Shown: one piece after another, positions 1-64,000 of the stretch | Position numbering within the stretch: position 1 is the stretch's first letter | How the letters are laid out: each line of letters begins with the position of its first letter | IMG/VR virus record: IMGVR_UViG_2595698869_000001 | Location: 43,214-107,213 of that record | Length of the DNA stretch: 64,000 bases | Strand: one strand, 5' to 3' | DNA from: a virus | Taxonomy: Duplodnaviria; Heunggongvirae; Uroviricota; Caudoviricetes | The notes under the pieces: generated by a model | Told to the model about the DNA's origin: nothing | Seen by the model: the letters and a program-made list of their open reading frames with translations, nothing else | Databases searched by the model: none | Position numbers and translations under genes: made by a program

Positions 1-2848
1 CCTGACGTCGGGCGACATCGGCACGGTCATCGTCACCGCGCCCGAGGCGACCACCCAGGTCATCCCGCCGGTCGAGACCAGCGGCGACATCGGCACCATC
101 ACCGTCGTGACGGTGACGGGCGAGGCGTCGTGGAACAACAACGTCTCGGCCTCGGGCGACATCGGCACGATCATCGTTACCGTGCCCGACGTCGTGGCCG
201 TGGGCGACGATCTGGCCGAAGGGCTGATCGGCACGATCACGGTGATCGCGCCCGAGGGCGTGGCGCTCCAGGACGCCAATGTCGCGGCCGACATCGGCAC
301 CATCTCGGTCTATCCGATCGAAGGCGGTCAACCCGGCGACGCGGTCGGCGACATCCCCTATATCCAGGTGGTCACGCCGGGCGCGACGGTCAACGCCTCG
401 TCGGGCGACGACATCTCGCTCTACGCCGACATCGGCACGATCTACGTCCTCCAGGTCTACGGCCAGGGCTTCTGGATTTCCGAGGACAACTACGTCCACG
501 CCCTGCCCGATCCGCTGATCGTCACCACCACCGCGCCGGAAGGCTCGGCGCGCGGCGACGTCCATATCGTCCAGCCGCTGCCGACCATCGTCGTCACCGC
601 GCCGGTCCCGGTCGCGGCGGGTAACGCCCTGGCCGACGCCTATACGGGCGACTTCATCATCCTGGTCGCCGCGCCGGTTCCGCAAACGGAACTGAACGCG
701 AACGTCAACGTCTCGATGCCGCCGCCGATCGTCATCAACGGCAATGACGCGGAAGCCTCGCTTGACCTGAGCGTGCCGTTCAGCGACACGGCGGTGTTCG
801 TTACCGGCCCTGAGGCTCTGGGCCTGGGCTTCCACGGCGGCGAGATGGGACCGCCGATCGTGGTCACCCCGCCGCAGGGCGGCCCGGAGATTTCGGTCGA
901 AATCTTCGTCGATCCCGGCACGATCCTGGTGGAGGCCCCGCGCTTCCACTATATCCCCCCGATCACGGTGTTCCCGCCCGAAGGCGTGGCCCTCGACGCC
1001 AAGTCGGCCGAGGCTTCCGGTGATTTGGGGACCATCACCATCGGGGTCCCGACCGGCGGCTACCAAGCCAACGTCGCCATCAACCTGCCGCTGCCGACGA
1101 TCTTCGTCAACGTCCCGCAGGTCGTGGTCTTCGCCTCGGTCGCCGTGTCGGGCGACATCGGGACGATCACCCTCACCCCGCCGGCCGCCACCCTGACTGC
1201 CGGCGCGGACGCGGCCTTCACCCTGCCCGGCCCGATCGTTGTCACCGCGCCCGAGGCGACGGCGACGGCGGGCACGGCGGCGGCGACCTCTGGCGCCCTG
1301 ACCACGATCACCCTCACCCCGCCCGAGGGCTCGGTCTCGACCGGCGCGGCGGCGGCGACCTCGGGCGCGATCGGCACGATCCTCGTCTCGCCGTTCGACG
1401 GCAGCGTCTTCATCTCCTATCCGGGCAATGCGTCGGGCGCGATCGGCACGATCGTCGTCACGCCGCCGGCCGCGACCGTCTCCAACGGCCGCAATCTGTC
1501 GATCGCCCTGCCCGGCCCGATCATCGTCACCCCGCCTGCGGCCCAGCCTCAGGCTGGCGCGGCGCTCTCCGGCGACATCGGTACGATCGTCGTCACCAAC
1601 CCGGATGGTCAGGGCACCGGCGACACCGTGCTGGCCTCGGGCGCGATCGGCACGATCGTCGTCACCACCCCGGACGGCGCGGCAACCGGGCGGGGCCTGG
1701 GCACGGGCGCGATCGGCACGATCGTCGTCACCCCGCCGGCCGCGACCCTGACCACCGGCGCCAACAAGGCCGCCGCCCTTCCCGGCCCGATCATCGTCAC
1801 CCCGCCGGTTGGCGTGGGCCGCGTCCCCGCCGCCGGCACGGGCGATCTGGCGACGATCACCATCACCAGCACGCCCGAAGCCACCCTTTCGGTGGGCCAG
1901 GACATCGCTGGTCAGATCGGCACGATCAGCATCATCCCGCCCGAGGCGCTGCCGCAGGGCTCGGTGTTCGTCGACCCGACCGACGAAATGGTCGTGCAGG
2001 TCCTGCCCCCGCAGGCCATCCTCTTCCGCGAGGCCACGGTCATCGTCGGCTTCCCGACGGTGTATCTGGTCGCGCCCGAGGCGATCACCTATTCGCTGGC
2101 CGAATTCGCCTCGATCACCCTGCTGCCGCCGGACGCCTATGTCGACGTCCCGCTCCCGCTGGGCAAGAACCGCATCCGCTACCGCCGCAACAACACCGCT
2201 GGCCTTACTCCGACCAGCCTGCGTCCCAACGAGATCGCCCTGAACGAGACCGACGGCCTGCTGTTCACGCGCGACGGCGCCGGCGCGGTCAAGGCTACCC
2301 CGCTGGGCTTCCTGACCGGCGCGGGCGTGCCGCCGCCGATCACCGACAACGGCAAGGTCCTGTCGGGCGGCCTGTCCTGGGAGACGCCGAACACCCGCTA
2401 CCTCCTGCCGGTCCGCAACGCGCCGCCGGCTGGCGCGCGCATCGCCCTGGGCGAGGGCGTGGTGGGCGTTACGACCTTCACCCCGACGGTCGACGTCACC
2501 TACACGCGTCCGTTCTTCGTGGCCAAGACCATCGACATCCAGGCGCTGTCGGTGGATGTGGTGGGCGCCGCCGCCGCCACGGCCGAACTGGGCCTGATCG
2601 GCTGGTCCCTGTCGGGCGTGCCCGGCGCGACCCTGGCGCTCGGTACGGTCAGCACCGCGACCACCGGCGTCAAGACGGCGACCGGCACGGCCGTGACCTT
2701 GACGCCGGGCTGGTACGCCTCCACCTTCAAGGTCACCGGCGCGGCGGGGGCGTCGTTCCGGGCTCCGACCGCACCGACGGCGATCGCGCCGGACCTCACC
2801 GTGACGCCGGGCGCCCCGGCGCCGGTCATGGCAGACCTGGAGGCCTAA
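1..2848 (+). CDS. Large repetitive virion protein, 5'-truncated by window edge (head-filament/fibre candidate)
   Basis: Frame is open from position 2 (LTSGDIGTVIVTAPE...), upstream of the listed 107 start. It carries many SG(D/A)IGTI(T/V)VT(P/A)P repeats, then a short fibre-adaptor-like motif (LRPNEIALNETDGLLF) and a C-terminal beta-rich domain. Confidence 0.85.
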   Translation, partial: LTSGDIGTVIVTAPEATTQVIPPVETSGDIGTITVVTVTGEASWNNNVSASGDIGTIIVTVPDVVAVGDDLAEGLIGTITVIAPEGVALQDANVAADIGTISVYPIEGGQPGDAVGDIPYIQVVTPGATVNASSGDDISLYADIGTIYVLQVYGQGFWISEDNYVHALPDPLIVTTTAPEGSARGDVHIVQPLPTIVVTAPVPVAAGNALADAYTGDFIILVAAPVPQTELNANVNVSMPPPIVINGNDAEASLDLSVPFSDTAVFVTGPEALGLGFHGGEMGPPIVVTPPQGGPEISVEIFVDPGTILVEAPRFHYIPPITVFPPEGVALDAKSAEASGDLGTITIGVPTGGYQANVAINLPLPTIFVNVPQVVVFASVAVSGDIGTITLTPPAATLTAGADAAFTLPGPIVVTAPEATATAGTAAATSGALTTITLTPPEGSVSTGAAAATSGAIGTILVSPFDGSVFISYPGNASGAIGTIVVTPPAATVSNGRNLSIALPGPIIVTPPAAQPQAGAALSGDIGTIVVTNPDGQGTGDTVLASGAIGTIVVTTPDGAATGRGLGTGAIGTIVVTPPAATLTTGANKAAALPGPIIVTPPVGVGRVPAAGTGDLATITITSTPEATLSVGQDIAGQIGTISIIPPEALPQGSVFVDPTDEMVVQVLPPQAILFREATVIVGFPTVYLVAPEAITYSLAEFASITLLPPDAYVDVPLPLGKNRIRYRRNNTAGLTPTSLRPNEIALNETDGLLFTRDGAGAVKATPLGFLTGAGVPPPITDNGKVLSGGLSWETPNTRYLLPVRNAPPAGARIALGEGVVGVTTFTPTVDVTYTRPFFVAKTIDIQALSVDVVGAAAATAELGLIGWSLSGVPGATLALGTVSTATTGVKTATGTAVTLTPGWYASTFKVTGAAGASFRAPTAPTAIAPDLTVTPGAPAPVMADLEA

Positions 2849-2852
2849 GACC

Positions 2853-3521
2853 ATGCCGACCAACATCAACATGGCGCCGGACACCACCCTGCTGGCCGAT
2901 ATCCTCCTCAATGGCGGAGCCGGCGCGCCGGCGGACCTGGAGGATGGCGAACTCTATATCGACGAGGCGGGCCGCAAGCTCTATGTCGAGACCGTGGTCG
3001 GCGTCCAGGCCATTCCGCTCGACGTCGGCTATGTCCCGCGCCGCCCCAGCGGCACGCCGCTCGACTACGTGGTCAACAAGACCGAGACCGGGGCCGAGTG
3101 GGGGCCGCTGGAAGGCGGGGCCGGCGGCTCGCCGTTCGACGCGGCCGAGTTCCGCATCCCCGGCTTGGCTCCCACGGGCCTGGACACGGTCGTCATGCCC
3201 GGTGCCTCCGGAGGCCTGGGACTGTTCGAGATGCCGATCCAGGACGTGCTCCTGAGCATCCGCGTACACGCCTCTGCGGGCGCGGGGTCCGTGACCGTGG
3301 CGCTCTACCCGTTCAACGGCTCGCTCGGCTCGCTGATCTTCACCCAGACCCTGACTTTCGCCGCCCCCGAGTCCCAGGTCGTGCCCGTGTCCCAGCCCCT
3401 GACGCCGGGCATCTACGCCTGGGTCTGGACCGGGACCGATGGCTTGACCCTAGATGCGGTCAAGGGCTCGCTCCCGTGGGCGACGCGCGAGCAAACCCAT
3501 CCCGTGGCGATGAAGTTCTAA
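2853..3521 (+). CDS. Virion fibre-associated protein, paralogue of flanking genes
   Basis: 222 aa, typical codon bias, motif DLEDGELYIDEAGRKLY resembling the adaptor motif in the neighbours. Confidence 0.8.
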   Translation: MPTNINMAPDTTLLADILLNGGAGAPADLEDGELYIDEAGRKLYVETVVGVQAIPLDVGYVPRRPSGTPLDYVVNKTETGAEWGPLEGGAGGSPFDAAEFRIPGLAPTGLDTVVMPGASGGLGLFEMPIQDVLLSIRVHASAGAGSVTVALYPFNGSLGSLIFTQTLTFAAPESQVVPVSQPLTPGIYAWVWTGTDGLTLDAVKGSLPWATREQTHPVAMKF

Positions 3522-3523
3522 CG

Positions 3524-4300
3524 ATGGCGATCCAGAACCCCCATTCCACCACGCCCGGCACCATGCCGCACCTGACGCCCGGCGAGATCGGCGTCAACAA
3601 GGCCGACGACATCCTCTGGTTCCGCTCGCAGGGGCGCCGCGTGCCGATCATCCTGAGCGATCTTGACCGCGCCCCGCCGGCGGACGGCTATGTCGGCGCT
3701 CCCCTGACTCTGGTCGACGGCGCGCCGGCCTGGAATGTCAAGCTCTTGCCGTCCTCGATCGTCTCCGGCGCGGTCAAGGTCGATCTCCCGCCCGCCGCCG
3801 GCCTGCACGCCGTGCCGAGCGTCCTGCTCCAGGGCCTGGGGGCCGATCGCGTCCTGGCGACCAATGATCTGGACCTCACCCCCTTCTATGTCCGCTCCGA
3901 CTCCATCACCCTGACCCATCTGGCCTTCAGCGTGCGCTCGGCCGGCGCGCCGGCCATGCGCGTGGGGATCGTCGACAGCTTCGGCGTCGTCCAGGCCGAC
4001 ATCCTGGTCGCCGCGCCGGTCGTGGGCGCCAATGTCGTGGCCCTCTCGCCGGTCCTGACCCTCCAGCGCGGCGTCTACCGCACCATCCTGGCGACGACCG
4101 GGGCGGTGACGGTGGGGATCGCCACCGGCGCGCGCATGGAACAGGGCTGGGACATCATCGCCGACGCGCCGTCGTTTATCCGGGGCTACAGCGGTAGCAA
4201 GAACACTGGCGGCGGCATCGGGAGCCTGCCAGCGCTCACCCCGCGCCGCGACCCCGCGCCGGGCCAGGATCACGCCGTCCTCCTGCGCTGGACGGCGTGA
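3524..4300 (+). CDS. Virion fibre-associated protein, paralogue of upstream genes
   Basis: ATG at 3524, 2 nt after the previous stop (MAIQNPH...), in the 3098..4300 frame. Motif LTPGEIGVNKADDILWF; C-terminal domain resembles that of the 1..2848 protein. Confidence 0.8.
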   Translation: MAIQNPHSTTPGTMPHLTPGEIGVNKADDILWFRSQGRRVPIILSDLDRAPPADGYVGAPLTLVDGAPAWNVKLLPSSIVSGAVKVDLPPAAGLHAVPSVLLQGLGADRVLATNDLDLTPFYVRSDSITLTHLAFSVRSAGAPAMRVGIVDSFGVVQADILVAAPVVGANVVALSPVLTLQRGVYRTILATTGAVTVGIATGARMEQGWDIIADAPSFIRGYSGSKNTGGGIGSLPALTPRRDPAPGQDHAVLLRWTA

Positions 4301-4309
4301 ATCTTGACA
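4296..4309 (+). promoter_or_regulatory. Phage promoter motif (GT)CGTGAATCTTGACA, first of 11 copies in the window
   Basis: Copies at 4296, 10026, 11673, 13692, 22586, 28723, 35283 (+) and 43854, 44811, 50924, 58608 (-), each upstream of and oriented towards a gene start. Confidence 0.8.
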
Positions 4310-4362
4310 CTCGGTCGAAATGCGGTTAACCTGCGCGCTCATCTGGAGTTTCGAGCGCCATC

Positions 4363-4629
4363 ATGGCCGAGCTTGTCCGCATCTATCACCCCGAGACGAA
4401 CGAGCCGTTCGACGTGATCCCGTCGACCGCCGAACGTCTGCGCCTGGGTCAAGGTCTGGACGGTCTGGTGTGGCTCTCGCAGCCCTTCTCCCGCGCCGCT
4501 GCCGAAGAGCCGGCGCCGGAAGCCCCCAAGGGGCGAGGTCGTAAGCGCGTCGCCGCGCCCGTCTCGGACGAAGCCGAAGACGATGGCTGGCGTGACGCGC
4601 CGACCGAGGACGCTTCCGAAGCCGCGTAA
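4363..4629 (+). CDS. Hypothetical protein (88 aa)
   Basis: GGAG RBS upstream, phage-like codon usage, downstream of a promoter motif. Confidence 0.75.
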   Translation: MAELVRIYHPETNEPFDVIPSTAERLRLGQGLDGLVWLSQPFSRAAAEEPAPEAPKGRGRKRVAAPVSDEAEDDGWRDAPTEDASEAA

Positions 4630-4673
4630 GGCGCTTCCCCGTCCACTCTGCTGAAATTCGGTCTCAGTCCCAT

Positions 4674-4749
4674 GTCGGTCTAGCTCATGGGGTAGAGCGG
4701 CGGTCTCCAAAACCGCGCGTGGCAGGTTCGAGTCCTGCGACCGGCGCCA
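4674..4749 (+). tRNA. tRNA-Trp(CCA)
   Basis: Cloverleaf, GCGGT-CTCCAAA-ACCGC anticodon arm, GGTTCGAGTCC T arm, encoded CCA. Confidence 0.92.
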
Positions 4750-4754
4750 TTTCC

Positions 4755-4829
4755 GCGTCCATCGTATATGGGTTATTGCTTCGCGTTGCCAACGCGACGA
4801 ACCGGGTTCGAGTCCCGGTGGACGCTCCA
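4755..4829 (+). tRNA. tRNA-Gly(GCC)
   Basis: Cloverleaf, TCGCG-TTGCCAA-CGCGA, U73, CCA. Confidence 0.92.
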
Positions 4830-4835
4830 ATCCAG

Positions 4836-4909
4836 GCGGATATAGCTCAAAGGGAGAGCTACTGCCTTCCAAGCAGAAGATGCGGGTTCGAGCCCCGCTA
4901 TCCGCTCCA
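4836..4909 (+). tRNA. tRNA-Gly(TCC)
   Basis: Cloverleaf, loop CTTCCAA, GCGGATA/TATCCGC acceptor stem, CCA. Confidence 0.92.
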
Positions 4910-4968
4910 AAATTTTCTTCCACGACAAGCTTGACAGCCGCCGAGATTTGTGAGAGCCTTCAACCATT

Positions 4969-5031
4969 ATGACGCACCTCCTGACCCGTTACGAACGCGA
5001 GGCCACCGGCCTCGATACCACCACCGCCTAA
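4969..5031 (+). CDS. Putative leaderless 20-aa leader peptide (MTHLLTRYEREATGLDTTTA) overlapping alternative hairpins
   Basis: ATG just downstream of TTGACA at 4931. CGAGGCC/GGCCTCG/CGAGGCC-TTTT segments allow two exclusive hairpins. Confidence 0.4.
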   Translation: MTHLLTRYEREATGLDTTTA

Positions 5032-5065
5032 AAGCGGTTCTGGTAACCGAGGCCTTTTGTCATGT

Positions 5066-5143
5066 GGCCCGGTCGTCTAGCGGTTTGCAGGATTCGTGAC
5101 TTTCAATCACGAGAGCGGAGTTCGAGTCTCCGTCGGGCCTCCA
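5066..5143 (+). tRNA. tRNA-Glu(TTC)
   Basis: Cloverleaf, CGTGA-CTTTCAA-TCACG, CCA. Confidence 0.9.
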
Positions 5144-5166
5144 CCCCCAAAGCCTCCTCTGAGCTT

Positions 5167-5241
5167 GGTGCGTTCGTATATCGGTCAATACTCCGGATTG
5201 TCGATCCGGCAAGAGGGGTTCGATTCCCCTACGCACCGCCA
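5167..5241 (+). tRNA. tRNA-Asp(GTC)
   Basis: Cloverleaf, CCGGA-TTGTCGA-TCCGG, G73, CCA. Confidence 0.92.
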
Positions 5242-5252
5242 GGGCTTTCCCA

Positions 5253-5411
5253 ATGCCGCTTCAGTCGGGTTCGAGCGACGCCGTCGTCTCGCACAACATC
5301 GCCAAGCTGATCGACGAGGGCTACTCCAGGGAGCAGGCCGTTGCGATCGCTCTCTCCCAGGCGCGCAAGCCGCGCCGTCCGAAGGTCTCGCGCGGCTCGC
5401 GCCGGCGCTGA
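5253..5411 (+). CDS. Small basic protein (52 aa, [39 protein letters not shown]...)
   Basis: Read from the sequence (below the ORF-track cutoff). Resembles the common phage MPL..S.NI..L..EG...EQAVAIAL small-protein family; strong GC3 bias. Confidence 0.75.
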
Positions 5412-5482
5412 CCTCGCCTCGCTAAAGCACCCCCAGGTTCCCGGCCTCGTCGTGAGGTCGCCTGCGGTCGCGCGAGGCTTCT

Positions 5483-5707
5483 ATGACCTTTCTTGATCTT
5501 CGTTCGCAGTCGAGCACCGCGCTCCTGCGCCATGTGTCTTCCCGATCCCCGATGGCGGAAGCGGCTCGCACCGAGTTGCTGACCCGAGGCCTCGTCCCGC
5601 TCCTCACGCGACACAACGGCTGGCGCCTCGCCCCGAGCGAGCCCTTTCCGCAGCATCTCATCCCGCGCCCCGATCCGCTCGCGAGGTTCACGTGGCGGGC
5701 GGGATGA
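5483..5707 (+). CDS. Hypothetical protein (74 aa)
   Basis: ORF filling the gap between the small gene and the next promoter; no recognisable motif. Confidence 0.5.
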   Translation: MTFLDLRSQSSTALLRHVSSRSPMAEAARTELLTRGLVPLLTRHNGWRLAPSEPFPQHLIPRPDPLARFTWRAG

Positions 5708-6055
5708 AGATTTTTCTCATGACGTGCTTGACATCCGTCTAAAGTTGTGAGAGCCTGTCCAACGTCACGGATCACGACACTCCTCGGAGTGCAAAAGCGC
5801 GATCCTTCGTTATTCCCAGGGCCGTCAGCGGGCGGCCGTTCGAGAGCCATCATGTTCGCCTTGTCGCATAACAGCCTGAGCACGAAAGCCGCCTCCCCGG
5901 CGACGCTTTCGCTTGCGCTGCCGGCGACGGCCACGAAGCCCTCGACCAAGCCGACCACCTCGGCCTCGCACTCGACGGATCACCTCTAGGGTATCTCGTC
6001 TCGGGTGCAGGCCTTGGAGCCGCACCCGCTACCAACATCCTGTTGACCTAGCGCA

Positions 6056-6091
6056 AGGCGGCTCCCAGCAAGGAGACCGCCTTTTCTTTTT
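6056..6091 (+). terminator. Intrinsic terminator-like hairpin
   Basis: AGGCGG-CTCC...GGAG-ACCGCC followed by TTTTCTTTT. Confidence 0.6.
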
Positions 6092-6103
6092 CGCGTTGAT
6101 CAT

Positions 6104-6179
6104 CGGGGTGTAGCTCAGTCGGTAGAGCGCTCGGTTCGGGACCGAGAGGCCGTGGGTTCGAGTCCCGCCACCCAGACCA
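6104..6179 (+). tRNA. tRNA-Pro(CGG)
   Basis: Cloverleaf, CTCGG-TTCGGGA-CCGAG, one acceptor mismatch, CCA. Confidence 0.88.
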
Positions 6180-6186
6180 ACGCCAT

Positions 6187-6261
6187 CGGGATGTAGCTCA
6201 GCGGTAGAGCGCGCGGCTGGGGGCCGCGAGGCCGCAGGTTCGAGACCTGCCACCCCGACCA
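6187..6261 (+). tRNA. tRNA-Pro(GGG)
   Basis: Cloverleaf, CGCGG-CTGGGGG-CCGCG, CCA. Confidence 0.9.
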
Positions 6262-6266
6262 ACAAT

Positions 6267-6339
6267 GCTGCTGCGCCTGGATCGGCGCCGGCCCCTTGGT
6301 ATGGGGAAGTAGAAGGTTCAATTCCTTCCAGCAGCACCA
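6267..6339 (+). tRNA. Atypical tRNA-Thr(GGT)-like, non-canonical D arm
   Basis: GCTGCTG/CAGCAGC acceptor, GAAGG-TTCAATT-CCTTC T arm, CCCC-TTGGTAT-GGGG anticodon arm; D region CGCC-TGGATC-GGCG without the U8-A9 linker. Confidence 0.55.
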
Positions 6340-6344
6340 ACAAC

Positions 6345-6414
6345 GCCGATGCCTCTAGGAGGACACGTCTTTCGTAATGACGTCAGGTGGGTGCGATCCC
6401 CACTTTCGGCTCCA
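6345..6414 (+). tRNA. Atypical tRNA-Thr(CGT)-like, miniature D arm
   Basis: GCCGA/TCGGC acceptor, GTGGG-TGCGATC-CCCAC T arm, loop TTCGTAA, D arm CCTC-TAG-GAGG, CCA. Confidence 0.55.
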
Positions 6415-6449
6415 CCAAGATGATCGAGGAGAGATCAGACGAAACAAAT

Positions 6450-6536
6450 GGATGTGTCACCTCAGTGGCGAGAGGACCGGGCTCTTAATCCGGCAGCGAA
6501 AGCTCATCGTGGGTTCGAGTCCCACCACATCCTCCA
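6450..6536 (+). tRNA. tRNA-Lys(CTT) with long variable arm
   Basis: CCGGG-CTCTTAA-TCCGG; extra arm AGC-GAAA-GCT; CCA. Confidence 0.85.
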
Positions 6537-6541
6537 ATAAT

Positions 6542-6631
6542 GCACGAGTGACCCGAGCGGCGAAGGGCGTCGACTTTTAATCGACTGGGCGTCCAGCCTC
6601 ACCGAGGGTTCGAGTCCCTCCTCGTGCTCCA
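6542..6631 (+). tRNA. tRNA-Lys(TTT) with long variable arm
   Basis: GTCGA-CTTTTAA-TCGAC; ~18-nt variable region; CCA. Confidence 0.85.
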
Positions 6632-6637
6632 AGATGT

Positions 6638-6723
6638 GCGAAAGTGGCGGAACAAGGTAGACGCACCGGTCTCAGGTACCGGCGGCTTCGGTCATGAGGG
6701 TTCGAGTCCCTCCTTTCGTACCA
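6638..6723 (+). tRNA. tRNA-Leu(CAG)
   Basis: Type II cloverleaf, loop CTCAGGT, A73, CCA. Confidence 0.92.
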
Positions 6724-6730
6724 ACGACAT

Positions 6731-6815
6731 GCCGGTCTGGCGGAAATGGCAGACGCAGTGGCTTCAAGTCCCACCGCCTTCGGGCGTCCCGGTTCGATGC
6801 CGGGGACCGGCACCA
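6731..6815 (+). tRNA. tRNA-Leu(CAA)
   Basis: Type II cloverleaf, loop TTCAAGT, CCA. Confidence 0.9.
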
Positions 6816-6821
6816 AAATGA

Positions 6822-6909
6822 TGCGAAGTGGCGGAATTTGGTAGACGCACCGGCATGAGAGGCCGGCGCCCTTCGGGGCGTGAGGGTTCGAGTCCCTTCT
6901 TCGCGACCA
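6822..6909 (+). tRNA. tRNA-Leu(GAG)
   Basis: Type II cloverleaf, CCGGC-ATGAGAG-GCCGG, CCA. Confidence 0.9.
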
Positions 6910-6922
6910 AAGACGAGATTAT

Positions 6923-6994
6923 GCCGGACGGCGCAGGCGCGCGGGGGAGGTTGTGTCCCTCCTTGGCTCCGATCGTTACGGAGGTTCGGTTCCA
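6923..6994 (+). tRNA. Atypical tRNA-His(GTG), mini D arm, U73, no encoded G-1
   Basis: GCCGGAC/GTTCGGT acceptor, GGAGG-TTGTGTC-CCTCC anticodon arm, CTCCG-ATCGTTA-CGGAG T arm, then T-CCA. Confidence 0.6.
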
Positions 6995-6999
6995 GTTAC

Positions 7000-7070
7000 G
7001 GGGTATGCGCAGGGCGCAGGCATCCTTTGCAAGGAAGTCGGGGTGGGTTCGAGTCCCACATACTCCACCA
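7000..7070 (+). tRNA. Atypical tRNA-Ala(TGC), mini D arm
   Basis: GGGGTAT/ATACTCC acceptor with G3-U70, loop TTTGCAA, canonical T arm, D arm GCGC-AGG-GCGC, ACCA. Confidence 0.7.
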
Positions 7071-7074
7071 ACAC

Positions 7075-7162
7075 GGTAGGTTGGCTGAGAGGCCGAAGGC
7101 GCCCGTTTCGAAAACGGGAGAACCGCAAGGTTCCGTGGGTTCGAATCCCACACCTACCTCCA
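7075..7162 (+). tRNA. tRNA-Ser(CGA)
   Basis: Type II cloverleaf, loop TTCGAAA; core nearly identical to the next tRNA. Confidence 0.9.
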
Positions 7163-7166
7163 ACAT

Positions 7167-7254
7167 GGATGTATGGCTGAGAGGCCGAAGGCGCCCGCTT
7201 GGAAAGCGGGTGAACCGCAAGGTTCCGTAGGTTCGAATCCTACTGCATCCGCCA
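7167..7254 (+). tRNA. tRNA-Ser(GGA)
   Basis: Type II cloverleaf, loop TTGGAAA, G73, CCA. Confidence 0.92.
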
Positions 7255-7258
7255 ACAT

Positions 7259-7345
7259 GGTAGGTGGTTCCGGCCTGGGGCCGGACCCGGTTGCTAACCG
7301 GCCGGAGCCGCAAGGCTTGGGGTTCGATTCCTCCTCCTACCGCCA
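7259..7345 (+). tRNA. tRNA-Ser(GCT)
   Basis: Type II cloverleaf, CCGG-TTGCTAA-CCGG, G73, CCA. Confidence 0.88.
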
Positions 7346-7385
7346 ACATCTCCCAGGCCTATAGCCTGGGAGGGTTTGGACATAA

Positions 7386-7874
7386 TCAGGCGTGGTTCGG
7401 AAACTCGGCGATCTCAATCCCAGGCGAGGCGCTGACGACCAACCAGTAAGCTCCGGTCCAGCGCAAGACAACCGCAGGCGGATAGGCCGGGGCCAAGGGG
7501 GTGAGCACGGATGCCGGATCGGCTACGATAGAATCGGGCAACGGAACGATCAAGGCTGGACCGGTTTTCGCCGTCGCAGGATCACCATAACCGGAAGCGA
7601 AGACGGGGGTCTGAACGCCAGCGTCAGCCAATATGCCGAGGATAATAGGCATAGCTAAGGGCGCACTCTGCGGAGCATGTGTCCCACGAGAGAATGTGAT
7701 GAAAAGTTCGTCTCCTACTTCCTTCGCGGCAGTAAGGAATCCATATCTTGCGGCATAGTCGGCTGCTCCGAATTCAGGAGAGACTTGGCTTACGAGATGG
7801 ACGCGCTGCTCTCCGTTCGGGTTGACGATTTGAATCGAAGCCTCAATACCTCGGTTCATCGTGATTGCGGTCAT
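7386..7874 (-). CDS. Hypothetical protein (162 aa) inserted antisense in the tRNA array
   Basis: Protein-like ORF, visibly AT-richer third positions than the structural genes. Confidence 0.6.
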   Translation of the reverse strand: MTAITMNRGIEASIQIVNPNGEQRVHLVSQVSPEFGAADYAARYGFLTAAKEVGDELFITFSRGTHAPQSAPLAMPIILGILADAGVQTPVFASGYGDPATAKTGPALIVPLPDSIVADPASVLTPLAPAYPPAVVLRWTGAYWLVVSASPGIEIAEFPNHA

Positions 7875-8252
7875 AAGTATCTCCAGCGGCTGGATGCCGC
7901 AGTGCGATGCCTAAAGTCGAGTTTTCGACGTGTCCAGCCCCTTTGAAGTTGACACCCGCGACGCGGCCTGTCATACGTCACGACAGAGCGAACACCCCCC
8001 GGCCGGGTTTGTTGTCATACCGGGTCGTCACGCCCCGTCGGGGCTCTAGTAGCTCTTCGTGTGGAGTTTTCCGCCTCCCTCCCAGACAAGGAGGCGGACC
8101 CAACCAACATCGCGATCTCCCGTGATCGTCGGCGACGGGCGCCGTCAGAGACCTTTGCCTGCGCGGCTCCGCTGCGGCCCTGGTCTCGTCCCGACCAAAT
8201 TTTTTCGTCGTGGTGCTTGACACTGCGAAACTGTTCTGCTAGGGTTCACGTC

Positions 8253-8351
8253 ATGAGCAAGACCTATCGTCAATTTGTGCGCCAGATTCAGGTCGTCCGG
8301 AATATCCGGGCGGGCCGCTCGCGCATGGCTGACGAAGGGTTCAGGGACTAG
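8253..8351 (+). CDS. Putative leaderless 32-aa basic peptide (MSKTYRQFVRQIQVVRNIRAGRSRMADEGFRD)
   Basis: Preceded by TTGACA(8217)-N15-GCTAGGGT and followed by a terminator at ~8383-8420. Confidence 0.5.
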   Translation: MSKTYRQFVRQIQVVRNIRAGRSRMADEGFRD

Positions 8352-8453
8352 GTCCCACACCACGTTCAACCAGCTTTCGAGAGGCCCGCCTGGAAACCCC
8401 AGGCGGGCCTTTTTTCTTTTCCACTTTCGATCACGGAGATCGCCAACAGACAC

Positions 8454-8538
8454 GGATGCTTAAAGCTGGAGGGCTCCAGCCGGGGACTGTAAATCCCCTC
8501 TCTTCGGAGGAGTGGTTCGATCCCACAAGCATCCACCA
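8454..8538 (+). tRNA. tRNA-Tyr(GTA)
   Basis: GGGGA-CTGTAAA-TCCCC, long variable arm, ACCA. Confidence 0.88.
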
Positions 8539-8543
8539 ACCAC

Positions 8544-8619
8544 GGACTCGTAGCTCAGCAGGTAGAGCGCCGGCTTGAAACCCCGGAGGTCGGAGGTTCG
8601 ACTCCTCCCGTTTCCACCA
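8544..8619 (+). tRNA. tRNA-Phe(GAA)
   Basis: Cloverleaf, loop TTGAAAC, ACCA. Confidence 0.88.
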
Positions 8620-8624
8620 ACAAC

Positions 8625-8700
8625 GCCCGATGAGCCAGATGGGAAGGCGCCGCCGTGACATGGCGGGATTGAGAAGGTTCGATTCCTTCATCAGGCACCA
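8625..8700 (+). tRNA. tRNA-Val(GAC)
   Basis: CCGCC-GTGACAT-GGCGG, T arm, ACCA. Confidence 0.85.
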
Positions 8701-8702
8701 AT

Positions 8703-8778
8703 GCAAGTGTAGCTCAGTTGGTAGAGCAGCGGACCGATAATCCGCCCGTCCCTGGTTCGAGTCCAGGCATTTGCACCA
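8703..8778 (+). tRNA. tRNA-Ile(GAT)
   Basis: GCGGA-CCGATAA-TCCGC, ACCA. Confidence 0.88.
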
Positions 8779-8785
8779 GTTCTGA

Positions 8786-8860
8786 TGTGGCATAGCTCAG
8801 GGGTAGAGCGCGCGCTTGATAAGCGTGAGGTCGGGGGTTCGAAGCCCTCTGCCACTACCA
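8786..8860 (+). tRNA. tRNA-Ile(GAT), second copy
   Basis: Loop TTGATAA, T arm, ACCA. Confidence 0.88.
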
Positions 8861-8893
8861 GTTTCCAGGCCGGCGGAGATGCGCCGAACCTGA

Positions 8894-8969
8894 TGGCGTT
8901 TAGCATAGTGGGAGTGCAGGGGTGTCACATACCTCGATCGAACTGGTTCGATTCCAGTAACGCCAACCA
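8894..8969 (+). tRNA. tRNA-Val(CAC)
   Basis: GGGGT-GTCACAT-ACCTC, TGGCGTT/AACGCCA acceptor, ACCA. Confidence 0.82.
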
Positions 8970-8974
8970 AATGT

Positions 8975-9048
8975 TGAGGGTTCGTCTAACGGTAGGACGG
9001 CTGGGTCTGGTCCAGCTAATCTAGGTTCGAGTCCTAGCCCCTCATCCA
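8975..9048 (+). tRNA. tRNA-Gln(CTG)
   Basis: Loop TCTGGTC region, T arm, CCA. Confidence 0.88.
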
Positions 9049-9055
9049 AGTTTGT

Positions 9056-9129
9056 TCTCGGGTGGTCTAATGGTAAGACATCTGGTTTTGGTCCAGAGGA
9101 TTGGGGTTCGATTCCTTGGCCGAGAACCA
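9056..9129 (+). tRNA. tRNA-Gln(TTG)
   Basis: TCTGG-TTTTGGT-CCAGA, T arm, CCA. Confidence 0.88.
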
Positions 9130-9144
9130 ACTACTTGAGTTTAT

Positions 9145-9219
9145 TCCAGTCAATGCACAAGGTGTGCAGCGGCACTGTTAATGCCTGTGAGCCCGGTTCG
9201 ATTCCGGGGTCTGGAGCCA
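9145..9219 (+). tRNA. tRNA-Asn(GTT)
   Basis: GGCA-CTGTTAA-TGCC, G73, CCA. Confidence 0.85.
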
Positions 9220-9245
9220 ACACGCCGGCCGAGGCCGGCACATGC

Positions 9246-9328
9246 GCCCTGGTAACCGAGGGGGATTACGAATCCCTTAGTCGTAGCAGGAGTTGAAAAG
9301 GGTGGTTCGAATCCACTCCAGGGTGCCA
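9246..9328 (+). tRNA. D-armless tRNA-Arg(ACG)-like element
   Basis: GCCCTGG/CCAGGGT acceptor, GGGA-TTACGAA-TCCC, GTGG-TTCGAAT-CCAC, G-CCA; only ~8 nt in place of the D arm and a ~25-nt variable region. Confidence 0.45.
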
Positions 9329-9335
9329 AATTCAC

Positions 9336-9418
9336 AGCGCGCAGGCCGAGCAGGATCATCGTCAGGCGTCGCCCTCCGAAGGCGAAGAGGCCCGGTTCGA
9401 GTCCGGGGCGCGCTGCCA
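9336..9418 (+). tRNA. tRNA-Arg(CCG), expanded D region
   Basis: AGCGCGC/GCGCGCT acceptor, TCGCC-CTCCGAA-GGCGA, G-CCA. Confidence 0.8.
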
Positions 9419-9421
9419 TCC

Positions 9422-9499
9422 GCGCGGGTAGCTCAATGGACCCAGAGCAGCCGTCTTCTACACGGTGGGTTGGGGGTTCGAATCCCTCCCCGTGCGCCA
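9422..9499 (+). tRNA. tRNA-Arg(TCT)
   Basis: Cloverleaf, loop CTTCTAC, G-CCA. Confidence 0.9.
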
Positions 9500-9701
9500 A
9501 ACTTGACAGGCGATGTCGAATCGCCGAGGATCAAACCGTAGGCCTCTTCCCGTGGGCCTGACATATACGTCCGCCAGCACTGCCATTCCGCGTCAGCGGG
9601 CGCGGCGCGAGGAAGGGTTAACCCCTCGTTGTCACGCAGTCGGGTGGTGTGGACGTCCCAACGTGATCTTCGAACGCGGCATGCCGTGGAGGGGTGATCG
9701 G

Positions 9702-9836
9702 ATGGCGAACCAAGGGACACCTTCTTATCCTGGCCTGGGTCGCATGAGGCTCCGCTGGGAGAAACGGCCTGACCCGACCGGAGGTGCGTTCAGGATGCCG
9801 GCTCCCCATGCCAGAGCCTCGTGGACTAGGGTCTGA
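9702..9836 (+). CDS. Possible 44-aa protein behind a structured ~170-nt leader
   Basis: GGAGG upstream of ATG 9702; TTGACA at 9503. Confidence 0.3.
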   Translation: MANQGTPSYPGLGRMRLRWEKRPDPTGGAFRMPAPHARASWTRV

Positions 9837-9891
9837 AATTTTTCTGGCGCTGATGTGTTGACACTCCTCGGAGGCTCGGCTAAAACCAGCA

Positions 9892-9989
9892 GCGTCAGAG
9901 CGGCGTTGGACCACGAGGTCCGCCGCGAGCTTCTGCGTTGTCGTCAGGAACGGCCCGCCAGCAATCCCGCTGGCGGGTCGTTTCGTTTT
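9892..9989 (+). ncRNA. Candidate ~100-nt small RNA
   Basis: TTGACA(9858)-N15-GCTAAAAC promoter, long irregular hairpin, terminator GCCCGCCAGC/GCTGGCGGGT plus T-rich tail; no ATG ORF. Confidence 0.45.
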
Positions 9990-10109
9990 GGGCGCAATGC
10001 GACGTTCAGTCCAACCATGGGTAGTGTCATGAATCTTGACTTTCGGCGCTTATTCCGGTAGCTTTCCCGACATCAGCAAACGCTCACAAGTCGGGGACCG
10101 AGAGCCGTC

Positions 10110-10526
10110 ATGTCGCAAGACCACAACGGCTCGTCCTCGGGCCAAGAACGCATCTACCAGAAACTGGATGAGCTTGGCTCCATGCACGCGCGCACCCGTG
10201 AAGATATTGCCCGCATCCAGGAGATGATGCGAGCGGTCGGTTCGTCGCAGGAGCGGATCGAAAAGCGCCAGGACCATTTCGAGCGCGAAATCTGGCGTGA
10301 GATGGAAGATCGCGCCGCGCGCACGAGCGCCCAACTCGACGAGATCAAGAGCCACACCAACCTGCGCATCGAGGAGATCGAGGCCAAGGTCGACACGATC
10401 CGCGAGGAACGGATCGCCGAGAAGGCCCAGTGGCGCGGCCCCGAGAAGGCCATCGCCGCCCTGGTCGCCGTCGCCGGGGCCATCGCCGCCTTCGCCACGA
10501 TCCTCACTTTCCTGAAGGGACACTAG
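10110..10526 (+). CDS. Coiled-coil protein with C-terminal transmembrane helix (138 aa)
   Basis: Heptad-rich sequence then AIAALVAVAGAIAAFATILTFL; downstream of promoter motif 10026. Confidence 0.8.
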   Translation: MSQDHNGSSSGQERIYQKLDELGSMHARTREDIARIQEMMRAVGSSQERIEKRQDHFEREIWREMEDRAARTSAQLDEIKSHTNLRIEEIEAKVDTIREERIAEKAQWRGPEKAIAALVAVAGAIAAFATILTFLKGH

Positions 10527-10618
10527 GACTTATAGTCAAGCTTGGGTGCCTGCGGCCAGAAGTCGCGCTTCTTGACACCCGATCTGGGCCGGCATAACCA
10601 TAGGGCCATCGTTCCTGG

Positions 10619-10840
10619 GTGGAGTTTTCCCTAATGGCTGTCGCGCTTACTGTCGTCTCGGTTGAGACCGAATCTACCATCCAAGGTGTTGACCCCGACG
10701 CGGCGCATGTCCGCCTGATCGAGGTCCTGCATACCGCCGCAGAAGCGGGTCTTGGGGAAATGACGTTGGAAGTCAAAGCGGAGATCGCGGCGCTGCTCCA
10801 GCAGGCGTCCGTGGAACTCTCCCACTGCCGGCCGGTGTAG
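10619..10840 (+). CDS. Hypothetical protein (73 aa)
   Basis: Helical protein-like ORF; true start may be ATG 10634. Confidence 0.55.
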   Translation: MEFSLMAVALTVVSVETESTIQGVDPDAAHVRLIEVLHTAAEAGLGEMTLEVKAEIAALLQQASVELSHCRPV

Positions 10841-10874
10841 GGGTCCCGTAAATCGCCATCCCAGAGGGAGCGAC

Positions 10875-11741
10875 GTGTCCGAGTCTGCTGAGTTCAACCC
10901 GCTCGACCAAAATCAGTTCCCTCCTCGCCTCACCAAGGCTGCTGCGCGACAGGCGCGGCGCCAGGAGCGCAGCCAGAAAAAGGACCCCACGGCCAACAAG
11001 CCGAACTACAAGGCGCTCGAAGCCAAGACCGAACGCCAACGGCGCTATATCCAGGCCCTCAAGGCGGGTGAAAGCGTCATCGCCATTGGCGGGGCCGGCA
11101 CGGGGAAGACCTACATCCCGTCCCGGCTCTTCGCCAAGAAGCTGATCGAGGCGAAGATCGAACGCCTGATCATCGCCCGCGTCACCGCCTCGCGTCCCAA
11201 GCACGCCCTGGGCTTCCTGCCCGGCAAGCTGGAAGCCAAGCTCGCCCCGTGGCTCGTCCCGGTCATCGAGGGCGTCAAGGCCGAGATGAACGCCCAGACC
11301 TACACTCAGTTGCAGGAAGCCGGCAAGATCGAGTTCGCCTCGTTCGAGCACATGCGCGGCCGGACCTTCGCCGAGTGCTGCGTCCTCCTCGACGAGGCGC
11401 AGAACGCCGACTACAAGGACCTGAAGATGGTCCTGACCCGCTGGGGCGAGAACGCCCAATACGCGGTCACCGGCGACATCGACCAGATCGACGTCGACGA
11501 CTCGGGCCTGGAGACGGTCGTCGACATCGTCGAGACCCACGATATCCCGATCCACGTGATCGAGTTCACCGACGAGGACGTGGTCCGCTCGCCCATGGCC
11601 AAGGCCTGGGTCAAGGCGTTCTCCGCCCATGAGGGCAAGGACGAGCGGGCGCGGCGCTTCCACCGCCCCACTGTCAGGAATCTTGACGTCCTGCCGGCTT
11701 TTATCGATAATGGCCGAGTCACGAAACCCGTGGCGTCGTGA
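10875..11741 (+). CDS. phoH: PhoH-family ATPase
   Basis: GGAGTGKT P-loop, LGFLPGKLEAK, HMRGRTF, LLDEAQN, VTGDIDQ motifs. Confidence 0.95.
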   Translation: MSESAEFNPLDQNQFPPRLTKAAARQARRQERSQKKDPTANKPNYKALEAKTERQRRYIQALKAGESVIAIGGAGTGKTYIPSRLFAKKLIEAKIERLIIARVTASRPKHALGFLPGKLEAKLAPWLVPVIEGVKAEMNAQTYTQLQEAGKIEFASFEHMRGRTFAECCVLLDEAQNADYKDLKMVLTRWGENAQYAVTGDIDQIDVDDSGLETVVDIVETHDIPIHVIEFTDEDVVRSPMAKAWVKAFSAHEGKDERARRFHRPTVRNLDVLPAFIDNGRVTKPVAS

Positions 11742-11758
11742 CAAAGACGTAGCGCACC

Positions 11759-12280
11759 ATGGCCTTCACCTTCGTTGTTGAGACTGGCGCCGGCGACCCG
11801 GCCGCGAACTCGTACTGCGACGTGCAGTTCGCGGACGACTACATCTACGCCAATGTCTACGCCAACACCGCCTGGGACGCGCTGGATCAGGACGGCAAGG
11901 AACGTTTTCTGGTCCGGGCGTCCAAGTACCTCGACCGCACGATCGCCTGGGCCGGGGAGAAGGTCGACGAGGATTCCGGCCTGCGCTGGCCGCGCGCCGG
12001 GGTCTATGACATCGACGGCTTCCTGATCCCCAGCGACGCGATCCCCCAGCAACTCATGGAGGCCACCGCCGAGATGGCGGCGGCCCTCATGAACAACGAC
12101 TGGACCTCGCCGCAGACCACGCGCGGCATGAAGGAAATCCAGGTCGACGTCATCGAACTGAAGTTCGACAGCGAAATCCAGCGCGGCTCCATGCCCGACA
12201 TCGTCATGTCGATCCTCGAAGGTCTGGGGGTCGTCAAGACCGGCACCCGCCCGGCCTTCAAGAAGATCATTCGCCACTAA
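11759..12280 (+). CDS. Head-tail adaptor (DnaT-like/connector family)
   Basis: FVVETGAG...ANSY, LRWPR motif; first gene of the neck cluster. Confidence 0.75.
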   Translation: MAFTFVVETGAGDPAANSYCDVQFADDYIYANVYANTAWDALDQDGKERFLVRASKYLDRTIAWAGEKVDEDSGLRWPRAGVYDIDGFLIPSDAIPQQLMEATAEMAAALMNNDWTSPQTTRGMKEIQVDVIELKFDSEIQRGSMPDIVMSILEGLGVVKTGTRPAFKKIIRH

Positions 12281-12672
12281 TGGCCCTCGAAGCCTTCATC
12301 CGTTCCCAGGTCGTCATCGCCTTCAACCAGCTTGACGACATCGCCAAGCGCTGGACCTACGTCCAACGCTCGGGCGATCCGGTGCGTGATGTCGAGAGCG
12401 GCGTGACCACCTATCCTTCCACCGAGATCGTCATTCCCAAAGCGGTCAAGGTGCGGTTCAAGAAGGACGAGAAGGACGCCCACGGCCAGACCCTGGTGGG
12501 CGAGAAGGTCCTGTTCCCCCGCGTCTTCCTGCCGGGCGACTTCGAGACCGCGACCTCCGACTACCTCGTCGACCAGAACGGCATCATCTGGGAGATCATG
12601 AGTGACCTGGGCGACCCGGCCTCGGCGCTGGCGATGTTCCAGGTCCGCAGCACGCGGAAGAAGACCCCGTGA
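12280..12672 (+). CDS. Head closure/head-tail joining protein
   Basis: 130 aa, position between adaptor and neck genes, overlapping stop/start. Confidence 0.65.
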   Translation: MALEAFIRSQVVIAFNQLDDIAKRWTYVQRSGDPVRDVESGVTTYPSTEIVIPKAVKVRFKKDEKDAHGQTLVGEKVLFPRVFLPGDFETATSDYLVDQNGIIWEIMSDLGDPASALAMFQVRSTRKKTP

Positions 12673-13142
12673 AGTCGGGCGGAGCCAAGCTCAGCTTCTA
12701 CACCGACGGGAACCTGGAGGCGGCGTTCAAGCGCTTCTTCGCCACCGCCGAGAAGCGCTATGACGAGCGGGCCGATCGCCTGCTGATCAAGCTGAACGAA
12801 CTGATCCTGGCCCGCACCCCGGTGTGGGAGGGCGACACCATCCATAACTGGCGCTGGTCGACGCGTGCCCCGGACATGCGCCACGAGGCCCCGCTAGACA
12901 ACGGCGATCCGGGCCGCACGAGCGAGATGGACCTGGGCCAGGAGCCGCGCCGCCGCGTCAACGAGACGCGCCCCCGCCAGTCGCTGGCCGGCGCCCTGCG
13001 CGCCAAGGAGCCGATCGACATCTATCTGACCAACACCGCCGAGAGCGCGGTCGATCTCGAATACGGCCTGCTCCCGACCAGGGCGCAGAGCCGAAACAAG
13101 ATGGGGATGGTCCGAATCTCGATTAAAGAGGTGTTCGGATGA
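12669..13142 (+). CDS. Neck/tail completion protein (HK97 gp10-like)
   Basis: RTPVWEG...NW and IYLTN...LEYG motifs typical of this family; synteny. Confidence 0.7.
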   Translation: MKSGGAKLSFYTDGNLEAAFKRFFATAEKRYDERADRLLIKLNELILARTPVWEGDTIHNWRWSTRAPDMRHEAPLDNGDPGRTSEMDLGQEPRRRVNETRPRQSLAGALRAKEPIDIYLTNTAESAVDLEYGLLPTRAQSRNKMGMVRISIKEVFG

Positions 13143-13213
13143 TCCCCGCCTTCATCATCCTGCCGCGCGTCTATCTCGCCGCGTGGCTGTCGTTCTGGCT
13201 GGGAGAGGACTGA
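13139..13213 (+). CDS. 24-aa hydrophobic mini-protein (MIPAFIILPRVYLAAWLSFWLGED)
   Basis: ATGA overlap with the upstream stop and TGATG overlap with the downstream start. Confidence 0.55.
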   Translation: MIPAFIILPRVYLAAWLSFWLGED

Positions 13214-13668
13214 TGCTCGAACACGACATGCTCCGGCAAGTCCTGGAGCAGCAGGCCGTCGCCGCCGCCCCGACGATCGGGCTGAAGCTGAACTTCGACA
13301 ACTCCGAATTCGTCCAGCCCAAGGACGGCGCGCACTGGGCCGAGTTCTGGGTCCAGACGGGCAACACCGTGCCCTGCGAGGTCGCTGGCCCGCGCGGCTA
13401 CGAAAAGACCTCGGGCCTGATCCAGTTCACGCTCAAGGCCCCCGAGGAAGAAGGCAACGGCGCGATCCTCAAGAAGGCCGGCGCGCTCAAGAAGGTCTTC
13501 AACCGCCGCCAATGGGTCGTGGCGCCGGACGGCTATGTCACCCTCGACCCGATCTCGGTCCAGTCGCACGGCAAGCCGATCGACGGCTTCTATAATGTCG
13601 TGGTCTGGGCGACCCTCTGGTTCTACCACCGCGATCCCGACGCCGACGATCGCTGGATTCGCGGTTGA
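13213..13668 (+). CDS. Tail terminator protein
   Basis: Start placed at ATG 13213 (GGAGAGG RBS); G..Q..G.IQF.L..P..G.G pattern; directly before the tube gene. Confidence 0.75.
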   Translation: MLEHDMLRQVLEQQAVAAAPTIGLKLNFDNSEFVQPKDGAHWAEFWVQTGNTVPCEVAGPRGYEKTSGLIQFTLKAPEEEGNGAILKKAGALKKVFNRRQWVVAPDGYVTLDPISVQSHGKPIDGFYNVVVWATLWFYHRDPDADDRWIRG

Positions 13669-13811
13669 CCGCGTCTTTCACGCCGGCTAAGGTCGTGAAT
13701 CTTGACATTTCCCAAAGTCTAGGGTAGGGTCACCACACTTGCGATGCAGGGCCGGGTCGGCACGCTCGCTGACCCCCTTTTGTCACAAAACCGTGGATTG
13801 GTGACCTGCCC

Positions 13812-15644
13812 ATGGCTGCATCGTTCTTCGCCGACTCCAACCGCGCGCGGATGCGCTACATCAAGGAGAACAACGTTGTCTGGGGCGTGACCCCCGCCAG
13901 CGGCGTCTCCCGTGAACTGCGGTACACCGGCTCCACCGTCAACGCCCAGAAGGACACGACCCTCTCGGAAGAAATCCGTGCTGACCGCATGGTGTCCGAG
14001 ATCGTCGAGGTCGCCGCGCGCACGACGGGCGAAATCAACATCGAATTCTCGGCCGGCTCGCACGACGACCTGCTGGAAGCCTTCATGTACGGCGCCTGGA
14101 CGCGCCCGATGACCTTCGACTCGGTCCAAGGCGTCTCGCTCGAATGGGCCGACACCGACACCCTGTACGTCAAGGGCAAGAACGTCACGCCCTACTTCTT
14201 CGCCGGCCGCCGCGTCCGTACCCAGGGCTTCATCAACGTCGCCAACAACGGCTACTGGCAGATCGACACGATCACCTTCAACGCCGGCGCCAACCGCACC
14301 GAGATCAACATGTCGACGTCGACCGCTGTCGCTGAGCGCGGCACGGCCTACTCGGCGCTCTACGACGCCAACGACGTCATCGTGCTGAACAACACCGCCA
14401 TCCGCGCCGGCACCGGCGGCGAGGCGGCGTTCGACTCCAACGGCACCAACGCCTTCGCTGCGGCGATCGCGGCGGGCCAACTGTCGGTCGGCCAGAAGAT
14501 TTTCGTCGAAGGCCTGGGCTTCGAGACCGGCACGGTCGTCCTGGCTGGTCTGCCGACCGCCGGCGCCCGCGTCCAGATCAGCGACGGCGTCAAGACGGTT
14601 CCCTTCCAGTTCGGCGGTTCGGCGGCTCAGCCGACCGTGGTCGTCGCCCTGGGCGCCGACGAGACGGAGACCGCTCAGAACCTCGCCGACGCGATCAACA
14701 AGCTGCGCGTGCGCAAGCAACTGGAAGTCGGGGCCTCGGCCGCGACCGGCACCGTGACCCTGCGCAACCTGCTGGTCACCGGCGGCTCGATCATCGAGAC
14801 CGTGGCCGACGCCAACGTCACCGTGACCAACTTCTCGGGCGGCGACGCCTCGCTGCGCGGCGTGTTCACGATCGAAGCGCTGACCGACGACAAGATCACC
14901 GTCAACCCGGCGCCCGCGACCCTGGCCAACACGACGGCCAAGGTCAACATCAAGGGCTCGATGCTCCGTAACCCGTTCGACCCGGACGTGATCACGGCGC
15001 AGTCGTTCACCTTCGAGACCGGCTTCGAGGACGTCGACCAATACTACCTCGCCGACGGCATGCGGATCGGCACGGTCGCGCTGAACATCGCGGCCAACTC
15101 GATCCTGACGGGCTCGTTCGGTCTGCAAGGCCGCGCCTCGACCCGTCAGAACACCTCCAAGCTCGGCGAAGCGCCCTACACCGCGCTCCAGACGACCGCG
15201 ACGCCCGTGGCCAACGCCACCGTCAACGTCGGCAAGATCGCCATGAACGGCGAAGAACTGTCGACCGCCGTGCAGTCGATCGCCATCAACGGCACGAACA
15301 ACCTGCGTGACCAGATGGCCGTGGGCTACAAGTTCCCCGCCGGCATCGGCGCGGGCCGCATGGAAATCTCCGGCTCGCTGGTCGCCTACTTCGCCGACGG
15401 CAACCTGTGGGACAAGTTCATCAACCACGAGACCGTCTCGGTGAGCTTCCCGCTGACCGACGTGCTGGGCAACCACTACGAGTTCACGATCCCGGCGGCG
15501 AACTTCTCGACCGACACCGTGAACCCGGCCGGCGGCAACCAGGACATCATGGAGAACCTGGAATACACCGCCAAGCGCGACCCGGTCACCGACTGCCAGT
15601 TCCAGATCGACCGCTACTCCTCGATCTTCGCGAACACGAACTAA
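13812..15644 (+). CDS. Major tail tube protein (610 aa, with inserted domains)
   Basis: N-terminal ELRYTG...SEEIRADRM...GEINIEFS and C-terminal GRMEISGSLVAYF tube motifs; own promoter motif at 13692. Confidence 0.88.
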   Translation: MAASFFADSNRARMRYIKENNVVWGVTPASGVSRELRYTGSTVNAQKDTTLSEEIRADRMVSEIVEVAARTTGEINIEFSAGSHDDLLEAFMYGAWTRPMTFDSVQGVSLEWADTDTLYVKGKNVTPYFFAGRRVRTQGFINVANNGYWQIDTITFNAGANRTEINMSTSTAVAERGTAYSALYDANDVIVLNNTAIRAGTGGEAAFDSNGTNAFAAAIAAGQLSVGQKIFVEGLGFETGTVVLAGLPTAGARVQISDGVKTVPFQFGGSAAQPTVVVALGADETETAQNLADAINKLRVRKQLEVGASAATGTVTLRNLLVTGGSIIETVADANVTVTNFSGGDASLRGVFTIEALTDDKITVNPAPATLANTTAKVNIKGSMLRNPFDPDVITAQSFTFETGFEDVDQYYLADGMRIGTVALNIAANSILTGSFGLQGRASTRQNTSKLGEAPYTALQTTATPVANATVNVGKIAMNGEELSTAVQSIAINGTNNLRDQMAVGYKFPAGIGAGRMEISGSLVAYFADGNLWDKFINHETVSVSFPLTDVLGNHYEFTIPAANFSTDTVNPAGGNQDIMENLEYTAKRDPVTDCQFQIDRYSSIFANTN

Positions 15645-15795
15645 GGGCTTAGTCACGATTCCCCCGAATCGTGACAGCCCCCACCCGCTTCCCCCGATAG
15701 ACCAAAGTCCCCAGGACAGAAGTCTCAGCGCTGAGCAGGGCCGCCCGGAAATCGGGGCCGGGCGGCCCACCCTCCCCGATACGGAATCCCCGAAC

Positions 15796-16224
15796 ATGAC
15801 CGACAAGATCAAGATCGACATGCTGGACCTCTTCTCGACCGATCGCGAGTCGGAAGAAGCGGGCGTCTGGATTTACCTGGACGAGGCCGAGCAGACCGGT
15901 TTCAAGATTCGCGCCCTGGGCGCCAAGGCGGTCCTCGACCTGCGCGAGGAACTGACCAAGAAGTACCAGTCTCTGATCCGCGCGGGCGGCAAGCTCCCGG
16001 ACGAGAAGGTCGAGGAAATCAACCTGAAGGTCATCGCCGGCGGCGTGCTGGCGGACTGGAAGGGCATCATCGTCGGCGGCGAGGAAATCCCCTACAGCGC
16101 CGAGGCGGCCTACACGGTCCTGAGCAACCCGAAGCTGGGCAAGATGTCCGCCTTCATCGCTCAGCACTCGATGGACGCCCAGAACTATCGCGACGACGCC
16201 CGTGAGGACGCCGCAAAAAACTAA
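15796..16224 (+). CDS. Tail assembly chaperone (G-like)
   Basis: Between tube and tape measure; ends in slippery A-AAA-AAC immediately before the stop. Confidence 0.85.
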   Translation: MTDKIKIDMLDLFSTDRESEEAGVWIYLDEAEQTGFKIRALGAKAVLDLREELTKKYQSLIRAGGKLPDEKVEEINLKVIAGGVLADWKGIIVGGEEIPYSAEAAYTVLSNPKLGKMSAFIAQHSMDAQNYRDDAREDAAKN

Positions 16225-16691
16225 CGGCGGCTCTGGAGTTCACGCTCAGCCAGAAGCACGGGGGTAGCGGGCGCGTCAAGTCGGCGGCCCGCGCCCCCAA
16301 TGCCGAATCGCCTGACGACTGGCTGGCGCGGATCAAGGCTCAGAACTCCGGCCCTCCGCCGAGCGCGGACGACGAGTTCGACCTGAACGCAGAGCCGAAG
16401 GGGATTGAGCCCTATCCGGACCTCCTGTGGGTCTGGGACGGTTTCTGGCGCCTCTCGAACAAACGCCCCAACGGCATGTCTGGCCCGATGCGGATTCCGA
16501 CCTCGGAGATCGAGGCTTTCACCCGCATCCGGCGCTGGGACTACGCCAAGAGCAACGAATTCCTGTTCTACGTCGACATGATGGACGAGGTCTACATGGC
16601 CCACGTCGCCAAGGTCCTCGAAGAGCAGGAGCGCCAGCGAGAAACCGCCGCCAACAAGCCCCCGATCCACAATAAGCGGGGCCGCCGATAG
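15796..16691 (+). CDS. Extended tail chaperone (GT-like) via -1 frameshift at 16215-16221
   Basis: The -1 frame is open from the slippery site to TAG 16691 (...KLTAALEFTL...LLWVWDGFWRLSNKRPNGMSGPMRIP...). Confidence 0.8.
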
Positions 16692-16696
16692 GATCA

Positions 16697-19600
16697 ATGG
16701 ACAGCGAAGCCCTCAAGCTTAAGATCGATTCCTCGCAAGCGCGTACCGACCTGGACGCGCTTGCGAAGTCCCTCGACCGCGCGTCCAAGGCCGCCGGCGC
16801 CATGCAGTCGAACCTCGCCAAGGGGGTCGACAAATCTAACGAGGCCCTGTCGCGCGGGGCCAAGAACATCGAGAAGTTCGCCCGCGTCACGGCGGAACTC
16901 TCGAAGGTCAAGCTGTCGGGCGATCCCGCCAAGCAGTTGACCGAATTCGCCAACGCCGTCTCGGCCGTGGCGCGCGCGCGCGAGATCAGCGCCGCCAAGC
17001 TCAATGGCCTGTCGAAGTTCGTCCAGGTCGGCGCGGCTATCTCCAAGCTGCGGTTCACCGGCGAGTCCTTCTCGGGTCTGCACGCCCTGACCCAGGCGAT
17101 GGACGAGGCCGGGCGCGCCCGCGCCGTCAGCGCCGCCAAGCTCAAGTCGTTCGTCGACTACATGGAAGTCGCCGCGCGCGCCTCGCGCCTGCGCTTCTCG
17201 TCCCAGACCTCCGAAGCCCTGAAGTCCCTGGCCAGCGCCATGGATGCGGTCGCGCGTTCGCGCGTGGTCAGCCCCCAGAAGCTGGCGGCCTTCAAGGAAC
17301 TCTTCGCCACCCTGGCCACCGCCAAGGGCGTGCCGAACGCCGGCGCGATCGCCCGCGACCTCGACACCATCGCCGGGGCCGCCTCGCGCGCCGCCAAGGC
17401 CATGGCGGAACTCAAGGGCGCGCGCTCGGGCATGGGCTCGATGCGCGCCTCGGGCGGGGCCGGCGGCGGCGGCGGGATCGCCTCGGGCGCCTCCTCGAAC
17501 GTCAAGCGCTTCAACGAGGAAGTCGCCAAGGTCAAGGGACACACCGACAACGCCTCCAAGGGCGTCGATGGGCTCGGCAAGGGCCTGGGCCTTCTGACCG
17601 GCCGCTTCAACCTCTCCTATCAGGCGGGCACGCTGTTCTCGGCGCTGTTCTCGTCCTTCACCTTCGGCCAACTGGTCAAGGGCATCTACGACACCACGGT
17701 CTCGTTCCAGAAGCTGAACAAGGCCATGCTGTTCGTCACCGGCACCTATGCCGGCGCGCACAAGGCGACGCAGGACTTCATCGACATCTCGGTGCAACTG
17801 GGCGCGTCCGTCGAGGACAACGCCGACGCCTACTCGCGCTTCGCCATCTCGTCGGCCGCCGCCGGACTGAAGCTGGCTGACGTCAACAAAATCTACAAGT
17901 CCACCCAACTTGCCCTGACCGCCGTCGGCGCCAACAGCGAGCAGGTCGGCTACGCCTTCTACGGCCTGTCGCAGGCCATGGCGAAGGGCAAGATTTCGTC
18001 CGAAGAGTTCAACCGCCAGATCGGCGAGCAAATCCCCGGCAACGCCCAGGCGGGGGCGCGCGCCCTGTCCAAGCTGACCGGGCAGCAGAAGTCGGTCGCC
18101 GACCTCTTCGACGAGATGCGCAAGGGCACGCTCCAGTCGGCGCCGTTCCTCAAGGCCTGGGCCGACGAGATCAACCGCATGTTCGCCCCGCTGCTGCCGG
18201 AGGCCGAAAAGCGCCCTGACTTCCAACTGAACAAGCTCAAGACCGCCTTCTCCCTGTGGAAGAAGGAAGTCGGCCAGTCGCAGTTCATCGGCGCTCTGAC
18301 CACCCAGTTCAAGAAGCTCTCGGACATGCTGATCGTGGTCGAGGGCGACCACTATGTCCTGACGGAGCGCGGACGCAAGCTCGCCGACTCGTTTGGCAAG
18401 GGACTGGCCCAGGCCGTCAACATTCTCGGCAACGCCCTGGCGTGGCTGGCGGACAACCTCGACAAGGTCGTCGCCGTGATCAAGGTGATCGGAGCCCTGG
18501 CGATCGGCAACGAGTTCGCCAAGTGGGGCCGGCAGGTCGCGGCCTTCGCCGACAACATGCTGGGCGTCAAGCGGGCGATCGAGGAAGTCTCGGTCGCCGA
18601 GACCACCGCCTCGGGTAAGCGCGCGGTGACCTCCAAGGCCGGGGCGGTCAACGCCGTCTCGACCGTGGCGTCCGATCGCATGGCGATGGCGACCAACCGC
18701 ACCCGTAACGCGGTGATGGGCGGCACCTTCGTCGCCAATGCGGTGGCTCCTGCCGTGCGTCAGTCGCCGCAGTTCTCGCAACTCTCCTACCTGACCGGCA
18801 ACCCGACCTCGCCCACGCGGGGCGCGCCGACGTTCGGCCGCCGCCAGCCCTATACCGGCACCATGACCTTCGACGCGCGCCCGGCGGGCCGGGCCGGTGG
18901 CATGGGCGGCCTGTTCGCCGCCATGGGTTCGGGCGCGGCGACCGCCGCCACCGGAGCCTTCACGGGCCTGCGCAAGGCGCTCAACGTCCTGCCCGGCGTC
19001 GCCCTCGGCGCGGCGGTCGCCCTGGCGATCTTCGGCAACAGCATCACCAAGCTGAACGACAAGGCCGTCTCGTACAACAACATCGCCGCCGGAGCCCTGG
19101 GCACGGCGGGCGACGAGATCGGCAACGGCATGACCGGGCTGATCAACGGCATCCGGGGTCTTTTCGGCGCCCAGCAGAAGGCCCAGGGCACCGGCGATTG
19201 GCTGGTGGACCTCTCTGCCACGCTGATCGTCTTCGGCAAGGCCATCTTCACCCTGGCGACCACGCTCGGTAAAATCCTCGGCACGCTGATGGCCAATGTC
19301 ATCATCCCGTGGATCGAACTGGGCCAAAAGGTCGCTTCGGGCGACCTGAAGGGCGCGGCGGGCAAGGCCGGCGAGGTCCTGATGGGGCAGATCGGCAAGG
19401 GCAATCGCGAGCGCTGGGCCGAACTGGGTAAGGAACTGGGCAAGGACTGGGGCAAGGCCCTGGACTACGCGGGCACGCGCCAGTCGATCGTCAACGGCGC
19501 CCTGAAGTCGGCGGCCGGCGACAGCGCCGCCCAGCAGGGGGCCAACGCCGCCGAGAAGATGACCGAGGCGGCTCTGGCGCAGATGAAGGCCGCCGACCAG

Positions 19601-22570
19601 CAGGCCCTCGCCGCCGCCGACTTGAAGGACGCCACGGCGAACTTCAAGAAGGACCTGGAGCCGCTCAACTTCAACGACCTCTTCAAGCGCGCCGCCGCCC
19701 TGGCCGACGGCAGCTTCGCGCGCACCGCCGCCGCGTCCAAGCCGGGTGGCATGATGGCGCCGCCGGCCGTGGCGACGCAACAGACCGCCGCCGCCGTCAA
19801 GGCGACCATCGCCTCGATGGGCGATCGCGTGTACGCGACGGCCGGGCAGCATCTCGGTCAGACCGAGGCCAAGGACGCCGCGTCCCTGCAAGCCTACTTC
19901 AAGGCCAACGGCGTCACCATCGATCCCAAGAAGCTCTCCTGGTGCGCGGCCTTCGTCAACGCCGTCCTGGCCCAGAACGGGCTCTCGGGCTCGGGCTCGC
20001 TGGCGGCCTCGTCCTTCAAGGACTATGGCGACGAGGTCTCGCGCACCGACGCCCGCAAGGGCGACATCGTCGTCCTCAAGCCCCAGGCGGCGGGCGCGAC
20101 CGGTCACGTCGGCTTCCTCGACGGCTTCGACCGCCACGGCAATGTGCGGGTGCTGGGCGGCAACCAGGGCGCGGCCGGCGGCGGCGGCGTCAACGTCTCG
20201 ACCTTCGCCTCCAATCAGGTCGTCTCCTTCCGCCGCACGGGCAGCGGCGGGGCCTCCAACTTCCTGGGCGGCGGCATCACCGAGGCCCAGGGCGAAGAAG
20301 GCGGCTCGCGCTACGAGCGCCGGATGAACGCCTTCAAGGCGCTCGGGACGATCACCGGCCAAGCCTCGCCGGCCGCCGACGCCCTGGCCGACTACCAAGG
20401 CAACCTCGAAAAGCTGCGCGACATCATCGTCTCGGAAGAGAAGCTGCTGAAGGACGTCGGGGCCGACGGCCAGTCGTTCTTCAACAAGACGAACCTGGAA
20501 GCCCTGGTCGCCGCTCAGAAGAAGTGGAACCGCTCGATCGTCGAGGCGCTCAACCCGATCGCCAAGGAAGCCCGGACCCTGTCTGAGGCCAACGACGTCC
20601 TGCAATTGCGCGCCAAGGGCCTGTCGCAGGAAGCCGACTGGCAAGAGCGTCTGACCGAACTGCGCAACTCCGGCATCAATGTCGACCTGATGCAGGATGA
20701 GGCCAAGTGGACCCAGTACCTGAACGAGTTGAAGAAGCAGGGCCTGGAGATCGACGTCAAGGCCCTGCAACTGAAGCCGGACGAACTGCGCTACCAGCAG
20801 GGTCGCGCCGAGGCGCTCCAGGCTGAACTCGACCTGACCAAGGCGCTGAACGACGCCAAGCTGGCGGGCATCGCCCGCACCGGCTCCAGCTACGACCGCA
20901 CCCTGTCGGGCCTCGTCGCTGGCAAGGGCCGCGACGGCGAGACGCTCGACCAGACCCGCCAGCGTCTGGCGGGTTCGGTTGGCAGCGACGGCCGCAACGC
21001 GCTGGAGGCCCTGCAAGAGCAGGCCGGCGTGATGGAAGGCTCGCGCATGGCCGACGTCAAGGCCAGCATGCAGTCGCAGCTTGAGATCATGCGCGAGAGC
21101 GCGCGCCTCAACAACACCCAGCGCGGCATCTACGACGACTACCGCAACATCCTGGGCGAACTGCTGAACAAGCAGGGCGCCTCGCTGAAGGAACTGCTGG
21201 ACTCGGCCGACGAGGAGACCAAGCGTCTCGCCCAGTCGTTCGTCCGCGCCAAGGCGGACTTCGAAAACCCGCCCGGCTTCCAGAAGTGGGCCGACTCCCT
21301 GGAGCCGCTGAACAAGCGCCTCCAGGACATCAAGGCCAACTTCCTCGACAACTTCTCCGGCGGCATCACCGATGCGCTGCTGGGCGAGAAGGTCGACTGG
21401 AAGGCGATGCTGCACGACACCTTCAAACAGATGCTGCGCGCCCAGGTCGATGAGGGTCTGAAGAGCCTCACCTACAAGCTGCTCGGCCAAGGAGGCGACC
21501 AGGGCGCGGCCCAAACCCCCGAAGCCCAGGCGCTGGTCTCGGCGGCCGATGTCCAATTGCAGGCCGGCAACAGCCTGCAACAAGCCGCCGCCAGCCTGAT
21601 GCAGGCGGCTCAGACCACCGCGACCGCCGGCGCGGGCGGCGGCCTGGGCGTGATGACGGGCGGACCCGCGATGGGCGGCCTCGGCGGTCTCCTGGGTGGT
21701 GGCGGCGGCCTCGGCGCGCTGGCCGGCGTCCTGGGCGGCGGCGACGGCACGGCGACCAACCCGTTCTCGATCGCCGACACCATCCTCAAGCCCCTGGTCG
21801 TCGACCAGACCGGCGGACCGGGTTTCCAGGCGGCGGGCGCGGCGCTCCAGGGCCTGAACATCACTCCGCCGGGCGGCGGCGGCTTCCTGTCGGGCCTGGG
21901 CTCGATGTTCCAAGGGGGCCTGGGCTCGATGCTGCAAGGCGCTCTGAGCTTCGCCGGCCCGCTGCTGGGCGGCCTGCTGACGGGGGGCAAGAAGAGCCCC
22001 AAGACGCCGGCGAGCTATCGCATGCCGGGCGGCGTCATCGGTCAGGCGAGCACCAACAGCGTCTCGGGTCGCGTGATCGGTCCCAAGCAGAACCTGATCG
22101 GCTCTCTAGCGAACCTGGGCTTCCAGTTGTTCGCGGGCGGCATGGGTGGCGGCGGCGGCCTGATGAGCATGTTCGGCATGGGCGGCGCTGGCGGCGCGGG
22201 AAGCTTCATCGGCTTCAAGGAAGGCGGCCTGACGGGCGCGCCAGTCAACCGTTACACCGTCTCCTCGCTGGGCTCGATGTTCGCCAACGCTCCGCACTAT
22301 GCCGAGGGCACCAGCAACACCAAGCTGGCCAACGGCGGCATGCCGGCGATCGTCCACCCGGACGAGGCGGTGATCCCGCTGTCGCGTGGCCGCAACGTCC
22401 CGGTGGAACTGAAGGGCGCCGGCGGCGGAAGCTCGACCACCGTGGTCTCGCCGATCACCGTCTACGCCAACGACGTCGATAGCTTCCGCCCGGCCCAGGC
22501 GCAGATCGCCCGCAAGCAGAACCGCACCCTGCGCCGCGCGGCCCTGCGCAACGCCTCGATGGTCAACTAG
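16697..22570 (+). CDS. Tape measure protein with internal CHAP/NlpC-like peptidoglycan hydrolase domain
   Basis: 1957 aa, Ala/Gly-rich helical; tape-measure motif SQAMAKGKISSEEFNRQIGE; WCAAFVN...GHVGF...VLGGNQG; C-terminal HPDEAVIPL. Confidence 0.93.
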   Translation: MDSEALKLKIDSSQARTDLDALAKSLDRASKAAGAMQSNLAKGVDKSNEALSRGAKNIEKFARVTAELSKVKLSGDPAKQLTEFANAVSAVARAREISAAKLNGLSKFVQVGAAISKLRFTGESFSGLHALTQAMDEAGRARAVSAAKLKSFVDYMEVAARASRLRFSSQTSEALKSLASAMDAVARSRVVSPQKLAAFKELFATLATAKGVPNAGAIARDLDTIAGAASRAAKAMAELKGARSGMGSMRASGGAGGGGGIASGASSNVKRFNEEVAKVKGHTDNASKGVDGLGKGLGLLTGRFNLSYQAGTLFSALFSSFTFGQLVKGIYDTTVSFQKLNKAMLFVTGTYAGAHKATQDFIDISVQLGASVEDNADAYSRFAISSAAAGLKLADVNKIYKSTQLALTAVGANSEQVGYAFYGLSQAMAKGKISSEEFNRQIGEQIPGNAQAGARALSKLTGQQKSVADLFDEMRKGTLQSAPFLKAWADEINRMFAPLLPEAEKRPDFQLNKLKTAFSLWKKEVGQSQFIGALTTQFKKLSDMLIVVEGDHYVLTERGRKLADSFGKGLAQAVNILGNALAWLADNLDKVVAVIKVIGALAIGNEFAKWGRQVAAFADNMLGVKRAIEEVSVAETTASGKRAVTSKAGAVNAVSTVASDRMAMATNRTRNAVMGGTFVANAVAPAVRQSPQFSQLSYLTGNPTSPTRGAPTFGRRQPYTGTMTFDARPAGRAGGMGGLFAAMGSGAATAATGAFTGLRKALNVLPGVALGAAVALAIFGNSITKLNDKAVSYNNIAAGALGTAGDEIGNGMTGLINGIRGLFGAQQKAQGTGDWLVDLSATLIVFGKAIFTLATTLGKILGTLMANVIIPWIELGQKVASGDLKGAAGKAGEVLMGQIGKGNRERWAELGKELGKDWGKALDYAGTRQSIVNGALKSAAGDSAAQQGANAAEKMTEAALAQMKAADQQALAAADLKDATANFKKDLEPLNFNDLFKRAAALADGSFARTAAASKPGGMMAPPAVATQQTAAAVKATIASMGDRVYATAGQHLGQTEAKDAASLQAYFKANGVTIDPKKLSWCAAFVNAVLAQNGLSGSGSLAASSFKDYGDEVSRTDARKGDIVVLKPQAAGATGHVGFLDGFDRHGNVRVLGGNQGAAGGGGVNVSTFASNQVVSFRRTGSGGASNFLGGGITEAQGEEGGSRYERRMNAFKALGTITGQASPAADALADYQGNLEKLRDIIVSEEKLLKDVGADGQSFFNKTNLEALVAAQKKWNRSIVEALNPIAKEARTLSEANDVLQLRAKGLSQEADWQERLTELRNSGINVDLMQDEAKWTQYLNELKKQGLEIDVKALQLKPDELRYQQGRAEALQAELDLTKALNDAKLAGIARTGSSYDRTLSGLVAGKGRDGETLDQTRQRLAGSVGSDGRNALEALQEQAGVMEGSRMADVKASMQSQLEIMRESARLNNTQRGIYDDYRNILGELLNKQGASLKELLDSADEETKRLAQSFVRAKADFENPPGFQKWADSLEPLNKRLQDIKANFLDNFSGGITDALLGEKVDWKAMLHDTFKQMLRAQVDEGLKSLTYKLLGQGGDQGAAQTPEAQALVSAADVQLQAGNSLQQAAASLMQAAQTTATAGAGGGLGVMTGGPAMGGLGGLLGGGGGLGALAGVLGGGDGTATNPFSIADTILKPLVVDQTGGPGFQAAGAALQGLNITPPGGGGFLSGLGSMFQGGLGSMLQGALSFAGPLLGGLLTGGKKSPKTPASYRMPGGVIGQASTNSVSGRVIGPKQNLIGSLANLGFQLFAGGMGGGGGLMSMFGMGGAGGAGSFIGFKEGGLTGAPVNRYTVSSLGSMFANAPHYAEGTSNTKLANGGMPAIVHPDEAVIPLSRGRNVPVELKGAGGGSSTTVVSPITVYANDVDSFRPAQAQIARKQNRTLRRAALRNASMVN

Positions 22571-22653
22571 CTGTCACCCACGACAGTCGTGAATCTTGAC
22601 GTTCCTGGATGATCGTGGCATCCAGGGACACCTCCTTTCATGGTTAATGCCCG

Positions 22654-23304
22654 ATGCCGAGCTTCCACGACGTCCTGTTCCCCGAGACTATCAGCTACGG
22701 CTCGTCAGGCGGGCCGAAGTTCAAGACCACGATCTTCCAGGCCGACAGCGGCTTTGAGCAGCGCAACAAGGACTGGAGCGACATCCGCTGCGAGTACGAT
22801 GTCGCCCAGTCGATCCGCTCGACCGAGGACATGGACGAGCTTCGCGCCTTCTTCATGGCCCGCAACGGTCGCGCCCATGGCTTCCGCTACAAGGACTGGG
22901 GCGACTTCCGCCTCAAGAACCAGTTGATCGGCGTCGGCGACGGCCTCACCAAGGTCTTCCAGATCGTCAAGACCTATACCAGCGTCGCCCACGACGGCAC
23001 CGAGTACACCTACACCCGCACGATCCGCAAGCCCAAGTGGGACTCGATCGCCGGCGTCAAGGTCGGCGCCGTGGTTCAGGTCGCCCCGACCAACTACGAG
23101 GTCGACTATTCGACCGGCCTGATGACCTTCGTCACCGCGCCGCCGGCCGACGCCCCGGTCACCATTGGCCTGGGCGAGTTCCACGTCCCCGTCCGCTTCG
23201 ACACCGACTTCATGGACGTCACCCAGGAGTTCTGGATGCGCGAGACGTGGCCCAACATCCCGATCGTCGAAATCCGTGACTGGCAAGAGGCCCTGACGCC
23301 GTGA
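22654..23304 (+). CDS. Distal tail protein (DUF2460-like)
   Basis: FHDVLFP..ISYGSSGGP.F.T, FFMARNGRAHGFRYKDWGD, VPVRFDTD. Confidence 0.88.
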   Translation: MPSFHDVLFPETISYGSSGGPKFKTTIFQADSGFEQRNKDWSDIRCEYDVAQSIRSTEDMDELRAFFMARNGRAHGFRYKDWGDFRLKNQLIGVGDGLTKVFQIVKTYTSVAHDGTEYTYTRTIRKPKWDSIAGVKVGAVVQVAPTNYEVDYSTGLMTFVTAPPADAPVTIGLGEFHVPVRFDTDFMDVTQEFWMRETWPNIPIVEIRDWQEALTP

Positions 23305-24926
23305 AATCCGTCCCCGAAGACCTGATGGCGCACCTCCAGGAGGAGGTGACCACGCTCGCGACGTGCATCACGATCGTGCGCCAGGACGGCAAGGCGTTCT
23401 TCATGACCGACCACGATCGGCCGATCAAGTTCGAGAACCAGACCTACGTCCCCTACGACTCCTACCAGCGCACGTCGATCCTGATGTCGTCGGAACTGGA
23501 AGTCGACACCGCCGACATCACCGCCTTCCTGACCTCGAACGGGGTGACGCGCGACGACGTGGCCTCGGGCCTGTTCGACTATGCCGCGATCAAGGTCCAG
23601 TTGCTGAACTACGAGCGGCCCGAGGACGGGGCGATCCTGCTCCGCAAGGGCACGTTCGGCGAAGTGACCATGAACCAGGACGAGACCTTCTCGGCCGAAA
23701 TCCGGGGCATGACCCAGGTCCTGACCTACCGGGTCGGGGAGACCTACGCGCCCGAGTGCCGGGCCGACCTCGGCGACCGCCGCTGCAAGATCGGACTGAT
23801 GCCGGAGGAATGGCAGGCCAACAAATACTACGGCCTCGACGCCTGCGTGCTGGGCGAACTCGTCGCCCCTACGTCGTTCGTCAATCCCGTGGTCGTCAAC
23901 GGCAACTTCGAGGACGGCGCCCTCAACGCCGTCGTCACCGCGCCGACGGGCTGGGTGGCCTATGGCGATCCGACCAGCCGCTGGGTCTACAAGCACGACT
24001 GGTACAATCTGTCTCGCCCGCAGGTCGGCAATCAGTTCATCGCCGCCACCCGCACCTCGATCTCCGACAAGCAGGAAATCGCCGGCATCTACCAGGACAT
24101 CAACCTCGTCTCCGCCGGCGTGCCCGCCGCCGCGATCGACGGCGGCCTCTGCCGCGTGCGCTACAAGTCCTTCGCCGCCTGCCTCAACAACCGCGCCCAA
24201 TCGCGCGAGCGCCTGACCTGCATCAAGGCCGACGGCTCGGTGGAGACGATCTGGGACACCGGTGAGATCAAGTACCCCGAGGACCGCTGGATCGCGGTCA
24301 ACGCCGACGACGTCCTGATCCCGGCCGGCACGCGCGTCCTGCGCATCGACCTGTGGTCCAAGAAGCGCAGCGTCCACGAGGAGGGCGCGGCCTATGACGG
24401 GATCAGCCTGTCGATCAACCTGCCGGCGGGCACGGCCGGCAACGCCAACGTCTATGGCGGGGTGATGTTCAAGTGCATCCAGGCGGGGATCAGCGGCGGC
24501 ACCGAGCCGGCCTGGACCAACGAACTGGGGGCCACCTATACCGACGGCACGGTCATCTGGCAGTGCGTGTCCAACTACAAGAAGGTGGGCACGGTCGCCA
24601 CGGTCGCCTCCAACAAGTCGTTCACCTCGACCGACATCACCGAGCCGGCCGGTCACTATGACGGCGGCGTGCTCTACTGGGAAACCGGCCGCAACGCCGG
24701 ACGCGCCCAGGAGATCAAGACCTGGGCCGCCAACCTCTTCACGCTCTTCCAGCGCACCTACTATCCGATCACGGCGGGCGACCGCTTCGTGGTCTATCCC
24801 GGCTGCGACAAGCGCCGCGCCACCTGCGCCGACAAGTTCCACAACATCCACAACTTCCGCGCCGAGCCCGACGTGCCCGGTCAGGACATCTACTACCGCA
24901 CGCCCAACGCTCCGGAGCAGGAATGA
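23301..24926 (+). CDS. Baseplate hub protein (DUF2163-like) with inserted domain
   Basis: TTLATC..I.RQDG...TDHD, C.A.LGD.RC, GCDK...C..KF.N..NFRAEP.VPG; long central insertion. Confidence 0.85.
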   Translation: MKSVPEDLMAHLQEEVTTLATCITIVRQDGKAFFMTDHDRPIKFENQTYVPYDSYQRTSILMSSELEVDTADITAFLTSNGVTRDDVASGLFDYAAIKVQLLNYERPEDGAILLRKGTFGEVTMNQDETFSAEIRGMTQVLTYRVGETYAPECRADLGDRRCKIGLMPEEWQANKYYGLDACVLGELVAPTSFVNPVVVNGNFEDGALNAVVTAPTGWVAYGDPTSRWVYKHDWYNLSRPQVGNQFIAATRTSISDKQEIAGIYQDINLVSAGVPAAAIDGGLCRVRYKSFAACLNNRAQSRERLTCIKADGSVETIWDTGEIKYPEDRWIAVNADDVLIPAGTRVLRIDLWSKKRSVHEEGAAYDGISLSINLPAGTAGNANVYGGVMFKCIQAGISGGTEPAWTNELGATYTDGTVIWQCVSNYKKVGTVATVASNKSFTSTDITEPAGHYDGGVLYWETGRNAGRAQEIKTWAANLFTLFQRTYYPITAGDRFVVYPGCDKRRATCADKFHNIHNFRAEPDVPGQDIYYRTPNAPEQE

Positions 24927-25348
24927 CCCGCGACGACATCGTGACCGAAGCGCGCCGCTATGTCGCGCTCCAAACCCCCTGGCGTCATCGAGGCCGCACC
25001 GAACGCGGCCTCGACTGCATCGGGCTGGCCGTCATGATCTTCGAGAAATTCAACCTGGAATACATGGACCAGGACGGTTACGCGCGCACGCCCGACGGCG
25101 AGAAGTTCGTCGAGGTGATCCGCCAGCACATGACCCTGGCCGATCCGACGGCGCTCAAGCCGGGCATGCTGCTGCTGTTCAACGACGACGCCCGGCCCTG
25201 CCATGTCGGCATCCTGGCGCGCCAGCACGGACGCCTGACCCTGATCCACGCGACCGCCGACAAGAAGCGGACGGTCGAGGAAGTCTATGACCGCCGCTAT
25301 GCCGCCCGGTTCCGCATGGCCTTCGATTTCCCCGGCGTTGAGGACTAA
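24923..25348 (+). CDS. NlpC/P60 tail peptidase
   Basis: W.H.GR...GLDC.GL and HVGI...LIHA motifs. Confidence 0.9.
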   Translation: MTRDDIVTEARRYVALQTPWRHRGRTERGLDCIGLAVMIFEKFNLEYMDQDGYARTPDGEKFVEVIRQHMTLADPTALKPGMLLLFNDDARPCHVGILARQHGRLTLIHATADKKRTVEEVYDRRYAARFRMAFDFPGVED

Positions 25349-25350
25349 TC

Positions 25351-28300
25351 ATGGCCGCCGCCATTGCCCTTCCGATCGTCTCCGCCATTGTCAGCACGGC
25401 GATCAGCTACGCCTTCCCGAGTGACGGCCCGCGCCTGCGCGACACTAAGGTCTCGGCCTCGACCTATGGCAACGTGATCCCGGAAATCTACGGGACCGCG
25501 CGTGTCGGCGGCAACATGATCTGGTCCAAGCCGTTCACCGAGAAGAAGAAAAAGAAGCGGGCCGGCAAGGGCGGCTCCTACTACAACGAGTACACCTACT
25601 ACTGCGACTTCGCCATGGCCTTCTGCCGGGGACCGGTCAAGGAAGTGCGCCGCATCTGGGCCGACGGCAAGGTGATCTACGACACCACCGGCGGCTCGGA
25701 GGTGATCGACAACAACAAGTACCGCTTCCGCTTCTATCCCGGCGACGAGGCGCAGCTTCCCGACAGCCTCATCGTCGAGGACAAGGGCGCCGACTACGCG
25801 CCCGCCTATCGCGGGCTCTGCTATGTCGTGTTCGACGACTTCGCCCTGGCCGATTTCGGCAACCGCATCCCGCAGATCATGGCCGAAGTCTACGCCGGCG
25901 ACGAAGGCGGCGCGGCGATCACCGACATCGTCCCGCTGCCTAGTTCTCCGGTCACCGGCGGCTCCTACCAGCTTGGCCAGATGATGATCGACGCCGACCG
26001 GGGCTACTTCTACCTCGTCGATTCGGTGTCCAACCCGGCGGGCACCGTCCTGCGTCGCTTCCTGCTGGCGAACGGTAAGGAAGACCGTCGTGAGATCGTC
26101 TCGATCCCGCAGGCCCAGTTCCCGCCCTCGGTCTATGACAGCCCCGACCTGACCTCGGTCCGGGCGGTCACCTCCAAGGGCGAGCTTCTCTGCGTCTTCG
26201 GCGGCATCAACAACTACATGCGGATCGAGAAGCTCGATCCCTATTCCTGGCAGTCCCTGGGGACGATCGGCCGCAGCTATCCCTTCGAGGGTACTCCCGA
26301 AAACAGCCTGGAGCACTCCAACACCAACTTCGAGATTTCGCGGGACGAGAAGGGCAACTACCTCTGCCTGACGCTGGGGGTGTTTGGCGAATACAACATC
26401 TTCGACCCCTCCGACATGTCGTTCAAGGGCAAGGGGGAAATGGCCGGATGGGGCGGTCCGGCGACGCCGATGTACATCTGCGCCCGCCAAGGCGGCTCGG
26501 CGGCCTCCCGCCGCTTCTATCACGTCACCTATACGGGCGGGGCGTCCTTGCAGGTGTGCAGCCTGGGCGAGGTGCTCTACAATCACCCGCTCGACCATCC
26601 TGGCGATTCCCAGACCGCGACGTCCTGGGCTTTCTGGGACGAGGGCGATCCGGGCGTGGTCTTCTTCTATTCCGACGGCCCCAACCGCTACATCGCCAAG
26701 TGGTCCGAATCCACTGGCGTGCTGGCCTGGAAGACCCAGCTTCGCAACGGCGATCCGTTCTGCGGCTACGGAGTCTACGGCCTGCGCGCCCGGATCAAGG
26801 ATAACGAGTTCCACTGGGTCTATAACAAGCACCTGTTCTCGATCAACACCGCCACGGGGCAGTGGATCGACCGGACCTTCGACCAGGACTTCTACAAGAG
26901 CGACAACGACAAGACCGCCGAACAGGTCAACGACGGCGACAAGGGCCTGCTGCTGCCGCGCGACATCTCCGAGGACTATGTCATCTACGATCCGCGCCGC
27001 AACATCGTGATTTGCATCGGGGCGATTCAAGCCCAGAACGGTATCGTCCACGTCGGCGGCTATACGGGCGGCAAGACTTCGGTGGGGGCCATCGTCGAGC
27101 GTCTGCTGGTCTCCACGGGGCAGATGACCTCGAACGACTATGATCTGACGCCGCTCTATGACATCCCGGTCTACGGGTATGGCTACGCCTCTTCGACCGA
27201 TATCAAGTCGATCATCGCCGAACTGCGCAACCTCTTCATGTTCGATCTCGTCGAAAGCGACGGCCGGCTGGTCGCGCGCGTGCGCGGCGATCAGGACCCC
27301 GATGCCGAGGTGCCCTGGAAGCTCCTGGGCTCCCAGGGCGGCCCGACCCCGGACAAGGCCGACTACTGGAAAGAGACCCGGATGTCGGAGTCCGATCTTC
27401 CGGCCTCGATCGACCTGACCTATTCGAACATCGACGACGACTATAACCCGTCGACGGCCAAGTCCAAGCGGATCGCCTCGCCGGTGGCGACCATGCTGTC
27501 GCGCCAGCAGGTCAAGGCCGAGTGCAACCTCGTCATGGACGCGACCGAGGCCAAGAACCGCGTCAACATCATGCTCTACACCCAGTGGGAGGAGCGCACG
27601 CAGCACCAGACGGCCCTTCCCTGGCTCTACGCCAATCTCGACGCCTCGGACCTGATCTCGGTGACCATGGAGGACGGTCGCAACTACTTCGAGCGGATCG
27701 GCTCGATCGAGTTCGGCGCCGACTTCTCCTCGCGCCTGGAAACCTACGGTACCGACAGCGGCGCCTACCTTTCGGACAAGACCGGCGACGGCGGCGGCGC
27801 CGGACGGCCCACGGTCGTGCCGGCCCCCAAGCCGGTGGTGGGCTTCATCCTCAACACCCCGCTGCTGCGCGACACCCACGACAGCGGCGGCAACTTCTCC
27901 AACTGGTATAGCGCCATCGGCGCCGGCGCGCCGGGCGTGTTCCTCGGCGGCACGATGTTCAAGTCCGCCAATTCGCAGGACTACATCGATCTCTACCAGG
28001 AGCCGGAGAGCGCAGAGTGGGGCACGGTGATGGGTGTCGTGCCCTCGCCCTCGCATGGCTGGTTCGCGCTCGACTGGGAGACGCGCATCACCATCACGCC
28101 GGCGGTCGACTTCTTCGAACTGGAATCGATCACCGACGACGAGCTTTGGGAAGGCCTCAACCTCGTGGTGATCGGCGACGAGGTCCTCCAGTTCCGCGAC
28201 GCGGTCCAGAACGCCGACGGCACCTGGACGATCTGGAACCTGCTGCGCGGCCGGCGCGGGACGCAGTACGCCTGCGACAATCACAAGGCCGGCGAGCGGT

Positions 28301-28827
28301 TCGTCTTCCTTGACGAGCGCTCGATCGAGTTCCAGGCCGAAAACCTCGACACCTCGGGTCAGAACCGCTGGTATAAGGCCGTCGGCTCGGGCATGTCGCT
28401 GTTCGAGACCGATCCGATCCAGATCAACTACCAGCCCCGCGACCTCATGCCCTACCGCCCGGCCGACATCCGTCGGGCGGTCGCGGGCGGCGACGTCACC
28501 GTAACCTGGAAGCGCCGCACGCGTTTCACGGCCACGCTGAAGGATGGCACCGGCGTGGTCAGCCTCAATGAAGGGACGGAAGCCTACGAGGCCTATGTGC
28601 TCGCCGCGCCGTACTCGGGGGACCTGTCGCGTCAAGACGCGCCGACCGTCTACCGTCGCAAATACACCCTGACGAGCCCGAGCTTCACCTACACGGCGGC
28701 CGAGCAGACGGCCGACGGATTTGACGTGAATCTTGACACTCTGCACGTGGTGATCTATCAGTTGAGTTCGGTTGTTGGTCGGGGTTTCCCCGGCGCGCGC
28801 TCGATTGAGTCCTGGCAGGACTTCTAA
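25351..28827 (+). CDS. Central tail tip/host-specificity protein (GTA megatron/phage-tail_3-like)
   Basis: IPEIYGT.RVGGNMIW, RIWADGK, PAYRGLCYVVF, LLRGRRGT, W.RRTR motifs. Confidence 0.88.
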   Translation: MAAAIALPIVSAIVSTAISYAFPSDGPRLRDTKVSASTYGNVIPEIYGTARVGGNMIWSKPFTEKKKKKRAGKGGSYYNEYTYYCDFAMAFCRGPVKEVRRIWADGKVIYDTTGGSEVIDNNKYRFRFYPGDEAQLPDSLIVEDKGADYAPAYRGLCYVVFDDFALADFGNRIPQIMAEVYAGDEGGAAITDIVPLPSSPVTGGSYQLGQMMIDADRGYFYLVDSVSNPAGTVLRRFLLANGKEDRREIVSIPQAQFPPSVYDSPDLTSVRAVTSKGELLCVFGGINNYMRIEKLDPYSWQSLGTIGRSYPFEGTPENSLEHSNTNFEISRDEKGNYLCLTLGVFGEYNIFDPSDMSFKGKGEMAGWGGPATPMYICARQGGSAASRRFYHVTYTGGASLQVCSLGEVLYNHPLDHPGDSQTATSWAFWDEGDPGVVFFYSDGPNRYIAKWSESTGVLAWKTQLRNGDPFCGYGVYGLRARIKDNEFHWVYNKHLFSINTATGQWIDRTFDQDFYKSDNDKTAEQVNDGDKGLLLPRDISEDYVIYDPRRNIVICIGAIQAQNGIVHVGGYTGGKTSVGAIVERLLVSTGQMTSNDYDLTPLYDIPVYGYGYASSTDIKSIIAELRNLFMFDLVESDGRLVARVRGDQDPDAEVPWKLLGSQGGPTPDKADYWKETRMSESDLPASIDLTYSNIDDDYNPSTAKSKRIASPVATMLSRQQVKAECNLVMDATEAKNRVNIMLYTQWEERTQHQTALPWLYANLDASDLISVTMEDGRNYFERIGSIEFGADFSSRLETYGTDSGAYLSDKTGDGGGAGRPTVVPAPKPVVGFILNTPLLRDTHDSGGNFSNWYSAIGAGAPGVFLGGTMFKSANSQDYIDLYQEPESAEWGTVMGVVPSPSHGWFALDWETRITITPAVDFFELESITDDELWEGLNLVVIGDEVLQFRDAVQNADGTWTIWNLLRGRRGTQYACDNHKAGERFVFLDERSIEFQAENLDTSGQNRWYKAVGSGMSLFETDPIQINYQPRDLMPYRPADIRRAVAGGDVTVTWKRRTRFTATLKDGTGVVSLNEGTEAYEAYVLAAPYSGDLSRQDAPTVYRRKYTLTSPSFTYTAAEQTADGFDVNLDTLHVVIYQLSSVVGRGFPGARSIESWQDF

Positions 28828-28899
28828 GCCCCCTTTCCACAATCCCGCGATCCCGGCCTGGGCGCCGGGATCGTCCCTTGTCATAAAAGTCGTGGAACG

Positions 28900-29742
28900 A
28901 TGAGCAATACGCCGATCCTGAGCATCCCCCAGGTTGCCCCCAACCAGAACCAAAAAGAAGACACGATCAACACGGGTCTGGCGATCCTGGAGGCGGCCCA
29001 GAACGACGACATCCAGCTTACGGTGTCGTCTGGCAACTACAACCTCACCACCGTTCAGTTCACCCGCGCCTTCCTGCATCGCTATGCGGGCCACACCAAC
29101 GCCACGGTCGTGGTGGTCATCCCCAACACCCCGCGCTGGTTCGCCGTCGCCAACGAAGGCGGCTACGCGATGGGCCTGAAGGTCTTCGGGCAAACCCCGG
29201 TGACCACCATCCAGCCGGGCAAGATCGTCCTCTTCCAGTCCGACGGGACCACGCTGCGCGCGATCTCCGAGGGCGTCAGCCGCATCTTCGACCTGTCCGA
29301 CGTCGATGGCTCCGACACGCCGTCCGACGGACAGGTCCTGGTCTGGAGCGCCACGACCAGCCGGTTCGAGCCGGCCGATCTGCCGGCCGATGTCGACTTC
29401 TGGACGACGGGCGTCACCCCCAACGACGGCGTCGTGCTGCGCAAGCTCTTTCTGCGCCCCGTGCGCTTCCTGGCCAACTTCCTGGGCTCGGTCGCCAAGG
29501 CGGGCGTCGCGGCGACCGCCAGCACCGTCTTCACGGTCAAGAAGACCACCGGAGTCACCACCACCACGGTCGGGACCATCACCTTCACGGGCTCTTCGGC
29601 CGCCTTCTCGACGGACCAGGGCAGCGGCGCGGTCACCGTCAACTTCGGGGCCGGCGACGTCATGACCATCACCGGACCGGCCTCGGCCGACGCCACCCTC
29701 GCTGACATCGTCGCTTCCCTCAAGGGCGTCATCCTGCAATGA
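28900..29742 (+). CDS. Tail fibre-associated protein (DUF2793-like N-terminus)
   Basis: TPILSIPQVAPNQNQKEDTIN; N and C termini paralogous to the next gene. Confidence 0.75.
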   Translation: MSNTPILSIPQVAPNQNQKEDTINTGLAILEAAQNDDIQLTVSSGNYNLTTVQFTRAFLHRYAGHTNATVVVVIPNTPRWFAVANEGGYAMGLKVFGQTPVTTIQPGKIVLFQSDGTTLRAISEGVSRIFDLSDVDGSDTPSDGQVLVWSATTSRFEPADLPADVDFWTTGVTPNDGVVLRKLFLRPVRFLANFLGSVAKAGVAATASTVFTVKKTTGVTTTTVGTITFTGSSAAFSTDQGSGAVTVNFGAGDVMTITGPASADATLADIVASLKGVILQ

Positions 29743-32700
29743 CCGATTACACGCCGATCCTGAAGCTCCCTGAGGTCGCGCCGAACCAAAACCAGAAGGA
29801 AGACACGATCAACACCGCGCTCGCCATCCTGGAGAGCGCGATGAACAACGTGAAGGTCTATACCCTCACCGGCGCGGGGCCGCGCAACCTCACCGAGGAC
29901 GACTACACCCGCTACTTCCTGCACCGGTTCTCGGGCCAGACCGCCGCCTACGAGGTCACCGTGCCGGCCGCCCTGCCGCGTTGGTTCGCGGTCGAGAACG
30001 CCGGCAGCTTCGCCATCACCGTGCGCTGCCAGGGCGTCACCGGCGGCCTGCCGTTCGAGGTTCCGCCCGGCAAGATCGGGCTGGCGGTCTCCGACGGCTC
30101 GGACGTCCGCACCGTCGTGCCGCAGTCGGGCATGGGCCTGCTCCAGGACCTCTCGGACGTCTCGGGCGTGCCGACCGACAAGCAGGTCCTGCGCTACGAC
30201 GCCGCCACCAGCCTGTGGAAGCCTTCGACTTTCACGATGGCCTTCACCCAACTGACCGACGTGCCGGGCAGCTATTCGGCCCAGCAAGGCAAGCTCGTGG
30301 CGGTCAACGCCGCCGGCACGGGTCTGGAGTTCGTCACCTCGGCCTCCAACGTCAACGACTTCCTCGACCTCACCGACACGCCCAGTTCCTATGCGGGCGC
30401 GGCGGGCAAGACCGTCAAGGTCTCGTCCGGCGGCACGGGCCTCGTGTTCGGGAGCCCGACCTTCCTGGAGAGCACCGACACCCCGTCCAGCTACAGCGGC
30501 GGCGCCAACAAGTTCGTCCGGGTCAATCCCGGCTCCAGCGCCCTGATCTTCTCGGACGTCAAGCTGACCGACCTCTCGGACGGGCCGGGGACCTATACCG
30601 GCTTCGGCGGCATGTTCCTGCGCGTCAAGAACGATGGCACGGGGTTCGAGTTCAACACCGGCTCGGGCGGCCCCGATAACTTCCTGGACCTGACCGACAC
30701 GCCTGACGCGTACACGGGTCAGGGGAACAAGGCCGTGCGGGTCAAATCCGACGTCTCGGGCCTGGAGTTCTATACCCCCAACTTCCTGCTCCTGTCGGAC
30801 ACCCCGGCCGACTACTCGGGCGCGGCCAACAAGGTCCTGCGCGTCAATGGCGCGGGCAACGCCGTCATCTTCAGCACCCTGGCCTTCCAGGACCTCCAGA
30901 ACGTCCCGACGGCCCAGGCCAACAAGTGGCTGCGCTGGAACCCGACGGCCACGGCGCTGATCAACGACACCCCGACCTTCCTGGGTCTGTCGGACACCCC
31001 GGCGGCCTATACCGGCAACGAGGGCAAGTACGTCTACGTCAAGGGTGACGGCTCGGGCCTGGGCTTCACCGCGACCTCGGCCAATCTGTCGTTCCTGGAA
31101 TTGAACGACACGATCGACACCACCTACGATTCCAAGACCGACATGGTGCCGATCGTCACCATCGTCTCGGGATCGCCGGTTCTGCAACTGGGCTACTACG
31201 CCTTCGCCAAGTTGGCCGGGATCAGCCTGTCCTCGCCGACCGAGGGCCAAATCCTCGGCTACAACGCCACCTCCGGCCTGTGGACCAACATCGACGCGCC
31301 CGAGGGCGGCGGTGGCTCGATCGGCGTGCCGTCGTATGGAGCGCATCCCTATTGGCGCCTGCTCCTGCACGCCACCGACGGTTCGACCGTCGAGTACGGC
31401 ATCCAGGAGATCGAGTTCAAGCACACCAAGACCGGGGCTGATCTGGCCAATGGCGGCACCGCCTCGGCCTCCTCGACGGCCGAAGGGTCGCCGGATGGGG
31501 CTTTTGACAACACCGTGGGTGCGGCGTGGTTCTCCTCGACGGCGGCGGATGGCCAGTGGATCAAGTACCACTTCACCGCGCCGGTCGACGTGCGCTACCT
31601 GACCCTGAAGGGCTCGCAGTCGCGGCCTAACGGCTCGCCCTCGGCCTTTTCCGTCCAGTACAGCGACGACGACTCGGCCTGGACCACCGCCTGGGAAGTC
31701 ACGGGCCAGACGGGCTGGGCGGCGGGCCAGACCCGCGAGTTCCACGCCCCGATCGATCTCTTCTTCACCGACCTCGCCGACGCGCCGCCCAGCTACATCG
31801 GGCAGGCGGGCAAGGCCCTGCGCGTCAACACCGGCGAGACCGCCCTGGAGTTCTTCACGCCCGCCACGACCCTGGCGACCATGGGCGACGTCGACTTCAC
31901 CTTCCCGCCGACCGATGGGCAGGTCCTGGCCTTCGACAACGCGACGGGCAAGTGGAAGCCCTACACCCTGACGTCCGAGGCCCAGCAGCCGGCCTTCCGG
32001 GGGGAATGGTCCGGCTCGGGCGAGAACGTCACCCTGACCTTCGATTCCCTGACCATTCCAAGCGAGTTGACGCCCGACGCCACCGGTTGGACGATCGTGG
32101 GGCAGGCCGACGCTACGGCCGGCACCACCCAGGCCCTGAAAACGCGCCCGATCAGCCACAACGGGCTCTGCTATATCCAGCAGACCGTCAACTTTGTCGG
32201 CGATACGCCGTTCAAGGTGCGCTACAAGGTTTCCTCTGAATCGGTGGACCTGTTCCGCGTTCTGGTGGATGGCTCGCAGGTCTACTCCGACGGCGGGAAC
32301 AACGGGACCTTCGAAGAGTTCTCGACGACCCTGTCGGGCACGCACACCATCCGTTATCAGTACACCAAGGACCCTAGCGCTTCCATCGGCGATGACTGTG
32401 TCTATATCAGCCAGATCAGCTACAAGAAGGTTCTGGACACGCCGTTCATCTACGGTGACACCGTCACCTATCTTGGCGAGACCTATTTCTGTCTGACCAG
32501 CAACACCACCGAGACGCCGGGCACGGGGAACGACTGGGTCAAATACGGCGGCTCGGGCTCGGGCACCTTCCTGGGTCTCACCGACACCCCGGCCAGCTAT
32601 TCGGGACAGTCGCTCAAGGCCGTGCGGGTCAAGGCCGACGAGACGGGCCTGGAGTTCTACACCGCCGCGACCGGCGGCAGCGGCGGTGCGGGCGGCGTCC

Positions 32701-33977
32701 TGCCCGAGCGCACGCGCCTGCATCGCACCACCACCCAGGCGATCCCGTCGGGGACCTGGACGGCCGTCCAGTGGGACTCGGAAGTGGAGGACCCGGTCGG
32801 GGCCTTCGTGTCGAGCGCCAATACCCGCATCACCGTCCCGGCCGGCGTCCAGAAGGCGCGGGTGACGGCCTATACGACCTGGAACACCAGCCCCACCAGC
32901 GCGACGATTGGCTTGGCGCTGCGGCGCAATGGCGTCGAGATTGGCGCCTCGGGCGGCACCAACATCGCCGCCACCCGGACGGGGTTCGCCGAAAGCCACC
33001 TGAACCTCACCTCCGAATGGTTCTCGGTCACGCAGGGCGACTACTACGAGGTCTATGTCCTCCAGAACTCCGGCTCCTCCCAGTCCCTGAACGGGCCGGT
33101 GTCGAAGTTCGGCGAGCACTCCTATGTCCAGTTCGAGTGGGACGTGGGACCGGCGGCCCAGCAGTACGAAGCCCACGCCGCCCATCAGGGCTGGCGCGTG
33201 GTGGTCACCGAGAGCCAGACCGACACCTTCGCGACGATCGCGGAATTGAAGTTCTACGACCGGTCCGGAACCTTGGTCCCGACGACGGGCGGCAAGGTCT
33301 ACGACACCAACTCCCACGGGACCTATCCGGCCTCCCAGGCGTTCGACGGCAACACCTCCACCTACTGGTCGTCGTTGCAGCAGACCTCGACCGACCTCCC
33401 CGGCGGTCCCGGCTATATCTTTGCCTCGGGCGTGGACGTGGGGTCGTTCAAGATCACCACCACCGGCTCGGACTTCAACACCACCAACTCCCCCAAGAAC
33501 TTCTCGCTGCAATATACCGACGACGATGGGGCGTCGTGGAAGACCTACGCGATCTATACCAACCAGACGGGCTGGGGCGTCAGCGAGGAGCGCACCTTCA
33601 CCGTGCCGGTGGTGGGCGTGGCGGCCAACGCGCCGGGCGGCGGCAACACCTCGGCCGACTTTGGCTCCTTCATCGCCGGCAAGCCCCTGGCCAGCGAGAA
33701 AGCGATCCGCTTCGTGGTCGCCACCCCGTTCACGGTCACGACCGGCGTCCACCAAGGCTCGGCCGAGACGGCGGCGACCGCTTCGCGCACGTTCAGCTTC
33801 GCCAAGAATGGCGTTGAGTTCCTGACCGCGACCTTCGCGGCGGCGGGGACGGTGGCCACGTTCTCGGCCAACACCGCCACGAGCTTCGCCGCCGGGGACA
33901 TCCTGCTGATCACCGCCCCGTCGACCCAGGACGCCACCCTGGCGGACATCTCCTTCACCCTCAAGGGAATCCGATAG
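29739..33977 (+). CDS. Tail fibre (1412 aa) with FLDLTDTP..Y.G repeats and two discoidin/F5-8-like domains
   Basis: About a dozen FL.L.DTP..Y.G....V.V repeats; two W(R)....T....IXEIXF...G...ASS...AFD domains. Confidence 0.85.
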   Translation: MTDYTPILKLPEVAPNQNQKEDTINTALAILESAMNNVKVYTLTGAGPRNLTEDDYTRYFLHRFSGQTAAYEVTVPAALPRWFAVENAGSFAITVRCQGVTGGLPFEVPPGKIGLAVSDGSDVRTVVPQSGMGLLQDLSDVSGVPTDKQVLRYDAATSLWKPSTFTMAFTQLTDVPGSYSAQQGKLVAVNAAGTGLEFVTSASNVNDFLDLTDTPSSYAGAAGKTVKVSSGGTGLVFGSPTFLESTDTPSSYSGGANKFVRVNPGSSALIFSDVKLTDLSDGPGTYTGFGGMFLRVKNDGTGFEFNTGSGGPDNFLDLTDTPDAYTGQGNKAVRVKSDVSGLEFYTPNFLLLSDTPADYSGAANKVLRVNGAGNAVIFSTLAFQDLQNVPTAQANKWLRWNPTATALINDTPTFLGLSDTPAAYTGNEGKYVYVKGDGSGLGFTATSANLSFLELNDTIDTTYDSKTDMVPIVTIVSGSPVLQLGYYAFAKLAGISLSSPTEGQILGYNATSGLWTNIDAPEGGGGSIGVPSYGAHPYWRLLLHATDGSTVEYGIQEIEFKHTKTGADLANGGTASASSTAEGSPDGAFDNTVGAAWFSSTAADGQWIKYHFTAPVDVRYLTLKGSQSRPNGSPSAFSVQYSDDDSAWTTAWEVTGQTGWAAGQTREFHAPIDLFFTDLADAPPSYIGQAGKALRVNTGETALEFFTPATTLATMGDVDFTFPPTDGQVLAFDNATGKWKPYTLTSEAQQPAFRGEWSGSGENVTLTFDSLTIPSELTPDATGWTIVGQADATAGTTQALKTRPISHNGLCYIQQTVNFVGDTPFKVRYKVSSESVDLFRVLVDGSQVYSDGGNNGTFEEFSTTLSGTHTIRYQYTKDPSASIGDDCVYISQISYKKVLDTPFIYGDTVTYLGETYFCLTSNTTETPGTGNDWVKYGGSGSGTFLGLTDTPASYSGQSLKAVRVKADETGLEFYTAATGGSGGAGGVLPERTRLHRTTTQAIPSGTWTAVQWDSEVEDPVGAFVSSANTRITVPAGVQKARVTAYTTWNTSPTSATIGLALRRNGVEIGASGGTNIAATRTGFAESHLNLTSEWFSVTQGDYYEVYVLQNSGSSQSLNGPVSKFGEHSYVQFEWDVGPAAQQYEAHAAHQGWRVVVTESQTDTFATIAELKFYDRSGTLVPTTGGKVYDTNSHGTYPASQAFDGNTSTYWSSLQQTSTDLPGGPGYIFASGVDVGSFKITTTGSDFNTTNSPKNFSLQYTDDDGASWKTYAIYTNQTGWGVSEERTFTVPVVGVAANAPGGGNTSADFGSFIAGKPLASEKAIRFVVATPFTVTTGVHQGSAETAATASRTFSFAKNGVEFLTATFAAAGTVATFSANTATSFAAGDILLITAPSTQDATLADISFTLKGIR

Positions 33978-34187
33978 ATGGCCGACGGTACGGCTCGCGT
34001 AACACAGGAGACGGTGGAGATCATCTCCACCGGCCCCAAGCCCGTTCGCCTGACCCAGGAGACAGTGGAGGTCATCTCGACCTCCCAACGTCCCACCCGT
34101 TTGACCCAGGTCACCGTGGAGGTGATCCGATCGATCGGGATCGTGACGGAACGCCCGCGCCGCCTCATCTTCATGCTCGGAGCCTGA
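33978..34187 (+). CDS. 69-aa protein with three RLTQ.TVEVI repeats
   Basis: Starts immediately after the fibre stop; repeats visible at DNA and protein level. Confidence 0.7.
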   Translation: MADGTARVTQETVEIISTGPKPVRLTQETVEVISTSQRPTRLTQVTVEVIRSIGIVTERPRRLIFMLGA

Positions 34188-34188
34188 C

Positions 34189-35277
34189 ATGGCCTATATT
34201 TTCGTCGACGGCTGCGACAGCGGCAGTAACGCCACCAACACCCCGATGGCTCAGAAGTGGAGTTGGGCCGTCACCAATACGAGCTACCTTAACTGGGGAG
34301 GCACGGGGCGTTTCGGCGGTCAGGCCTACTATGGCGCCATCTCCTCGCTCAACATCTATGGCGCCGGGAAGTCTTTCCCGATCACCGGGACGGCGGTCGG
34401 CACCGATGAGTTCTTCATGGGGTGTAGCCTCTACATGGCCGGCACCGCCAGCGGTGGCTACATCATGACGTTCCAGAACTCGTCGCCGGTTCTCGACGGG
34501 TCGGTCACCTATAGCGCCACGGCTGCGCCCACCCAACTGGCGATCCGCCTGACCGGTTCAATGACTCTGGCGATCTATCGGGGCGCGACGCTCCTGGCGA
34601 CGGGCACCACGGTGCTGACGGCGGGCCAGTGGTATCGCATCGAGGCGCGGATCGTGATCTCCAACACTGGGGTGTTTGATATTCGCCTGAACGGCAATCC
34701 CGAGATCACCTTCTCGGGCGACACCTATGACACCGGCGACCAGGGCGTGCGACAGTTCTGCATCTTGCCGACCGCCAACACCTCCACGTCGCTGCGTTTC
34801 GACGACATCGTGCTCTACAACAGCGCGGCGGTCGAAGGCGAGCCGACGACGTGGCTGGGCGATCTGCGGATCGACACCCTGCGGCCGACCGCCAACGGCG
34901 ATGTCGTCAACTCCACGCCGCTCTCGGGCGCGGCCTATGCGGCGGTCGATGAGGTGGCTATCGATGGCGACACCACCTATACCGAGTCGACCAATGTCGG
35001 CGACAAGGACCTCTACCAGCTAGGCGACCTGACCGAAACGCCGCAGACGATCCATGCGGTGGTCGTCACCGCCGTGGCCAAGTCGACGGGTACGACCAAT
35101 CGGGCGCTCAAGCTCAAGGTCAAGTCGAGCGTCGAGGGCGACAGCGCCGCCAAGACCGTGCCGCTGAGCGCCTATGGGAGCCTGCAAGCGTCGTTCTCGC
35201 GCGACCCGGCGACGGCGGCGGCCTGGACCGCGACCGCCGTCAACGGCATGCAGGCCGGCTGGCAGGTCGACACCTGA
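34189..35277 (+). CDS. Virion beta-sandwich (lectin/concanavalin-like) protein
   Basis: 362 aa beta-rich; WYRIEARI...FDIRLNG; FDDIVL. Confidence 0.7.
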   Translation: MAYIFVDGCDSGSNATNTPMAQKWSWAVTNTSYLNWGGTGRFGGQAYYGAISSLNIYGAGKSFPITGTAVGTDEFFMGCSLYMAGTASGGYIMTFQNSSPVLDGSVTYSATAAPTQLAIRLTGSMTLAIYRGATLLATGTTVLTAGQWYRIEARIVISNTGVFDIRLNGNPEITFSGDTYDTGDQGVRQFCILPTANTSTSLRFDDIVLYNSAAVEGEPTTWLGDLRIDTLRPTANGDVVNSTPLSGAAYAAVDEVAIDGDTTYTESTNVGDKDLYQLGDLTETPQTIHAVVVTAVAKSTGTTNRALKLKVKSSVEGDSAAKTVPLSAYGSLQASFSRDPATAAAWTATAVNGMQAGWQVDT

Positions 35278-35356
35278 CGAATGTCGTGAATCTTGACATC
35301 GGCATATTTCCGGACCATAGTCAAGGCCTTGATTTTCAGCACTTCCGGAATTCCAC

Positions 35357-35998
35357 ATGCGTGTCTCCGACACCGGCCTGAAGCTGATCCAGGCCTGGGA
35401 AGGCCTTGGTGACGGGAACCCCGCCACGGTCGACCTGGAGCCCTATGTCTGCCCGGCCAAGGTCTGGACGGTCGGTTGGGGGCACGCCCTGAAGACGCCG
35501 ACCGGTCAGATCATCGACGTCGACGTCTTCGGCGCCGCCAGGGCCAAGGTCCTGGCGGCCGAATCCATGCAGCGCAAGTTTGGCAAGGGCGCGATCACCC
35601 GTGATCAGGCCGTCGCCCTGCTGCGCGAGGATGTCACGGGCTTCGAGCGCTCGGTCGACAAGATGATCGGCGCGGCCGGCGCCACCCAGGCCCAGTTCGA
35701 CGCCCTGGTCTCGTTCGCCTTCAACTGCGGTTCGGCAAACCTCCAGTCCTCGACCCTCCTGCGCCTGCACAACGCCGGCAAGCGCGCGGTGGGCGATGTG
35801 TCGATGTCGGCGCTCTGCAAGGAGAGCAAGCTCTCCACGCCGATCGGCAACATCGCCGTGGCCTTCTCGCGCTGGAACAAGGTCAACAAGGTCTGGGCGC
35901 TGGGACTGTTCCGCCGCCGGCTGTCCGAGGTCCTGGTCTATGGCGGGCATAATCCCGACGAGGCGGTCAAGGCCGCCCAGGGCTTCAAGGGCTGCTGA
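35357..35998 (+). CDS. Endolysin, GH24 lysozyme
   Basis: LIQAWEG, PYVCPAKVWTVGWGH, QAQFDALVSFAFNCG, GLFRRR motifs. Confidence 0.92.
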   Translation: MRVSDTGLKLIQAWEGLGDGNPATVDLEPYVCPAKVWTVGWGHALKTPTGQIIDVDVFGAARAKVLAAESMQRKFGKGAITRDQAVALLREDVTGFERSVDKMIGAAGATQAQFDALVSFAFNCGSANLQSSTLLRLHNAGKRAVGDVSMSALCKESKLSTPIGNIAVAFSRWNKVNKVWALGLFRRRLSEVLVYGGHNPDEAVKAAQGFKGC

Positions 35999-36000
35999 TC

Positions 36001-36489
36001 ATGAGCCTGTTCGGTGTCATCGCCCTGGCCTGGAAGTTCTTCCTCAACCCGGCTGTCATGGGCGTCGTCTTCGCGGCGATCGCCGCCCTGACGGGATTGT
36101 GGCTGCTGGGCGGCCCGGTCCTGTTCTGGAAGGTGGTGCGCGACGCGCGCCTCTGGCTCGTCGTCGCCTGCGCGGCGGTGCTCTTCGGCTACGCCCATCT
36201 CCAGACCAAGCTCGAAAAGGCCGAGCAGCGCCTGGAGGAGATCGCCGACCAGAAGCAGGCCCATGACGACGGCCAGGAGGTCGTCAAGAACAACATCAAA
36301 AAGCAGGTCAAGCGCGCCAAGCAGGCGGCCAAGTACCAAGAGGTTATTCACGATGCCCCGACTGGCGAAAAGCTCGACGCGCTCCTCGACGAGTTCGCGC
36401 GTGATCAAGGCGGTGCTGCTCCCGTCCCTGGTGATGCTCAGCCTGACCCTGGCGGCGTGTCAAACCGTCCCGGTCGGGTTCTCCCCTGA
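36001..36489 (+). CDS. Inner-membrane spanin candidate
   Basis: Hydrophobic N-terminal helices then coiled coil; overlaps a lipoprotein gene. Confidence 0.75.
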   Translation: MSLFGVIALAWKFFLNPAVMGVVFAAIAALTGLWLLGGPVLFWKVVRDARLWLVVACAAVLFGYAHLQTKLEKAEQRLEEIADQKQAHDDGQEVVKNNIKKQVKRAKQAAKYQEVIHDAPTGEKLDALLDEFARDQGGAAPVPGDAQPDPGGVSNRPGRVLP

Positions 36490-36742
36490 CGACCTCTATC
36501 CCAAGGAACTGCGGACCTGCGCGCCCGCGCCGCAGGTTCCCCCGCGCCCCGCGCCCGGCGCGCCCCGCCCCGAGGACGTCCAGGCCGGCTACGTCAAGGA
36601 TGACCATCTCGCCGGCGCCGACTGCCGCGACAAGGTCGAATCCTGGAACGAGCGGGCCGTCAAGTACGAGGCCCAGTACAAGGCCATGAACGCCGGCCCG
36701 GTCGGCAAGTTCTTCAGCAAGCTCAAGGGGAAGACGCAGTGA
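36401..36742 (+). CDS. Outer-membrane spanin lipoprotein
   Basis: GTG start 36401, signal peptide with lipobox LAA-C, Pro-rich, overlapping the i-spanin in another frame. Confidence 0.8.
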   Translation: MIKAVLLPSLVMLSLTLAACQTVPVGFSPDDLYPKELRTCAPAPQVPPRPAPGAPRPEDVQAGYVKDDHLAGADCRDKVESWNERAVKYEAQYKAMNAGPVGKFFSKLKGKTQ

Positions 36743-37218
36743 CGCCGCCCTGGATCGCCGCGCCGCTGCGGGTCTGCGGCAACTTCTTTCGCTGGGTCCG
36801 CCTGACCCTGGACACGCTCTGCGATCGCCCTGACCACCTCCAGCGCCTGTCGATCATCGGCTCGGGCATGGCGGCCTTCCCGCTGATCATCGGGATCATC
36901 GCGATCCTGGTGCATTTCGGCCTGCACGGGCCGGACAGCGCCGCCGCCCTGGCGACCATCCCGATCATCGGCAACATGGGCTATGGCGCCCTGGCGCTCT
37001 ACGCCCTCTCCCAGGTGGCGCTCCTGGGGATCATCAAGGGCGTGCGCCTTTCCGGTCCTGGCGGCGTCAATGTCGAGATCGAGACCACCTCGGGCGATGG
37101 CGACGGCCTGTCCGACACCCACACCACGATCGTCGAGCGCGGCCGGCGTCACGGCCGCGATCACGATTGTGTCCCCAACCCTCAAGCCGGCTCTGGCGCC
37201 GGCGCTATCACGGAGTAG
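36739..37218 (+). CDS. Holin candidate (2 TM helices)
   Basis: Two hydrophobic segments, charged C-terminus, in the lysis cassette. Confidence 0.6.
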   Translation: MTPPWIAAPLRVCGNFFRWVRLTLDTLCDRPDHLQRLSIIGSGMAAFPLIIGIIAILVHFGLHGPDSAAALATIPIIGNMGYGALALYALSQVALLGIIKGVRLSGPGGVNVEIETTSGDGDGLSDTHTTIVERGRRHGRDHDCVPNPQAGSGAGAITE

Positions 37219-37223
37219 GGACC

Positions 37224-37397
37224 ATGCGCGAAGGCTTCATGCTGGAAGGCTATGGCGGTCTGAAGATCGGTCCGGGCGGCGGGGCTGACCCGTACACGAC
37301 CTTGGGCGACGGCGGCTCGGAAGGCTGCATCCCGGTCAAGGACGACATCTCCGGCGACAGCGGGACCGAGATCATCTCCCCGCTCGGCTATGGCTAA
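37224..37397 (+). CDS. Gly/Asp-rich 57-aa peptide
   Basis: ATG 37224 after GGAG/GGGA, GC3-biased codons. Confidence 0.55.
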   Translation: MREGFMLEGYGGLKIGPGGGADPYTTLGDGGSEGCIPVKDDISGDSGTEIISPLGYG

Positions 37398-37462
37398 CCT
37401 TGCGACATAAGGTCGCATGTCATGATCCTTGACAGAACGACGATCTTCGAGTATGGTCGCGG

Positions 37463-37755
37463 CTCTTCGACGGCATCCCACCGTCACCCATGGCTCGCGA
37501 CCCACCGTTCGCAGGGAGATGCTCGCGACCAAGGCGGTAGCCGGAACGACGCTAGGCTGCGAAGCCAAGCCTCCGGAACACGCAGCAGCCGGCTGGAACG
37601 CTAGGCCGTTACGTCCAAACGGGGCCAGGACCTGTGAGGCGAAAGCCGAAAGGCCCCACCACCCGACAAGGGTTCACGCGTGATGCGGAAGAGGGACGTC
37701 AGTCCTGAAGTGTCTCAGGTGCAGAAGGCCCGCCGGTTTCCCGGCGGGCCTTTTT
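37463..37755 (+). ncRNA. Candidate ~290-nt structured RNA at the convergence of the two gene blocks
   Basis: TTGACA(37429)-N17-TATGGT promoter, internal repeats and GNRA hairpins, 12-bp terminator at 37725-37755; no convincing ORF. Confidence 0.5.
37725..37755. terminator. Terminator between converging transcription units
   Basis: AAGGCCCGCCGG-TTTC-CCGGCGGGCCTT-TTT. Confidence 0.8.
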
Positions 37756-37774
37756 CTGGTCTGGGGACTAGGAC

Positions 37775-38575
37775 TTAGTCGACCGCTTCCAGGCGCCGGC
37801 GCTTGGGCGCGCTCGCCGGCAGGGACGGGGCAAGATCGCCGATCTTGCCGACCACCTTGCCGAGGAACACGATCCGCTTGGGATCGACGTCGACATGATC
37901 CTTCAGGTCGGCGCTATAGACCCGGAACGCGCCGCCCTTGGAGGGACGGGTGACGTGCGCGACCTGCATGACCTTGTCCAGGCCGTAGACGAACTCGCCG
38001 CCGGCGGTGCTGGGCTCGACGTCGCGGCGGACCACCGCCATGTCGCCCGGCTTGAGGCCAGGGGCGAAGTCGTGGATCGGGGCCAGGGCCAGATCGGTCG
38101 GCTCGGCCTCGAAGCGCTCGCGAAGCCAGTCGGGATCGAGGTTCCAGGTCCGGGCGCGCTTGAACTCGCCAAGGCGGCCTTTGAAGGTCACTTCCTCGAC
38201 CGGGTTGGGCGCGCCGACCCCGAAGGTGATGTATTCGGGCGTCGTCTTCAGGACGTGGGCGATCTGCTCCAGCACGTCGATGTGCGGCTTGACGCTGTCG
38301 GACTCGTACATGATGTACGCCGTGCGCGCCAGCGGCCGGCGCTCGCCCGCCTGCTTCGGCTCCCAGCCCGGTTTGGTGCTGGAGTCCTTGCGGGAATTGC
38401 TCTGCTGGGTCAGGAAGATCATCTTGGCGACCTGTTCCTGAGTCAGGTCGAGGGCCTTCCGGCAGGCGGTGATCCGCTGCCCGATGGTCTGAGGATGCGC
38501 AAGATCGGCATCCTTGTGGATCAAGGAACGAGCGCGATGGGGCACCATCGGCTTCAGTTCGGCCACGGCTTGCAT
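37775..38575 (-). CDS. XRE-family HTH regulator with C-terminal S24-like domain
   Basis: IGQRITACRKALDLTQEQVA...LEQIAHVLKTTPEYITFG; LKPGDMAVV. Confidence 0.8.
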   Translation of the reverse strand: MQAVAELKPMVPHRARSLIHKDADLAHPQTIGQRITACRKALDLTQEQVAKMIFLTQQSNSRKDSSTKPGWEPKQAGERRPLARTAYIMYESDSVKPHIDVLEQIAHVLKTTPEYITFGVGAPNPVEEVTFKGRLGEFKRARTWNLDPDWLRERFEAEPTDLALAPIHDFAPGLKPGDMAVVRRDVEPSTAGGEFVYGLDKVMQVAHVTRPSKGGAFRVYSADLKDHVDVDPKRIVFLGKVVGKIGDLAPSLPASAPKRRRLEAVD

Positions 38576-38752
38576 TTCGTTCTCCTCCGTCCGTCGGGAA
38601 CCGCGTCATTCGGTGTCGGGGTAACACCTGACATTTGCGATGGTTCCACGCCGCAACGTTTCCTTGTCGAAATTGACAAAGAGGGGATGTACACCCTCTT
38701 TGGCAACACATCAAGGCCAGAGATGAAAAAAGTTGTTAACCCGACTTAAGAC

Positions 38753-39436
38753 TCAGGCGCCGGTCGAGCCGAAGCCGCCCGCGCCCCGTTCGGTGTCGTC
38801 CAGGCTATCGACCTCGACGACCGGCACGATCAGGCACTGTTCGAGGATGATCTGGGCGATGCGATCGCCGGGCTTGATCTCCACGGTCTCCCCGAAGAAG
38901 GGCGCGCCGAAGACGTCGGCCTGCTTGCCGTGGTGGGTCAGGATGACCTTGACCTCGCCGGTGTAATCCTCGTCCACCACGCCGGCCAGGACCCCGATGC
39001 CCTTGACGCCCAGGCCCGAGCGCGGGGCGACGCGGGCGTAGGTTCCCTCGGGCGCGGTGATCGAGAGGCCCGTCGACAGCAGGGCGCGATCGCCGGGGTT
39101 CAGGCGCACCGTCTTCTCGCCGTCGTAATAGACGTCCAGGCCGGCGGCCTTGGGCGAGCCGCGCGTCGGGAGCTTGGCGGTTTGGGTCAGACGCTTGACC
39201 TTCAGAACCGGGCCGTCGTGCTGCATCTTGGTCAACCCCCTCGCCTCCTCCCAGGACAGAAACTGGACGTCGCGCGTGAAACGCCCGTAGAGCACGACGT
39301 TCTGATCGACGCCCGAGCGGACGTCCACCTCGATGCCGGCGCCCCGAAGGGCGTCGGCGAGGGTGTAGGCCTGCTCAGCTTGCGCAGCCCTTTGATAGAA
39401 GACGGTAGCTCGGCCGTAAAGGTGGGTCGGGGACAT
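38753..39436 (-). CDS. dut: dUTPase with N-terminal extension
   Basis: AAGLD, RVAPRSGL, GVVDEDYTGE, RIAQ, RGAGGFGSTG motifs; an internal ATG (MQHDGP) has its own RBS. Confidence 0.93.
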   Translation of the reverse strand: MSPTHLYGRATVFYQRAAQAEQAYTLADALRGAGIEVDVRSGVDQNVVLYGRFTRDVQFLSWEEARGLTKMQHDGPVLKVKRLTQTAKLPTRGSPKAAGLDVYYDGEKTVRLNPGDRALLSTGLSITAPEGTYARVAPRSGLGVKGIGVLAGVVDEDYTGEVKVILTHHGKQADVFGAPFFGETVEIKPGDRIAQIILEQCLIVPVVEVDSLDDTERGAGGFGSTGA

Positions 39437-39453
39437 TATTTTCGGGCCTCTGG

Positions 39454-40887
39454 TTAACGGGGGATGTCGAGGTGATCGGCCAGGGCGTCGGCGCCTCCGA
39501 TGAAGGCTTCCTCCTCGCCGCCCGCGTCCAGCAGGAAGATCATCGGCGAGGTGTTCCAGGTCGGGTGGCCCCAGTTCTGGCGGACGTCCTCGAACTTGGC
39601 GCGGCGGTCCTCGTCGCTGGGCTGGACGGCGTCATAGGGGATGCCCTCACGATCCAGGTAGGCCTTGGCCCGGTCGCAGTGCGGGCAGTTGGCCTTGGTG
39701 TAGACCCGGTATTCCGGCGCGCCGGCCGGCGCGGTGACCGCCACCTCGTCGAGGCGCTTGACCGACCAGTAACGCGGCGTCTCGGGGATCGCGCAGACGC
39801 CATCCTCGGCGCAGCCGTCGTCCTCGGGCGGCGGCGTCCAGACCGGACGCTGAAGGAAGCTGAACGCCCGCTCCCAGCCGGGGATTTCGCCCTTGCCGTA
39901 CTCCGTCGAGCGCTGCTCGAAGAAGTTGGTGTGGGTCGGGGCGTTCATGATCCAGTCGAGCCAGTCGAACGGATTGTCCTTGACGCCGTAGTTGGGCTTC
40001 AGGCCCAGTTGCAGCAGCCGGCGGTCGGCGATGTAGCGGATGTACTGCTTGGTGTCCTCGGGCGTGACGCCCTCGATCTGGAGTTTGCGGAACTTGCCCG
40101 AGCGGCGCTCGGCGCGGTTCTTCGCCGCCGGCTTGGCCTCGGCCATGTCCGGGGCGATCGCGAAGGCCTGATCGATGAACGCGTCTTCGAGGTCGACCAT
40201 GGCGCGGCAGGCGTCATAGATGCGCTTCTTGGTCTCGTCGTTCCAGGAGCGCGGGTGCTCCTTGATCAACTCGTGCAGGAGCTTGATCATCGACTCCACG
40301 TGATGGCTCTCGTCGCGGATCGACCACTCGACGATCGTGGTCATGCCCTTCATGCGGTTGCGGCGCTGGAAGGACATCAGCAGGGCGAAGGACGAGAAAA
40401 GCTGCATCCCCTCGCCGAAGGCCGAGAACACGGCGATGTCGACCATCAGGTCGGCGATCGAGTTGCCGCTGTCCCGATTGAACATGTACTCGTGCTTCTC
40501 GCGCATCGCCTCGTAGTCGAGGAAGGCGCGGAACTCGACCTCGGGCAGGCCCAGGGTGTCGATCAGCGTCGAGTAGGCGTCGATGTGGTTGGCCTCGGCG
40601 GCGATGAACGCGCCCAGCATCATCCGCACTTCCGGGTGCGGGAAGCGCGGGCCGTACTTCTCGAAGTAGCCGCGCGCCACGTCGACGTCGGCCTGGGTGA
40701 AGAACCGGAAGAGTTGCGTCAGCAGGGACTTCTCGTCCGGCGTCAGCTTCTCGTTCCAGTCCTGGATGTCCTGGTCCATGGGGGCTTCGTGCGGAAGCCA
40801 GTGCATGGCCTGCATGGTCTTGTAGGCCTCATAGGCCCAGGGGTAGACGAACGGCTTGTAGTAGTCGCGGGACTTGAGCAGGGACAT
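39454..40887 (-). CDS. nrdB: Class I ribonucleotide reductase beta subunit fused to C-terminal glutaredoxin
   Basis: QADVDV, EANH, FGEGMQLFSSF, IRDESHH, NFFE; then YRVYTKANCPHC.RAK..L. Confidence 0.93.
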   Translation of the reverse strand: MSLLKSRDYYKPFVYPWAYEAYKTMQAMHWLPHEAPMDQDIQDWNEKLTPDEKSLLTQLFRFFTQADVDVARGYFEKYGPRFPHPEVRMMLGAFIAAEANHIDAYSTLIDTLGLPEVEFRAFLDYEAMREKHEYMFNRDSGNSIADLMVDIAVFSAFGEGMQLFSSFALLMSFQRRNRMKGMTTIVEWSIRDESHHVESMIKLLHELIKEHPRSWNDETKKRIYDACRAMVDLEDAFIDQAFAIAPDMAEAKPAAKNRAERRSGKFRKLQIEGVTPEDTKQYIRYIADRRLLQLGLKPNYGVKDNPFDWLDWIMNAPTHTNFFEQRSTEYGKGEIPGWERAFSFLQRPVWTPPPEDDGCAEDGVCAIPETPRYWSVKRLDEVAVTAPAGAPEYRVYTKANCPHCDRAKAYLDREGIPYDAVQPSDEDRRAKFEDVRQNWGHPTWNTSPMIFLLDAGGEEEAFIGGADALADHLDIPR

Positions 40888-40940
40888 GAAGGGGTCTCAG
40901 GAAAAGGAGGGAAGGGGAGGATGAAGGGGCCGCCGGCCCC

Positions 40941-43748
40941 TTACCCCTCACATGCCAAGCAGTCGGACGAGGCCGTCGGGTTGAGGGCCAGCATCGCGGC
41001 CTCCTCGGCGGAGCCCTCGGTCACGGGCTCCTCGGCGATCTCGATCTTCTTGCGCTCGACCTTGGCGTTGGTGTTCTCGGCCCGCTTGGGGGTCGACGAG
41101 CGCAGGTAGTAGAAGGACTTGACGCCGGCGCCCTCGCCCCAGCCCAGGAAGTGGAGTTCCGAGAGGTACTCGGCGTCCGCGTCGTGGGGCACGAAGACGT
41201 TCAGGGACTGGCCCTGGCAGATCGACTTGGAGCGGTCGACCGCGAGGGTCACGACCCAGCGCTGGTCCATTTCGCGGGCGGTCCGGTAGACCTTCAGGAG
41301 ATGCAGGCGCTCGGCTTCCGGCATGGTCACGCCGTGCTCGGCCAGGAACTCGGGCGTGAAGTGCTGGATCGAGCCCTCGGCCGCGACGATCGACTTCCAG
41401 ACCGCCTCGGTGTCCAGGCCCAGTTCGCCCAGGCGCTTCTTCAGCCAGCGGTTCTTGACGGCGAACGAGCCCGACAGGGTCTTGTGCAGGAAGGTGTTGG
41501 CCGGGATCGGCTCGATCGACGGCGAGGTGCCCCCGCAGAGGATCGAGGACGAGGCGTTGGGCGCCACGGCCAGCTTGTGGGCGAACCGCTCGCCCGTGCC
41601 TTCCATGTCCGGCGCCTCGCCGCGCTCCTTGCCCAGCAGCAGGGAAGCCGCGTCGGCCTGCTTGCGCATGTGGACGAACAGTTCCAGGTTCAGCCGGCGG
41701 GCGGCGTGACTCTCGAACGGGATGTCCAGCATCTGGAGCAGCGAGTGGAAGCCGAGCAGGCCCAGGCCCACCGACCGTTCGCGCACGGCGCTGTAGGCGG
41801 CGCGGTGCATCTCGTCCGGCGCGTTGTCGATGAACACCTGGAGGCAGTTGTCCAGCATGCGCAGCAGGTCTTCGATGAAGGTCGGGTGATCCCGCCACTC
41901 CGGCCACTTCTCGGCGTTGACGCTGGAGAGGCAGCAGACGGCGGTCCGCATCTTGCCGAAGATGTCGCGGCCCGAGCCCAGCATGATCTCCGAGCAGTTG
42001 CCCGTCAGATAGCCGTTGAAGACCAGACGGTTGCGCAGGGGCTCGGTCGCGCAGAAGACGTCGGCCTTGTGCGCGAGCGGGTGGACGTCGGCGACCGTCG
42101 CCGCCAGGATCGAGGCCACCCCGATCGCGGCATCGCGCGGCTCGATCGCGTGGGCCAGGACGATGCCGCGATCCGACAGGTAGGCCACGTCCCACTCGGC
42201 GAGCGAGAAGGCGCTGACCGTGTCGGTCAGGCGGATGCGCGGGTGAAGGCCGGACTCGATGGCCATGAGGCGCATCTGGCGGATCAGGTCGACGTCGGTC
42301 GAGCCGACGGTCAGCCAGCGCGCGCCGTCGATCTCGACCCACTCGCCGGCCGCGTCCAGCGCGCCGGCCAGCCACGTCAGGCGGCGTTCGACAGTCCAGG
42401 CGAATGGCACCACGCCGGGATTGATCACCTGCGGGTCAAAGCGCAGGGTCGTGCCGTGCTCGTCGCCTTCCAGGTTGGTCGACAGCGTCGACAGGCGCTT
42501 GAGCACCTCGCCGGGCAGGGTCTCGGGCACGAAGGCCGACAGCCGGTTCTTGTCGTCGAAGCCAGCGAAGGTCGTCCAGCCGGCGGCATAGGCCTGCTCG
42601 ATCGGCGGCGTCGCGTCGGCCAGTCCCTCGATCACCGGCGCCTGGGCCTTGGCCAGCACGGTCCCGAGCTTCAGTTCGCCGGCCCGAACCTCCACGCCGT
42701 CCTTGGTGTAGAACTTGTGGTAGGGGGTGCAGTCGAGATAGTCGCCGTCCTCGAACCAGACGCGCACCAGCGAGGCCTTCTCGTCGGTGGGGTTGGTCTG
42801 CTGGATCAGGACGCGGCTGAATTCCTCGCCGTTCCAGACGTCGTGGTATTCGCCCTTCAGGGCCTCGATCGGCAGGTGGCCGTTGCGGGTCAGGATTTCG
42901 GTCTCGCCGGTCACGCAGAGGTTCGACTGGCGGACCTTGAGGCCGAGCTTCTTCTGCGCCTCGGGGAAGTGGCGGTTGGAGGTGTCGATGAAGTGGATGT
43001 AGGGCTCGCCCGTCTGCATCCGCGTCTCGATCAGCAGGCGCCACAGTTCGCGCGCCCGCTCGACGCGGATCACCTCGCCGGTCTTGGGCGAACGCAGGGC
43101 GAACTCGGTGTCGTCGCGCACCGCGATCATGAACTCGTCGGTGACGTTGACGGCGTTGTGCAGATTGGTGATCTTGCGGTTCTGGTCGCCGCCGGTCGGC
43201 TTGCGGGCCGTGATGAACTCGCGGATTTCCGGGTGGCTGATGTCCAGATAGACGGCGTTGGAGCCCCGGCGCGTGCCGCCTTGGCTGACGGCGAGAATCA
43301 GGCGATCGTCCACCGCCATGAACGGGATCACGCCGGTCGACTGCGAACCCTTCGAGGTCTTCTCGCCCAGGCCGCGCAGGGCGCCGTAGTAGGAGCCGAT
43401 GCCGCCGCCCATCGACGAGAGCCAGATAACCTCGTCATAGTGCTCGGAGATCGACTCGCGGCTGTCCTCGATCGCGGTGAGGAAGCAGGAGATCGGCAGG
43501 CCGCGCGCGGACCCGCCGTTCGACAGCAGGGGCGTGGCGAACATGAACCAGAGGTTCGAGACATAGTCGTAGAGCCGCTGGCCGTGCTCGGCGTCATCCG
43601 CGAAGGCCGCACTCGCGCGCGCGAAGGCCTCCTGGGGCGAGCTTTCCCCAGGCAGCAGATAGCGTTCACGGAGGGTCTGAAGGGTGAAGTCGTCGAGCAG
43701 GGCGTCGCGGGTGAGATCGATCTTGATTTCGGAGGGTGCGACAGCCAT
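40941..43748 (-). CDS. nrdA: Class I ribonucleotide reductase alpha subunit, intein-containing
   Basis: ATPLLSNGG, PISCFL, SNL-[intein]-CSEI, APNASSS, CQGQSLN, YYLRS, C-terminal CLACEG; start placed at ATG 43748. Confidence 0.93.
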   Translation of the reverse strand: MAVAPSEIKIDLTRDALLDDFTLQTLRERYLLPGESSPQEAFARASAAFADDAEHGQRLYDYVSNLWFMFATPLLSNGGSARGLPISCFLTAIEDSRESISEHYDEVIWLSSMGGGIGSYYGALRGLGEKTSKGSQSTGVIPFMAVDDRLILAVSQGGTRRGSNAVYLDISHPEIREFITARKPTGGDQNRKITNLHNAVNVTDEFMIAVRDDTEFALRSPKTGEVIRVERARELWRLLIETRMQTGEPYIHFIDTSNRHFPEAQKKLGLKVRQSNLCVTGETEILTRNGHLPIEALKGEYHDVWNGEEFSRVLIQQTNPTDEKASLVRVWFEDGDYLDCTPYHKFYTKDGVEVRAGELKLGTVLAKAQAPVIEGLADATPPIEQAYAAGWTTFAGFDDKNRLSAFVPETLPGEVLKRLSTLSTNLEGDEHGTTLRFDPQVINPGVVPFAWTVERRLTWLAGALDAAGEWVEIDGARWLTVGSTDVDLIRQMRLMAIESGLHPRIRLTDTVSAFSLAEWDVAYLSDRGIVLAHAIEPRDAAIGVASILAATVADVHPLAHKADVFCATEPLRNRLVFNGYLTGNCSEIMLGSGRDIFGKMRTAVCCLSSVNAEKWPEWRDHPTFIEDLLRMLDNCLQVFIDNAPDEMHRAAYSAVRERSVGLGLLGFHSLLQMLDIPFESHAARRLNLELFVHMRKQADAASLLLGKERGEAPDMEGTGERFAHKLAVAPNASSSILCGGTSPSIEPIPANTFLHKTLSGSFAVKNRWLKKRLGELGLDTEAVWKSIVAAEGSIQHFTPEFLAEHGVTMPEAERLHLLKVYRTAREMDQRWVVTLAVDRSKSICQGQSLNVFVPHDADAEYLSELHFLGWGEGAGVKSFYYLRSSTPKRAENTNAKVERKKIEIAEEPVTEGSAEEAAMLALNPTASSDCLACEG
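41997..42917 (-). mobile_element. Intein (307 aa) with degenerate LAGLIDADG region
   Basis: Begins CVTGETEILT, contains CTPYHKF (block B), ends VFCATEP..N.L..NG.LTGN before Cys; splits the NL/CSE active-site loop. Confidence 0.9.
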
Positions 43749-43910
43749 GGGGTCTCGTTCTCGCGTCGAGGCGCGATGCGTTAAAAAGCCCTGAGAAATC
43801 AGGGCCTTAGATTGACAGCAAAGGATGGTTAAGATAGCCTGAGGGGTCCCGAAAGTCAAGATTCACGACACTCGTGGACCCCTCAAAGATTCCTTGACAG
43901 CCCCTCGGAT

Positions 43911-44147
43911 TTACTCGTCGGCGAACTTCATTCCGGCCGCCTGGAGGATGTCCTTGGTATTGCAGGGCTTTCCATCCAGGAGGAAACAGAGGCGGGTTTC
44001 GCGGACCCGATCCCCCAGCGCGGCGATCGCGCGTTCGAGGATCGTCATCCCATCGCCGAGGGGAGCGATCAGCGCTCCGGTCTCGCGCGGGAGGCGAGGG
44101 CCGCTGCCCTTCGCCTCCTTCGGGGCCTTGCTCCGCTTACCGGACAA
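43911..44147 (-). CDS. Hypothetical protein (78 aa)
   Basis: Overlaps the upstream stop; protein-like sequence. Confidence 0.65.
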   Translation of the reverse strand: MSGKRSKAPKEAKGSGPRLPRETGALIAPLGDGMTILERAIAALGDRVRETRLCFLLDGKPCNTKDILQAAGMKFADE

Positions 44148-44484
44148 CGCCAGCCACCCCCACCACCGCCTGGAACTCGGCCAGGGCTTGGTCGACGTCG
44201 TGCCCGGCGGCGATCTTCGCCGAGAGGTCCGCGACGGCGGTGTTGACCCGGTCGAGTTCGGCCTTGAAGTAGTCCGGGGTCTCCTTCAGGATGTTGACCA
44301 GCGCCAGGGTGACGATGTCGACCACCGGGATGCGGATGGTCTCCCCGTCGGCTTCGTTGAACGAGGCCAGCGACAGGCCGATGGTGAAGCCGCTCGGATT
44401 GTCCGGCGTCTCGGTCAGGGCCAGAACCGATTGGGCGAGCGCGCGCTCTTCTTGGACCTGGGTGTCTTCAGAGGGGGAGGTCAT
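44137..44484 (-). CDS. Hypothetical protein (115 aa)
   Basis: Strong codon bias, overlapping neighbours. Confidence 0.75.
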   Translation of the reverse strand: MTSPSEDTQVQEERALAQSVLALTETPDNPSGFTIGLSLASFNEADGETIRIPVVDIVTLALVNILKETPDYFKAELDRVNTAVADLSAKIAAGHDVDQALAEFQAVVGVAGVVR

Positions 44485-44773
44485 GGGATTCCTGCTGCAT
44501 GAGGAGGGTGATGCGGTTGACGGCGTCGACTTCGCTGATCGGCCCGGCCTTCAGGAGGGCGTCGATCGTGTCGGCGATCACCCCCTGCTGGTCGAGGGTC
44601 ATGATCGCGAGCCCGTAGAGCAGCGCCTGGGACGCGTGGCGCCGGACGCTCGGGGTGGTGTGGTGGATGATCAGGTCGGCCTCGGCGCGATCCCCGCTGG
44701 CGGGCACGAAGGCCGAGAGCGAGAATTCCGGGGCCAGATCGTCCGGGATATCGAGAGGGGCGGGGGAGGACAT
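44468..44773 (-). CDS. Hypothetical protein (101 aa)
   Basis: Downstream of promoter motif 44811-44826; GGAG RBS. Confidence 0.75.
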   Translation of the reverse strand: MSSPAPLDIPDDLAPEFSLSAFVPASGDRAEADLIIHHTTPSVRRHASQALLYGLAIMTLDQQGVIADTIDALLKAGPISEVDAVNRITLLMQQESHDLPL

Positions 44774-44840
44774 GCTCGGCTCCGGTGATGTCGTGTCTCC
44801 TGACGATTGATGTCAGGATTCACGACATCGGTCAACAAGG

Positions 44841-45800
44841 TTAATTCGCCGCAGGGGCGTCCCAGACGGCTTCGCCCGGCACGAACTTGCGGAACTGCTG
44901 GAAGCCCCGGAAATTGCCCTGGTGCGCCTTGGTCAGCGCGGCGCCCGGACGGGCGGCGCGGGCTTGGTGCTCCAGCGGCGAGGCATGGACCGGCTGGGAG
45001 GCGGCCAGCTTCAGGAAGGTCCCGACGTCACGGGTGATCGAGGCCTTGGAGCCGTCGAAGTCGCGGTAGCTGGCGCGCGCGCAGCGCGACGCCGACGAGA
45101 CGATCAGGAGGCGGTCGATCTCGGAGACCTCGCGCAGATTGACGAAGGCGAAGTCGATCAGACCCAGATTGTAGTCGGCCTGAGCCCGCTCGTTGCGCAG
45201 GAAGCGCGAGATCGTGTCGATGTCCTCTTCCAGGTTGATGAACGGCAGGTGCCATTCGCCCGGCCGCAGCAGGCGCGGGGTCTGGGCGTACAGGTCCGCC
45301 TTGATCCGTCGCGCCAGGGTCTGGATTTCGTCCTGGGCACCGGCGTCGTCGCGCAGGGTCAGGAAGTTGATCCAGTCGGTGGCCGAGACCACGACCGAGA
45401 TGTAGCCGAACCATTCGGTGGCGCGGTTGACCCACTGCTTATGGATGTTGAGGCCGCCTTCCTCGCGCGGCAGGCCCAGCTTGGCGACGCCGGCGCGCAC
45501 CGCGTCCGCCATCTCCATCCAGATCGCCTCGGCCGCCTCCTGGTCGGCGTTCGACAGATATTCGCCCGGTTGCATGCCCGGCTTGTTCTCGCGGAACAGC
45601 GGCACGTAGGGCTCGTCCAGCAGCATCTTCTTGAGCGGGATGGCCCGGCTCGACGAGGCGTTGCGGCTGAACACCCGATGGGTCATGAAGTCGGCGTGGA
45701 CCATGCGCGGATAGCGCAGCAGCAGACTGTCCAGGCGCTTGCCGTCCTGGGTGATCGACGCGGCCAGCGGCGTCGTTTGAACGAAATCGAGGGTCGGCAT
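44841..45800 (-). CDS. thyX: Flavin-dependent thymidylate synthase (ThyX/Thy1-like)
   Basis: THRVFSRNASSSRAIP, NFLTLR...AQDEI..LA, SRCARASY, HASPLEH. Confidence 0.88.
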   Translation of the reverse strand: MPTLDFVQTTPLAASITQDGKRLDSLLLRYPRMVHADFMTHRVFSRNASSSRAIPLKKMLLDEPYVPLFRENKPGMQPGEYLSNADQEAAEAIWMEMADAVRAGVAKLGLPREEGGLNIHKQWVNRATEWFGYISVVVSATDWINFLTLRDDAGAQDEIQTLARRIKADLYAQTPRLLRPGEWHLPFINLEEDIDTISRFLRNERAQADYNLGLIDFAFVNLREVSEIDRLLIVSSASRCARASYRDFDGSKASITRDVGTFLKLAASQPVHASPLEHQARAARPGAALTKAHQGNFRGFQQFRKFVPGEAVWDAPAAN

Positions 45801-45803
45801 GGA

Positions 45804-46340
45804 TCAGTCCTGGGCGGCGTCGAGCACGATCATGGCGATCGCGTTGTGGAGATCGTCGATCCCCCGGTCGTTGGTGATGGTCCAGTCGGGGACGATCAGG
45901 TCCATCTCCAGTTCGGAGGCGTGCTGGGAGGCGGCGTCCTTGGTGACCTTGCGCGGGTCCTCGACGCGGATGATCCGGCCCTTCAGCGCCCGCACGGCGG
46001 CGGCCTCGTTCAGGAAGCGGCAGTCCGAGCAGACGACATGGCTGTAGCCGCCGGCCGCCCGCTTGAAGGCCTCGATCCAGGTGTCCGACTCATAGGAGCG
46101 GAACATCTCGGTGCCGATCTTCTGGAGGATGTCGCGGGGGCTCTTGAAGGGGTAGCGGTCCAGGACCGTCTCCTTGAGCACCGGGTCCGACATTTCGAGG
46201 TCGGTCACGCCATAGGCGATCTTGGCGATCTCCCGCAGCGGGTCGGCGAAGTTGATGTGGCGGTAGCCGGCGGCTTCCAGGCGGCGGGCGGCCGTCGTCT
46301 TGCCGTGCCCGCGCTTGCCGGTGATGGCAATCAGGTCCAT
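45804..46340 (-). CDS. Deoxynucleoside monophosphate kinase
   Basis: ITGKRGHGKTT, FADPLRE, PRDILQKIGTE, DCRFLNE, HASE. Confidence 0.9.
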   Translation of the reverse strand: MDLIAITGKRGHGKTTAARRLEAAGYRHINFADPLREIAKIAYGVTDLEMSDPVLKETVLDRYPFKSPRDILQKIGTEMFRSYESDTWIEAFKRAAGGYSHVVCSDCRFLNEAAAVRALKGRIIRVEDPRKVTKDAASQHASELEMDLIVPDWTITNDRGIDDLHNAIAMIVLDAAQD

Positions 46341-46349
46341 GGGGTTCTC

Positions 46350-47684
46350 CTAGCGAAGGATGGTGAGGGTCTTGGCCGCGCGGGTGATGCCCGTGTAGAG
46401 CCACTTGTCTTCGTCGGCCCGGAAGCAGCCGCTTTCGTCGATCAGGACGACATCGTCCCACTGCGAACCCTGGCTGGCATGGCAGGTGATGGCGTAGGCC
46501 CAGTCCGCGACGATCGAGCTTTTCAGCGCCCGCCAAGCCTTCTGCTCAGGCGCGGTGTAGCCCTTGTTGGTGCGCGAGAAGTGCTCCTCGAACATCCCCT
46601 GGAACATCGTCTTGTCGTGGTACTCGACGCCGTTCTCGTCGCTGAACGAGCCCTGGAACGTCGCGTCGCCATGGGTGAACTCGACCGACTTGAGCGAGGT
46701 CACTTCCGTGCCGTTGGTCAGGTCCGGGTTGTCGCGGACGTTCTTGCGGATGATCAGCGGCTCGTTCTTCTGCGGCCCCACGCGCTCGCCAGGGTACTCG
46801 ACGTAGCCGAATTCCGAGCGAAGCTGCTGGTTGACGTTCCACCGGGTCTTGTTGCGGCCGACGATGAACTGCGGGCGGTCCTCGAAATCGAAGACCTCCT
46901 CATATTCGGCGCGGCGCATGACCTTCACCCCGCTGCCGTAGTCGCGGAACGGCAGGTCCTTGCCTTCGCGCGCCAGGGTCGACAGGTGGATGATCGGATT
47001 GTCCTGGGCCTGCCGGTGGATTTCCGACAGGAAGAAGTCCGGATCATTGGCCAGCAGGCCCGCGTCGTCCTCGACCGGGGGAAGCTGACCAGGATCGCCC
47101 ATGGCGAAGATCGGCACCCCGTATTCCATCAGGTCGTCGGTCATCCGGCGCCCGACCATGGACGCCTCGTCGACGACGATCAGGCTCGCCAACTGGATGG
47201 CGCTGTCGGGGTTCAGTTGGAAGTTGATCTTGTCCTCGCGGTAGGCCGCGCTGAGTTCGGCCTCCAGGCGCTTGATCAGCTTCTTTTGCGTGAAGATGTG
47301 CTGGTCCTTGTCCGGATCGCCGCCTTCCATGGCGCAGATGTAGAGCGCTTCGCTGAGCGCTTCCCGGTGGTTTTCCAGGTCGGTTTCGAGTTGTGAGATC
47401 GGGGCCGGCTTGGCGCGGTAGATCGCCGAATGGATCGTGCCCGCGTTGGTGTTGGCGTAGCCCTGGGCCTTCAGCTTGGTCCGCATGACCTTGGCGGCCT
47501 TGCCCGTCGGGGCGACGAAGGCCACGGTCTCGGGCGCGATGCCGAGGCTGTCGAGAATGAACGGCAGGATGGTGGACTTGCCCGAGCCGGCGAAGCCGGT
47601 CATCGTCGTCAGGGGTTGCCCGTCCTTGATCTTTTCGACAACGACCTTGCGGGCCGTGTCCTGTTGTGCGCTGAGCGTAGTCAT
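46350..47684 (-). CDS. RecD/Dda-like SF1B helicase
   Basis: GFAGSGKS, APTGKAA, TIHS, IVVDEASM, MGDPGQLPPV, AITCHASQGSQW, YTGITRA. Confidence 0.92.
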   Translation of the reverse strand: MTTLSAQQDTARKVVVEKIKDGQPLTTMTGFAGSGKSTILPFILDSLGIAPETVAFVAPTGKAAKVMRTKLKAQGYANTNAGTIHSAIYRAKPAPISQLETDLENHREALSEALYICAMEGGDPDKDQHIFTQKKLIKRLEAELSAAYREDKINFQLNPDSAIQLASLIVVDEASMVGRRMTDDLMEYGVPIFAMGDPGQLPPVEDDAGLLANDPDFFLSEIHRQAQDNPIIHLSTLAREGKDLPFRDYGSGVKVMRRAEYEEVFDFEDRPQFIVGRNKTRWNVNQQLRSEFGYVEYPGERVGPQKNEPLIIRKNVRDNPDLTNGTEVTSLKSVEFTHGDATFQGSFSDENGVEYHDKTMFQGMFEEHFSRTNKGYTAPEQKAWRALKSSIVADWAYAITCHASQGSQWDDVVLIDESGCFRADEDKWLYTGITRAAKTLTILR

Positions 47685-47757
47685 CGGAGACTTTCGGACG
47701 AGACGAGGGAACCCGCCCGGACGCGCCGGGCGGGTTGGTCGAAGAGATCAGGAGCGC

Positions 47758-48846
47758 TTAGAAGCGACCCCGGCCGCGCGAGGCGCGTTCGGTGCGCTCC
47801 TCGCCTTCGTCCTCGTCGTCGCGACCCCGGCCGCGCGTCGGACGCTCGTCACGCTCGTCCTCCTCGTCGCGGCTGCGACGGGCGGGGCGCTCGTCACGCT
47901 CCTCGCGGTCGTCGTCGCGGCTGCGGCGAGCCGGGCGCTCGTCTTCCTCGTCGCGCGAGCGACGGGCCGGACGTTCGTCCTCGTCGTCACGGCTGCGGCG
48001 GGCGGGACGCTCTTCCGGTTCGTCGTCGCGCGCGGCGCGGCGGCTCGAACGCTCTTCGCGCTCCTCCGGCTCGTCATCGCGGCTGCGGCGGCTCGAACGC
48101 TCTTCGCGCTCTTCGCGGTCGTCGTCACGCGAACGACGGGCCGGACGCTCGTCCTCGTCGTCGCGGCTGCGACGCGAGCGCTTGTCCTCGACGGCCTTGG
48201 GCTTGTCGTCGTAGTCGTCCGGCGTGCCTTCCAGCAGCGCGGCCAGTTCCGTCTCCGGCATCCAGCGCACGATCTTGAACTTCGGCGCGTACTTGGTGAC
48301 CTTCCGGCCGCCCTTGGTCTTGCCCTCGAAGGGGTTGGAGTCCAGGGCGATGATCGGCACCTCGCCGGGGTGGTTGCGGAAGCTGTTGCCGAAGTCCTTC
48401 AGGAACGCGGCCAGCGCCCGGCGCTTGGAGACGTTGTTGGCCTGGAAGACCATCTCGACGTAGGGCTCGTCGATCAGACGGAAATCGATCGTGTACTGCT
48501 CGACCGGGCCGTCTTCCTCGCCGTAGGGACCGTGGTCCGGCAGGCTGTTCTTCGACGGCTGCGGGCCGTCTTGCAGGGCGACCATTTCTTCGTAGACGAC
48601 CTTGCCGTCCACCCAGATCACCCAGCCGCGCTTGTAGGAGCGCAGGTTGGCGGCCATTTCGGTGCCGTTCTTCAGCGGCTCGTCTTCGGCGCCGTAGGAG
48701 TACGTGCCGTCGTTGCCGTCGAACTTCATGAAGGCCTTGCCGTCGCCGCCGCCCTTGAGGTTGTTGGCCTCGTTGGCGATCGCGGCGTAGAAATCGTCCT
48801 GGCTGGCCAGATAGCCGCCGGCCGAACGCGTGGTGAGTTCACCCAT
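47758..48846 (-). CDS. Putative ssDNA-binding/recombination protein with repetitive D/E/R tail
   Basis: Beta-rich N-terminal domain between helicase and nuclease; tail of DDEDERPARRSR repeats ending in Phe. Confidence 0.6.
   Translation of the reverse strand: MGELTTRSAGGYLASQDDFYAAIANEANNLKGGGDGKAFMKFDGNDGTYSYGAEDEPLKNGTEMAANLRSYKRGWVIWVDGKVVYEEMVALQDGPQPSKNSLPDHGPYGEEDGPVEQYTIDFRLIDEPYVEMVFQANNVSKRRALAAFLKDFGNSFRNHPGEVPIIALDSNPFEGKTKGGRKVTKYAPKFKIVRWMPETELAALLEGTPDDYDDKPKAVEDKRSRRSRDDEDERPARRSRDDDREEREERSSRRSRDDEPEEREERSSRRAARDDEPEERPARRSRDDEDERPARRSRDEEDERPARRSRDDDREERDERPARRSRDEEDERDERPTRGRGRDDEDEGEERTERASRGRGRF
47790..48190 (-). repeat. Coding tandem repeats (DDxDERPARRSR / EERSSRRSR units)
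   Basis: About ten imperfect 33-45 nt repeats. Confidence 0.8.
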
Positions 48847-48902
48847 TTGCTGATACCTATTTTCTGTGGAGTTCCTCGGAGGCGCGAGTGCCTCCGAGGC
48901 TG

Positions 48903-48937
48903 TTACTAGGACTAGGCTGAGACTAGGCTAGGACTGG
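48903..48937. repeat. Intergenic cluster of (G)ACTAGG-like repeats
   Basis: ttACTAGGACTAGGctgagACTAGGCTAGGACTGG. Confidence 0.6.
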
Positions 48938-48958
48938 TGGAAGACTTCGTAAGTTGAG

Positions 48959-50095
48959 CTACTCCTCGTCCGCCTTCTGAGCACCCTTTTCAGAGATGTT
49001 CAGGCGACCGTGGCCCTCGCCTTCCCTCATGTAGTCTTCGATGTTGAGACCATTTTCCGCCAGCGCTTCGCGAACGGCGCTGGTGTCGAGGGTCTTGCGA
49101 CCCTTGATCCACGAGATGGAGGCCTTGATCTTTCCGTCTGCCGACTTCGCGACCCGGACTCCGGTGTTGTGGAACCACTGCTTCAGAGCCTCCGAAGCAG
49201 CCTTGTGTCCCACTTCGGCCGCCTTTTTCGCAGCCGAGGCGCACCGCTCCTCGGCCACAAGGCGTTCGAACTCTTCCAGGATCGGCGCGGGCGTCGTCTT
49301 CGAGTTGGCCTCGCCGCTCGTGGGGGTGGACTTCTTGGTCGTCTGGGCGCAGGCGACCTTGAACGGGCAGTAGGTGCAGGAGCTATCGATCTTGCCCTCG
49401 GCCATGACCTCCGACGGGTCCTTGATGGCGAAGACGTCGTGCGCGCGCTGCATGGCGACGTCGAACACCTTCTGGTCGAAGGGGACGACGAACACCTCGA
49501 TGTCGTCGAAGAACGAAGCGTCGATGTAGATGATGACCGCGTAGTTGGGCCGCCAGGACGAAAGCTGGCGCGTCAATCCCATCTGGACGATCGTCTGGCC
49601 CCTATGGATGCTTTTCTCCTCCTTCAGGTTCACCCGAGGATCGATCGACTTGATCTCCAGGTTGAAGCAGTTGGAGGGGTGCTCGACGTCCTTGCGCGAG
49701 CCGCCCAGGGAGGCGATGCCGTACTCGGCCAGGGCGTCGTCGTCGGCGTAGATCACCAGACCGTCGGGCGTGGCCGACAGGGGCGCTTCGGGCGAGATGA
49801 GGGTCCGCTGGTTCGCGCCGCCCCAGATCAACTGGGCGTCGCGGGTCAGGTTCTCGGTGATCCACTTCACGCCGGGCTCGACGAAGTAGTTCTCGATCAG
49901 GTCGCCGCGTTGCAGCGCGCCCCAGGACTGCTCGTAGTCCGGGTCCTTCGGGGCGCCGTGCTTGGCGAACCACACCTTGCGCAGGCACCCGAACGCCTCC
50001 GAGGCGCCGACCGACTTGCTGCGGTCGTGCTTCCACACCTTCTGGTGGGCCTCGACGTATTCGTTAAACCCGGATTTGAAGTTGATCGCAGCCAT
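48959..50095 (-). CDS. Cas4-like PD-(D/E)XK nuclease
   Basis: GCLRKVWF, ATPDGL, LEIKS, Q...QMG, CTYCPFKVAC (four-Cys staple). Confidence 0.8.
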   Translation of the reverse strand: MAAINFKSGFNEYVEAHQKVWKHDRSKSVGASEAFGCLRKVWFAKHGAPKDPDYEQSWGALQRGDLIENYFVEPGVKWITENLTRDAQLIWGGANQRTLISPEAPLSATPDGLVIYADDDALAEYGIASLGGSRKDVEHPSNCFNLEIKSIDPRVNLKEEKSIHRGQTIVQMGLTRQLSSWRPNYAVIIYIDASFFDDIEVFVVPFDQKVFDVAMQRAHDVFAIKDPSEVMAEGKIDSSCTYCPFKVACAQTTKKSTPTSGEANSKTTPAPILEEFERLVAEERCASAAKKAAEVGHKAASEALKQWFHNTGVRVAKSADGKIKASISWIKGRKTLDTSAVREALAENGLNIEDYMREGEGHGRLNISEKGAQKADEE

Positions 50096-50166
50096 CGCGC
50101 ACCGTCACATTTCTCTGGTATCGTGACTTGGGTTCATCCAGGGTCACGGGCCTGGGGCGCGGCGCG

Positions 50167-50250
50167 CTAGGGGCGATCGAGCTTGTTACGCAGCCAGATC
50201 AGGAAGGCGGCCCCGATGCAGCCGGCGGCGATCCAGAACAGGTCGGTCAC
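50167..50250 (-). CDS. 27-aa membrane peptide (MTDLFWIAAGCIGAAFLIWLRNKLDRP)
   Basis: GTG start overlapping the exonuclease stop; single hydrophobic helix. Confidence 0.55.
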   Translation of the reverse strand: MTDLFWIAAGCIGAAFLIWLRNKLDRP

Positions 50251-50876
50251 GCGGCCTTCTCCCGCATCTTGGCCGCGACCATGTCTTCCATGGCGTAGTA
50301 GCAGCGCTGGGTGGCGAGGACGTCGGCGATGGCGGTGTGGGCGTCCTCGAACCCCTCGCCGATCAGGTGCTTGTGGAGGTCGATCAGCTTGGGCTTGCGA
50401 TAGCCGCCCTGGCGGGCCGGCAGCTTCATCAGCGGCATGCCGGCCAGGATGGTGTCGAACATCGCCTTGCCCGCGAACGGATCGGCGTCCGGGCGGCCCA
50501 GGACGCGCCGGACGACATTGGTCATGATCTTGTTGTCGAACGAGACATGGTTGTGGCCGACGACCACGTCAGCGACCGCGACGAGGTCGCAGAAGGCCTC
50601 GATGACCAGCACCTCGGTGATCCCGATCTGCTCGGAAAGCTCGGGGCTGATCCCGTGGATGGCGGCGGCCCCGCCCTTGCCGTCCTTGCCGACGGTCCAG
50701 TCTTGCAGCACGTTCGCCGGGACATCGCCCAGGCGCAGGATCATGTCCAGGCGCTGCATCTCCTTGCGTTCCGGATTGGCCAGGATCGCGCCCAGTTGGA
50801 CGACGCGAGGCTGTTCGTCCAGGGAGCGTTTGCTGTCCGGAAAGCCGGTGGTTTCGGTGTCGTAGAAAAGGATCAT
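50247..50876 (-). CDS. DEDDh 3'-5' exonuclease (DnaQ-like)
   Basis: FYDTETTG, VGHN..FD, FDT, AHTAIADV. Confidence 0.9.
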   Translation of the reverse strand: MILFYDTETTGFPDSKRSLDEQPRVVQLGAILANPERKEMQRLDMILRLGDVPANVLQDWTVGKDGKGGAAAIHGISPELSEQIGITEVLVIEAFCDLVAVADVVVGHNHVSFDNKIMTNVVRRVLGRPDADPFAGKAMFDTILAGMPLMKLPARQGGYRKPKLIDLHKHLIGEGFEDAHTAIADVLATQRCYYAMEDMVAAKMREKAA

Positions 50877-50947
50877 CGGGCGATCTCGTTCGGGAGTGTC
50901 TTGTTAACCAAGTTCCGGATGGGTGTCAAGATTCACGACATAGAAAG

Positions 50948-51622
50948 TCACGAAGCACGACTCACGCCCTGGGCTTTGATGATCTCGTAGATACGCTGGG
51001 CCGACAGGCTGTAGGCCTCGGCCAGTTGCGCCACCGGCTCGCCCTTGGCGTAGCAGTCGGCGATCTCGGCGTAGAACCGCTTCTTGGCCTCCTCCCGGCG
51101 CAGCTTGGCGTCGGGGGCGTGGCGGTCGATGAAGCGGTAGATCGCGATCCGGCTGACCCCGTAGTCCTTGGCGATCAAGGGCACGGGGGCGAAGGCGGCG
51201 TAGCTTTCGATGATGTCGGCGGCGTGGTCGGCGAGGGCCATGGGGTTCTCCAGGAGGGCGAGAGCGCGGTCGATCACCACCGCCGCGCGCTTCGAGGGCT
51301 GTTTGGTCAGGAAGCCGCAGCGGCGGCCGGCGGCGTAGGGCGGCTCCAGCCCTACGCAGAGGTACTGGTCGGCGGTCGGGTCCGCGCGGTAGCCGCCGGC
51401 GGCCTCAAGCCACCAGTGGGTCCCGCCGTCGGGGTCGCGCCCGACCATCGGCCGCCAGCCGCCGTCCCAACCGTCCAGCAGATGCCAGAGCGCCTCGGAG
51501 GCGACATAGCAGTGCCCGGCGGTCGGGTTGGAAGCCGTGTACGCGGAACGATAGGGCTCGTGCAGAAGCTCGGGTGTGAGGCTCTTCTGGACCGCGATAA
51601 GGGTTTCGAGCGGCGCCTGCAT
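50948..51622 (-). CDS. Two-domain protein: Cys-His-Asp fold candidate plus tandem HTH
   Basis: ATG 51622 overlaps the polymerase stop; GHCYVASEAL...THWW...DPTADQ, then IAKDYGVSRIAIYR and LAEAYSLSAQRIYEI. Confidence 0.7.
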   Translation of the reverse strand: MQAPLETLIAVQKSLTPELLHEPYRSAYTASNPTAGHCYVASEALWHLLDGWDGGWRPMVGRDPDGGTHWWLEAAGGYRADPTADQYLCVGLEPPYAAGRRCGFLTKQPSKRAAVVIDRALALLENPMALADHAADIIESYAAFAPVPLIAKDYGVSRIAIYRFIDRHAPDAKLRREEAKKRFYAEIADCYAKGEPVAQLAEAYSLSAQRIYEIIKAQGVSRAS

Positions 51623-53868
51623 CAGTGCGTCTCCGCCCAGGTGCGGCCCCACTTGACGTCGACATCGACCGGCAGGCGGAAATCGAACCGCTCGCCGGCT
51701 TCCTTCGCCGCGTCGACGATGTTGCGGCGGCAGATTTCCTTGATCGCCGGATCGTCGCGCACCGCCACCTGCATTTCGTCGTGGACCCAGGCCAGGACGG
51801 CGTAGTCGCCGTGCCAGCCATGGACGAGCCCGTCGTCTTCGTTGAAGGTCTCGAAGTTGACGCACCAGCCCTTGGCGATCGTGGCGCCGGCGCCCTGGAG
51901 CTTGGTGTTGAGGGCCGAGTGCTTGGCCCGCACGAAGAGGTGGCGGCCGTCGAGGGCGTCGACATAGCCGCGCTTGGCCTCGCGCTGGACGGACTTGACC
52001 ACCTGTTGCAGCGCCGGGATGCGCGTCATGATCCGCCGCCGCATTTCCGCGCCCAGGGCCTTGGCCTTGGCGACGTTCATGGTCAGGGACGGGTCGACGG
52101 TGCAGCCCAGCTTGTAGTCCTGGGCGCCGTAGATCATGGCGTAGATGAAGGTCTTGGCGGTGTCGCGCGACTCCATCTCCATGGCCGCTTGGTGGACGCC
52201 GTGGACATCGCCATCGAGCACGATCTTGCCGTACTGCCCGTTGTCGAACTCCGCCATGAAGTGGGCCAGACAGCGCAGTTCGATACCGGCTTGGTCGGCG
52301 CCCATCAGGGTCCAGCCCTCGGGGACGTAGAAGAGGTCGCGGCAGTCCCAGCCGTGATCGCCCTCGCGGCCCTTCATCAGGACCTTCTTGGTGACCACCT
52401 CGCCCTTTTCGTTCAGGGTGAACTCGCCCTCGGGCGTCAGCACCGGGCGGCCCCGGATTTGCTTGCCGTCCGGGCCGAGCAGCGGGATCGTCTTGGCCTC
52501 GTCCTTCCACTGCGGCGGCGACTTGAAGACGACGCGGGGGACCTGGGCGATGTTGGGGTTGGAGTGCGAGGCCCGGTTGGTCACCGTGCCCCCGACGTTG
52601 ACGCGGCCGTGAATCTTGCCGTCGCCGTTCCACTCCTCGCACTTGACCAGCCAGCCGTTCTTGCCGTCGACCAACTGCCCCAGGCGCTTCTTGTAGTAGA
52701 AGATTTCCGCCAGGGTCTCGCAGATCGGGATCACCAGCTTCTTGGTGTTCTCGTCCTCGGCCTTGGCCAGATCGCGCAGCACCTCGTCGTCCACCACCGG
52801 CGAGCCGGTTTCGGTGAACTCCTGGGGTTGCCAGCCATAGACCTTGGTCAGGCGGTCGATGATCTGCGGACGCGAGTTGGGGTTGAACGGCGTCAGCTTG
52901 ACCGGGCAGAAGGCCGCGCCGGCGGTGCGGTCCCCCTTCATCGGGTCCTTGTACTTGACATCGCGCGTCGGGACCGTCACCTCGGCCCAGTGCTCGCGGC
53001 TGTCGTCCTCGCCGAACTCGGGGCGCGGCTTGTAGGCGACCTGCTCCTTCTCGGGCTTGCCGGTCTCGGGCGAGGTGTAGGTGGTCGACTTGTGGCGCTT
53101 GAGCCACTTGCCCGGCACCCACCAGGAGCCAAAGTGCGCGATCGCCTCGTCCGACATCCTAGTGTGGGCGGTGCGCAGTTCCTCTTCCAGGCGGCGCGCG
53201 CGCTCGCGGTGGAACGGGAAGCCGTTGCGCTGCACCCGCTCCATCATGTCGTGGATCATGTGTTCGAGCGTGATCGCGGTCTTCGACCACGGCCGGCTCT
53301 CGATCTTGCGCCACAGGGCCTCGGTGACCTCGACGTCTTGAATCGCGTAGTCTTCCATGTCCTGGTTCCAGGACCCCCAGACGTAGCGACTGATCTCGGC
53401 CTTGTCGGTGATGCCCTTGGCCTTGGCCTCTTCCTCGGCCACGTCGGCGTAATCGCCCTTGGGGAAGCCCAGGCGCTGGCCCCAGGCACCCAGTTCATGC
53501 GAGCCGATATAGCCGCCCCACAGGTCGCCGCGCTTCCACATCCGGAAGTCGTCGTCCTTGAGGTCGGCGAACAGCATGCGCGTCATCACCAGGGTGTCGC
53601 GGATGATCCCCTGGGGATTGAACTTGTCGCCGTAGACCTTCCACAGGGCCTCGCAGTCGAAGCCGATGATGTTGTGGCCGATCAGCATGTCGGCGTCGTT
53701 CAGCATCGCGACGCCTTCGAGGATGTTGTCCTCGCGCTTGTTGCGGTGGAAGACCCAGCGCTGACGGGTGTCGGCGTCCTTGATCACCAGGATGTGGATG
53801 CGCGTCAGTTGCAGCAGCAGCCCATCGGTTTCCAAGTCGAACAGGAGCCGGCGCTTACGGAGCTTCAT
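51622..53868 (-). CDS. Family A DNA polymerase (T7-like, with 3'-5' exonuclease, no 5' nuclease)
   Basis: FDLETDG, GHNIIGFD, motif A GADQAGIELR, motif B RDTAKTFIYAMIYG, motif C WVHDE. Confidence 0.95.
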   Translation of the reverse strand: MKLRKRRLLFDLETDGLLLQLTRIHILVIKDADTRQRWVFHRNKREDNILEGVAMLNDADMLIGHNIIGFDCEALWKVYGDKFNPQGIIRDTLVMTRMLFADLKDDDFRMWKRGDLWGGYIGSHELGAWGQRLGFPKGDYADVAEEEAKAKGITDKAEISRYVWGSWNQDMEDYAIQDVEVTEALWRKIESRPWSKTAITLEHMIHDMMERVQRNGFPFHRERARRLEEELRTAHTRMSDEAIAHFGSWWVPGKWLKRHKSTTYTSPETGKPEKEQVAYKPRPEFGEDDSREHWAEVTVPTRDVKYKDPMKGDRTAGAAFCPVKLTPFNPNSRPQIIDRLTKVYGWQPQEFTETGSPVVDDEVLRDLAKAEDENTKKLVIPICETLAEIFYYKKRLGQLVDGKNGWLVKCEEWNGDGKIHGRVNVGGTVTNRASHSNPNIAQVPRVVFKSPPQWKDEAKTIPLLGPDGKQIRGRPVLTPEGEFTLNEKGEVVTKKVLMKGREGDHGWDCRDLFYVPEGWTLMGADQAGIELRCLAHFMAEFDNGQYGKIVLDGDVHGVHQAAMEMESRDTAKTFIYAMIYGAQDYKLGCTVDPSLTMNVAKAKALGAEMRRRIMTRIPALQQVVKSVQREAKRGYVDALDGRHLFVRAKHSALNTKLQGAGATIAKGWCVNFETFNEDDGLVHGWHGDYAVLAWVHDEMQVAVRDDPAIKEICRRNIVDAAKEAGERFDFRLPVDVDVKWGRTWAETH

Positions 53869-54913
53869 GGAGCACCTTGAGGATTTGATCGCCGATCCAG
53901 TCCACCATCGGGACGATCAGGCTGTTGCCGACGATGGTCCGGCGCTCGGTGTCCGAGAGCCCTTCGATCGCGGTGTGGCCGACGGGCATGCCCATCAGGC
54001 GCTCGTACTCGGACACGGTGTGATTGCGGATGCGCCAGTCCTCGCCTTCCTTGACGAGCAGCATGGCGACGCTGGAGCCGCCGCCGGCCGTGCGCAGGCA
54101 GTTGGCGATTACGCCGCGCTCTTCGATTTGCTGGTCGGGGCGTCCGCGAACAGCGAGGGATCGAGCCCGTGGGACAGGGCGGCCGTCAATTCCGGCGACA
54201 AGGTCCGACCGGCTCGGATCGCGTTGTTCAGGAGGGTCAAACGCCGGGACGGGCTCATGTACAATCCGGCGGGGATCGATTCCGGAGCGTCGAGTACACG
54301 CGACAAGCACAAGCCGGGGGCGGGACTGGGGGATTCCGAACTGGGGACCGTCGAAGACCGTCCAGGCGATCGCGCGGCGCGGTCCCAGCACATAACCACA
54401 GTCCGGCCACCGATTCCCTGCCGCGTCGTCGTCACCTTCGGGCTTTCCGTAGGGATAGAGGGGTTCTCGCTCGCCGGCGAGGCGTCCGAGGAATTGTCCA
54501 AAGGCGTTGTCCTTGTTGGAGAGGAGCTTGACCACGTTCTCGAAGCAGAAGATCGGAGGATCGACCTCGTCGATCACCCGCAGGCCCGAAAGGGTCAGTT
54601 GTCCGCGCGGGTCGGCCAGACCCAGGCCCTTGCCGGCCTCGCTCCACGGCTGGCAGGGGAACGACGCCCACAGGACGTCGACCTTGCCCTCGTGAGGCGT
54701 GCCGTCGATCTGTTCGAGGTTCCCGAGGTTCGGGACGGCCTTCCAGTGCGTCTCCAGGAGACGGATCGGGGCCGAGGCGATCTCGCTGAAGAAGCGGGCC
54801 TTGCCGCCCTTCTTCTCCCACGCCACCGAGGGGACGTCGGCGCCGGAGCAAAGGGTCGCAAAGACCCACGGCGTGACGCCGGAGGCGTCCGCAGGGGAGG
54901 GGTTCGGGGACAT
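53855..54913 (-). CDS. C5-cytosine DNA methyltransferase
   Basis: ASFPCQ catalytic motif, FENV, PQSRPR, ERLMGMP, IVGNS. Confidence 0.9.
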   Translation of the reverse strand: MSPNPSPADASGVTPWVFATLCSGADVPSVAWEKKGGKARFFSEIASAPIRLLETHWKAVPNLGNLEQIDGTPHEGKVDVLWASFPCQPWSEAGKGLGLADPRGQLTLSGLRVIDEVDPPIFCFENVVKLLSNKDNAFGQFLGRLAGEREPLYPYGKPEGDDDAAGNRWPDCGYVLGPRRAIAWTVFDGPQFGIPQSRPRLVLVACTRRSGIDPRRIVHEPVPAFDPPEQRDPSRSDLVAGIDGRPVPRARSLAVRGRPDQQIEERGVIANCLRTAGGGSSVAMLLVKEGEDWRIRNHTVSEYERLMGMPVGHTAIEGLSDTERRTIVGNSLIVPMVDWIGDQILKVLHEAP

Positions 54914-54968
54914 GGCTCTATGGTTAACGGATGTCGTGAATCACGTCAAGAAATGTCGTCAACGACGA

Positions 54969-55757
54969 CTACTCTTGAGGGGCGGCGGGCCGTTGCAGGC
55001 GCGCGTGCATGGCCTCGATCTCCTCGTCCGACAGGGGCCGGCGGCCCGTGGTCTTGACCTCGCCACGCCAGATGACGTCGGCGAGCTTGAGGAACGCCTT
55101 GGCGAGCTTCTGCTTGTCGGTGTGCCCGATCGCGCGCTGAAGGCCCTCGGGCCAGCGCGGCGGCAGGGCGTAGAAATACATCAGCCCCGGCCGGGTCCAG
55201 ACGTCGACGGCGAAGTCGCCCGCCTGCCGCTTTCCCACCGCGAACGACTGGTCGCCCAGCATCGCGACGTTGTTCTCGTCGTAGTAGCCGATCCCCAGCC
55301 TGATCTTGTCGATCTCACTGTCATAGGCCAGCCACAGGCAGCGCCCGTCGCCCAGGGGGACGTTCTCGATCTCCCAGTCCTGGGGATGGCCCCAGACCGC
55401 GTCGTGGGCTTCGCGGATGGCGTCGGCCAGCATGCCGGTGATCGTCTTGGGCGAGACCGAATCCCCGACCACCAGGAACGAGCCGGGCTCGATCTCCAGG
55501 GTCTTGTCGACCCCGAAGTGCTCGGCCAGCCGCCCGGCCTTGAACGAGAAGCCCTCGCGCTCGATGCGGTCGGCGATCTCGTAGGCGAATCCAGGCTTGA
55601 GGTTGAGCGTCATCACGTGCGAGACGTTCAGGCCCGAGGCCGATTCATGCCCGAGCCCGATCTGGATCGAGTGGGTCTCAGACGTCACCAGGGCATAGAG
55701 GAAGCCCCCGGAGGGCCGGGTCGGATAGGCGACCCGGCGGGAGAAGAGAAGGGTCAT
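54969..55757 (-). CDS. Hypothetical protein (262 aa)
   Basis: Strong codon bias, GGAG RBS. Confidence 0.75.
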   Translation of the reverse strand: MTLLFSRRVAYPTRPSGGFLYALVTSETHSIQIGLGHESASGLNVSHVMTLNLKPGFAYEIADRIEREGFSFKAGRLAEHFGVDKTLEIEPGSFLVVGDSVSPKTITGMLADAIREAHDAVWGHPQDWEIENVPLGDGRCLWLAYDSEIDKIRLGIGYYDENNVAMLGDQSFAVGKRQAGDFAVDVWTRPGLMYFYALPPRWPEGLQRAIGHTDKQKLAKAFLKLADVIWRGEVKTTGRRPLSDEEIEAMHARLQRPAAPQE

Positions 55758-55759
55758 GA

Positions 55760-56203
55760 TTACTCCTGAAGGCTTTCGTAGAAACTAACCAGGGCCTTGA
55801 GGTCCTTTAGATCGCCACTGTTTTTGAGGCGATTGGCTTTCCAACTCACGATCACGACGTTTCCAGGGACATAGCCTTGGGTGTTGTCGATACGATCAAG
55901 AGATGGCGAGTGATCGTGCATCCGTCCGGAACCCGCCGAAAGACGAAGTCCTAGCGCCGGACAGACTTCGGGAATCGTGAGGTCAGCTTCCGTCAGCGTG
56001 AAGGGGATGCCTGCCTGCTTCGCTCGTCCACGCGCGGTCGACAGGAGGGCAGAAAGAAACCCTCCCGTCGCATAGCGGAACCGCCGTTTAGCGGAACGAC
56101 AAACCGAACACGTGCGTCGCCGCCCATTATTTCTCGACCGGTCTTTGGAGAACTGGTCGAGGGTTTTACGAACTCCGCAGGCATTGCATCGCTGCGTGAT
56201 CAC
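55760..56203 (-). CDS. HNH-like endonuclease with N-terminal CxxC zinc motifs
   Basis: CNAC...CSVC, CPALG, SLDRIDNTQGYVPGNV.IVS.KAN; AT-richer than its neighbours; GTG start overlapping the upstream stop. Confidence 0.8.
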   Translation of the reverse strand: MITQRCNACGVRKTLDQFSKDRSRNNGRRRTCSVCRSAKRRFRYATGGFLSALLSTARGRAKQAGIPFTLTEADLTIPEVCPALGLRLSAGSGRMHDHSPSLDRIDNTQGYVPGNVVIVSWKANRLKNSGDLKDLKALVSFYESLQE

Positions 56204-57903
56204 AAGCGCCAATACCTGCCGTTGAAGGTGATCAGCGCCCGCTTGCCGTTCGGGTACTGCACGCAGTGGGTGTGCGCCCAGGACGAGGGGCCGGTGTTGT
56301 AGCCCATGTCCAGCTTCGAGGTCGTGCCGGTGTTGTAGGCGCTCTCGAAAATGCCGGGCGAGTGGGTATGACCAAACGTAGTCTTCGGGCCGATCTTGGC
56401 GAACTGCTGGATGTTGCCGCGCGAGCCGTTGGCGCCGTTATGCCCGTGGTTGGAGTGCTCGACCCCGCCAACGACGCAGGACTCGTCCTCGCGCAGGAAC
56501 TTCACGCCGTTGCAGTTCCAGACGTCGAAGGCGTTGGTCATCACCTCCTCGAAGATCGAGAAGTTCTTTTCGCCGGTCCGGATCGAGGCGTAGACCGCCC
56601 GCTGGCAGGTGAGGAAGAACTCGGCGTTGACCGGGTCGGCGCGGTAGTCGGCCGTCTTCAGCCATTTGTTGAGCGCCAGATCGTGGTTGCTCTCGACCAC
56701 CGTGACCTTCGAGTCCGGGGCCTGCCGGCCCAGGATGGTCAGGAACATCGCCACCTCGCGTAGTTCCTGCTCGACGCTTTCGGAGCCCTTGACATAGAGC
56801 CGGAAGCGATCGTGCGGATCGGCGATGTTGTGGTGGTTGCGCGCCCGGAAGTCGGAGACGTCGTGGACGAAGATGTGCTCGGGCCGCAGGACGTCGATCA
56901 TCGACGGCGTCGCCACGCTACCCCACACCCGGCTCCCGTCGGCCGAGCGCTGCTCGGTCGGGAAGAAGCCGAAGGTGGCGGCCGACACCTCGGGATCGAT
57001 CTGCGCCACGTGGACGTCGCCGGGCGTCAGGCAGGCCACGCGATGGCCCTCGGTGACCACGCCGTCCTTGACGAAGACGTCCAGGTCATAGAACGAGCCG
57101 TCGGTGTCGCCCAGCAGGTGGCGGCAGAAGAACTTGCCGTCCTCGTCGACCTCGACCAGCACCGCGCCCAACTGGTGGTGGAAGCTGGCCTTGATCCCGG
57201 CCTTCTTGGGAACGTAGTTCGGCTTGGTGACCGCGCCCGTCGTCATGATCTGCTTGGACGGGGTGTGCTTCATCGTCGGAACGCTGACGAGTTGCACCTT
57301 GGCGTGGGGGAAGATGCCCCAGCGCTCGCGGGTGTAGGAGTGGAAGCCCGACAGCGGGTTCTCGGCCGTGGGGAGGGTGTTCATCTCGCCGCAGAAGTCG
57401 ATCCGGTCGGCGATCCGCACGCGCTCGGCGACGAGGTATTCCATCACCCGCTTGTGGAAGAACGCCGCGTGCTTGGCGTGGTCCTCGAACAGGCGCTTGG
57501 AGTAGGTGAAGCCAGCGATCATGATCTCGCACGGCGCGTCCCGGCGCAGGTGCTCGGCATAGGCCTCCAGGTTGTCGACGAACTCCTCGTGGATGTGCGT
57601 CGAATCCTGGGCCGAGGACAGGATGAACCGCCGGCGCCCGGTGGTCTCATCCACCGTCACGGTCCGGGCGGCGGGCGCCGGCCGGTGCGACAGCGGGTCC
57701 TTGCGCATCGAGTAGAGGCGGTTCTGGAGCGTCGTGCGCTTGACGCTGTACTTGCGCGAGAACGCCCGCTGGCCGCCGGCCTTCTTGACCATCGCGTTCA
57801 GTTCTTCCGGCGACACCGAGTAGATGTCGAACGGACCCTCGGCCGGCAGGGCGGCCTTGGGCTTCTTGCCCGCCTTGGAAGCGTGTTCGAACTCAGCCGG
57901 CAT
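56200..57903 (-). CDS. Calcineurin-like metallophosphoesterase with N-terminal HTH-like segment
   Basis: PGDVH, HDVSDF, ESNHD, HGH, GHTHS motifs. Confidence 0.75.
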   Translation of the reverse strand: MPAEFEHASKAGKKPKAALPAEGPFDIYSVSPEELNAMVKKAGGQRAFSRKYSVKRTTLQNRLYSMRKDPLSHRPAPAARTVTVDETTGRRRFILSSAQDSTHIHEEFVDNLEAYAEHLRRDAPCEIMIAGFTYSKRLFEDHAKHAAFFHKRVMEYLVAERVRIADRIDFCGEMNTLPTAENPLSGFHSYTRERWGIFPHAKVQLVSVPTMKHTPSKQIMTTGAVTKPNYVPKKAGIKASFHHQLGAVLVEVDEDGKFFCRHLLGDTDGSFYDLDVFVKDGVVTEGHRVACLTPGDVHVAQIDPEVSAATFGFFPTEQRSADGSRVWGSVATPSMIDVLRPEHIFVHDVSDFRARNHHNIADPHDRFRLYVKGSESVEQELREVAMFLTILGRQAPDSKVTVVESNHDLALNKWLKTADYRADPVNAEFFLTCQRAVYASIRTGEKNFSIFEEVMTNAFDVWNCNGVKFLREDESCVVGGVEHSNHGHNGANGSRGNIQQFAKIGPKTTFGHTHSPGIFESAYNTGTTSKLDMGYNTGPSSWAHTHCVQYPNGKRALITFNGRYWRL

Positions 57904-58594
57904 AGAGAAGCTCCGGTTTGGCGCTGACCGGCTTGGACCAATCCCAGACGTACCAAGCGTAGGCGAAGCGCGGGGCGCCCTTGGTGCCGGCGATCCAGCG
58001 GGGGCGGTGACGAAGGGTGACCTTCGCGGTGAAAGCGGGGTGATCGAACAGGTCCGCGCGCGAGCGCGCCGCGTCCCATTCGTGGCGGCAGAGGAAGGCC
58101 ACGAGGCCCTGGTCGGCCTCCATCAGGTCCAGCGCGTGGCGCGCGGCGCGCTCGGCGTCCTTGCCGTAGGGCGGGTTGGTGATGATCGCGTCCGGACGCG
58201 GCGGCAACGGCGTGCTCTTGCGCTCCTCGCCCTTCTCGTCGACAACCGTCTCGGGCCGGACCTTCAGCGCGCCCAGGCGGTCGAGGTCGGCCGGCGTCAG
58301 CTTGAAGAAGTCCTCGACCGCGTCGACCTCGAAGCCCTCGTAGCGGTGGATGTCCGTGGCGAGGACTTCCTGCACGAAGGGCTTGAGCGGCGTGGCGATG
58401 GCGCCGTTGCCGGCGAAGGGCTCCCAGGCGAAGAACGGGGCGAAATCATCGCCCAGGGCCTCGATCAGGGCGTCGAAGGCCGGCCGAGGAGTCGGGTAAA
58501 AGTCCAGCGGGGTCCTGGCATATCCGGAGGCGCCCAGCATGGAGGGGTCTTTGCGACCAGCATCGGAGAGAGACATGGTCGTGAGGGATGTCAT
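57893..58594 (-). CDS. Amino-(N6-adenine/N4-cytosine) DNA methyltransferase-like protein
   Basis: DFYPTP, WEPFAGNG (SAM binding), IITNPPYG (catalytic). Confidence 0.82.
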   Translation of the reverse strand: MTSLTTMSLSDAGRKDPSMLGASGYARTPLDFYPTPRPAFDALIEALGDDFAPFFAWEPFAGNGAIATPLKPFVQEVLATDIHRYEGFEVDAVEDFFKLTPADLDRLGALKVRPETVVDEKGEERKSTPLPPRPDAIITNPPYGKDAERAARHALDLMEADQGLVAFLCRHEWDAARSRADLFDHPAFTAKVTLRHRPRWIAGTKGAPRFAYAWYVWDWSKPVSAKPELLYAG

Positions 58595-58659
58595 GGTTAA
58601 CGAAGGGTGTCAAGATTCACGACATTGACTGTCGTGACGCAGCACGTTAATCAGGAGGC

Positions 58660-59285
58660 AACGGGCCGTCCTTCTGCATTAGCCCCGCCGCCGCGCCTTC
58701 CAGGCGGCACGGGCCGGGACGGTGGTTGGTGACGAGCAGGCCGAGGCAGCGGCGGGCGAGTCGAAGGAGAACCCGGCGAGCGGCGGAAGGCGTCGTTGAC
58801 GCCCTCGGACTCGACAAGCACGTGGTGATGCCGGAAATCACCGCGATCGCGCGGACGTCTGGACGTTGCTAGGCGTAAGGCAGGCCTGCCGAGAAGTGGA
58901 AACGGCCGGGGCGGGCGGGACTTGATCTCGTCCGCCTTTCCGCCTAAGCTTCCCTCATTGCAGGCGCAGCACCGCCCTTCGCTAACGGCCCCGAGGGGTA
59001 CGCAAGGGCTAGAAGCCTTGCCTGGGACAGGACTGCCTCTGATCCAGGAACGCCCTGGGCCGCGTAGCGCCCATGACGCGAACGCCGGCCGAGAATGGGC
59101 GACTAGGCGTGACGGCGGCCAGAGGCCGCAGCGACATTCCAAGCTCGATAGAGCGATCGGCGGGCCGGGGCGAAAGCCCTGTTTCGAGAGCCAGGGCAAC
59201 CCGTCATAGGTCCTGGTCGGGCGACGAGGCAGCAAGTCCCGCGAACGGAGCCTCTGAGGTGGCGTCACCAAGATGCAGCAGACGC
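58660..59285 (+). ncRNA. Unassigned ~630-nt structured RNA candidate
   Basis: TTGACT(58625)-N15-GTTAATCA promoter, terminator 59286-59319, end-to-end helices (58674-79/59273-78; 58726-34/59263-71), many GNRA-capped hairpins, no ORF with phage codon bias. Confidence 0.6.
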
Positions 59286-59319
59286 AAAAAGGCCCCGATC
59301 GCGAGATCGGGGCCTTTTC
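59286..59319. terminator. Bidirectional terminator
   Basis: AAAAAGGCCCCGATC-GCGA-GATCGGGGCCTTTT. Confidence 0.85.
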
Positions 59320-59323
59320 ATGT

Positions 59324-59412
59324 TGGAGCTTCGGGAGGGACTCGAACCCTCATAGGTGTTCCCACCAGCAGAGATTTGCAATCCCGCGCCTAACCTCTCA
59401 GTCCACCGAAGC
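59324..59412 (-). tRNA. tRNA-Cys(GCA) with long variable arm
   Basis: GCTTCGG/CCGAAGC acceptor, loop TTGCAAA, GGTG-GGAA-CACC extra arm, U73, CCA. Confidence 0.85.
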
Positions 59413-59456
59413 ACAAAAGGACCTCGACGCCCGAAGGCCCGAGGTCCGATCCGTAA

Positions 59457-59589
59457 CCAGGGGAGGGCCGTAGCTGTCCCCTGACCCTGAACGACAGGTG
59501 GCGGGCTTGGTCGTCATCCCGTCAGGCTCGCGGCGCCGCTCGCCTGAACCGCCGATATGCCACGAGGGCAGTGATCCGCAGGTCCCCAC
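59457..59589 (-). ncRNA. 6S RNA-like rod with central bubble
   Basis: Self-complementary rod (GGGGA/TCCCC, CTGCCCT/GGGGACAG, GGCGG/CCGCC, TCAGGC/GCCTGA), small hairpin in the 3' bubble, flanked by terminator-like hairpins. Confidence 0.45.
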
Positions 59590-59596
59590 AAATAGC

Positions 59597-59635
59597 AAAA
59601 AGGCCACGATCCGCGAGGACCGTGGCCTTTTCGTT
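59597..59635. terminator. Bidirectional terminator
   Basis: AAAAAGGCCACG...CGTGGCCTTTT. Confidence 0.8.
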
Positions 59636-59639
59636 TTCC

Positions 59640-60510
59640 GATGGGCTGAGACTACACCCATCAGCAATCCCGCTTCGAGGATTATTCCCCAGGTGCGACC
59701 CCAGGTATTCCCTCGACGTCCACCAGACCCCTTGCGGTAGTCCAGTCCGAGATCATCGCCGCCGTTCTTGCGCACCCCGAAGGGATTGCGGGTCTGGCGT
59801 TTGACCCATCATGGCGAACTACTCGACAGTTCCTTCCCCGCTGGGCTTGCGACCCACTCACCGGCGCTAACCGGCTGACGAAGCTCTTCCTATCGACACC
59901 TCGCGGGCTTGCGACCCTTGAGATGACTCCGTTACCCGAAGGCCGGAGCATTTGGCGACTTACGTCCGCCACTGGACCAGTCTTTGCGTTTTTCATCGAA
60001 GCGGGGATTGAACCCGCGACCGACAGCTTAAGAGGCTGTTGCACTACCACTGTGCTATTCGCAAACCCACCAAGACGTGCTGGTCCAGTTGTTCCCAGAG
60101 CTTTTGACCCCGGAAATGCAACACGCCTCATATCTTTCGCCTTGCGGGCTACTCGACTGCTCTTCAGGACTCCGTCTCCCCCAACCTTTCGGCCAGGATG
60201 CCCAGCACCCCTCGAACTGAAGCAAAGCTCTTCACCGCGAAGTGTCGAACCCTGCAACCCAAACGGTTATCCGTACTCCCTAGACACGCTTGCACGGGAT
60301 AGTCCGCTTGCGACGGACTGGCGGTTAAAGCCTCGGAGTTACCCCGGCCCCGCCTTGTCTCCCACGGTCTTCAGGTCTATCCCCTTTTGCAAGAGGCGGC
60401 CAGCTTCCCAGCCCGGACCCGTCGGCTTCCTCTGTCCTCTTGCGAGGTCGGGCGGCCTATGGGAGACCGTCCCTGTCACCCCGTCGCCGGGGCTTTCGTC
60501 AGAAGCGACG
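59640..60510 (-). ncRNA. ~870-nt GOLLD-like large structured RNA
   Basis: TTGACG(60544-60539)-N15-GCTAGAAC promoter, at least seven GCAA/GAAA-capped hairpins on the minus strand, long-range helices, embedded tRNA body, terminator at 59597-59635. Confidence 0.65.
59994..60064 (-). tRNA. tRNA-Lys(CTT)-like body embedded in the large RNA, no CCA
   Basis: D arm GCAC-AGTGGTA-GTGC, ACAGC-CTCTTAA-GCTGT, GCGGG-TTCAATC-CCCGC; acceptor only 4 bp, continuing into a longer stem. Confidence 0.7.
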
Positions 60511-60631
60511 ATGACGTTCTAGCGACAGCCCACGTCGTCGTCAACGACTTTTTCCGTCTCGATGTCGAATTTTTTCGACAGTCGTGGATGACGACAGTGC
60601 TTGACATTCTCGTAAGCCCATGCTAGGTGTC

Positions 60632-61003
60632 GGAAATCGTTGTAATTCGGACAACGGAACTGGCGGCAAGACAGGGGTGCGAATCCCCTCGCCTCCACCA
60701 TCGACGCCCGGCGCTGGGAGTACGCGACTCCTGGGCAGGGAGTGTTACCCTGGCGGGCTGCGGCCCGAGCCAAAGGTAGCCGGGCGTCGTTGATGGGGGC
60801 GACTAGCTTTCGATTGGCGCTCGGGACTGAAAGACGCAACGGTGGGTGACCTCCACATCGGCTTGCCGGTGATCGGGTCAGGCAACAGTAAATGTCGCCG
60901 ACAATGACAACGACGTCGTGGCTTTCGCCTCGGCTCGTGAAGCCATCGCCGCCTAATAAGCGGTAGAGGAGCCCGCCGGGAGCTTGGCAACAGAATCCCG
61001 GCA
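60632..61003 (+). ncRNA. ssrA: Two-piece (circularly permuted) tmRNA
   Basis: Acceptor piece ends GGGGTGCGAATCCCCTCGCCTCCACCA (60700). Coding piece starts GGGGGCG (60795), giving a 7-bp stem with G3-U70. Tag frame 60897-60956 reads ADNDNDVVAFASAREAIAA-stop. Promoter TTGACA(60601)-N15-GCTAGG. Confidence 0.9.
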
Positions 61004-61137
61004 ACCCCCTTTCGCAGGCGGGAACACCAACAGGCGATCTGTCGGGCGACCGATTTCCGATCCGTGTTCCCGTCTTCGAAAGGTGGTCAGGCCTACCCTC
61101 TTGGTGTGCTATCCAAGGGTCTGGCCACTTTACAGAA

Positions 61138-61216
61138 CGCGGGGTAGAGGAGTCCGGTTGTCCTCGTCTGGCTCATAACCAGGAGATCGTGGGTTCAAAT
61201 CCCACTCCCGCTCCCA
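61138..61216 (+). tRNA. tRNA-fMet(CAT)
   Basis: Unpaired C1, CGCGGGG start, loop CTCATAA, T arm GGTTCAAATCC, CCA. Confidence 0.8.
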
Positions 61217-61495
61217 ATGCGAACGCCGGCTGTTGAGAACGACGGCGTGACAAGCTCGGAGAGAACGAGCACTCCAGTCCGGGGTATGAGGCCGGACTAG
61301 CGGACGCCGTAGCGATTGCAGGCGTGACACCCGGAGATAGCGGGACCGGCTTTCCGAGCCGCATGCTCGGCGCGTAAGACCGCAGGCCTCGGCCATCGGG
61401 CAGTGTCAGGGGATGAGGCTAGTCCTCGGCTAACCACCTAGCGGTGAAGCTAGGGCATGCGGTTCGGAAAGCCGGGTTCGCGGTTCGTCCGCTAC
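61217..61495 (+). ncRNA. Structured RNA with two C4-like modules and a 20-23 bp stem
   Basis: ACGCC...GGCGTGACA-stem-GGAGA module at 61223 and 61304; helix 61346-61365/61456-61475; helix 61298-61306/61486-61494. Confidence 0.5.
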
Positions 61496-61496
61496 G

Positions 61497-61575
61497 AGAT
61501 GGAGATGTCGCCGGTTCGAGTCCGGCAGGTCCCCCAAAAGGAGGCCTTAGCTCAGTCGGTAGAGCGCTCCTATCC
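61497..61575 (+). ncRNA. Circularly permuted tRNA mimic (YrlA/Y RNA-like topology)
   Basis: Order is stem, variable loop, T arm (GCCGG-TTCGAGT-CCGGC), closed acceptor hairpin, TA, D arm (GCTC-AGTCGGTA-GAGC), stem. Confidence 0.7.
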
Positions 61576-61582
61576 CACCTTT

Positions 61583-61667
61583 GGTACGGTGGCTCGACAG
61601 GTAAGGCATCGGCCTCATAAGCCGAGGGTTCGTCCCAATCCTGGTTCAAATCCAGGTCGTACCTCCA
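61583..61667 (+). tRNA. tRNA-Met/Ile2(CAT) with long variable region
   Basis: GGTACGG/TCGTACC acceptor, TCGGC-CTCATAA-GCCGA, T arm, T-CCA. Confidence 0.8.
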
Positions 61668-61771
61668 AATCGACGCTTGACCCCAGGCCGCAGGCTGCTA
61701 AGCTTCCCCGGTCGGGATCGTCCCGCGTCCTTTCCAAGGTCAAGCCCCCGGAGCTTCGCTTCGGGGGCTTT

Positions 61772-62125
61772 TCAGTTCTTGACCACCCGCAGGCGCCGGG
61801 CCTCGATGGCGCGCTCCTCCGCCGCCACGCGCGAGACGTCTTGCAGGTGCGCCTTGGCGATCAGGTCGGGCGCGCCCACGGCCCGGAAGGGCACCTTGAC
61901 GGAGAGGTCGACATAGCGCCGCAAGAGAGGCTCGAATTCCAGACCCCGCGCCTGGGCGATCCGCGACAATGCGCCGGCGACGATCGCCACGACCAGGACG
62001 TTGGTCGGGGTCTCCTTGGTCAGGGTCCAGATGCCCGGTATCGATTGTCCAGGATGGAGTTCCTGCCGCGACACGTCATCGGCGGCGGCGCGGAAGAGGT
62101 TCTCGTAAGGGACGTTTTCGAGCAT
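61772..62125 (-). CDS. Hypothetical protein (117 aa)
   Basis: Strong codon bias; a hairpin terminator at ~61742-61775 separates it from the RNA island. Confidence 0.7.
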   Translation of the reverse strand: MLENVPYENLFRAAADDVSRQELHPGQSIPGIWTLTKETPTNVLVVAIVAGALSRIAQARGLEFEPLLRRYVDLSVKVPFRAVGAPDLIAKAHLQDVSRVAAEERAIEARRLRVVKN

Positions 62126-62204
62126 GCGACAACGATAGCGATCTTTTGCCGCCTGTCTACCCTCTACTCTTGATAGTAGTAAAGCCCTGATTTCAACACA
62201 AGCG

Positions 62205-62597
62205 CTAAAGACGTCCGCCGTAATAGTCCCGCCACATCCCCTCCCAATAGTCGATGTGGTAGTCGGTGCAATCCGGGCAGAGCCGGCGATCCCTGTTGGG
62301 GTCCTCGCCCTTGCCGTCCCAATGGTAGCAGGTCATCGACGAGACCATGCCCAGGCGCCAGAAGGTCCCACATCGCTCGCAGCCGCCCAGGGCGATTTGC
62401 TGCATCTGCCGGTGACCGTTCCATTTCGCCAGCGGCCGGGACCAGAGGAGATCGACCACCGCGTGGCGGATGCTCCCGTACTGGGTGAGCCCGACTTGCA
62501 CGACCTTGCGCTTACCCGTCCGCCGGGACACACCGCCCATGAACCGGTAGGCGTCGGTGTAATAGATGCGCACCTTTGGGAGGCGGAGCTTCTTCAC
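62205..62597 (-). CDS. Cys-rich hypothetical protein (130 aa)
   Basis: GTG start overlapping the helicase stop; CERC and LCPDC..YH.DYW motifs. Confidence 0.7.
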   Translation of the reverse strand: MKKLRLPKVRIYYTDAYRFMGGVSRRTGKRKVVQVGLTQYGSIRHAVVDLLWSRPLAKWNGHRQMQQIALGGCERCGTFWRLGMVSSMTCYHWDGKGEDPNRDRRLCPDCTDYHIDYWEGMWRDYYGGRL

Positions 62598-64000
62598 GTG
62601 TCCATGACCTTTGCGATGTTGTCCTCCTTCTCCTTGGCGGCCTGGGCGATGCGTGCGTCGAGCGAGCCGTTCGCCACCAGGAAGAAGCACATGATTTTCT
62701 CGGCTGTCTGCCCGATCCGGCAGGCGCGGTCCTCGGCCTGCTCGATCAGAGTCGGCGTCCAGTCCCCCTCGGCGAACGCCACGTCGTGCGCCCGCGTCAT
62801 GGTGAAGCCTACACCGGCGGCCTGGAGGTTGCAAACGATGACCCGGCAGGTCTCGTCGTCCTGGAACTTGTCGACCTGAAGCTGGCGCTTGTTGACGGGG
62901 GTCCCGCCATAGATCATCGCCGGATTGTAGTCCGCCAACGCCTCGGCGAGCGCCCTGACGACGTCGGAGTGGTAGGCGAACAGGATCAGCTTGTCGCCGC
63001 CGTCGAGGAAGTTCTTGACCCAGGGGATGATCGCCGGGAGCTTGGCCATCCCCAGTTCGCGGCGGACGGCGGCGATCTCCTCGAAGAGCACCGCCACGGC
63101 CGGCGGCGCGAGCCCCAGAACGGCGGCGGCGTAGTCGAGATTGAGCGCCCGCGAGTTGGGCTTGTCGGGATCGCCGTCCTGTCCCACCGCCTTGTCGAAG
63201 CCGTAGCGCTGGGCCGTCTCCAGGATCGACAAACCCAGGCGGATGTCGCGCTGGTCCTCGGTCTCGTTCTCGCCGGCCAGCACCGTGGCCTCGTAGAGCT
63301 TCAGCGCCTGGGAAAGCTCGTCCTCGCGCGCCACGACCTCGCGGATTTCCGGGCTGTCGAGGAGGACGATCTGGCGGAACTTCGGCGGAAGCTCGGGTAG
63401 CACCTCGCGCTTGTTCCGCCGCACCATGAAGGTCGAGCGCAGCCGATAGCCCAGTTCCTCCAGGTTGGAGGCCCCGGTGAAATTGTAGGCGCCGTGCTTG
63501 CCACGCGTGTTGTCGAACCAGCCGTCGCAGTAGCGGTAGCCGAAGTCGTTGTAGCTCTTCCCCAGGCCGTCGGGATCGAAGGCCTTGACGATCGACCACA
63601 TCTCGATCGGGCGGTTCATCATCGGCGTGCCCGACAGGAACACGCGGCGCTTGGCGTCGACCGGGTTGAACCAGATGTCGGCCAGCACCGGCTCGCGGTT
63701 CTCGGCCTCGGCCTTCTTGATCTCGGCGGCGTTGGCTTCCTTGCGCTTCTTGCGCACCGCCGCCTTCGAGCGCGCATCCATCTGCTCGCCGCCGAGGATG
63801 AAGATCGTGCGCCCGCTGTCGGGGGTCTTGATCGCGTGACATTCGTCGCAGACCAGGAGGTCCCACGGCTGCTCGTGGATTTCCTTGGAGAAGCGTTCCA
63901 GGATGTCGTAGTTGATGATCACGACATCGGTCTTGGGCCACCAGCGCGGGTGGACGACCTTCTTGAAACGCGGCTTGCCGTTCTTGTAGAAGCCGTCGCG
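62594..64000 (-). CDS. SNF2-family helicase, 5'-truncated by window edge
   Basis: Frame open to 64000; CDECH, LSGTPMMNRP, LFAYH, GVGFTMT, QAEDRACRIGQ. Confidence 0.9.
   Translation of the reverse strand, partial: RDGFYKNGKPRFKKVVHPRWWPKTDVVIINYDILERFSKEIHEQPWDLLVCDECHAIKTPDSGRTIFILGGEQMDARSKAAVRKKRKEANAAEIKKAEAENREPVLADIWFNPVDAKRRVFLSGTPMMNRPIEMWSIVKAFDPDGLGKSYNDFGYRYCDGWFDNTRGKHGAYNFTGASNLEELGYRLRSTFMVRRNKREVLPELPPKFRQIVLLDSPEIREVVAREDELSQALKLYEATVLAGENETEDQRDIRLGLSILETAQRYGFDKAVGQDGDPDKPNSRALNLDYAAAVLGLAPPAVAVLFEEIAAVRRELGMAKLPAIIPWVKNFLDGGDKLILFAYHSDVVRALAEALADYNPAMIYGGTPVNKRQLQVDKFQDDETCRVIVCNLQAAGVGFTMTRAHDVAFAEGDWTPTLIEQAEDRACRIGQTAEKIMCFFLVANGSLDARIAQAAKEKEDNIAKVMDT

What the first reader, a model, noticed from the sequence alone, without database searches (positions are those of the whole stretch)
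58660..59285. Unassigned ~630-nt highly structured RNA
Seen: its own promoter and terminator. The 3' end pairs with two 5' segments (CTGCAT/ATGCAG; TTGGTGACG/CGTCACCAA). More than ten internal hairpins (e.g. GGCGTC-GTT-GACGCC, GTGGTGAT/ATCACCGC, CAAGGGCT/AGCCTTG, GGGC-GAAA-GCCC), with GNRA loops on the plus strand. It shares GCGAACGCCGGC...GAGAA...GGCGTGAC with 61219-61252. I could not find RNase P, group I or group II signature motifs. Inference: a large ornate ncRNA in the ROOL/OLE size class, possibly a new family.
Basis: partly seen in the sequence, partly recalled or inferred. Interest (0 to 1): 0.85.

Follow-up and report, generated by a model that had tools for sequence, protein, structure and literature searches.

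The report
New large phage RNA beside GOLLD
This stretch of a phiCbK-like Caulobacter phage, annotated elsewhere as a hypothetical protein, instead encodes a roughly 650-base folded non-coding RNA of an undescribed family, and its core is a small knotted RNA module found in hundreds of uncultured phages in front of tRNA and protein genes.

Summary
The flagged region is a real plus-strand structured RNA gene, about 58660-59318. It has a conserved promoter-like box and a strong terminator.

- **Conserved fold:** Nine related phages keep the fold through 30% sequence divergence. 36 of 134 predicted pairs carry compensatory changes, and the consensus energy z-score is -8.4.
- **Not a protein:** The 206-aa minus-strand ORF (gp128 in phiCbK) is not conserved.
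- **No known family:** No Rfam family matches at E<=10. The same scan finds a GOLLD RNA 350 nt away.
- **Restricted range:** I found the RNA only in Dolichocephalovirinae, always between the methylase gene and tRNA-Cys. In Colossus-type phages it becomes a tandem array that runs straight into tRNA-Cys.
- **Widespread core:** The most conserved part (59073-59129) is a 57-nt pseudoknot plus hairpin. A model built only from unrelated phage contigs finds it three times in this window. It occurs in at least 200 IMG/VR contigs, often 3-18 nt before tRNAs or just before ORFs, and is absent from Rfam.

My best guess is a leader-derived RNA that helps produce or protect the neighbouring tRNA and tmRNA genes. 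The scan had no look-alike on other DNA.

The parts
58625..58652 (+). Promoter-like element: TTGACT, 16-nt spacer, TTAATC. The predicted start is near 58658-58662.
   Evidence: Read from the sequence. Positions 58600-58637 are invariant in all nine aligned phages although the RNA body is only about 70% identical. phiCbK-type relatives read GCTAGACA at the -10 position. The E. coli consensus scan does not detect it.
58660..59318 (+). Predicted primary transcript of the structured ncRNA, about 659 nt with the terminator hairpin.
   Evidence: Consensus fold -148.8 kcal/mol against -96.5 +/- 6.2 for column shuffles, z = -8.4; minus strand -123.7. 36 of 134 pairs are compensatory. G>C and A>T skew on the plus strand. 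No Rfam hit at E<=10.
58662..58909 (+). 5' domain, a multi-helix domain closed by CGGGCC/GGCCGG (58662-58667 with 58904-58909). It contains CUGCA/CGCGG (58674-58678 with 58850-58854) and about nine local helices.
   Evidence: RNAalifold helices mapped to window coordinates, each with 1-3 compensatory pairs and 85-96% of cells paired.
58911..58935 (+). 10-bp hairpin whose loop carries an invariant CUUGA.
   Evidence: Three compensatory pairs, 94% of cells paired. The loop letters are invariant in nine phages. They are complementary to the invariant CAAG of the 3' hairpin loop; that contact is my inference and is untested.
58942..59260 (+). 3' domain closed by GCCU/AGGU (58942-58945 with 59257-59260). 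It contains the module, the GNRA hairpin at 59167-59180 and the GCCAGGGC/GUCCUGGU helix.
   Evidence: The closing pair at columns 294/698 reads GU 4, CG 4, GC 1.
59073..59129 (+). Conserved pseudoknot-plus-hairpin module.
- P0: tail 59078-59079 pairs with 59088-59089
- Linker GA
- P1: ACGCC 59082-59086 pairs with GGCGU 59106-59110
- Linker GAC
- P2: GCGGC 59115-59119 pairs with GCCGC 59125-59129, loop CAGAG
   Evidence: R1 scores it 82.3 bits. R2, built only from non-Dolichocephalovirinae sequences, scores it 29.4 bits, E = 2.9e-5.
59262..59285 (+). 3' hairpin GCGUC/GACGC with a 14-nt loop that carries an invariant CCAAGAU.
   Evidence: Stem and loop core are invariant in nine phages, so there is no covariation either way.
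59291..59319 (.). Bidirectional intrinsic terminator: GGCCCCGAUC, loop GCGA, GAUCGGGGCC. UUUUC follows on the plus strand and UUUUU on the minus strand.
   Evidence: Sequence. The scan scores it on the minus strand, where it also ends tRNA-Cys. It is conserved with a covarying loop region in nine phages.
58651..59271 (-). 206-aa ORF (gp128-type annotation). This is not a gene.
   Evidence: Substitutions against Rogue by codon position are 79/89/88. There are many 1- and 2-nt indels. The longest ORF drops to 108-137 aa in other frames in Rogue, BL10 and BL57. No Pfam match. Annotated lengths differ, or the annotation is absent, in relatives.
61214..61345 (+). Two further copies of the same module (61214-61271 and 61295-61345), directly after tRNA-Met. 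They are outside the finding but belong to the same family.
   Evidence: R2 scores 35.9 and 29.5 bits. These and the copy in the target are the only three hits in the 64-kb window at E<0.1. A pattern count gives 8 matches against 0.75 expected.

Best explanation
**What it is.** A separately transcribed, plus-strand, highly structured non-coding RNA of about 650 nt. It belongs to a family not in Rfam, which I found only in phiCbK-like phages (Dolichocephalovirinae).

**What is shown**
- The RNA folds into two multi-helix domains, each closed by a long-range helix. These are joined by a conserved hairpin and followed by a conserved 3' hairpin and a terminator.
- Its most conserved element is a 57-nt H-type pseudoknot plus hairpin: N3-GA-ACGNC-N-N3'...A-GNCGU-GAC-N-stem-G(G/C)AGAG-stem.
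- In hundreds of other phage contigs the same module stands alone, just upstream of tRNA genes or ORFs.
- In Colossus-type relatives the homologous region is a tandem array of module-ending units. That array is on the same strand as the tRNA-Cys, tmRNA and tRNA-Met genes and abuts tRNA-Cys.
- In phiCbK-type phages tRNA-Cys (with GOLLD) points the other way, and the RNA has its own terminator.

**What is inferred**
- The RNA derives from the structured leader of the phage's stable-RNA operon.
- It works as RNA by presenting the module, and the repeated GCCGAGA loops, to a factor that also recognises the module on nascent phage transcripts. That factor could be RNA polymerase with elongation factors, or an RNA-processing or decay enzyme.
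- In this way it would promote or protect production of the adjacent tRNAs and tmRNA during infection.

**My odds**
- Real structured ncRNA: about 0.9.
- Undescribed family: about 0.7.
- The stated functional link: about 0.3.
For: **Conserved RNA structure**
- Alifold z = -8.4, and the plus strand beats the minus strand.
- 36 of 134 pairs are compensatory across three lineages.
- GNRA loops are retained through stem changes.

**Non-coding**
- There is no codon-position bias, indels are not multiples of three, and the ORF is broken in relatives.
- No Pfam match.

**Own transcription signals**
- Invariant promoter block and terminator.

**New family**
- No Rfam match at E<=10, while GOLLD scores 171 bits 350 nt away.
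- nhmmer with the family profile finds nothing in 240 other viral loci.

**Synteny**
- The RNA always lies between the methylase gene and tRNA-Cys.
- Colossus, PW, Kabachok and the UViG locus L018 carry 3 to 8 module-ending units. The last module ends 2-6 nt before tRNA-Cys on the same strand.

**The module is a real, widespread RNA**
- P2 is 5/5 paired in 59% of hits against 5.5% for permuted partners, with 28 different stems.
- The fourth pair of P1 is kept in 86 of 88 variant copies.
- The P0 pseudoknot pairs are 40/41 and 37/41 paired, with six pair types each.
- 8 of 113 copies lie 3-18 nt upstream of a tRNA, and at least 21 lie just before an ORF with a Shine-Dalgarno site.
- R2 finds exactly the three window copies.
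Against: - There is no expression data.
- Covariation in the large RNA rests on only three independent lineages. The long-range closing helices have just 1-2 compensatory pairs each.
- The single-sequence fold is not better than shuffles.
- The functional part is inference from position only. No binding partner, processing site or phenotype is known.
- A read-through-promoting role for the module fits poorly with the strong terminator that ends this particular RNA.
- The module may already sit, unnamed, among the 8,495 IMG/VR candidate RNAs of PMC10690425. I could not check this.
Confidence: 0.5

Rival explanations
1. The RNA is a GOLLD/ROOL-like architectural RNA. It would assemble with copies of itself into an RNA-only particle that works together with the phage tRNA island, as a third class alongside the GOLLD encoded next to it.
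For: - The size (about 650 nt), ornate conserved fold, phage origin and position in a tRNA island match what is reported for ROOL and GOLLD (10.1101/2024.12.08.627333).
- A true GOLLD lies 350 nt away.
- Rogue- and Colossus-type phages lack GOLLD but keep this RNA, so it could fill a similar role.
- Invariant loops (CUUGA, CCAAGAU, GCCGAGA) could make inter- or intramolecular contacts.
Against: - The GOLLD and ROOL models give no similarity at E<=10.
- No conserved palindromic loop of the kind expected for a homotypic kissing contact was seen. The only 10-nt palindrome, CGCGAUCGCG, is not conserved.
- Size and unit number vary widely, from 475 nt to a 4-kb array. That fits a modular string better than a fixed symmetric building block.
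- Multimerisation cannot be tested with these tools.
Confidence: 0.12
2. The RNA is a precursor that is cut into small stable RNAs, with the 57-nt module among the products. It would resemble a tRNA-array spacer RNA or the RNase-P-processed C4 RNA of phage P1.
For: - Modules sit 2-18 nt from tRNA ends, so tRNA processing would release them as RNAs of about 55 nt.
- Related phages carry tandem units.
- The P1 c4 region has a similar ACGCCC...GGGCGUGAU hairpin at the processed 5' end.
Against: - Long-range helices with compensatory changes enclose the module and span both domains. That argues for one folded molecule in phiCbK-type phages.
- The variable loop is not complementary to the flanking 300 nt beyond chance, so a C4-like antisense action is not supported.
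- The C4 model and the module models do not cross-hit.
Confidence: 0.15
3. The module is a cis-acting nascent-RNA element that makes RNA polymerase resistant to termination, like HK022 put or lambda nut/boxB. The large RNA would then be no more than the structured, untranslated leader in which such elements sit.
For: - It is a two-part element: a pseudoknot plus a 5-bp hairpin with a purine-rich loop, the latter like boxB.
- It is found just upstream of diverse early and late genes, including portal, primase and methylases, and upstream of tRNAs.
- It is repeated every 220-800 nt through long untranslated RNA operons in Colossus, PW and L018.
- P2-like hairpins occur in the PL operon of lambdoid phage mEp390.
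Against: - In this window the module-bearing RNA ends at a strong terminator, and reading through it would produce antisense to tRNA-Cys and GOLLD.
- The module models and a motif regex found nothing in 12 kb around the HK022 immunity region.
- No fixed promoter lies upstream of the module.
- There is no functional test.
Confidence: 0.12
4. The region encodes the minus-strand hypothetical protein annotated as gp128 in phiCbK, and the apparent RNA structure is a by-product of high G+C content.
For: - A 206-aa ORF exists at 58651-59271 on the minus strand.
- GenBank records of phiCbK, Swift, Magneto, Ccr10 and Rogue annotate a CDS there.
- The single-sequence fold is not better than shuffles.
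Against: - The annotated CDSs differ in length and frame (191, 171, 197 and 138 aa). They are absent in BL10, RBC63, RBC57 and BL57.
- Substitutions are spread evenly over codon positions, and indels are mostly 1-2 nt.
- There is no Pfam family, and the translation is Arg/Pro-rich as expected from a GC-rich non-coding frame.
- The alignment fold is 8 sd better than shuffles.
Confidence: 0.03

Closest known systems
GOLLD RNA (Rfam RF02032)
   Same: A large (>600 nt), intricately folded phage RNA of unknown function encoded in a tRNA island. A true GOLLD with an embedded tRNA-Lys lies 350 nt from the target in this same window.
   Different: - The GOLLD model does not match the target at E<=10.
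- The two RNAs are on opposite strands with separate promoters and terminators.
- GOLLD is missing from Rogue-, BL10- and Colossus-type phages, which keep this RNA.
- This RNA is modular and varies in unit number.
ROOL RNA (Rfam RF03087)
   Same: The same size class (about 580-660 nt). It is carried by phages and prophages, often near tRNA islands, and its function is unknown (10.1101/2024.12.08.627333).
   Different: The permissive Rfam scan gives no match. From my own knowledge, ROOL is known mainly from Lactobacillales and rumen samples. No structural correspondence could be tested here.
C4 antisense RNA of phages P1/P7 (Rfam RF01695)
   Same: The P1 c4 locus reads ACGCCC-N11-GGGCGUGAU followed by a hairpin. 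That resembles P1 plus the GAC linker plus P2 of the module. Both sit at the 5' side of phage operons. From my own knowledge, C4 is released by RNase P.
   Different: - RF01695 does not hit any module at E<=10.
- Models R1 and R2 do not hit P1 c4.
- C4 lacks the GA linker, the P0 pseudoknot and the GGAGAGAC loop.
- The module's variable loop shows no excess complementarity to its flanks.
HK022 put RNA and lambda nut/boxB antitermination elements
   Same: Short, two-part nascent-RNA structures near the 5' ends of phage operons. P2 is a 5-bp stem with a purine-rich loop, like boxB. This comparison is from my own knowledge.
   Different: The models and a regex found nothing in 12 kb around the HK022 immunity region. 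The module is a pseudoknot, occurs next to tRNAs, and can be present in up to 8 copies per locus. Function is untested.
Phage T4 species 1 and 2 RNAs (RNAC, RNAD), phage YrlA-like RNAs and other unnamed spacer RNAs in phage tRNA clusters
   Same: Stable structured RNAs of unknown role, encoded among phage tRNA genes and co-processed with them. This is from my own knowledge and from earlier scan notes, which are leads only.
   Different: There is no sequence or model similarity. The phage has no Ro60/TROVE partner. The target is much larger and has its own promoter and terminator.
Candidate structured RNAs catalogued from IMG/VR (Fremin et al. 2023, PMC10690425)
   Same: A catalogue of 8,495 covarying candidate RNAs of 29-151 nt from the same viral contig collection, many of them upstream of genes. 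The 57-nt module could be one of them.
   Different: I could not check this, because the supplementary files are not held. The catalogue assigns no function and cannot contain the 650-nt RNA, whose length exceeds its size range.

Membership tests
GOLLD (RF02032) | Match to the curated covariance model of the conserved 3' half. | tested here: not met
   No hit in 58300-59400 at E<=10. The same scan scores the neighbouring GOLLD at 171 bits.
ROOL (RF03087) | Match to the curated covariance model. | tested here: not met
   The permissive cmscan of 58300-62300 against all 4,227 families at E<=10 lists no ROOL hit.
GOLLD/ROOL kind (RNA-only multimeric cages) | Self-assembly into symmetric multimers. 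| not testable with these tools
   This needs native gels, SEC-MALS or cryo-EM of the transcript.
C4 antisense RNA (RF01695) | Match to the curated covariance model. | tested here: not met
   No C4 hit in the window or in 19 module-bearing loci at E<=1 to 10. The model does find P1 c4 at 68.8 bits.
C4 antisense RNA (RF01695) | Loops complementary to target sites in the flanking operon mRNA. | tested here: not met
   The longest complement between the variable loop and the 300 nt on either side averages 5.36 and 5.39 nt, equal to permuted controls.
Bacterial/phage Y RNA (YrlA, RF02553) with Ro60 | A tRNA-like domain plus a Ro-binding stem, with a Ro60/TROVE protein partner. | tested here: not met
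   There is no YrlA hit inside the target; the weak one (E = 0.0014) is at 61502-61569. The 221.8-kb phage genome has no TROVE domain.
RNase P RNA, group I and group II introns, tmRNA, riboswitches and known self-cleaving ribozymes | Match to any curated Rfam model. | tested here: not met
   Nothing in the target at E<=10 apart from one chance-level PhotoRC-I hit on the minus strand (E = 0.44) and terminator-type hits.
Protein-coding gene (gp128-type) | A conserved reading frame with a codon-position substitution bias. | tested here: not met
   Substitutions 79/89/88 by codon position, frame-breaking indels, ORF fragmented in three relatives. No Pfam family.
   The target copy at 59076-59130 scores 29.4 bits (E = 2.9e-5) with R2, which was built without any related phage. 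P0 here has 2 bp (C59079-G59088, G59078-C59089). P1 and P2 are complete.
HK022 put-type antiterminator RNA | A nascent two-stem RNA that renders RNA polymerase terminator-resistant. | tested here: inconclusive
   Only a motif regex and the module models were run on the HK022 immunity region, and they found nothing. No put model or functional assay was available.

The most novel reading that the evidence does not exclude
The 57-nt pseudoknot-hairpin module is a new and very widespread class of functional phage RNA. It could be a self-cleaving ribozyme, or a nascent-RNA element that reprograms RNA polymerase or an RNase. It would punctuate untranslated RNA operons and gene leaders. The phiCbK 650-nt RNA would be a stand-alone, multi-domain derivative that acts in trans, possibly as an RNA-only assembly like its neighbour GOLLD.
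Probability: 0.2. Interest if true: 0.85.

Novelty: new variant of a known kind. Interest (0 to 1): 0.66.

Why it matters
**A tractable system for large phage RNAs.** phiCbK is the classic, genetically tractable phage of the model bacterium Caulobacter crescentus. Large ornate phage RNAs such as GOLLD and ROOL have striking structures but no known function and few tractable systems. Here a GOLLD, a permuted tmRNA, several tRNAs and a second, unrelated large structured RNA sit together in one 3-kb protein-free island. Each can be deleted one at a time in a phage for which a stranded infection RNA-seq time course already exists (PMC10688885).

**An annotation fix.** The finding corrects the gp128-type "hypothetical protein" annotation in phiCbK-like genomes.

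**A widespread unexplained motif.** It exposes a compact pseudoknot motif present in hundreds of uncultured phage contigs and absent from Rfam. The motif's position directly before tRNAs and before diverse early and late genes points to a general, unexplored step in phage RNA production.

Tried and rejected
- **RNA-seq support.** The published phiCbK time-course table is cut before the phage sheets.
- **Rfam.** Gathering and permissive scans of the window, six related loci and 19 module-bearing loci gave no family for the RNA or the module.
They are not conserved.
- **Wider homologues of the large RNA.**
  - The pattern AGGCGCAGCAC...GGACTG gave at least 119 viral hits, but none resembles the RNA by nhmmer, so they are chance matches.
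  - A second body pattern found only the known phages.
- **Bacterial genomes.** 55 pattern hits lack the P2 hairpin and score 17-27 bits, so they are chance matches. R2 found 1 hit in 151 sampled Alphaproteobacteria, with limited sensitivity.
- **C4 membership.** Rejected.
- **Ro60/Y-RNA idea.** The phage has no TROVE gene.
- **HK022 put.** No match by regex or by the module models.
- **Promoter reading of the module.** P1 loop length varies from 8 to 30 nt, the stems covary, and there is no fixed -10/-35 upstream. Rejected.
- **Hammerhead and k-turn readings of the GA...GA flanks.** I considered these by eye and dropped them: no stem II, no complementary C-stem, and no Rfam ribozyme hit.
- **Internal tandem repeats in the target.** There are only weak second-module hints at about 58875-58925, seen in the Rogue and BL57 homologues (E = 0.3).
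- **Literature.** No paper found links GOLLD or any large ncRNA to Caulobacter phages. Searching papers for the motif string was uninformative.
Full report
**Setting.** The window comes from a phiCbK-like Caulobacter phage. It is 99.6% identical to phage RBC57 and 95.7% identical to phiCbK over the target. The genome record is 221.8 kb.

The target lies in a protein-free island. In order, the island holds:
- a T5 A1-like gene and a DNA methylase, both on the minus strand;
- the target at 58660-59285 on the plus strand;
- tRNA-Cys on the minus strand;
- a GOLLD RNA (RF02032, 171 bits) on the minus strand with an embedded tRNA-Lys;
- a permuted tmRNA;
- tRNA-Met, a 365-nt spacer, and a second tRNA-Met.

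**The observation.** The hairpins, the terminator hairpin and the motif shared with 61219-61252 are all present.
- The terminator (59291-59314 plus a U-run) works in both directions and also ends tRNA-Cys.
- The promoter call rests on TTGACT-N16-TTAATC at 58625-58652. The E. coli-type scan does not score it. However, 58600-58637 is invariant in nine phages whose RNA bodies are only about 70% identical, and relatives carry GCTAGACA at the -10 position. From my own knowledge, that fits the Caulobacter sigma-73 consensus GCtANAWC.
- A single-sequence fold is not informative in this 66% G+C DNA (z = -1.47 for the plus strand, +0.23 for the minus strand).

**RNA, not protein.** I aligned the window with phiCbK, Ccr10, Swift, Magneto, Rogue, BL10, RBC63 and BL57.
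- RNAalifold predicts 134 pairs, and 36 of them keep pairing through changes on both sides.
- The consensus energy is -148.8 kcal/mol against -96.5 +/- 6.2 for 60 column-shuffled alignments (z = -8.4). The reverse strand gives -123.7.
- Purine skew also points to the plus strand.
- The 206-aa minus-strand ORF shows no codon-position bias (79/89/88 substitutions against Rogue). It is interrupted by 1- and 2-nt indels and is fragmented in Rogue, BL10 and BL57. It has no Pfam match. GenBank annotations of it vary in length or are absent.

**Architecture.**
- A 5' domain at 58662-58909, closed by CGGGCC/GGCCGG.
- A 10-bp hairpin at 58911-58935 with an invariant CUUGA loop.
- A 3' domain at 58942-59260, closed by GCCU/AGGU. 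It contains the conserved module, a GNRA-capped hairpin (GAAA changes to GCGA with stem changes) and a GCCAGGGC/GUCCUGGU helix.
- A 3' hairpin at 59262-59285 with an invariant CCAAGAU loop.
- The terminator.

The CUUG and CAAG loop letters could pair with each other. Both are invariant, so this remains an untested inference.

**Family range.** The RNA occupies the same slot, between the methylase gene and tRNA-Cys, in every Dolichocephalovirinae genome examined. Its size and build vary:
- about 475 nt with two modules in Brevundimonas phage Bajun;
- 630-720 nt in the Shapirovirus, Poindextervirus and BL57 groups;
- tandem arrays of 225-265-nt units, each ending in the module, in Colossus (3 units), PW (4) and Kabachok (3);
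- a 4-kb stretch with eight modules interleaved with small ORFs in an uncultured relative, L018.

In the Colossus, PW and L018 arrays the last module ends 2-6 nt before tRNA-Cys on the same strand, followed by tmRNA and the tRNA-Met genes. In Kabachok tRNA-Cys lies much further downstream.

In phiCbK-type phages tRNA-Cys (with GOLLD) is inverted and the RNA has its own terminator. Outside this subfamily, nhmmer with the family profile finds nothing in 240 viral loci. Body-specific patterns recover only known relatives or chance matches.

**The module.** The core at 59073-59129 follows this pattern: N3-GA-ACGNC-N-N3'...A-GNCGU-GAC-N-[5 bp]-G(G/C)AGAG-[5 bp].
Together these gave 184 distinct copies.
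- *P2.* The 5 nt on either side of GAGAGA are fully complementary in 59% of hits against 5.5% for permuted partners, with 28 different stems.
- *P1.* Among copies whose fourth pair is not C-G, 86 of 88 keep a standard pair: U-A 56, A-U 23, G-C 5, G-U 2.
- *P0.* The nucleotides just 5' of GA pair with positions 2-4 of the P1 loop, at 77/74/62% against 40/48/34% expected. On an independent alignment the two best pairs are 40/41 and 37/41 paired, with six pair types each. Because P0 crosses P1, the fold is an H-type pseudoknot.
- *Independent detection.* Model R2, built from 41 copies with none from Dolichocephalovirinae, finds exactly three hits in the 64-kb window: 61217-61271, 61298-61345 and 59076-59130.
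- *Not catalogued.* No Rfam family matches the module.
- *Rare in bacteria.* Only 1 of 151 sampled Alphaproteobacteria genomes has a hit, and the pattern hits in bacterial genomes are chance matches.

**Context of the module.**
- Of 113 copies, 8 lie 3-18 nt upstream of a tRNA and 2 lie just downstream of one. At least 21 are followed within 60 nt by a Shine-Dalgarno site and an ORF.
- The downstream genes are diverse: portal, primase, DnaT-like, tail fibre, three DNA methyltransferases, and a recurrent unknown protein of 141-144 aa.
- No fixed promoter lies upstream.
- The variable loop is not complementary to its flanks.

**Comparison with known families.**
- GOLLD and ROOL share the size class, phage origin and tRNA-island context, but their models do not match.
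- P1 C4 RNA has a similar ACGCCC...GGGCGUGAU hairpin, but the models do not cross-hit in either direction and the antisense logic is not supported.
- Ro60/Y-RNA, RNase P, introns, riboswitches and known ribozymes are excluded by Rfam and by the lack of a TROVE gene.
- The put/nut comparison is by analogy only.

**Interpretation.** I am confident this is a real structured ncRNA (about 0.9) and fairly confident that the family is undescribed (about 0.7). The mechanism is inferred from anatomy and synteny. The RNA looks like a structured leader of the stable-RNA operon that has become autonomous. It is built around a module that phages place in front of tRNAs and genes. I therefore favour a role in producing or protecting those RNAs by engaging a shared factor (about 0.3). 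The rivals are an RNA-only assembly, a precursor of small RNAs, and a cis-acting antitermination element.

Noticed in passing
window 59643-60129 (-), probably extending to about 60510: A true GOLLD RNA (RF02032, 171 bits) with an embedded tRNA-Lys (59992-60065). The annotated phiCbK-group records I opened list only the embedded tRNA here, not GOLLD. It is also present in BL57 and, more weakly (104 bits), in Brevundimonas phage Bajun. It is absent from Rogue, BL10, RBC63, Colossus and PW.
   Followed up: partly
window 61214-61582 (+): The 365-nt spacer between the two tRNA-Met genes is itself a structured RNA. It holds two copies of the module directly after the CCA end of tRNA-Met, then a T-arm-before-D-arm tRNA mimic with a weak YrlA match at 61502-61569 (E = 0.0014). 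The layout is conserved in Rogue, BL57, Colossus, PW and L018.
   Followed up: partly
window 58600-58637: A 38-nt block between the methylase start and the RNA is 100% identical in nine phages. On the minus strand it reads GAATC-TTGACA just before the methylase ATG, that is, a GANTC site abutting a -35 box. Versions of it recur in Bajun, Colossus and L018.
   Followed up: partly
L018 (IMGVR_UViG_3300033068_001629) 1000-5030: An uncultured Colossus-like phage carries about 4 kb with eight modules upstream of tRNA-Cys. At least two of the modules are followed by small ORFs with Shine-Dalgarno sites (about 57 and 87 aa). The same element therefore precedes both protein and RNA genes within one locus.
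   Followed up: partly
L388, L393, L416, L431-L434, L450, L454, L464, L480 and others (IMG/VR contigs): An unknown protein of 141-144 aa, with no Pfam or PHROG match, starts about 20 nt after the module in more than ten different contigs. DNA methyltransferase genes also recur downstream: 3 of the 20 proteins I tested.
   Followed up: partly
L385 (phage mEp390) 2275-2310 and 2493-2522: The early-left (PL) operon of this lambdoid E. coli phage has two hairpins of the P2 type: UGACA, a 5-bp stem, and a GAAGAGA or GAAAGA loop. R2 scores them 17.9 and 25.7 bits. One lies inside an annotated 81-aa hypothetical ORF. They resemble boxB hairpins.
   Followed up: partly
L504 (phage P1) 1494-1520: Immediately 5' of the Rfam C4 match, the P1 c4 locus reads ACGCCC, complementary to the GGGCGU inside C4. 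This gives a hairpin much like P1 of the module, straddling the start of the Rfam C4 match.
   Followed up: no
window 58888-58897, 59088-59094 and 58740-58746: The heptamer GCCGAGA (GCCGAGG at the first site) occurs three times in the RNA, each time in a predicted loop. It is invariant or nearly so across the nine phages. No partner sequence was identified.
   Followed up: no
window 59415-59640 (-): The stretch between tRNA-Cys and GOLLD carries two terminator-like hairpins on the minus strand (59440-59419 and 59633-59596) and no ORF or Rfam match. I did not examine it.
   Followed up: no

Follow-up and report, generated by a model that had tools for sequence, protein, structure and literature searches.

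The element under study, which lies in a window of 64,000 nt (the whole stretch of viral DNA that was analyzed), is almost certainly the GOLLD RNA of a phiCbK-like Caulobacter phage, CcrKarma or a genome nearly identical to it, as judged from sequence comparison. By its sequence, the variable linker of this RNA is built of a tRNA-like domain and a clamp helix that closes the linker around it. Comparisons with related loci favour a tethered, non-released tRNA mimic over a tRNA that would be released, and a caged GOLLD RNA whose tethered mimic acts through its anticodon arm is the overall reading toward which we lean, at somewhat better than even chances. Both the locus and its kind are already catalogued, and tRNAs in GOLLD linkers have been documented before; what interest is left comes from the comparative pattern described below and from the natural allele series formed by CcrKarma, phiCbK, and BL57.

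GOLLD RNA was reportedly described by Weinberg and colleagues in 2009. A search with the Rfam GOLLD covariance model (RF02032), as suggested in the original prediction, returned a minus-strand match at 60129..59643 with 171.2 bits (gathering score 150; E = 2.5e-46) that spans model positions 1-416 of 416, and the model found a single GOLLD copy in the whole 221,828-bp virus genome. The stretch is 99.0-99.8% identical to 14 phiCbK-like Caulobacter phage records and 95.7% identical to BL57. Entries in the GOLLD alignment that Kretsch et al. published (Nature 2025, PMC12286853) include CcrKarma, phiCbK, Ccr2/5/10/29/32/34, Magneto, and Swift, along with Mesorhizobium phage Cp1R7A-A1 and Roseobacter phage DSS3P8. 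The published alignment entry "JX100811.1:c103342-102856 Caulobacter phage CcrKarma" has the exact coordinates of the match in the window genome; with the locus in that alignment and linker tRNAs in the literature, the identity and general architecture of the element are therefore known.

Other traits of the family agree with this assignment. The locus lies in a phage genome near tRNA genes, as GOLLD RNAs do, with tRNA-Cys, tmRNA, and two tRNA-Met genes within 1.6 kb and 29 tRNA genes in the window, and it shows both a structured 5' domain and a total size of ~800 nt or larger. The original prediction of a GOLLD-like RNA of ~870 nt was thus borne out by the full-length model match and by the promoter and terminator bounds, and its proposal of membership in the GOLLD family gains from a score above the curated Rfam threshold and from a tRNA-shaped body that sits in the variable linker and is closed by a real helix. 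The coordinates of all features are collected in Table 1.

Table 1 Features of the GOLLD locus, in window coordinates.
Feature	Position	Strand	Remarks
Candidate Caulobacter housekeeping-type promoter	60516..60544	minus	TTGACG, 15-nt spacer, GCTAGAAC
GOLLD RNA	59643..60510	minus	~868 nt to the end of the Rfam match; ~915 nt if through the terminator
Variable 5' domain	60130..60510	minus	~380 nt upstream of the Rfam match
GUCGAGUAG motif, 5'-domain copy	60149..60157	minus	GAGUA core kept in most of 12 lineages
First hairpin of the conserved 3' domain	60069..60129	minus	Rfam model positions 1-62
Clamp helix, 5' strand (ACUGGACCAG)	60080..60089	minus	pairs with 59971-59980, closes the linker
tRNA-like module	59992..60065	minus	ARAGORN tRNA-Lys(CUU)
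Module D arm	60055-60041	minus	
Module anticodon arm	60039-60023	minus	
Anticodon loop CUCUUAA	60028..60034	minus	anticodon CUU at 60032-60030
Swapped block	60033-60029	minus	tRNA positions 33-37
Module variable loop, 5 nt	60022-60018	minus	
Module T arm	60017-60001	minus	
Conserved 3' flank of the linker, AAACGCAAAGACUG	59978..59991	minus	counterpart of Rfam consensus AAAGCAAAAGUCU
Clamp helix, 3' strand (CUGGUCCAGU)	59971..59980	minus	pairs with 60080-60089
Rest of the conserved 3' domain	59643..59970	minus	includes the pseudoknot helix in Rfam square brackets
GUCGAGUAG motif, 3'-domain copy	59819..59827	minus	matches Rfam consensus GAGUAG
Intrinsic terminator	59596..59633	minus	17-bp stem, then U run

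Judging from sequence signals, minus-strand transcription of the GOLLD RNA is almost certainly bounded by a promoter of its own and an intrinsic terminator. A Caulobacter promoter consensus, TTGACGS-N10-14-GCTANAWC, is said to go back to Malakooti and Ely in 1995. A scan for this consensus gave a single match in the 64-kb window, where 0 were expected (100 shuffles), and the predicted transcription start falls near 60510. BL57 keeps both promoter boxes (TTGACG ... GCTACAAC) with a different spacer between them; a scan for E. coli-type sigma-70 promoters found no match. Taking the candidate promoter and the terminator as bounds, the RNA would be ~870-915 nt long.

The GOLLD region overlaps with open frames of 191 and 199 codons, and such frames could be taken to mean that the stretch is protein-coding, with a chance match to the model, rather than a GOLLD RNA gene. 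Long open frames are common in G+C-rich DNA, and we rejected the protein-coding reading on account of one-base indels in the relatives BL57 and Swift that break these frames. An E-value of 2.5e-46 to the GOLLD model argues against a chance match, and the covariation of both GOLLD domains speaks against chance and coding alike, so that we give this explanation a negligible probability.

The original prediction counted on covariation in the flanks of the tRNA body, and the 5' and 3' domains both covary strongly. For the 5' domain, an alignment of 12 sequences gave 43 consensus pairs, 85% of them canonical and 35 with a compensatory change, compared with 12-20 in slid controls and 0 pairs in column-shuffled alignments. 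The 3' domain yielded 73 consensus pairs (93% canonical), 63 of which are compensatory versus 11-31 in slid controls, and its first hairpin is marked by covarying pairs in alignment A1 (columns 515-550). In a structure test of the related sequences, 98.2% of the cells were paired, a share reached by 0 of 500 shuffles, versus 74% after shuffling, and sliding the partners within the same alignment lowered the paired share to 30-42%. Among phiCbK-like phages, the part of the 3' domain downstream of the linker is nearly invariant, and the differences of BL57 are concentrated in the 5' domain.

The clamp helix, a perfect 10-bp pairing in the window RNA as originally noted, proved to covary in 38 related sequences, with 97% of cells paired and 4 pairs changed on both sides. 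Related GOLLDs present 34 distinct strand pairs for it, the central positions switching between G-C, A-U, U-A, and C-G, and RNAalifold also picks this helix. Its 5' strand is supplied by the 3' internal bulge of the first hairpin, which makes the clamp pseudoknotted with the outer stem of that hairpin. The GOLLD RNA of DSS3P8 has the clamp helix though it lacks a complete tRNA.

Two further structural observations of the original prediction held up. The repeated GCAA-capped hairpins were recovered as seven (N)GCAA-capped hairpins of 3 bp or more, compared with a mean of 0.37 and a maximum of 2 in 500 shuffles, and the duplicated motif corresponds to GUCGAGUAG, which occurs in two copies whose GAGUA core is retained at each site in most of 12 diverged relatives. 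The proposed long-range helix between AGAGCUUU (60231-60224) and AAAGCUCU (60104-60097) was rejected as unconserved and no more than chance: all 8 of 8 pairs form in the window, versus 2-4 of 8 in ten other lineages, and one pair is broken and uncompensated in BL57. Perfect 8-nt inverted repeats number 14 in this RNA versus 6.3 ± 3.4 in shuffles, and AAAGCUCU falls within the conserved first hairpin of the 3' domain.

The tRNA core with D, anticodon, and T arms that had been described from the sequence is called as tRNA-Lys(CUU) by ARAGORN, in agreement with the Rfam tRNA model, which matches at positions 4-67 only (60061..59997, 56 bits). In the GOLLD model the module is located in the unstructured linker, which runs from the first hairpin to the conserved AAAGCAAAAGUCU segment. 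The elements expected of an L-shaped tRNA are present (U8, G15/C48, G18-G19, and a T loop UUCAAUC), and the three arms are intact and covary in the alignment of related sequences. The continuous 7-bp acceptor stem of an elongator tRNA is lacking: four clean pairs (A7-U66, A6-U67, G5-C68, and C4-G69) are followed by G3.A70, U2.U71, and U1.G72, then A73. The strand 3' of the T arm reads UUCGAUG, A, AAAA, without CCA, as the original prediction had it, and AAAAACGC comes after the module. An encoded 3' CCA is a trait of the other tRNA genes of this genome; all 28 of those in the window encode NCCA, and their acceptor stems have 7 pairs in 19 genes, 6 in eight, and 5 in one. With four clean acceptor pairs and no CCA, versus CCA in all other tRNA genes, the module probably stays unprocessed and tethered.

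The 5' acceptor strand can, from its sequence, alternatively pair with the linker flank. UUUGCG (60065-60060) is complementary to CGCAAA (59988-59983), which is invariant in the comparison set, and two of the four clean pairs in the acceptor would have to compete with this pairing. The same complementarity is found in the Sinorhizobium phage and a 5-bp version of it in the Mesorhizobium phage; AAACGCAAAGACUG is identical in the window and in the Mesorhizobium and Sinorhizobium phage GOLLDs.

In order to find comparators, we searched with a pattern joining the T loop to the conserved linker flank and retrieved 107 loci with full GOLLD context, comprising 74 distinct linkers. Among these loci, 103 of 107 align to most of a 3'-domain profile, and 19 of 20 sampled loci exceed the Rfam GOLLD threshold. 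Because the pattern requires both a T loop and the linker flank, the set is biased and the figures from it describe a subgroup; the member sequences are also related to each other, so the counts do not represent independent events. Within this subgroup, 7 acceptor pairs were found in 7 of 74 embedded modules and CCA after the discriminator in 9 of 74. Free tRNAs of the related contigs that bear a GOLLD encode CCA in 579 of 598 cases (97%) and have 7 acceptor pairs in 516 of 598; the corresponding counts for embedded modules called by ARAGORN are 9 of 62 and 6 of 62. Embedded 7-nt anticodon loops mostly carry U33 (61 of 65), A37 (53 of 65), and A38 (60 of 65). The embedded modules thus form a distinct class, tRNA-like in body and loop frame and un-tRNA-like at the charging end. 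Their anticodons are skewed (UUU 13, GUU 13, CUU 6, UCU 6, and AUG 5); in the free set of 598, there are 19 UUU and 17 GUU. A perfect acceptor stem together with CCA occurs in about one in ten of the related modules, and these (e.g., L014, L224, L249, and L253) look releasable from their sequences.

GOLLD RNAs were also sampled without regard to the linker by means of a 3'-end motif; the matches were mostly due to chance, and in the ~31 usable candidates that remained after filtering, chosen by that motif, a T loop was found in the linker of ~3. A scan of genome contigs gave almost entirely chance matches, with 1 of 99 passing the context filter. The accessible GOLLD literature does not describe that embedded modules systematically lack CCA, that their distal acceptor stem is weak, or that their anticodon loop is swapped.

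The anticodon loop is where closely related phages differ. Positions 33-37 are the only ones at which the module and its flanks vary among ten phiCbK-like phages. Loop positions 32-38 read CUCUUAA in the window, RBC57, Magneto, and Swift, CGUCCUA in phiCbK, Ccr10, Ccr29, Ccr32, and S2L, and CAUCCUA in BL57; the canonical 7-nt loop with U33 and a purine at 37 is present in the window but not in the phiCbK and BL57 alleles. Between the window and phiCbK, 10 of 868 RNA positions differ, five of them adjacent (33-37), in surroundings of 3.9 kb that are 2.2% different, and the probability of five adjacent independent changes is ~6e-9. The nearest relatives outside the clade carry a homologous body with UCU (L242, L400, and a Sinorhizobium phage) or CAG (a Mesorhizobium phage). 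Similar swaps occur elsewhere in the set: L190 and L305, identical in the body, read UUC and UUU, L165 and L311 have bodies 3% different with UCU and CUU, and L143 and L168 have bodies 7% different with GAU and UUU. For pairs with 6-15% body divergence, positions 34-36 differ 2-3 times more per site than the body. Ordinary tRNA genes conserve no part more strongly than the anticodon.

No more anticodon alleles of the phiCbK-type module came up when viral and metagenome contigs were scanned for its exact flanks. Three ideas about the loop were tried and dropped. An intramolecular partner for the loop was rejected in the phiCbK-like clade, where no compensating change occurs anywhere in the 868 nt; a small inversion as the source of the 5-base block was rejected given that the alleles are not reverse complements; and a self-kissing palindromic loop, CUUAAG in the window allele, is absent from the loops of the Mesorhizobium and Sinorhizobium phages.

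GOLLD forms a closed, RNA-only 14-mer cage with a disordered linker inside (Kretsch et al. 2025, PMC12286853), the structures solved by cryo-EM being the env-38 14-mer and an S. agalactiae 12-mer (PMC12286853). By homology with these GOLLDs, the window RNA would likewise be expected to assemble as a cage of 12-14 copies, with the variable linker facing the interior. The linker holds an L-shaped tRNA-like domain with a canonical Lys (CUU) loop, closed off by the covarying 10-bp clamp, and this domain, rather than being matured to a chargeable tRNA, probably remains covalently tethered. With the arms under selection, the loop frame kept, the triplet turning over, and the charging end degraded, an attached mimic that acts by way of its anticodon arm and elbow is the simplest account. 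The caged anticodon arms and elbows might then serve as a bait, decoy, or sponge displayed to some factor able to read tRNA anticodon loops, a function we propose only tentatively and consider somewhat less probable than its contrary. Foremost among the candidates for such a factor would be an anticodon nuclease of the host or some other defence that targets tRNAs, and swapping the loop would retune the specificity.

Lys-type tRNAs are classic targets of anticodon nucleases; to our knowledge, no anticodon nuclease has been described for this host, and the analysis identified no tRNA-targeting defence of Caulobacter. We ranked a bait or decoy for tRNA-targeting defence first since nucleases are the best-documented pressure on phage tRNA loops and Lys-type tRNAs are among their targets. 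Such pressure from host anticodon nucleases on the anticodon loops of phage tRNAs has been reported (PMC10264068; PMC11464382). Several points count against parts of this account. A closed cage may exclude a nuclease, and the phiCbK and BL57 alleles, with G33 or A33 and U37, are unlike any natural tRNA, a poor fit with mimicry of a host tRNA. The embedded anticodons are also compatible with phage tRNAs that supplement codons in the ordinary way, and the ~10% of related modules that look fully functional weigh against tethering.

Two other readings of the module were considered. One sees the GOLLD transcript as a precursor or store, with the module as releasable cargo or in "inhibited storage", an idea raised in PMC12286853 and PMC12990946: RNase P and 3' enzymes would excise tRNA-Lys(CUU), the host would add CCA, AAG would be decoded, and the clamp would hold the nicked GOLLD together. 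The window loop is canonical (C32 U33 CUU A37 A38) in a body with all tertiary elements of the L shape, Rfam tRNA scores reach 55-65 bits for many embedded modules, and some relatives have a perfect 7-bp acceptor and CCA in the linker, all of which would suit a functional tRNA; moreover, of the 28 contigs with 8 or more free tRNAs, 17 do not show the embedded anticodon in their free set. Against this stand the G3.A70 and U2.U71 mismatches and the missing CCA in a window where 28 of 28 other tRNA genes encode it, and a free tRNA-Lys(CUU) that the phage already has at 6450-6536. The identical body of sister phages with G33 or A33 and U37 should not decode, one body type bears Lys-, Leu-, Arg-, and Gly-type anticodons in relatives, and in one relative a Leu anticodon sits on a body with a short variable arm. 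The embedded pseudo-tRNA of a mycobacterial GOLLD gave no detected product (PMC6582537). On this balance we regard release of the module as unlikely.

The other reading, to which we assign a similarly low probability, sees the module as a structural plug, i.e., a tRNA captured into a tolerant linker, where it would serve as a compact spacer with a roleless anticodon and a decaying acceptor. GOLLD genes are indeed located in tRNA arrays, acceptor stems grade from perfect to degenerate, Roseobacter phage DSS3P8 retains a two-hairpin remnant at the same place, and linker tRNAs are a minority, ~3 of 31 among the GOLLD candidates sampled blind to the linker. A mere spacer does not account for arms maintained through compensatory changes, and positions 34-36 turn over within a loop frame (U33, a purine at 37, and A38) that more than 90% of modules retain, a pattern not to be had from free drift. 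Five adjacent changes at 99% identity, with repeated swaps elsewhere, are likewise unexpected from neutral decay.

Taken together, the comparative pattern suggests that in at least one GOLLD subgroup the working part is the anticodon arm. In its most specific form, which we put forward as a long shot, GOLLD cages would be retunable anticodon decoys whose 12-14 mimics soak up or inhibit a tRNA-attacking defence, chiefly of Lys/Asn type, with phages escaping new nuclease specificities by rewriting positions 33-37 alone of the mimic's loop. If true, this would give a concrete counter-defence role to GOLLD, to which no function has been assigned since 2009. The CcrKarma and phiCbK alleles are a natural pair in a tractable host, making a direct genetic test of GOLLD function possible.

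Compared with known systems, the window RNA resembles GOLLD RF02032 in its full 3'-domain match, its structured ~380-nt 5' domain, its total of ~870 nt, its phage origin, its place beside tRNA genes and tmRNA, and a linker that comes after the first hairpin of the 3' domain; it differs in having 59% G+C versus an A+U-rich consensus, and nothing excludes membership. A tRNA-shaped insert in the same linker is shared with other GOLLDs that embed a tRNA or pseudo-tRNA. The Mycolicibacterium GOLLD has a tRNA-Phe in linker J13/15, for which "inhibited storage" was proposed (2026 review, PMC12990946), and the M. aubagnense GOLLD has an embedded pseudo-tRNA with no separate tRNA product detected (PMC6582537). 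Unlike these mycobacterial cases, the window module has a body common to Mesorhizobium and Sinorhizobium phage GOLLDs that differ in their anticodons. By changing their anticodon loops, phage tRNAs can escape the anticodon nucleases of the host (van den Berg et al. 2023, PMC10264068), and a related case is T5 tRNA-Lys versus PARIS (PMC11464382). The likeness to such tRNAs lies in a phage-encoded tRNA shape, a fast-changing anticodon loop, and Lys as a recurrent target family; those tRNAs are free and chargeable and replace cleaved host tRNAs, whereas the window module would be caged and is probably unchargeable, going by its sequence. Like viral tRNA-like structures, the module is a tRNA-shaped domain within a larger RNA and probably does not serve as a decoder. 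The tRNA-like structures at the 3' ends of plant viruses have an aminoacylatable CCA and mimic the acceptor end, whereas in the window module the acceptor is degenerate and it is the anticodon arm that is canonical.

Long variable arms are normally limited in bacterial tRNAs to those for Leu, Ser and Tyr. Three free (stand-alone) tRNAs of the window, tRNA-Lys(CUU), tRNA-Lys(UUU) and tRNA-Cys(GCA), are 87-90 nt each; ARAGORN gives every one of them CCA, an acceptor stem of seven perfect pairs and a variable arm that is long and base-paired. Two tRNA-Lys and one tRNA-Asn of a Mesorhizobium phage are 88 nt each. Lys and Asn, the identities of these Mesorhizobium phage tRNAs, are also the over-represented anticodon families of the GOLLD-embedded modules.

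Suppressor-type anticodons were found in three related GOLLD-bearing records: UUA in the embedded module of L253, which has a perfect acceptor stem and CCA, UCA in that of L181, and CUA in a free tRNA belonging to a tRNA array of contig L014. These anticodons may derive from phages in which stop codons are reassigned. The linkers of L014, L224, L140, L218, L239 and L269 share a U-A-U-G loop motif, giving an AUG anticodon with A34, in module bodies that are unrelated to one another; among 598 free tRNAs predicted on related contigs, AUG does not rank in the top 25 anticodons. The window itself encodes a tRNA-Ile(AAU) with CCA and six acceptor pairs (ARAGORN), and an AAU anticodon, with A at position 34, is unusual in a bacterial system.

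Roseobacter phage DSS3P8 has, where the tRNA would be, two linker hairpins, one aligning to the anticodon arm and the other to the T arm; the linker looks like a shrunken remnant of the tRNA-like module.

Coordinates of tRNAs, modules and neighboring features
Feature	Source	Position	Strand
tRNA-Lys(CUU)	window	6450-6536	
tRNA-Lys(UUU)	window	6542-6631	
tRNA-Ile(AAU)	window	9145-9219	
Regions adjoining GOLLD	window	58660-59285, 59415-59589	
tRNA-Cys(GCA)	window	59324-59412	
Permuted two-piece tmRNA	window	60608-61047	+
tRNA-Lys (two), tRNA-Asn	Mesorhizobium phage (L003)	242-329, 339-426, 660-747	
GOLLD with UUA module	L253	1507..1031	
tRNA(CUA)	L014	4636-4710	
Two-hairpin linker	DSS3P8 (L005)	about 1950-2000	
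'Hypothetical protein' CDS	BL57 (L002)	2200-2406	

GOLLD RNA is unannotated in all phage records fetched, in which the embedded tRNA alone is annotated at the locus, named Lys or Gly. The BL57 record also places a 'hypothetical protein' CDS within the 5' domain of GOLLD, probably an annotation error. When the whole window was scanned with Rfam at gathering thresholds, no family matched either of the regions adjoining the GOLLD gene. A tmRNA gene lies divergent from the GOLLD promoter region, and its tag peptide begins VADNDND in the window phage versus VAANDND in phiCbK and BL57, a difference of one residue.

What the first reader, a model, noticed from the sequence alone, without database searches (positions are those of the whole stretch)
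61497..61575. Circularly permuted tRNA mimic (T arm before D arm, acceptor closed by a loop)
Seen: GATGGAG, ATGTC, a perfect T arm, AGGTCCCC-CAAAA-GGAGGCCT, TA, a perfect D arm, G, CTCCTATC; the ends fall where the anticodon loop would be. Known: this topology defines bacterial YrlA Y RNAs, which partner Ro60/Rsr and often sit near RtcB. Here the long Ro-binding stem is not evident. Inference: a minimal Y-like RNA, an anticodon-less decoy for tRNA-binding defence proteins, or a permuted tRNA needing ligation.
Basis: partly seen in the sequence, partly recalled or inferred. Interest (0 to 1): 0.82.

Follow-up and report, generated by a model that had tools for sequence, protein, structure and literature searches.

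The report
Orphan Y-RNA-like tRNA mimic in phage
A phiCbK-type Caulobacter phage carries, just ahead of one of its tRNA genes, a small RNA shaped like the body of a tRNA; it matches the tRNA-like half of bacterial Y RNAs, but neither the phage nor its host has Ro60, the protein Y RNAs normally partner.

Summary
Window 61498-61574 reads closing-stem strand, V loop, T arm, 7-bp acceptor-like stem closed by a loop, UA, D arm, G, closing-stem strand. Taken alone, its minimum-energy fold is exactly this permuted cloverleaf.

The window comes from a 221.8-kb phiCbK-like Caulobacter phage. The element lies in a + strand RNA operon: permuted tmRNA, tRNA-fMet, a conserved ~265-nt RNA, the element, tRNA-Met, then a terminator-like hairpin.

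It is a YrlA-type tRNA-like domain. Rfam YrlA matches only model positions 23-85 (29.7 bits, cut-off 69). Its nearest sequence relatives are YrlA-like RNAs immediately 5' of Ro60/TROVE genes in CcrColossus, Brevundimonas phage Kikimora and Xanthomonas phage Tabio.

Neither this phage nor the Caulobacter control genome has Ro60, and the Ro-binding stem and motif are missing. It therefore fails YrlA membership.

Syntenic stem-less units lie 5' of tRNA-Met in Colossusvirus and Brevundimonas jumbo phages, which do encode Ro60. Across four lineages, 15 of 20 base pairs show compensatory changes.

The unit is absent from Poindextervirus phages and replaced in Magneto and Swift, so it is dispensable.

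Verdict: a Ro60-orphaned Y-RNA tRNA-like module, a new variant of a known kind. Its function is unproven. A permuted tRNA gene or a chance tRNA junction is unlikely.

The parts
61498..61504 (+). Closing ('anticodon-stem-like') helix, 5' strand GAUGGAG
   Evidence: Pairs with 61567-61574, leaving one U bulged. It forms in the minimum-energy fold.
61505..61509 (+). Variable-loop equivalent AUGUC. C61509 can form the Levitt pair with G61555 (G15:C48).
   Evidence: Sequence. It aligns to 'GUu' of the YrlA consensus.
61510..61526 (+). T arm GCCGG-UUCGAGU-CCGGC
   Evidence: The same 17 nt occur in the syntenic CcrColossus and CcrPW units.
61527..61547 (+). Acceptor-like stem closed by a loop: AGGUCCC / CCAAAAG / GAGGCCU. 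It is 7 bp long with one G-U and one A-C mismatch. No NCCA follows it.
   Evidence: All 28 tRNAs in the window with a normal acceptor end encode NCCA.
61548..61566 (+). U8-A9 equivalents, D arm GCUC-AGUCGGUA-GAGC (with G18 G19), and the G26 equivalent
61567..61574 (+). Closing helix, 3' strand CUCC(U)AUC
61575..61582 (+). Pyrimidine-rich tail CCACCUUU, which doubles as the 5' leader of the next tRNA. RNase P cleavage at 61582/61583 would set the element's 3' end (inferred).
   Evidence: tRNA-Met starts at 61583. Comparable 9-12-nt tails are present in the relatives.
61480..61497 (+). Start of the segment that Poindextervirus phages lack: mini hairpin GCGG-UUCGU-CCGC plus the linker UACGA. It may be a relic of a second (upstream) unit.
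   Evidence: Alignment A1 and the fold. The relic reading is inference.
61583..61667 (+). Downstream elongator-type tRNA(CAU) with a long variable arm. It anchors the synteny for all related units.
61217..61479 (+). Upstream conserved ~265-nt unassigned RNA, ending in a 27-bp hairpin (61342-61479). It is an independent unit, because it is present in phages that lack the element.

Best explanation
The element is the tRNA-like ('effector') half of a YrlA-type bacterial/phage Y RNA, standing alone. It has no Ro60-binding stem and no Ro60 gene in the phage or the host.

Shown:
- It lies in the + strand RNA operon (tmRNA, tRNA-fMet, 265-nt RNA, element, tRNA-Met, terminator-like hairpin).
- It folds as a tRNA body: a 7-bp acceptor-like stem stacked on a 5-bp T arm, a D arm, and an elbow-competent G18G19 and T loop.
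- Its acceptor end is sealed by a loop, and a 7-bp bulged helix stands where the anticodon arm would be.

Inferred:
- RNase P cleavage at the 5' end of the next tRNA releases its 3' end.
- The L-shaped fold makes it a substrate or ligand for host proteins that read the tRNA elbow, such as RNase P, TruB and DusA. Chen et al. 2014 showed DusA and TruB modification for Salmonella YrlA and RNase P cleavage for M. smegmatis YrlA.

My proposed mechanism: it acts as a free tRNA-mimic module that binds or titrates a host factor normally engaged by the Y-RNA effector domain. By analogy with Ro60-Y RNA-PNPase complexes, PNPase is my first guess, and a tRNA-directed host nuclease is the second.

Evolutionary reading: the phage subfamily ancestrally had Ro60 plus several Y RNAs. 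The small-genome phiCbK lineage lost Ro60 but kept this one module.

I put 0.75 on 'YrlA-derived structured RNA' and about 0.5 on 'still functional in this phage'. The confidence given for this explanation as a whole (0.55) reflects both.
For: - Rfam YrlA matches 61502-61569 at model positions 23-85, 29.7 bits. Two of the three YrlA-like RNAs next to the CcrColossus Ro60 gene score about the same (30.5 and 29.9 bits).
- The best local alignment of the element is to a CcrColossus Ro60-adjacent YrlA-like RNA (55 of 63 identical). In a BLAST against 50,697 phage records, the Xanthomonas phage Tabio hit (89% of the element covered) falls on one of two YrlA-like RNAs (52 and 37 bits) directly 5' of a TROVE/vWA_Ro60 protein. 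The other unannotated hits checked were a tandem-tRNA junction (VspSw_1) and a site with no YrlA match (MrMagoo).
- The minimum-energy fold of the isolated element is the permuted cloverleaf.
- From the sequence, the canonical tRNA tertiary partners are all available: U8/A14, A9 with U12-A23, G15/C48, G18G19 with the T loop, C13-G22 with G46, G26/A44 and T54/A58.
- Units of the same architecture lie directly 5' of the same tRNA-Met in CcrColossus, CcrPW and seven Brevundimonas jumbo phages. Across four lineages, 15 of 20 base pairs carry compensatory double changes and 95% of cells are paired. Their isolated sequences also fold into the cloverleaf.
- The three of those relatives that were searched (CcrColossus, Kabachok, Kikimora) encode TROVE proteins, about 3-4 kb from the units and on the same strand in the two Brevundimonas phages.
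- CcrColossus Ro60 and Y RNA-like RNAs are already in the literature (PMC12135203, citing PMC4201824).
Against: - No Ro60/TROVE is found in the phage by Pfam or tblastn or in the Caulobacter control genome.
- There is no GNCGAA(N)G motif, and YrlA model positions 1-22 and 86-114 are unmatched.
- The score is far below Rfam's cut-off, and tandem tRNA junctions reach 25 bits with the same model.
- The element is dispensable. It is absent from Rogue, BL10, BL57 and RBC63, and replaced by an unrelated 145 nt in Magneto and Swift.
- Within its genus the whole RNA island, spacers included, is 99-100% identical, so the element's zero substitutions do not show specific selection.
- Its sequence resembles Ro60-adjacent YrlAs more than the syntenic units of relatives, so orthology with those units is not proven.
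- A model built only from the Brevundimonas units scores it at just 12 bits.
- There are no expression data.
Confidence: 0.55

Rival explanations
1. Non-functional vestige. It is a leftover of a Y RNA, or of a tandem duplication of one tRNA gene followed by loss of the outer halves. It persists because the RNA island evolves slowly or recombines as cassettes.
For: - The Ro60 partner and the Ro-binding half are gone.
- Close relatives do without the element or have swapped it.
- Within-genus identity carries no information.
- The acceptor has an A-C mismatch, and the sequence reads C-CAA where a tRNA gene would read NCCA. That is one base away from CCA followed by a 3-nt spacer, as at a tRNA-tRNA junction.
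Against: - All four helices and the tertiary-contact nucleotides are intact.
- The closing helix, at 7 bp, is better than in relatives.
- Units at the same site in three other lineages keep the fold through compensatory changes, which argues that the site hosts selected RNAs.
- Nine distinct phages carry it without a single change, while the neighbouring CDS is 96% identical.
Confidence: 0.28
2. Cis-acting processing or stability element of the polycistronic precursor. A tRNA-shaped punctuation mark recruits RNase P or other tRNA enzymes. This would define the 3' end of the upstream 265-nt RNA, the 5' end of the unusual long-arm tRNA-Met, or both. After cleavage in the closing loop, it could leave a tRNA-like cap that protects an end from exonucleases.
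For: - It always abuts the tRNA-Met, with a 9-12-nt pyrimidine-rich leader.
- The acceptor-like stem plus T arm equals the 12-bp stack that RNase P measures (established knowledge of RNase P).
- M. smegmatis YrlA is cleaved by RNase P in its acceptor loop and then receives CCA (PMC4201824).
- The Brevundimonas units carry a 20-22-nt insert in the closure, like the excised segment of permuted tmRNA.
Against: - Poindextervirus phages mature the same tRNA-Met with no such unit.
- No conserved CCA or discriminator follows the acceptor 3' strand.
- Kikimora has the units but no 265-nt RNA to protect.
Confidence: 0.12
3. A true circularly permuted tRNA gene. Its ends would be joined, for example by the phage RtcB, and its acceptor loop excised, giving a working tRNA.
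For: - The order is 3' half before 5' half, with the break in the anticodon region.
- The phage encodes RtcB.
- In this phage the 5' half is followed by AUCCCAC, which could be read as an anticodon loop.
Against: - That loop-like sequence is not conserved. The tails are GAUUUCUUUUU, GCAUCACCUCAC and ACCUAUUUU in relatives.
- No partner half-loop precedes the 3' half.
- There is no CCA, whereas all 28 tRNAs in the window with a normal acceptor end encode NCCA.
- RtcB is present whether or not the unit is.
- No bulge-helix-bulge motif or splicing endonuclease was looked for or found.
Confidence: 0.02
4. Chance juxtaposition: the 3' half of one decayed tRNA next to the 5' half of an unrelated one.
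For: - Tandem tRNA junctions mimic YrlA in covariance-model searches. Chen et al. also warn of this.
- BLAST of the element also hits tRNA-tRNA junctions in Bacillus and enterobacterial phages.
Against: - The halves are mutually complementary in both the acceptor and the closing stem. Only 0.7% of unrelated tRNA half-pairs reach this, and none of the 18 adjacent pairs does.
- No decayed outer halves are visible on either side.
- Relatives have the whole unit or none.
Confidence: 0.03

Closest known systems
YrlA (Y RNA-like A; Rfam RF02553) of Salmonella and Mycobacterium smegmatis, and of phages such as CcrColossus and Xanthomonas phage Tabio
   Same: The same permuted order (V, T arm, loop-closed acceptor-like stem, UA, D arm). 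The T and D arm sequences are near-consensus, and the tRNA tertiary-contact nucleotides are kept. The Rfam YrlA model aligns its positions 23-85 to the element. The closest sequence relatives are YrlA-like RNAs next to phage Ro60 genes.
   Different: - It lacks the long 5'/3' stem and the GNCGAA(N)G motif thought to bind Ro60.
- There is no Ro60 gene in the phage or host.
- It is embedded in a tRNA/tmRNA operon 8 nt from a tRNA.
- Its acceptor-like stem is a full 7 bp, against about 5-6 bp in the YrlA consensus.
- It scores 29.7 bits against a cut-off of 69.
Thermus phage phiLo Yrl1/Yrl2 with phage Ro60 (PMC12135203)
   Same: Phage-encoded Y-RNA-like RNAs. The proposal that they engage host PNPase is the source of my functional analogy.
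   Different: Those RNAs are defined by a 5'-3' stem with a CGAA bulge that binds the phage Ro60. In the paper's text they are not described as tRNA-like. Here the Ro-binding part and Ro60 itself are absent.
tRNA-like domain of two-piece (permuted) tmRNA of alphaproteobacteria, including the phage's own tmRNA at 60608-61047
   Same: The gene order is acceptor 3' strand, then an intervening loop, then acceptor 5' strand. RNase P processing is expected, and the two lie in the same operon.
   Different: The element has a real D stem. It has no tag reading frame or pseudoknots, no G3-U70, and no CCA. The tmRNA models match only 60638-60956.
Circularly permuted tRNA genes of Cyanidioschyzon merolae and some archaea (from my own knowledge)
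   Same: The 3' half precedes the 5' half, and the acceptor ends are joined by a linker.
   Different: Those genes encode a complete anticodon loop and mature into functional tRNAs through a circular intermediate. Here there is no conserved anticodon loop.
Stem-less tRNA-like units 5' of tRNA-Met in CcrColossus, CcrPW and Brevundimonas jumbo phages
   Same: Identical position and architecture. The T arm is identical to that of CcrColossus and CcrPW. All have a pyrimidine-rich tail leading into tRNA-Met.
   Different: - They come in pairs joined by a GAUA(A/C)A linker, or GAAACA in Marchewka and Bambus.
- Their closing stems are 4-5 bp.
- Their acceptor closures range from a 9-10-nt loop to a 20-22-nt insert.
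- The three of those phages that were searched (CcrColossus, Kabachok, Kikimora) encode Ro60.
- Outside the T arm they are much less similar in sequence to the element than canonical YrlAs are.

Membership tests
YrlA / bacterial Y RNA (Rfam RF02553; Chen et al. 2014) | tRNA-like domain in permuted order (T arm, closed acceptor-like stem, D arm) with tRNA tertiary-contact nucleotides | tested here: met
   The cmscan alignment covers model positions 23-85. The minimum-energy fold gives the same structure. The contact nucleotides were read from the sequence.
YrlA / bacterial Y RNA (Rfam RF02553; Chen et al. 2014) | Score at or above Rfam's gathering threshold (69 bits) | tested here: not met
   29.7 bits. 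Phage YrlA-like RNAs next to Ro60 genes also fall below it, at 30-52 bits.
YrlA / bacterial Y RNA (Rfam RF02553; Chen et al. 2014) | Ro60-binding module: a helix formed by the 5' and 3' ends, with the GNCGAA(N)G motif near the 5' end | tested here: not met
   Model positions 1-22 and 86-114 are unmatched. There is no motif in the 366-nt spacer. Only 8 nt separate the closing helix from the next tRNA.
YrlA / bacterial Y RNA (Rfam RF02553; Chen et al. 2014) | Encoded within about 4 kb of a Ro60/TROVE gene, on the same strand | tested here: not met
   There is no TROVE gene in the 221,828-bp genome by Pfam or by tblastn with three phage Ro60 proteins (best E = 0.28). The Caulobacter vibrioides control also has none.
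YrlA / bacterial Y RNA (Rfam RF02553; Chen et al. 2014) | Bound by Ro60/Rsr; modified by TruB and DusA | not testable with these tools
   Needs immunoprecipitation and modification mapping.
Circularly permuted tRNA gene | The two halves reconstitute a 7-nt anticodon loop (U33, purine 37), and a CCA or discriminator context follows the acceptor 3' strand | tested here: not met
   The tails after the closing stem are unrelated in the four lineages, and no NCCA follows the acceptor 3' strand.
Two-piece (permuted) tmRNA | Tag reading frame and pseudoknots after the tRNA-like domain; a match to the tmRNA models | tested here: not met
   ARAGORN and Rfam tmRNA_permuted match only 60608-61047. Nothing matches at 61480-61582.
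Tandem tRNA junction (search artefact) | The T arm and D arm belong to two complete neighbouring tRNA genes | tested here: not met
   No tRNA call overlaps 61217-61582. The halves are mutually complementary, unlike real junctions.

The most novel reading that the evidence does not exclude
The tRNA-like domain of Y RNAs is an autonomous effector that works without Ro60. A virulent phage of a Ro60-less host keeps just this half as a free tRNA mimic. It would bind or titrate a host factor, such as PNPase or the degradosome, or a tRNA-targeting defence nuclease, during infection. Related jumbo phages deploy the same module both free (in the tRNA-Met operon) and tethered to their own Ro60.
Probability: 0.3. 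Interest if true: 0.8.

Novelty: new variant of a known kind. Interest (0 to 1): 0.55.

Why it matters
The role of the tRNA-like half of bacterial Y RNAs has been open since it was described in 2014. Protection from nucleases, recruitment of PNPase and interaction with tRNA-binding proteins have all been proposed.

Here nature has made the separation-of-function construct. The tRNA-like half stands alone in a genetically tractable pair (phiCbK-type phage and Caulobacter crescentus) in which neither phage nor host has Ro60. There are natural deletion variants (Rogue, BL10), natural replacement variants (Magneto, Swift), and Ro60-bearing cousins (CcrColossus).

If the module has a phenotype or a partner there, the function of the Y-RNA effector domain becomes directly testable. 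If it has none, this is a clean example of a ncRNA half outliving its protein partner.

It is also a practical warning. YrlA-like domains in phage genomes are being annotated as tRNAs: the annotated tRNA-Gln in CcrColossus and tRNA-Ser in Kikimora overlap YrlA matches.

Tried and rejected
- **Rfam at gathering threshold.** It gave nothing at the site. Only the E-value mode showed the partial YrlA match.
- **The YrlA score as evidence on its own.** Rejected, because tRNA-tRNA junctions in the same genome score 25 bits and the model matches in 13 of 14 control genomes.
- **Scans of public collections.** I scanned IMG/VR with the tRNA-Met anchor, with the core of the 265-nt RNA and with a T-arm-to-tRNA-Met pattern, and scanned metagenome contigs once with the 265-nt RNA core. 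These returned only the known isolates or nothing, so no extra diversity was gained.
- **MAFFT alignment of the units across lineages.** It was out of register. I used an explicit parse instead, which is fitted to the proposed structure.
- **Covariance model R1, built from the Brevundimonas units alone.** It found the element only with filters off, at 12 bits, which is below the tandem-junction hits at 22-23 bits. It therefore cannot serve as a detector. One of those hits revealed a tRNA-Tyr that ARAGORN had missed.
- **RtcB co-occurrence.** RtcB is in every relative tested, with or without the element, so it carries no information.
- **Within-genus conservation as a test of selection.** Rejected, because the spacers are equally invariant.
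- **The exact vertebrate Ro-contact motif GGUCCGA, found 5' of unit 1 in Kabachok, Domovoi and Marchewka.** By eye it forms the 3' strand of a local hairpin, and it is absent from Kikimora, CcrColossus and this phage. I did not count it as evidence.
- **Expression data.** A literature search found no paper that looked like a phiCbK infection transcriptome (titles and abstracts only). The supplementary tables of Chen et al. 2014 are not held.

Full report
**1. What is there**

The window is G000:C1:43214-107213 of a complete 221,828-bp virus record. Over the 1.5 kb around the finding it is 98.5% identical to Caulobacter phage phiCbK.

The finding lies in an RNA-only stretch. ARAGORN and Rfam place these features on the + strand:
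- a permuted tmRNA at 60608-61047
- tRNA-fMet at 61138-61216
- a tRNA(CAU) with a long variable arm at 61583-61667

A terminator-like hairpin follows at 61754-61766. GOLLD RNA lies on the - strand at 59643-60129. Between the two tRNA-Met genes are 366 nt. The first ~265 nt form a conserved, unassigned RNA that ends in a 27-bp hairpin (61342-61479). The rest is the finding.

Read directly, 61498-61574 is:
- GAUGGAG
- AUGUC
- GCCGG-UUCGAGU-CCGGC
- AGGUCCC-CCAAAAG-GAGGCCU
- UA
- GCUC-AGUCGGUA-GAGC
- G
- CUCC(U)AUC

It is followed by CCACCUUU and then G+1 of the tRNA. Folded alone, the 79-nt RNA adopts exactly this permuted cloverleaf as its minimum-energy structure (-28.7 kcal/mol). The z-score against shuffles (-1.6) is unremarkable.

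In tRNA numbering, every classical tertiary partner is available: U8/A14, A9 with U12-A23, G15/C48, G18G19 with the T loop, C13-G22 with G46, G26/A44 and T54/A58. This is read from the sequence only.

**2. Is it more than a tRNA-tRNA junction?**

This was the main risk. Rfam YrlA matches 61502-61569 at 29.7 bits, model positions 23-85 of 114. The same model gives 25 bits at an ordinary junction between two tRNA-Pro genes of this phage, and it matches in 13 of 14 control genomes. Chen et al. 2014 warn of the same artefact.

Three observations separate the element from a junction:
- No tRNA is called on either flank.
- All 28 tRNAs in the window with a normal acceptor end encode NCCA. The element has C-CAA.
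- Its two halves are complementary to each other. The acceptor pairs at 6 of 7 positions and the closing stem at 4 of 5 in the tRNA register. Among 812 ordered combinations of the 3' half of one phage tRNA with the 5' half of another, only 6 (0.7%) do as well. None of the 18 truly adjacent pairs does.

**3. Relatives**

In the phage collection the element is present and identical in these records:
- phiCbK
- Ccr32 and Ccr34
- S2L
- Ccr10, Ccr2 and Ccr29
- RBC57

It is absent from Rogue, BL10, BL57, BL64, RBC63, RBC8 and RBC11, where the tRNA-Met follows the 265-nt RNA directly. In Magneto and Swift an unrelated 145-nt sequence takes its place. It is therefore an accessory cassette.

Within the genus the whole RNA island, spacers included, is 99-100% identical, while the neighbouring CDS is 96% identical. 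The element's zero substitutions therefore say little about selection on it specifically.

More distant relatives are informative. Directly 5' of the homologous tRNA-Met, each of these phages carries a unit of the same architecture:
- CcrColossus and CcrPW
- Brevundimonas jumbo phages Kabachok, Domovoi, Papperlapapp, Marchewka, Bambus, Kikimora and Gurke

The architecture is:
- a 4-bp closing stem
- a 4-nt V loop
- a T arm
- a 7-9-bp closed acceptor-like stem
- UA or UG
- a D arm
- G
- the closing-stem 3' strand
- a 9-12-nt tail

The helices differ in sequence between the four lineages. For example:
- Closing stem: GGAG/CUCC, CGGG/UCCG, CAGG/CCUG and CGGA/UCCG.
- D stem: GCUC/GAGC, GAGG/CCUC and GUGU/GCAC.
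- Acceptor closure: a 7-nt loop, a 9-10-nt loop, or a 20-22-nt insert containing a hairpin.

In an explicit parse, 15 of 20 base pairs carry compensatory double changes and 95% of cells are paired. The Kabachok and Kikimora units fold into the cloverleaf on their own.

There are caveats. The parse is fitted to the structure, and only four lineages are available. Outside the T arm, which is identical to that of CcrColossus and CcrPW, the element resembles these units little. These phages also carry a second, more degenerate unit just upstream, joined by a GAUA(A/C)A linker, or GAAACA in Marchewka and Bambus.

**4. The Ro60 connection**

The phage has no TROVE domain by Pfam and none by tblastn with three phage Ro60 proteins (best E = 0.28). 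The Caulobacter vibrioides control genome has none either.

CcrColossus, Kabachok and Kikimora do encode TROVE plus Ro60-type vWA proteins of 456-469 aa. Immediately 5' of those genes, on the same strand, lie one to three YrlA-like RNAs, some matching the full length of the model:
- CcrColossus: 42.3, 30.5 and 29.9 bits
- Kikimora: 38.8 and 31.3 bits
- Kabachok: 27.1 bits

The CcrColossus Ro60 and its Y RNA-like RNAs are already published (PMC12135203, citing Chen et al. 2014, PMC4201824).

The element's best local alignment is to one of these CcrColossus RNAs (55 of 63 identical). A BLAST of the element alone also finds Xanthomonas phage Tabio. There the hit is one of two YrlA-like RNAs (52.1 and 37.3 bits) directly 5' of a TROVE/vWA_Ro60 protein.

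In this phage, the site where relatives hold the YrlA-Ro60 cassette, after the HTH gene, is a ~0.5-kb gap with no YrlA signal. RtcB is present in this phage, 32 kb away, and in all five relatives tested, with or without the element. RtcB also does not appear in the Caulobacter control.

**5. Interpretation**

The element is the tRNA-like half of a YrlA-type Y RNA without the Ro60-binding half, in a phage-host pair that lacks Ro60.

It fails YrlA membership on three tested criteria: the score, the Ro-binding module, and linkage to a Ro60 gene. It meets the structural criterion for the tRNA-like domain.

The most economical history is this. The Dolichocephalovirinae ancestor had Ro60 and several Y RNAs, including stem-less units in the tRNA-Met operon. 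The smaller phiCbK-type genomes lost Ro60, and one module survives in part of the genus. A later acquisition by recombination at a cassette hot spot cannot be excluded.

How it works is inferred, not shown:
- It would be transcribed with the operon.
- RNase P cleavage at 61582/61583 would set its 3' end.
- It would fold into an L shape and be recognised by elbow-reading tRNA enzymes. Chen et al. showed DusA and TruB modification for Salmonella YrlA and RNase P cleavage for M. smegmatis YrlA.

I propose that it acts as a free tRNA mimic that engages whatever the Y-RNA effector domain normally engages. PNPase is the best-documented candidate, from the Ro60-Y RNA-PNPase complexes, including a phage one (PMC12135203).

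The main rival is that it is a vestige. A cis-acting processing role is possible. A permuted tRNA gene or a chance junction is unlikely, for the reasons given in sections 2 and 3.

**6. Novelty**

Y RNAs with tRNA-like domains, including in phages and in CcrColossus, are known. I found no description of the following in the papers searched:
- a Ro60-less, stem-less YrlA-type module in phiCbK-type phages
- the conserved tRNA-Met-linked units in the Ro60-bearing cousins

I rate it a new variant of a known kind, of moderate interest. The interest comes mainly from a natural separation of the two halves of a Y RNA in a tractable system.

Noticed in passing
window 8455-8541 (+): An unlisted type II tRNA-Tyr(GUA), with a long variable arm and a terminal ACCA, lies just 5' of tRNA-Phe. 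ARAGORN and the Rfam gathering search did not report it. It surfaced as a tandem-junction hit of my model R1.
   Followed up: partly
window 61583-61667, 6450-6536, 6542-6631 (+), 59324-59412 (-): Several phage tRNAs for amino acids that normally use short-arm tRNAs are 85-90 nt long: CAU 'Met', two Lys and Cys. The CAU tRNA has an 11-nt insertion in the variable region in the Rfam alignment and U at position 73. Its true identity (Met, Ile2 or something else) is open.
   Followed up: no
window 61217-61481 (+): A conserved ~265-nt unassigned RNA lies between tRNA-fMet and the element. Its core (GCGUGACA...GGAGAGAACG.GCAC...CCGGG.UAUGAG) is kept from Shapirovirus to Colossusvirus. The apex of its 27-bp hairpin is swapped like a cassette between phiCbK-type and Ccr10-type phages (76% identical, against 100% in the flanks). 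It has no Rfam match.
   Followed up: partly
L002:965-1109 (Magneto), L018:965-1109 (Swift): An unrelated 145-nt structured sequence occupies exactly the element's slot. It shares only a short ACGAGA/CGAGAGG stretch at its 5' end with the element and with CcrColossus YrlA-like RNAs. It may be a different Y-like RNA.
   Followed up: no
L015:1700-1776, L024:1333-1410, L026:1333-1407: A second, more degenerate tRNA-like unit sits upstream of the syntenic unit in CcrColossus, CcrPW and the Brevundimonas jumbo phages. It has a T arm, a short closed stem in the Brevundimonas phages, a mini D arm, and a covarying 5-7-bp closing stem. The two units are joined by a GAUA(A/C)A linker, or GAAACA in Marchewka and Bambus.
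   Followed up: partly
L032:5218-5285 (CcrColossus 'tRNA-Gln'), L033:5413-5487 (Kikimora 'tRNA-Ser'): These annotated tRNAs, just 5' of the TROVE/Ro60 genes, overlap YrlA-like matches (30.5 and 38.8 bits). They are probably Y-RNA tRNA-like domains mis-called as tRNAs.
   Followed up: partly
window 59643-60129 (-): A GOLLD RNA (171 bits) has a tRNA-Lys(CUU) embedded at 59992-60065. GOLLD also lies next to the tmRNA/tRNA islands of Brevundimonas phage Bajun, Vibrio phage VspSw_1 and mycobacteriophage MrMagoo. This suggests a recurring GOLLD-tmRNA-tRNA neighbourhood in phages.
   Followed up: no
L017:1982-2115 (Brevundimonas phage Bajun): The 134-nt spacer between the two tRNA-Met genes has no canonical T loop. 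It does contain CCGG-UGCAACU-CCGG followed by a closed 5-bp stem, possibly a further diverged unit.
   Followed up: no
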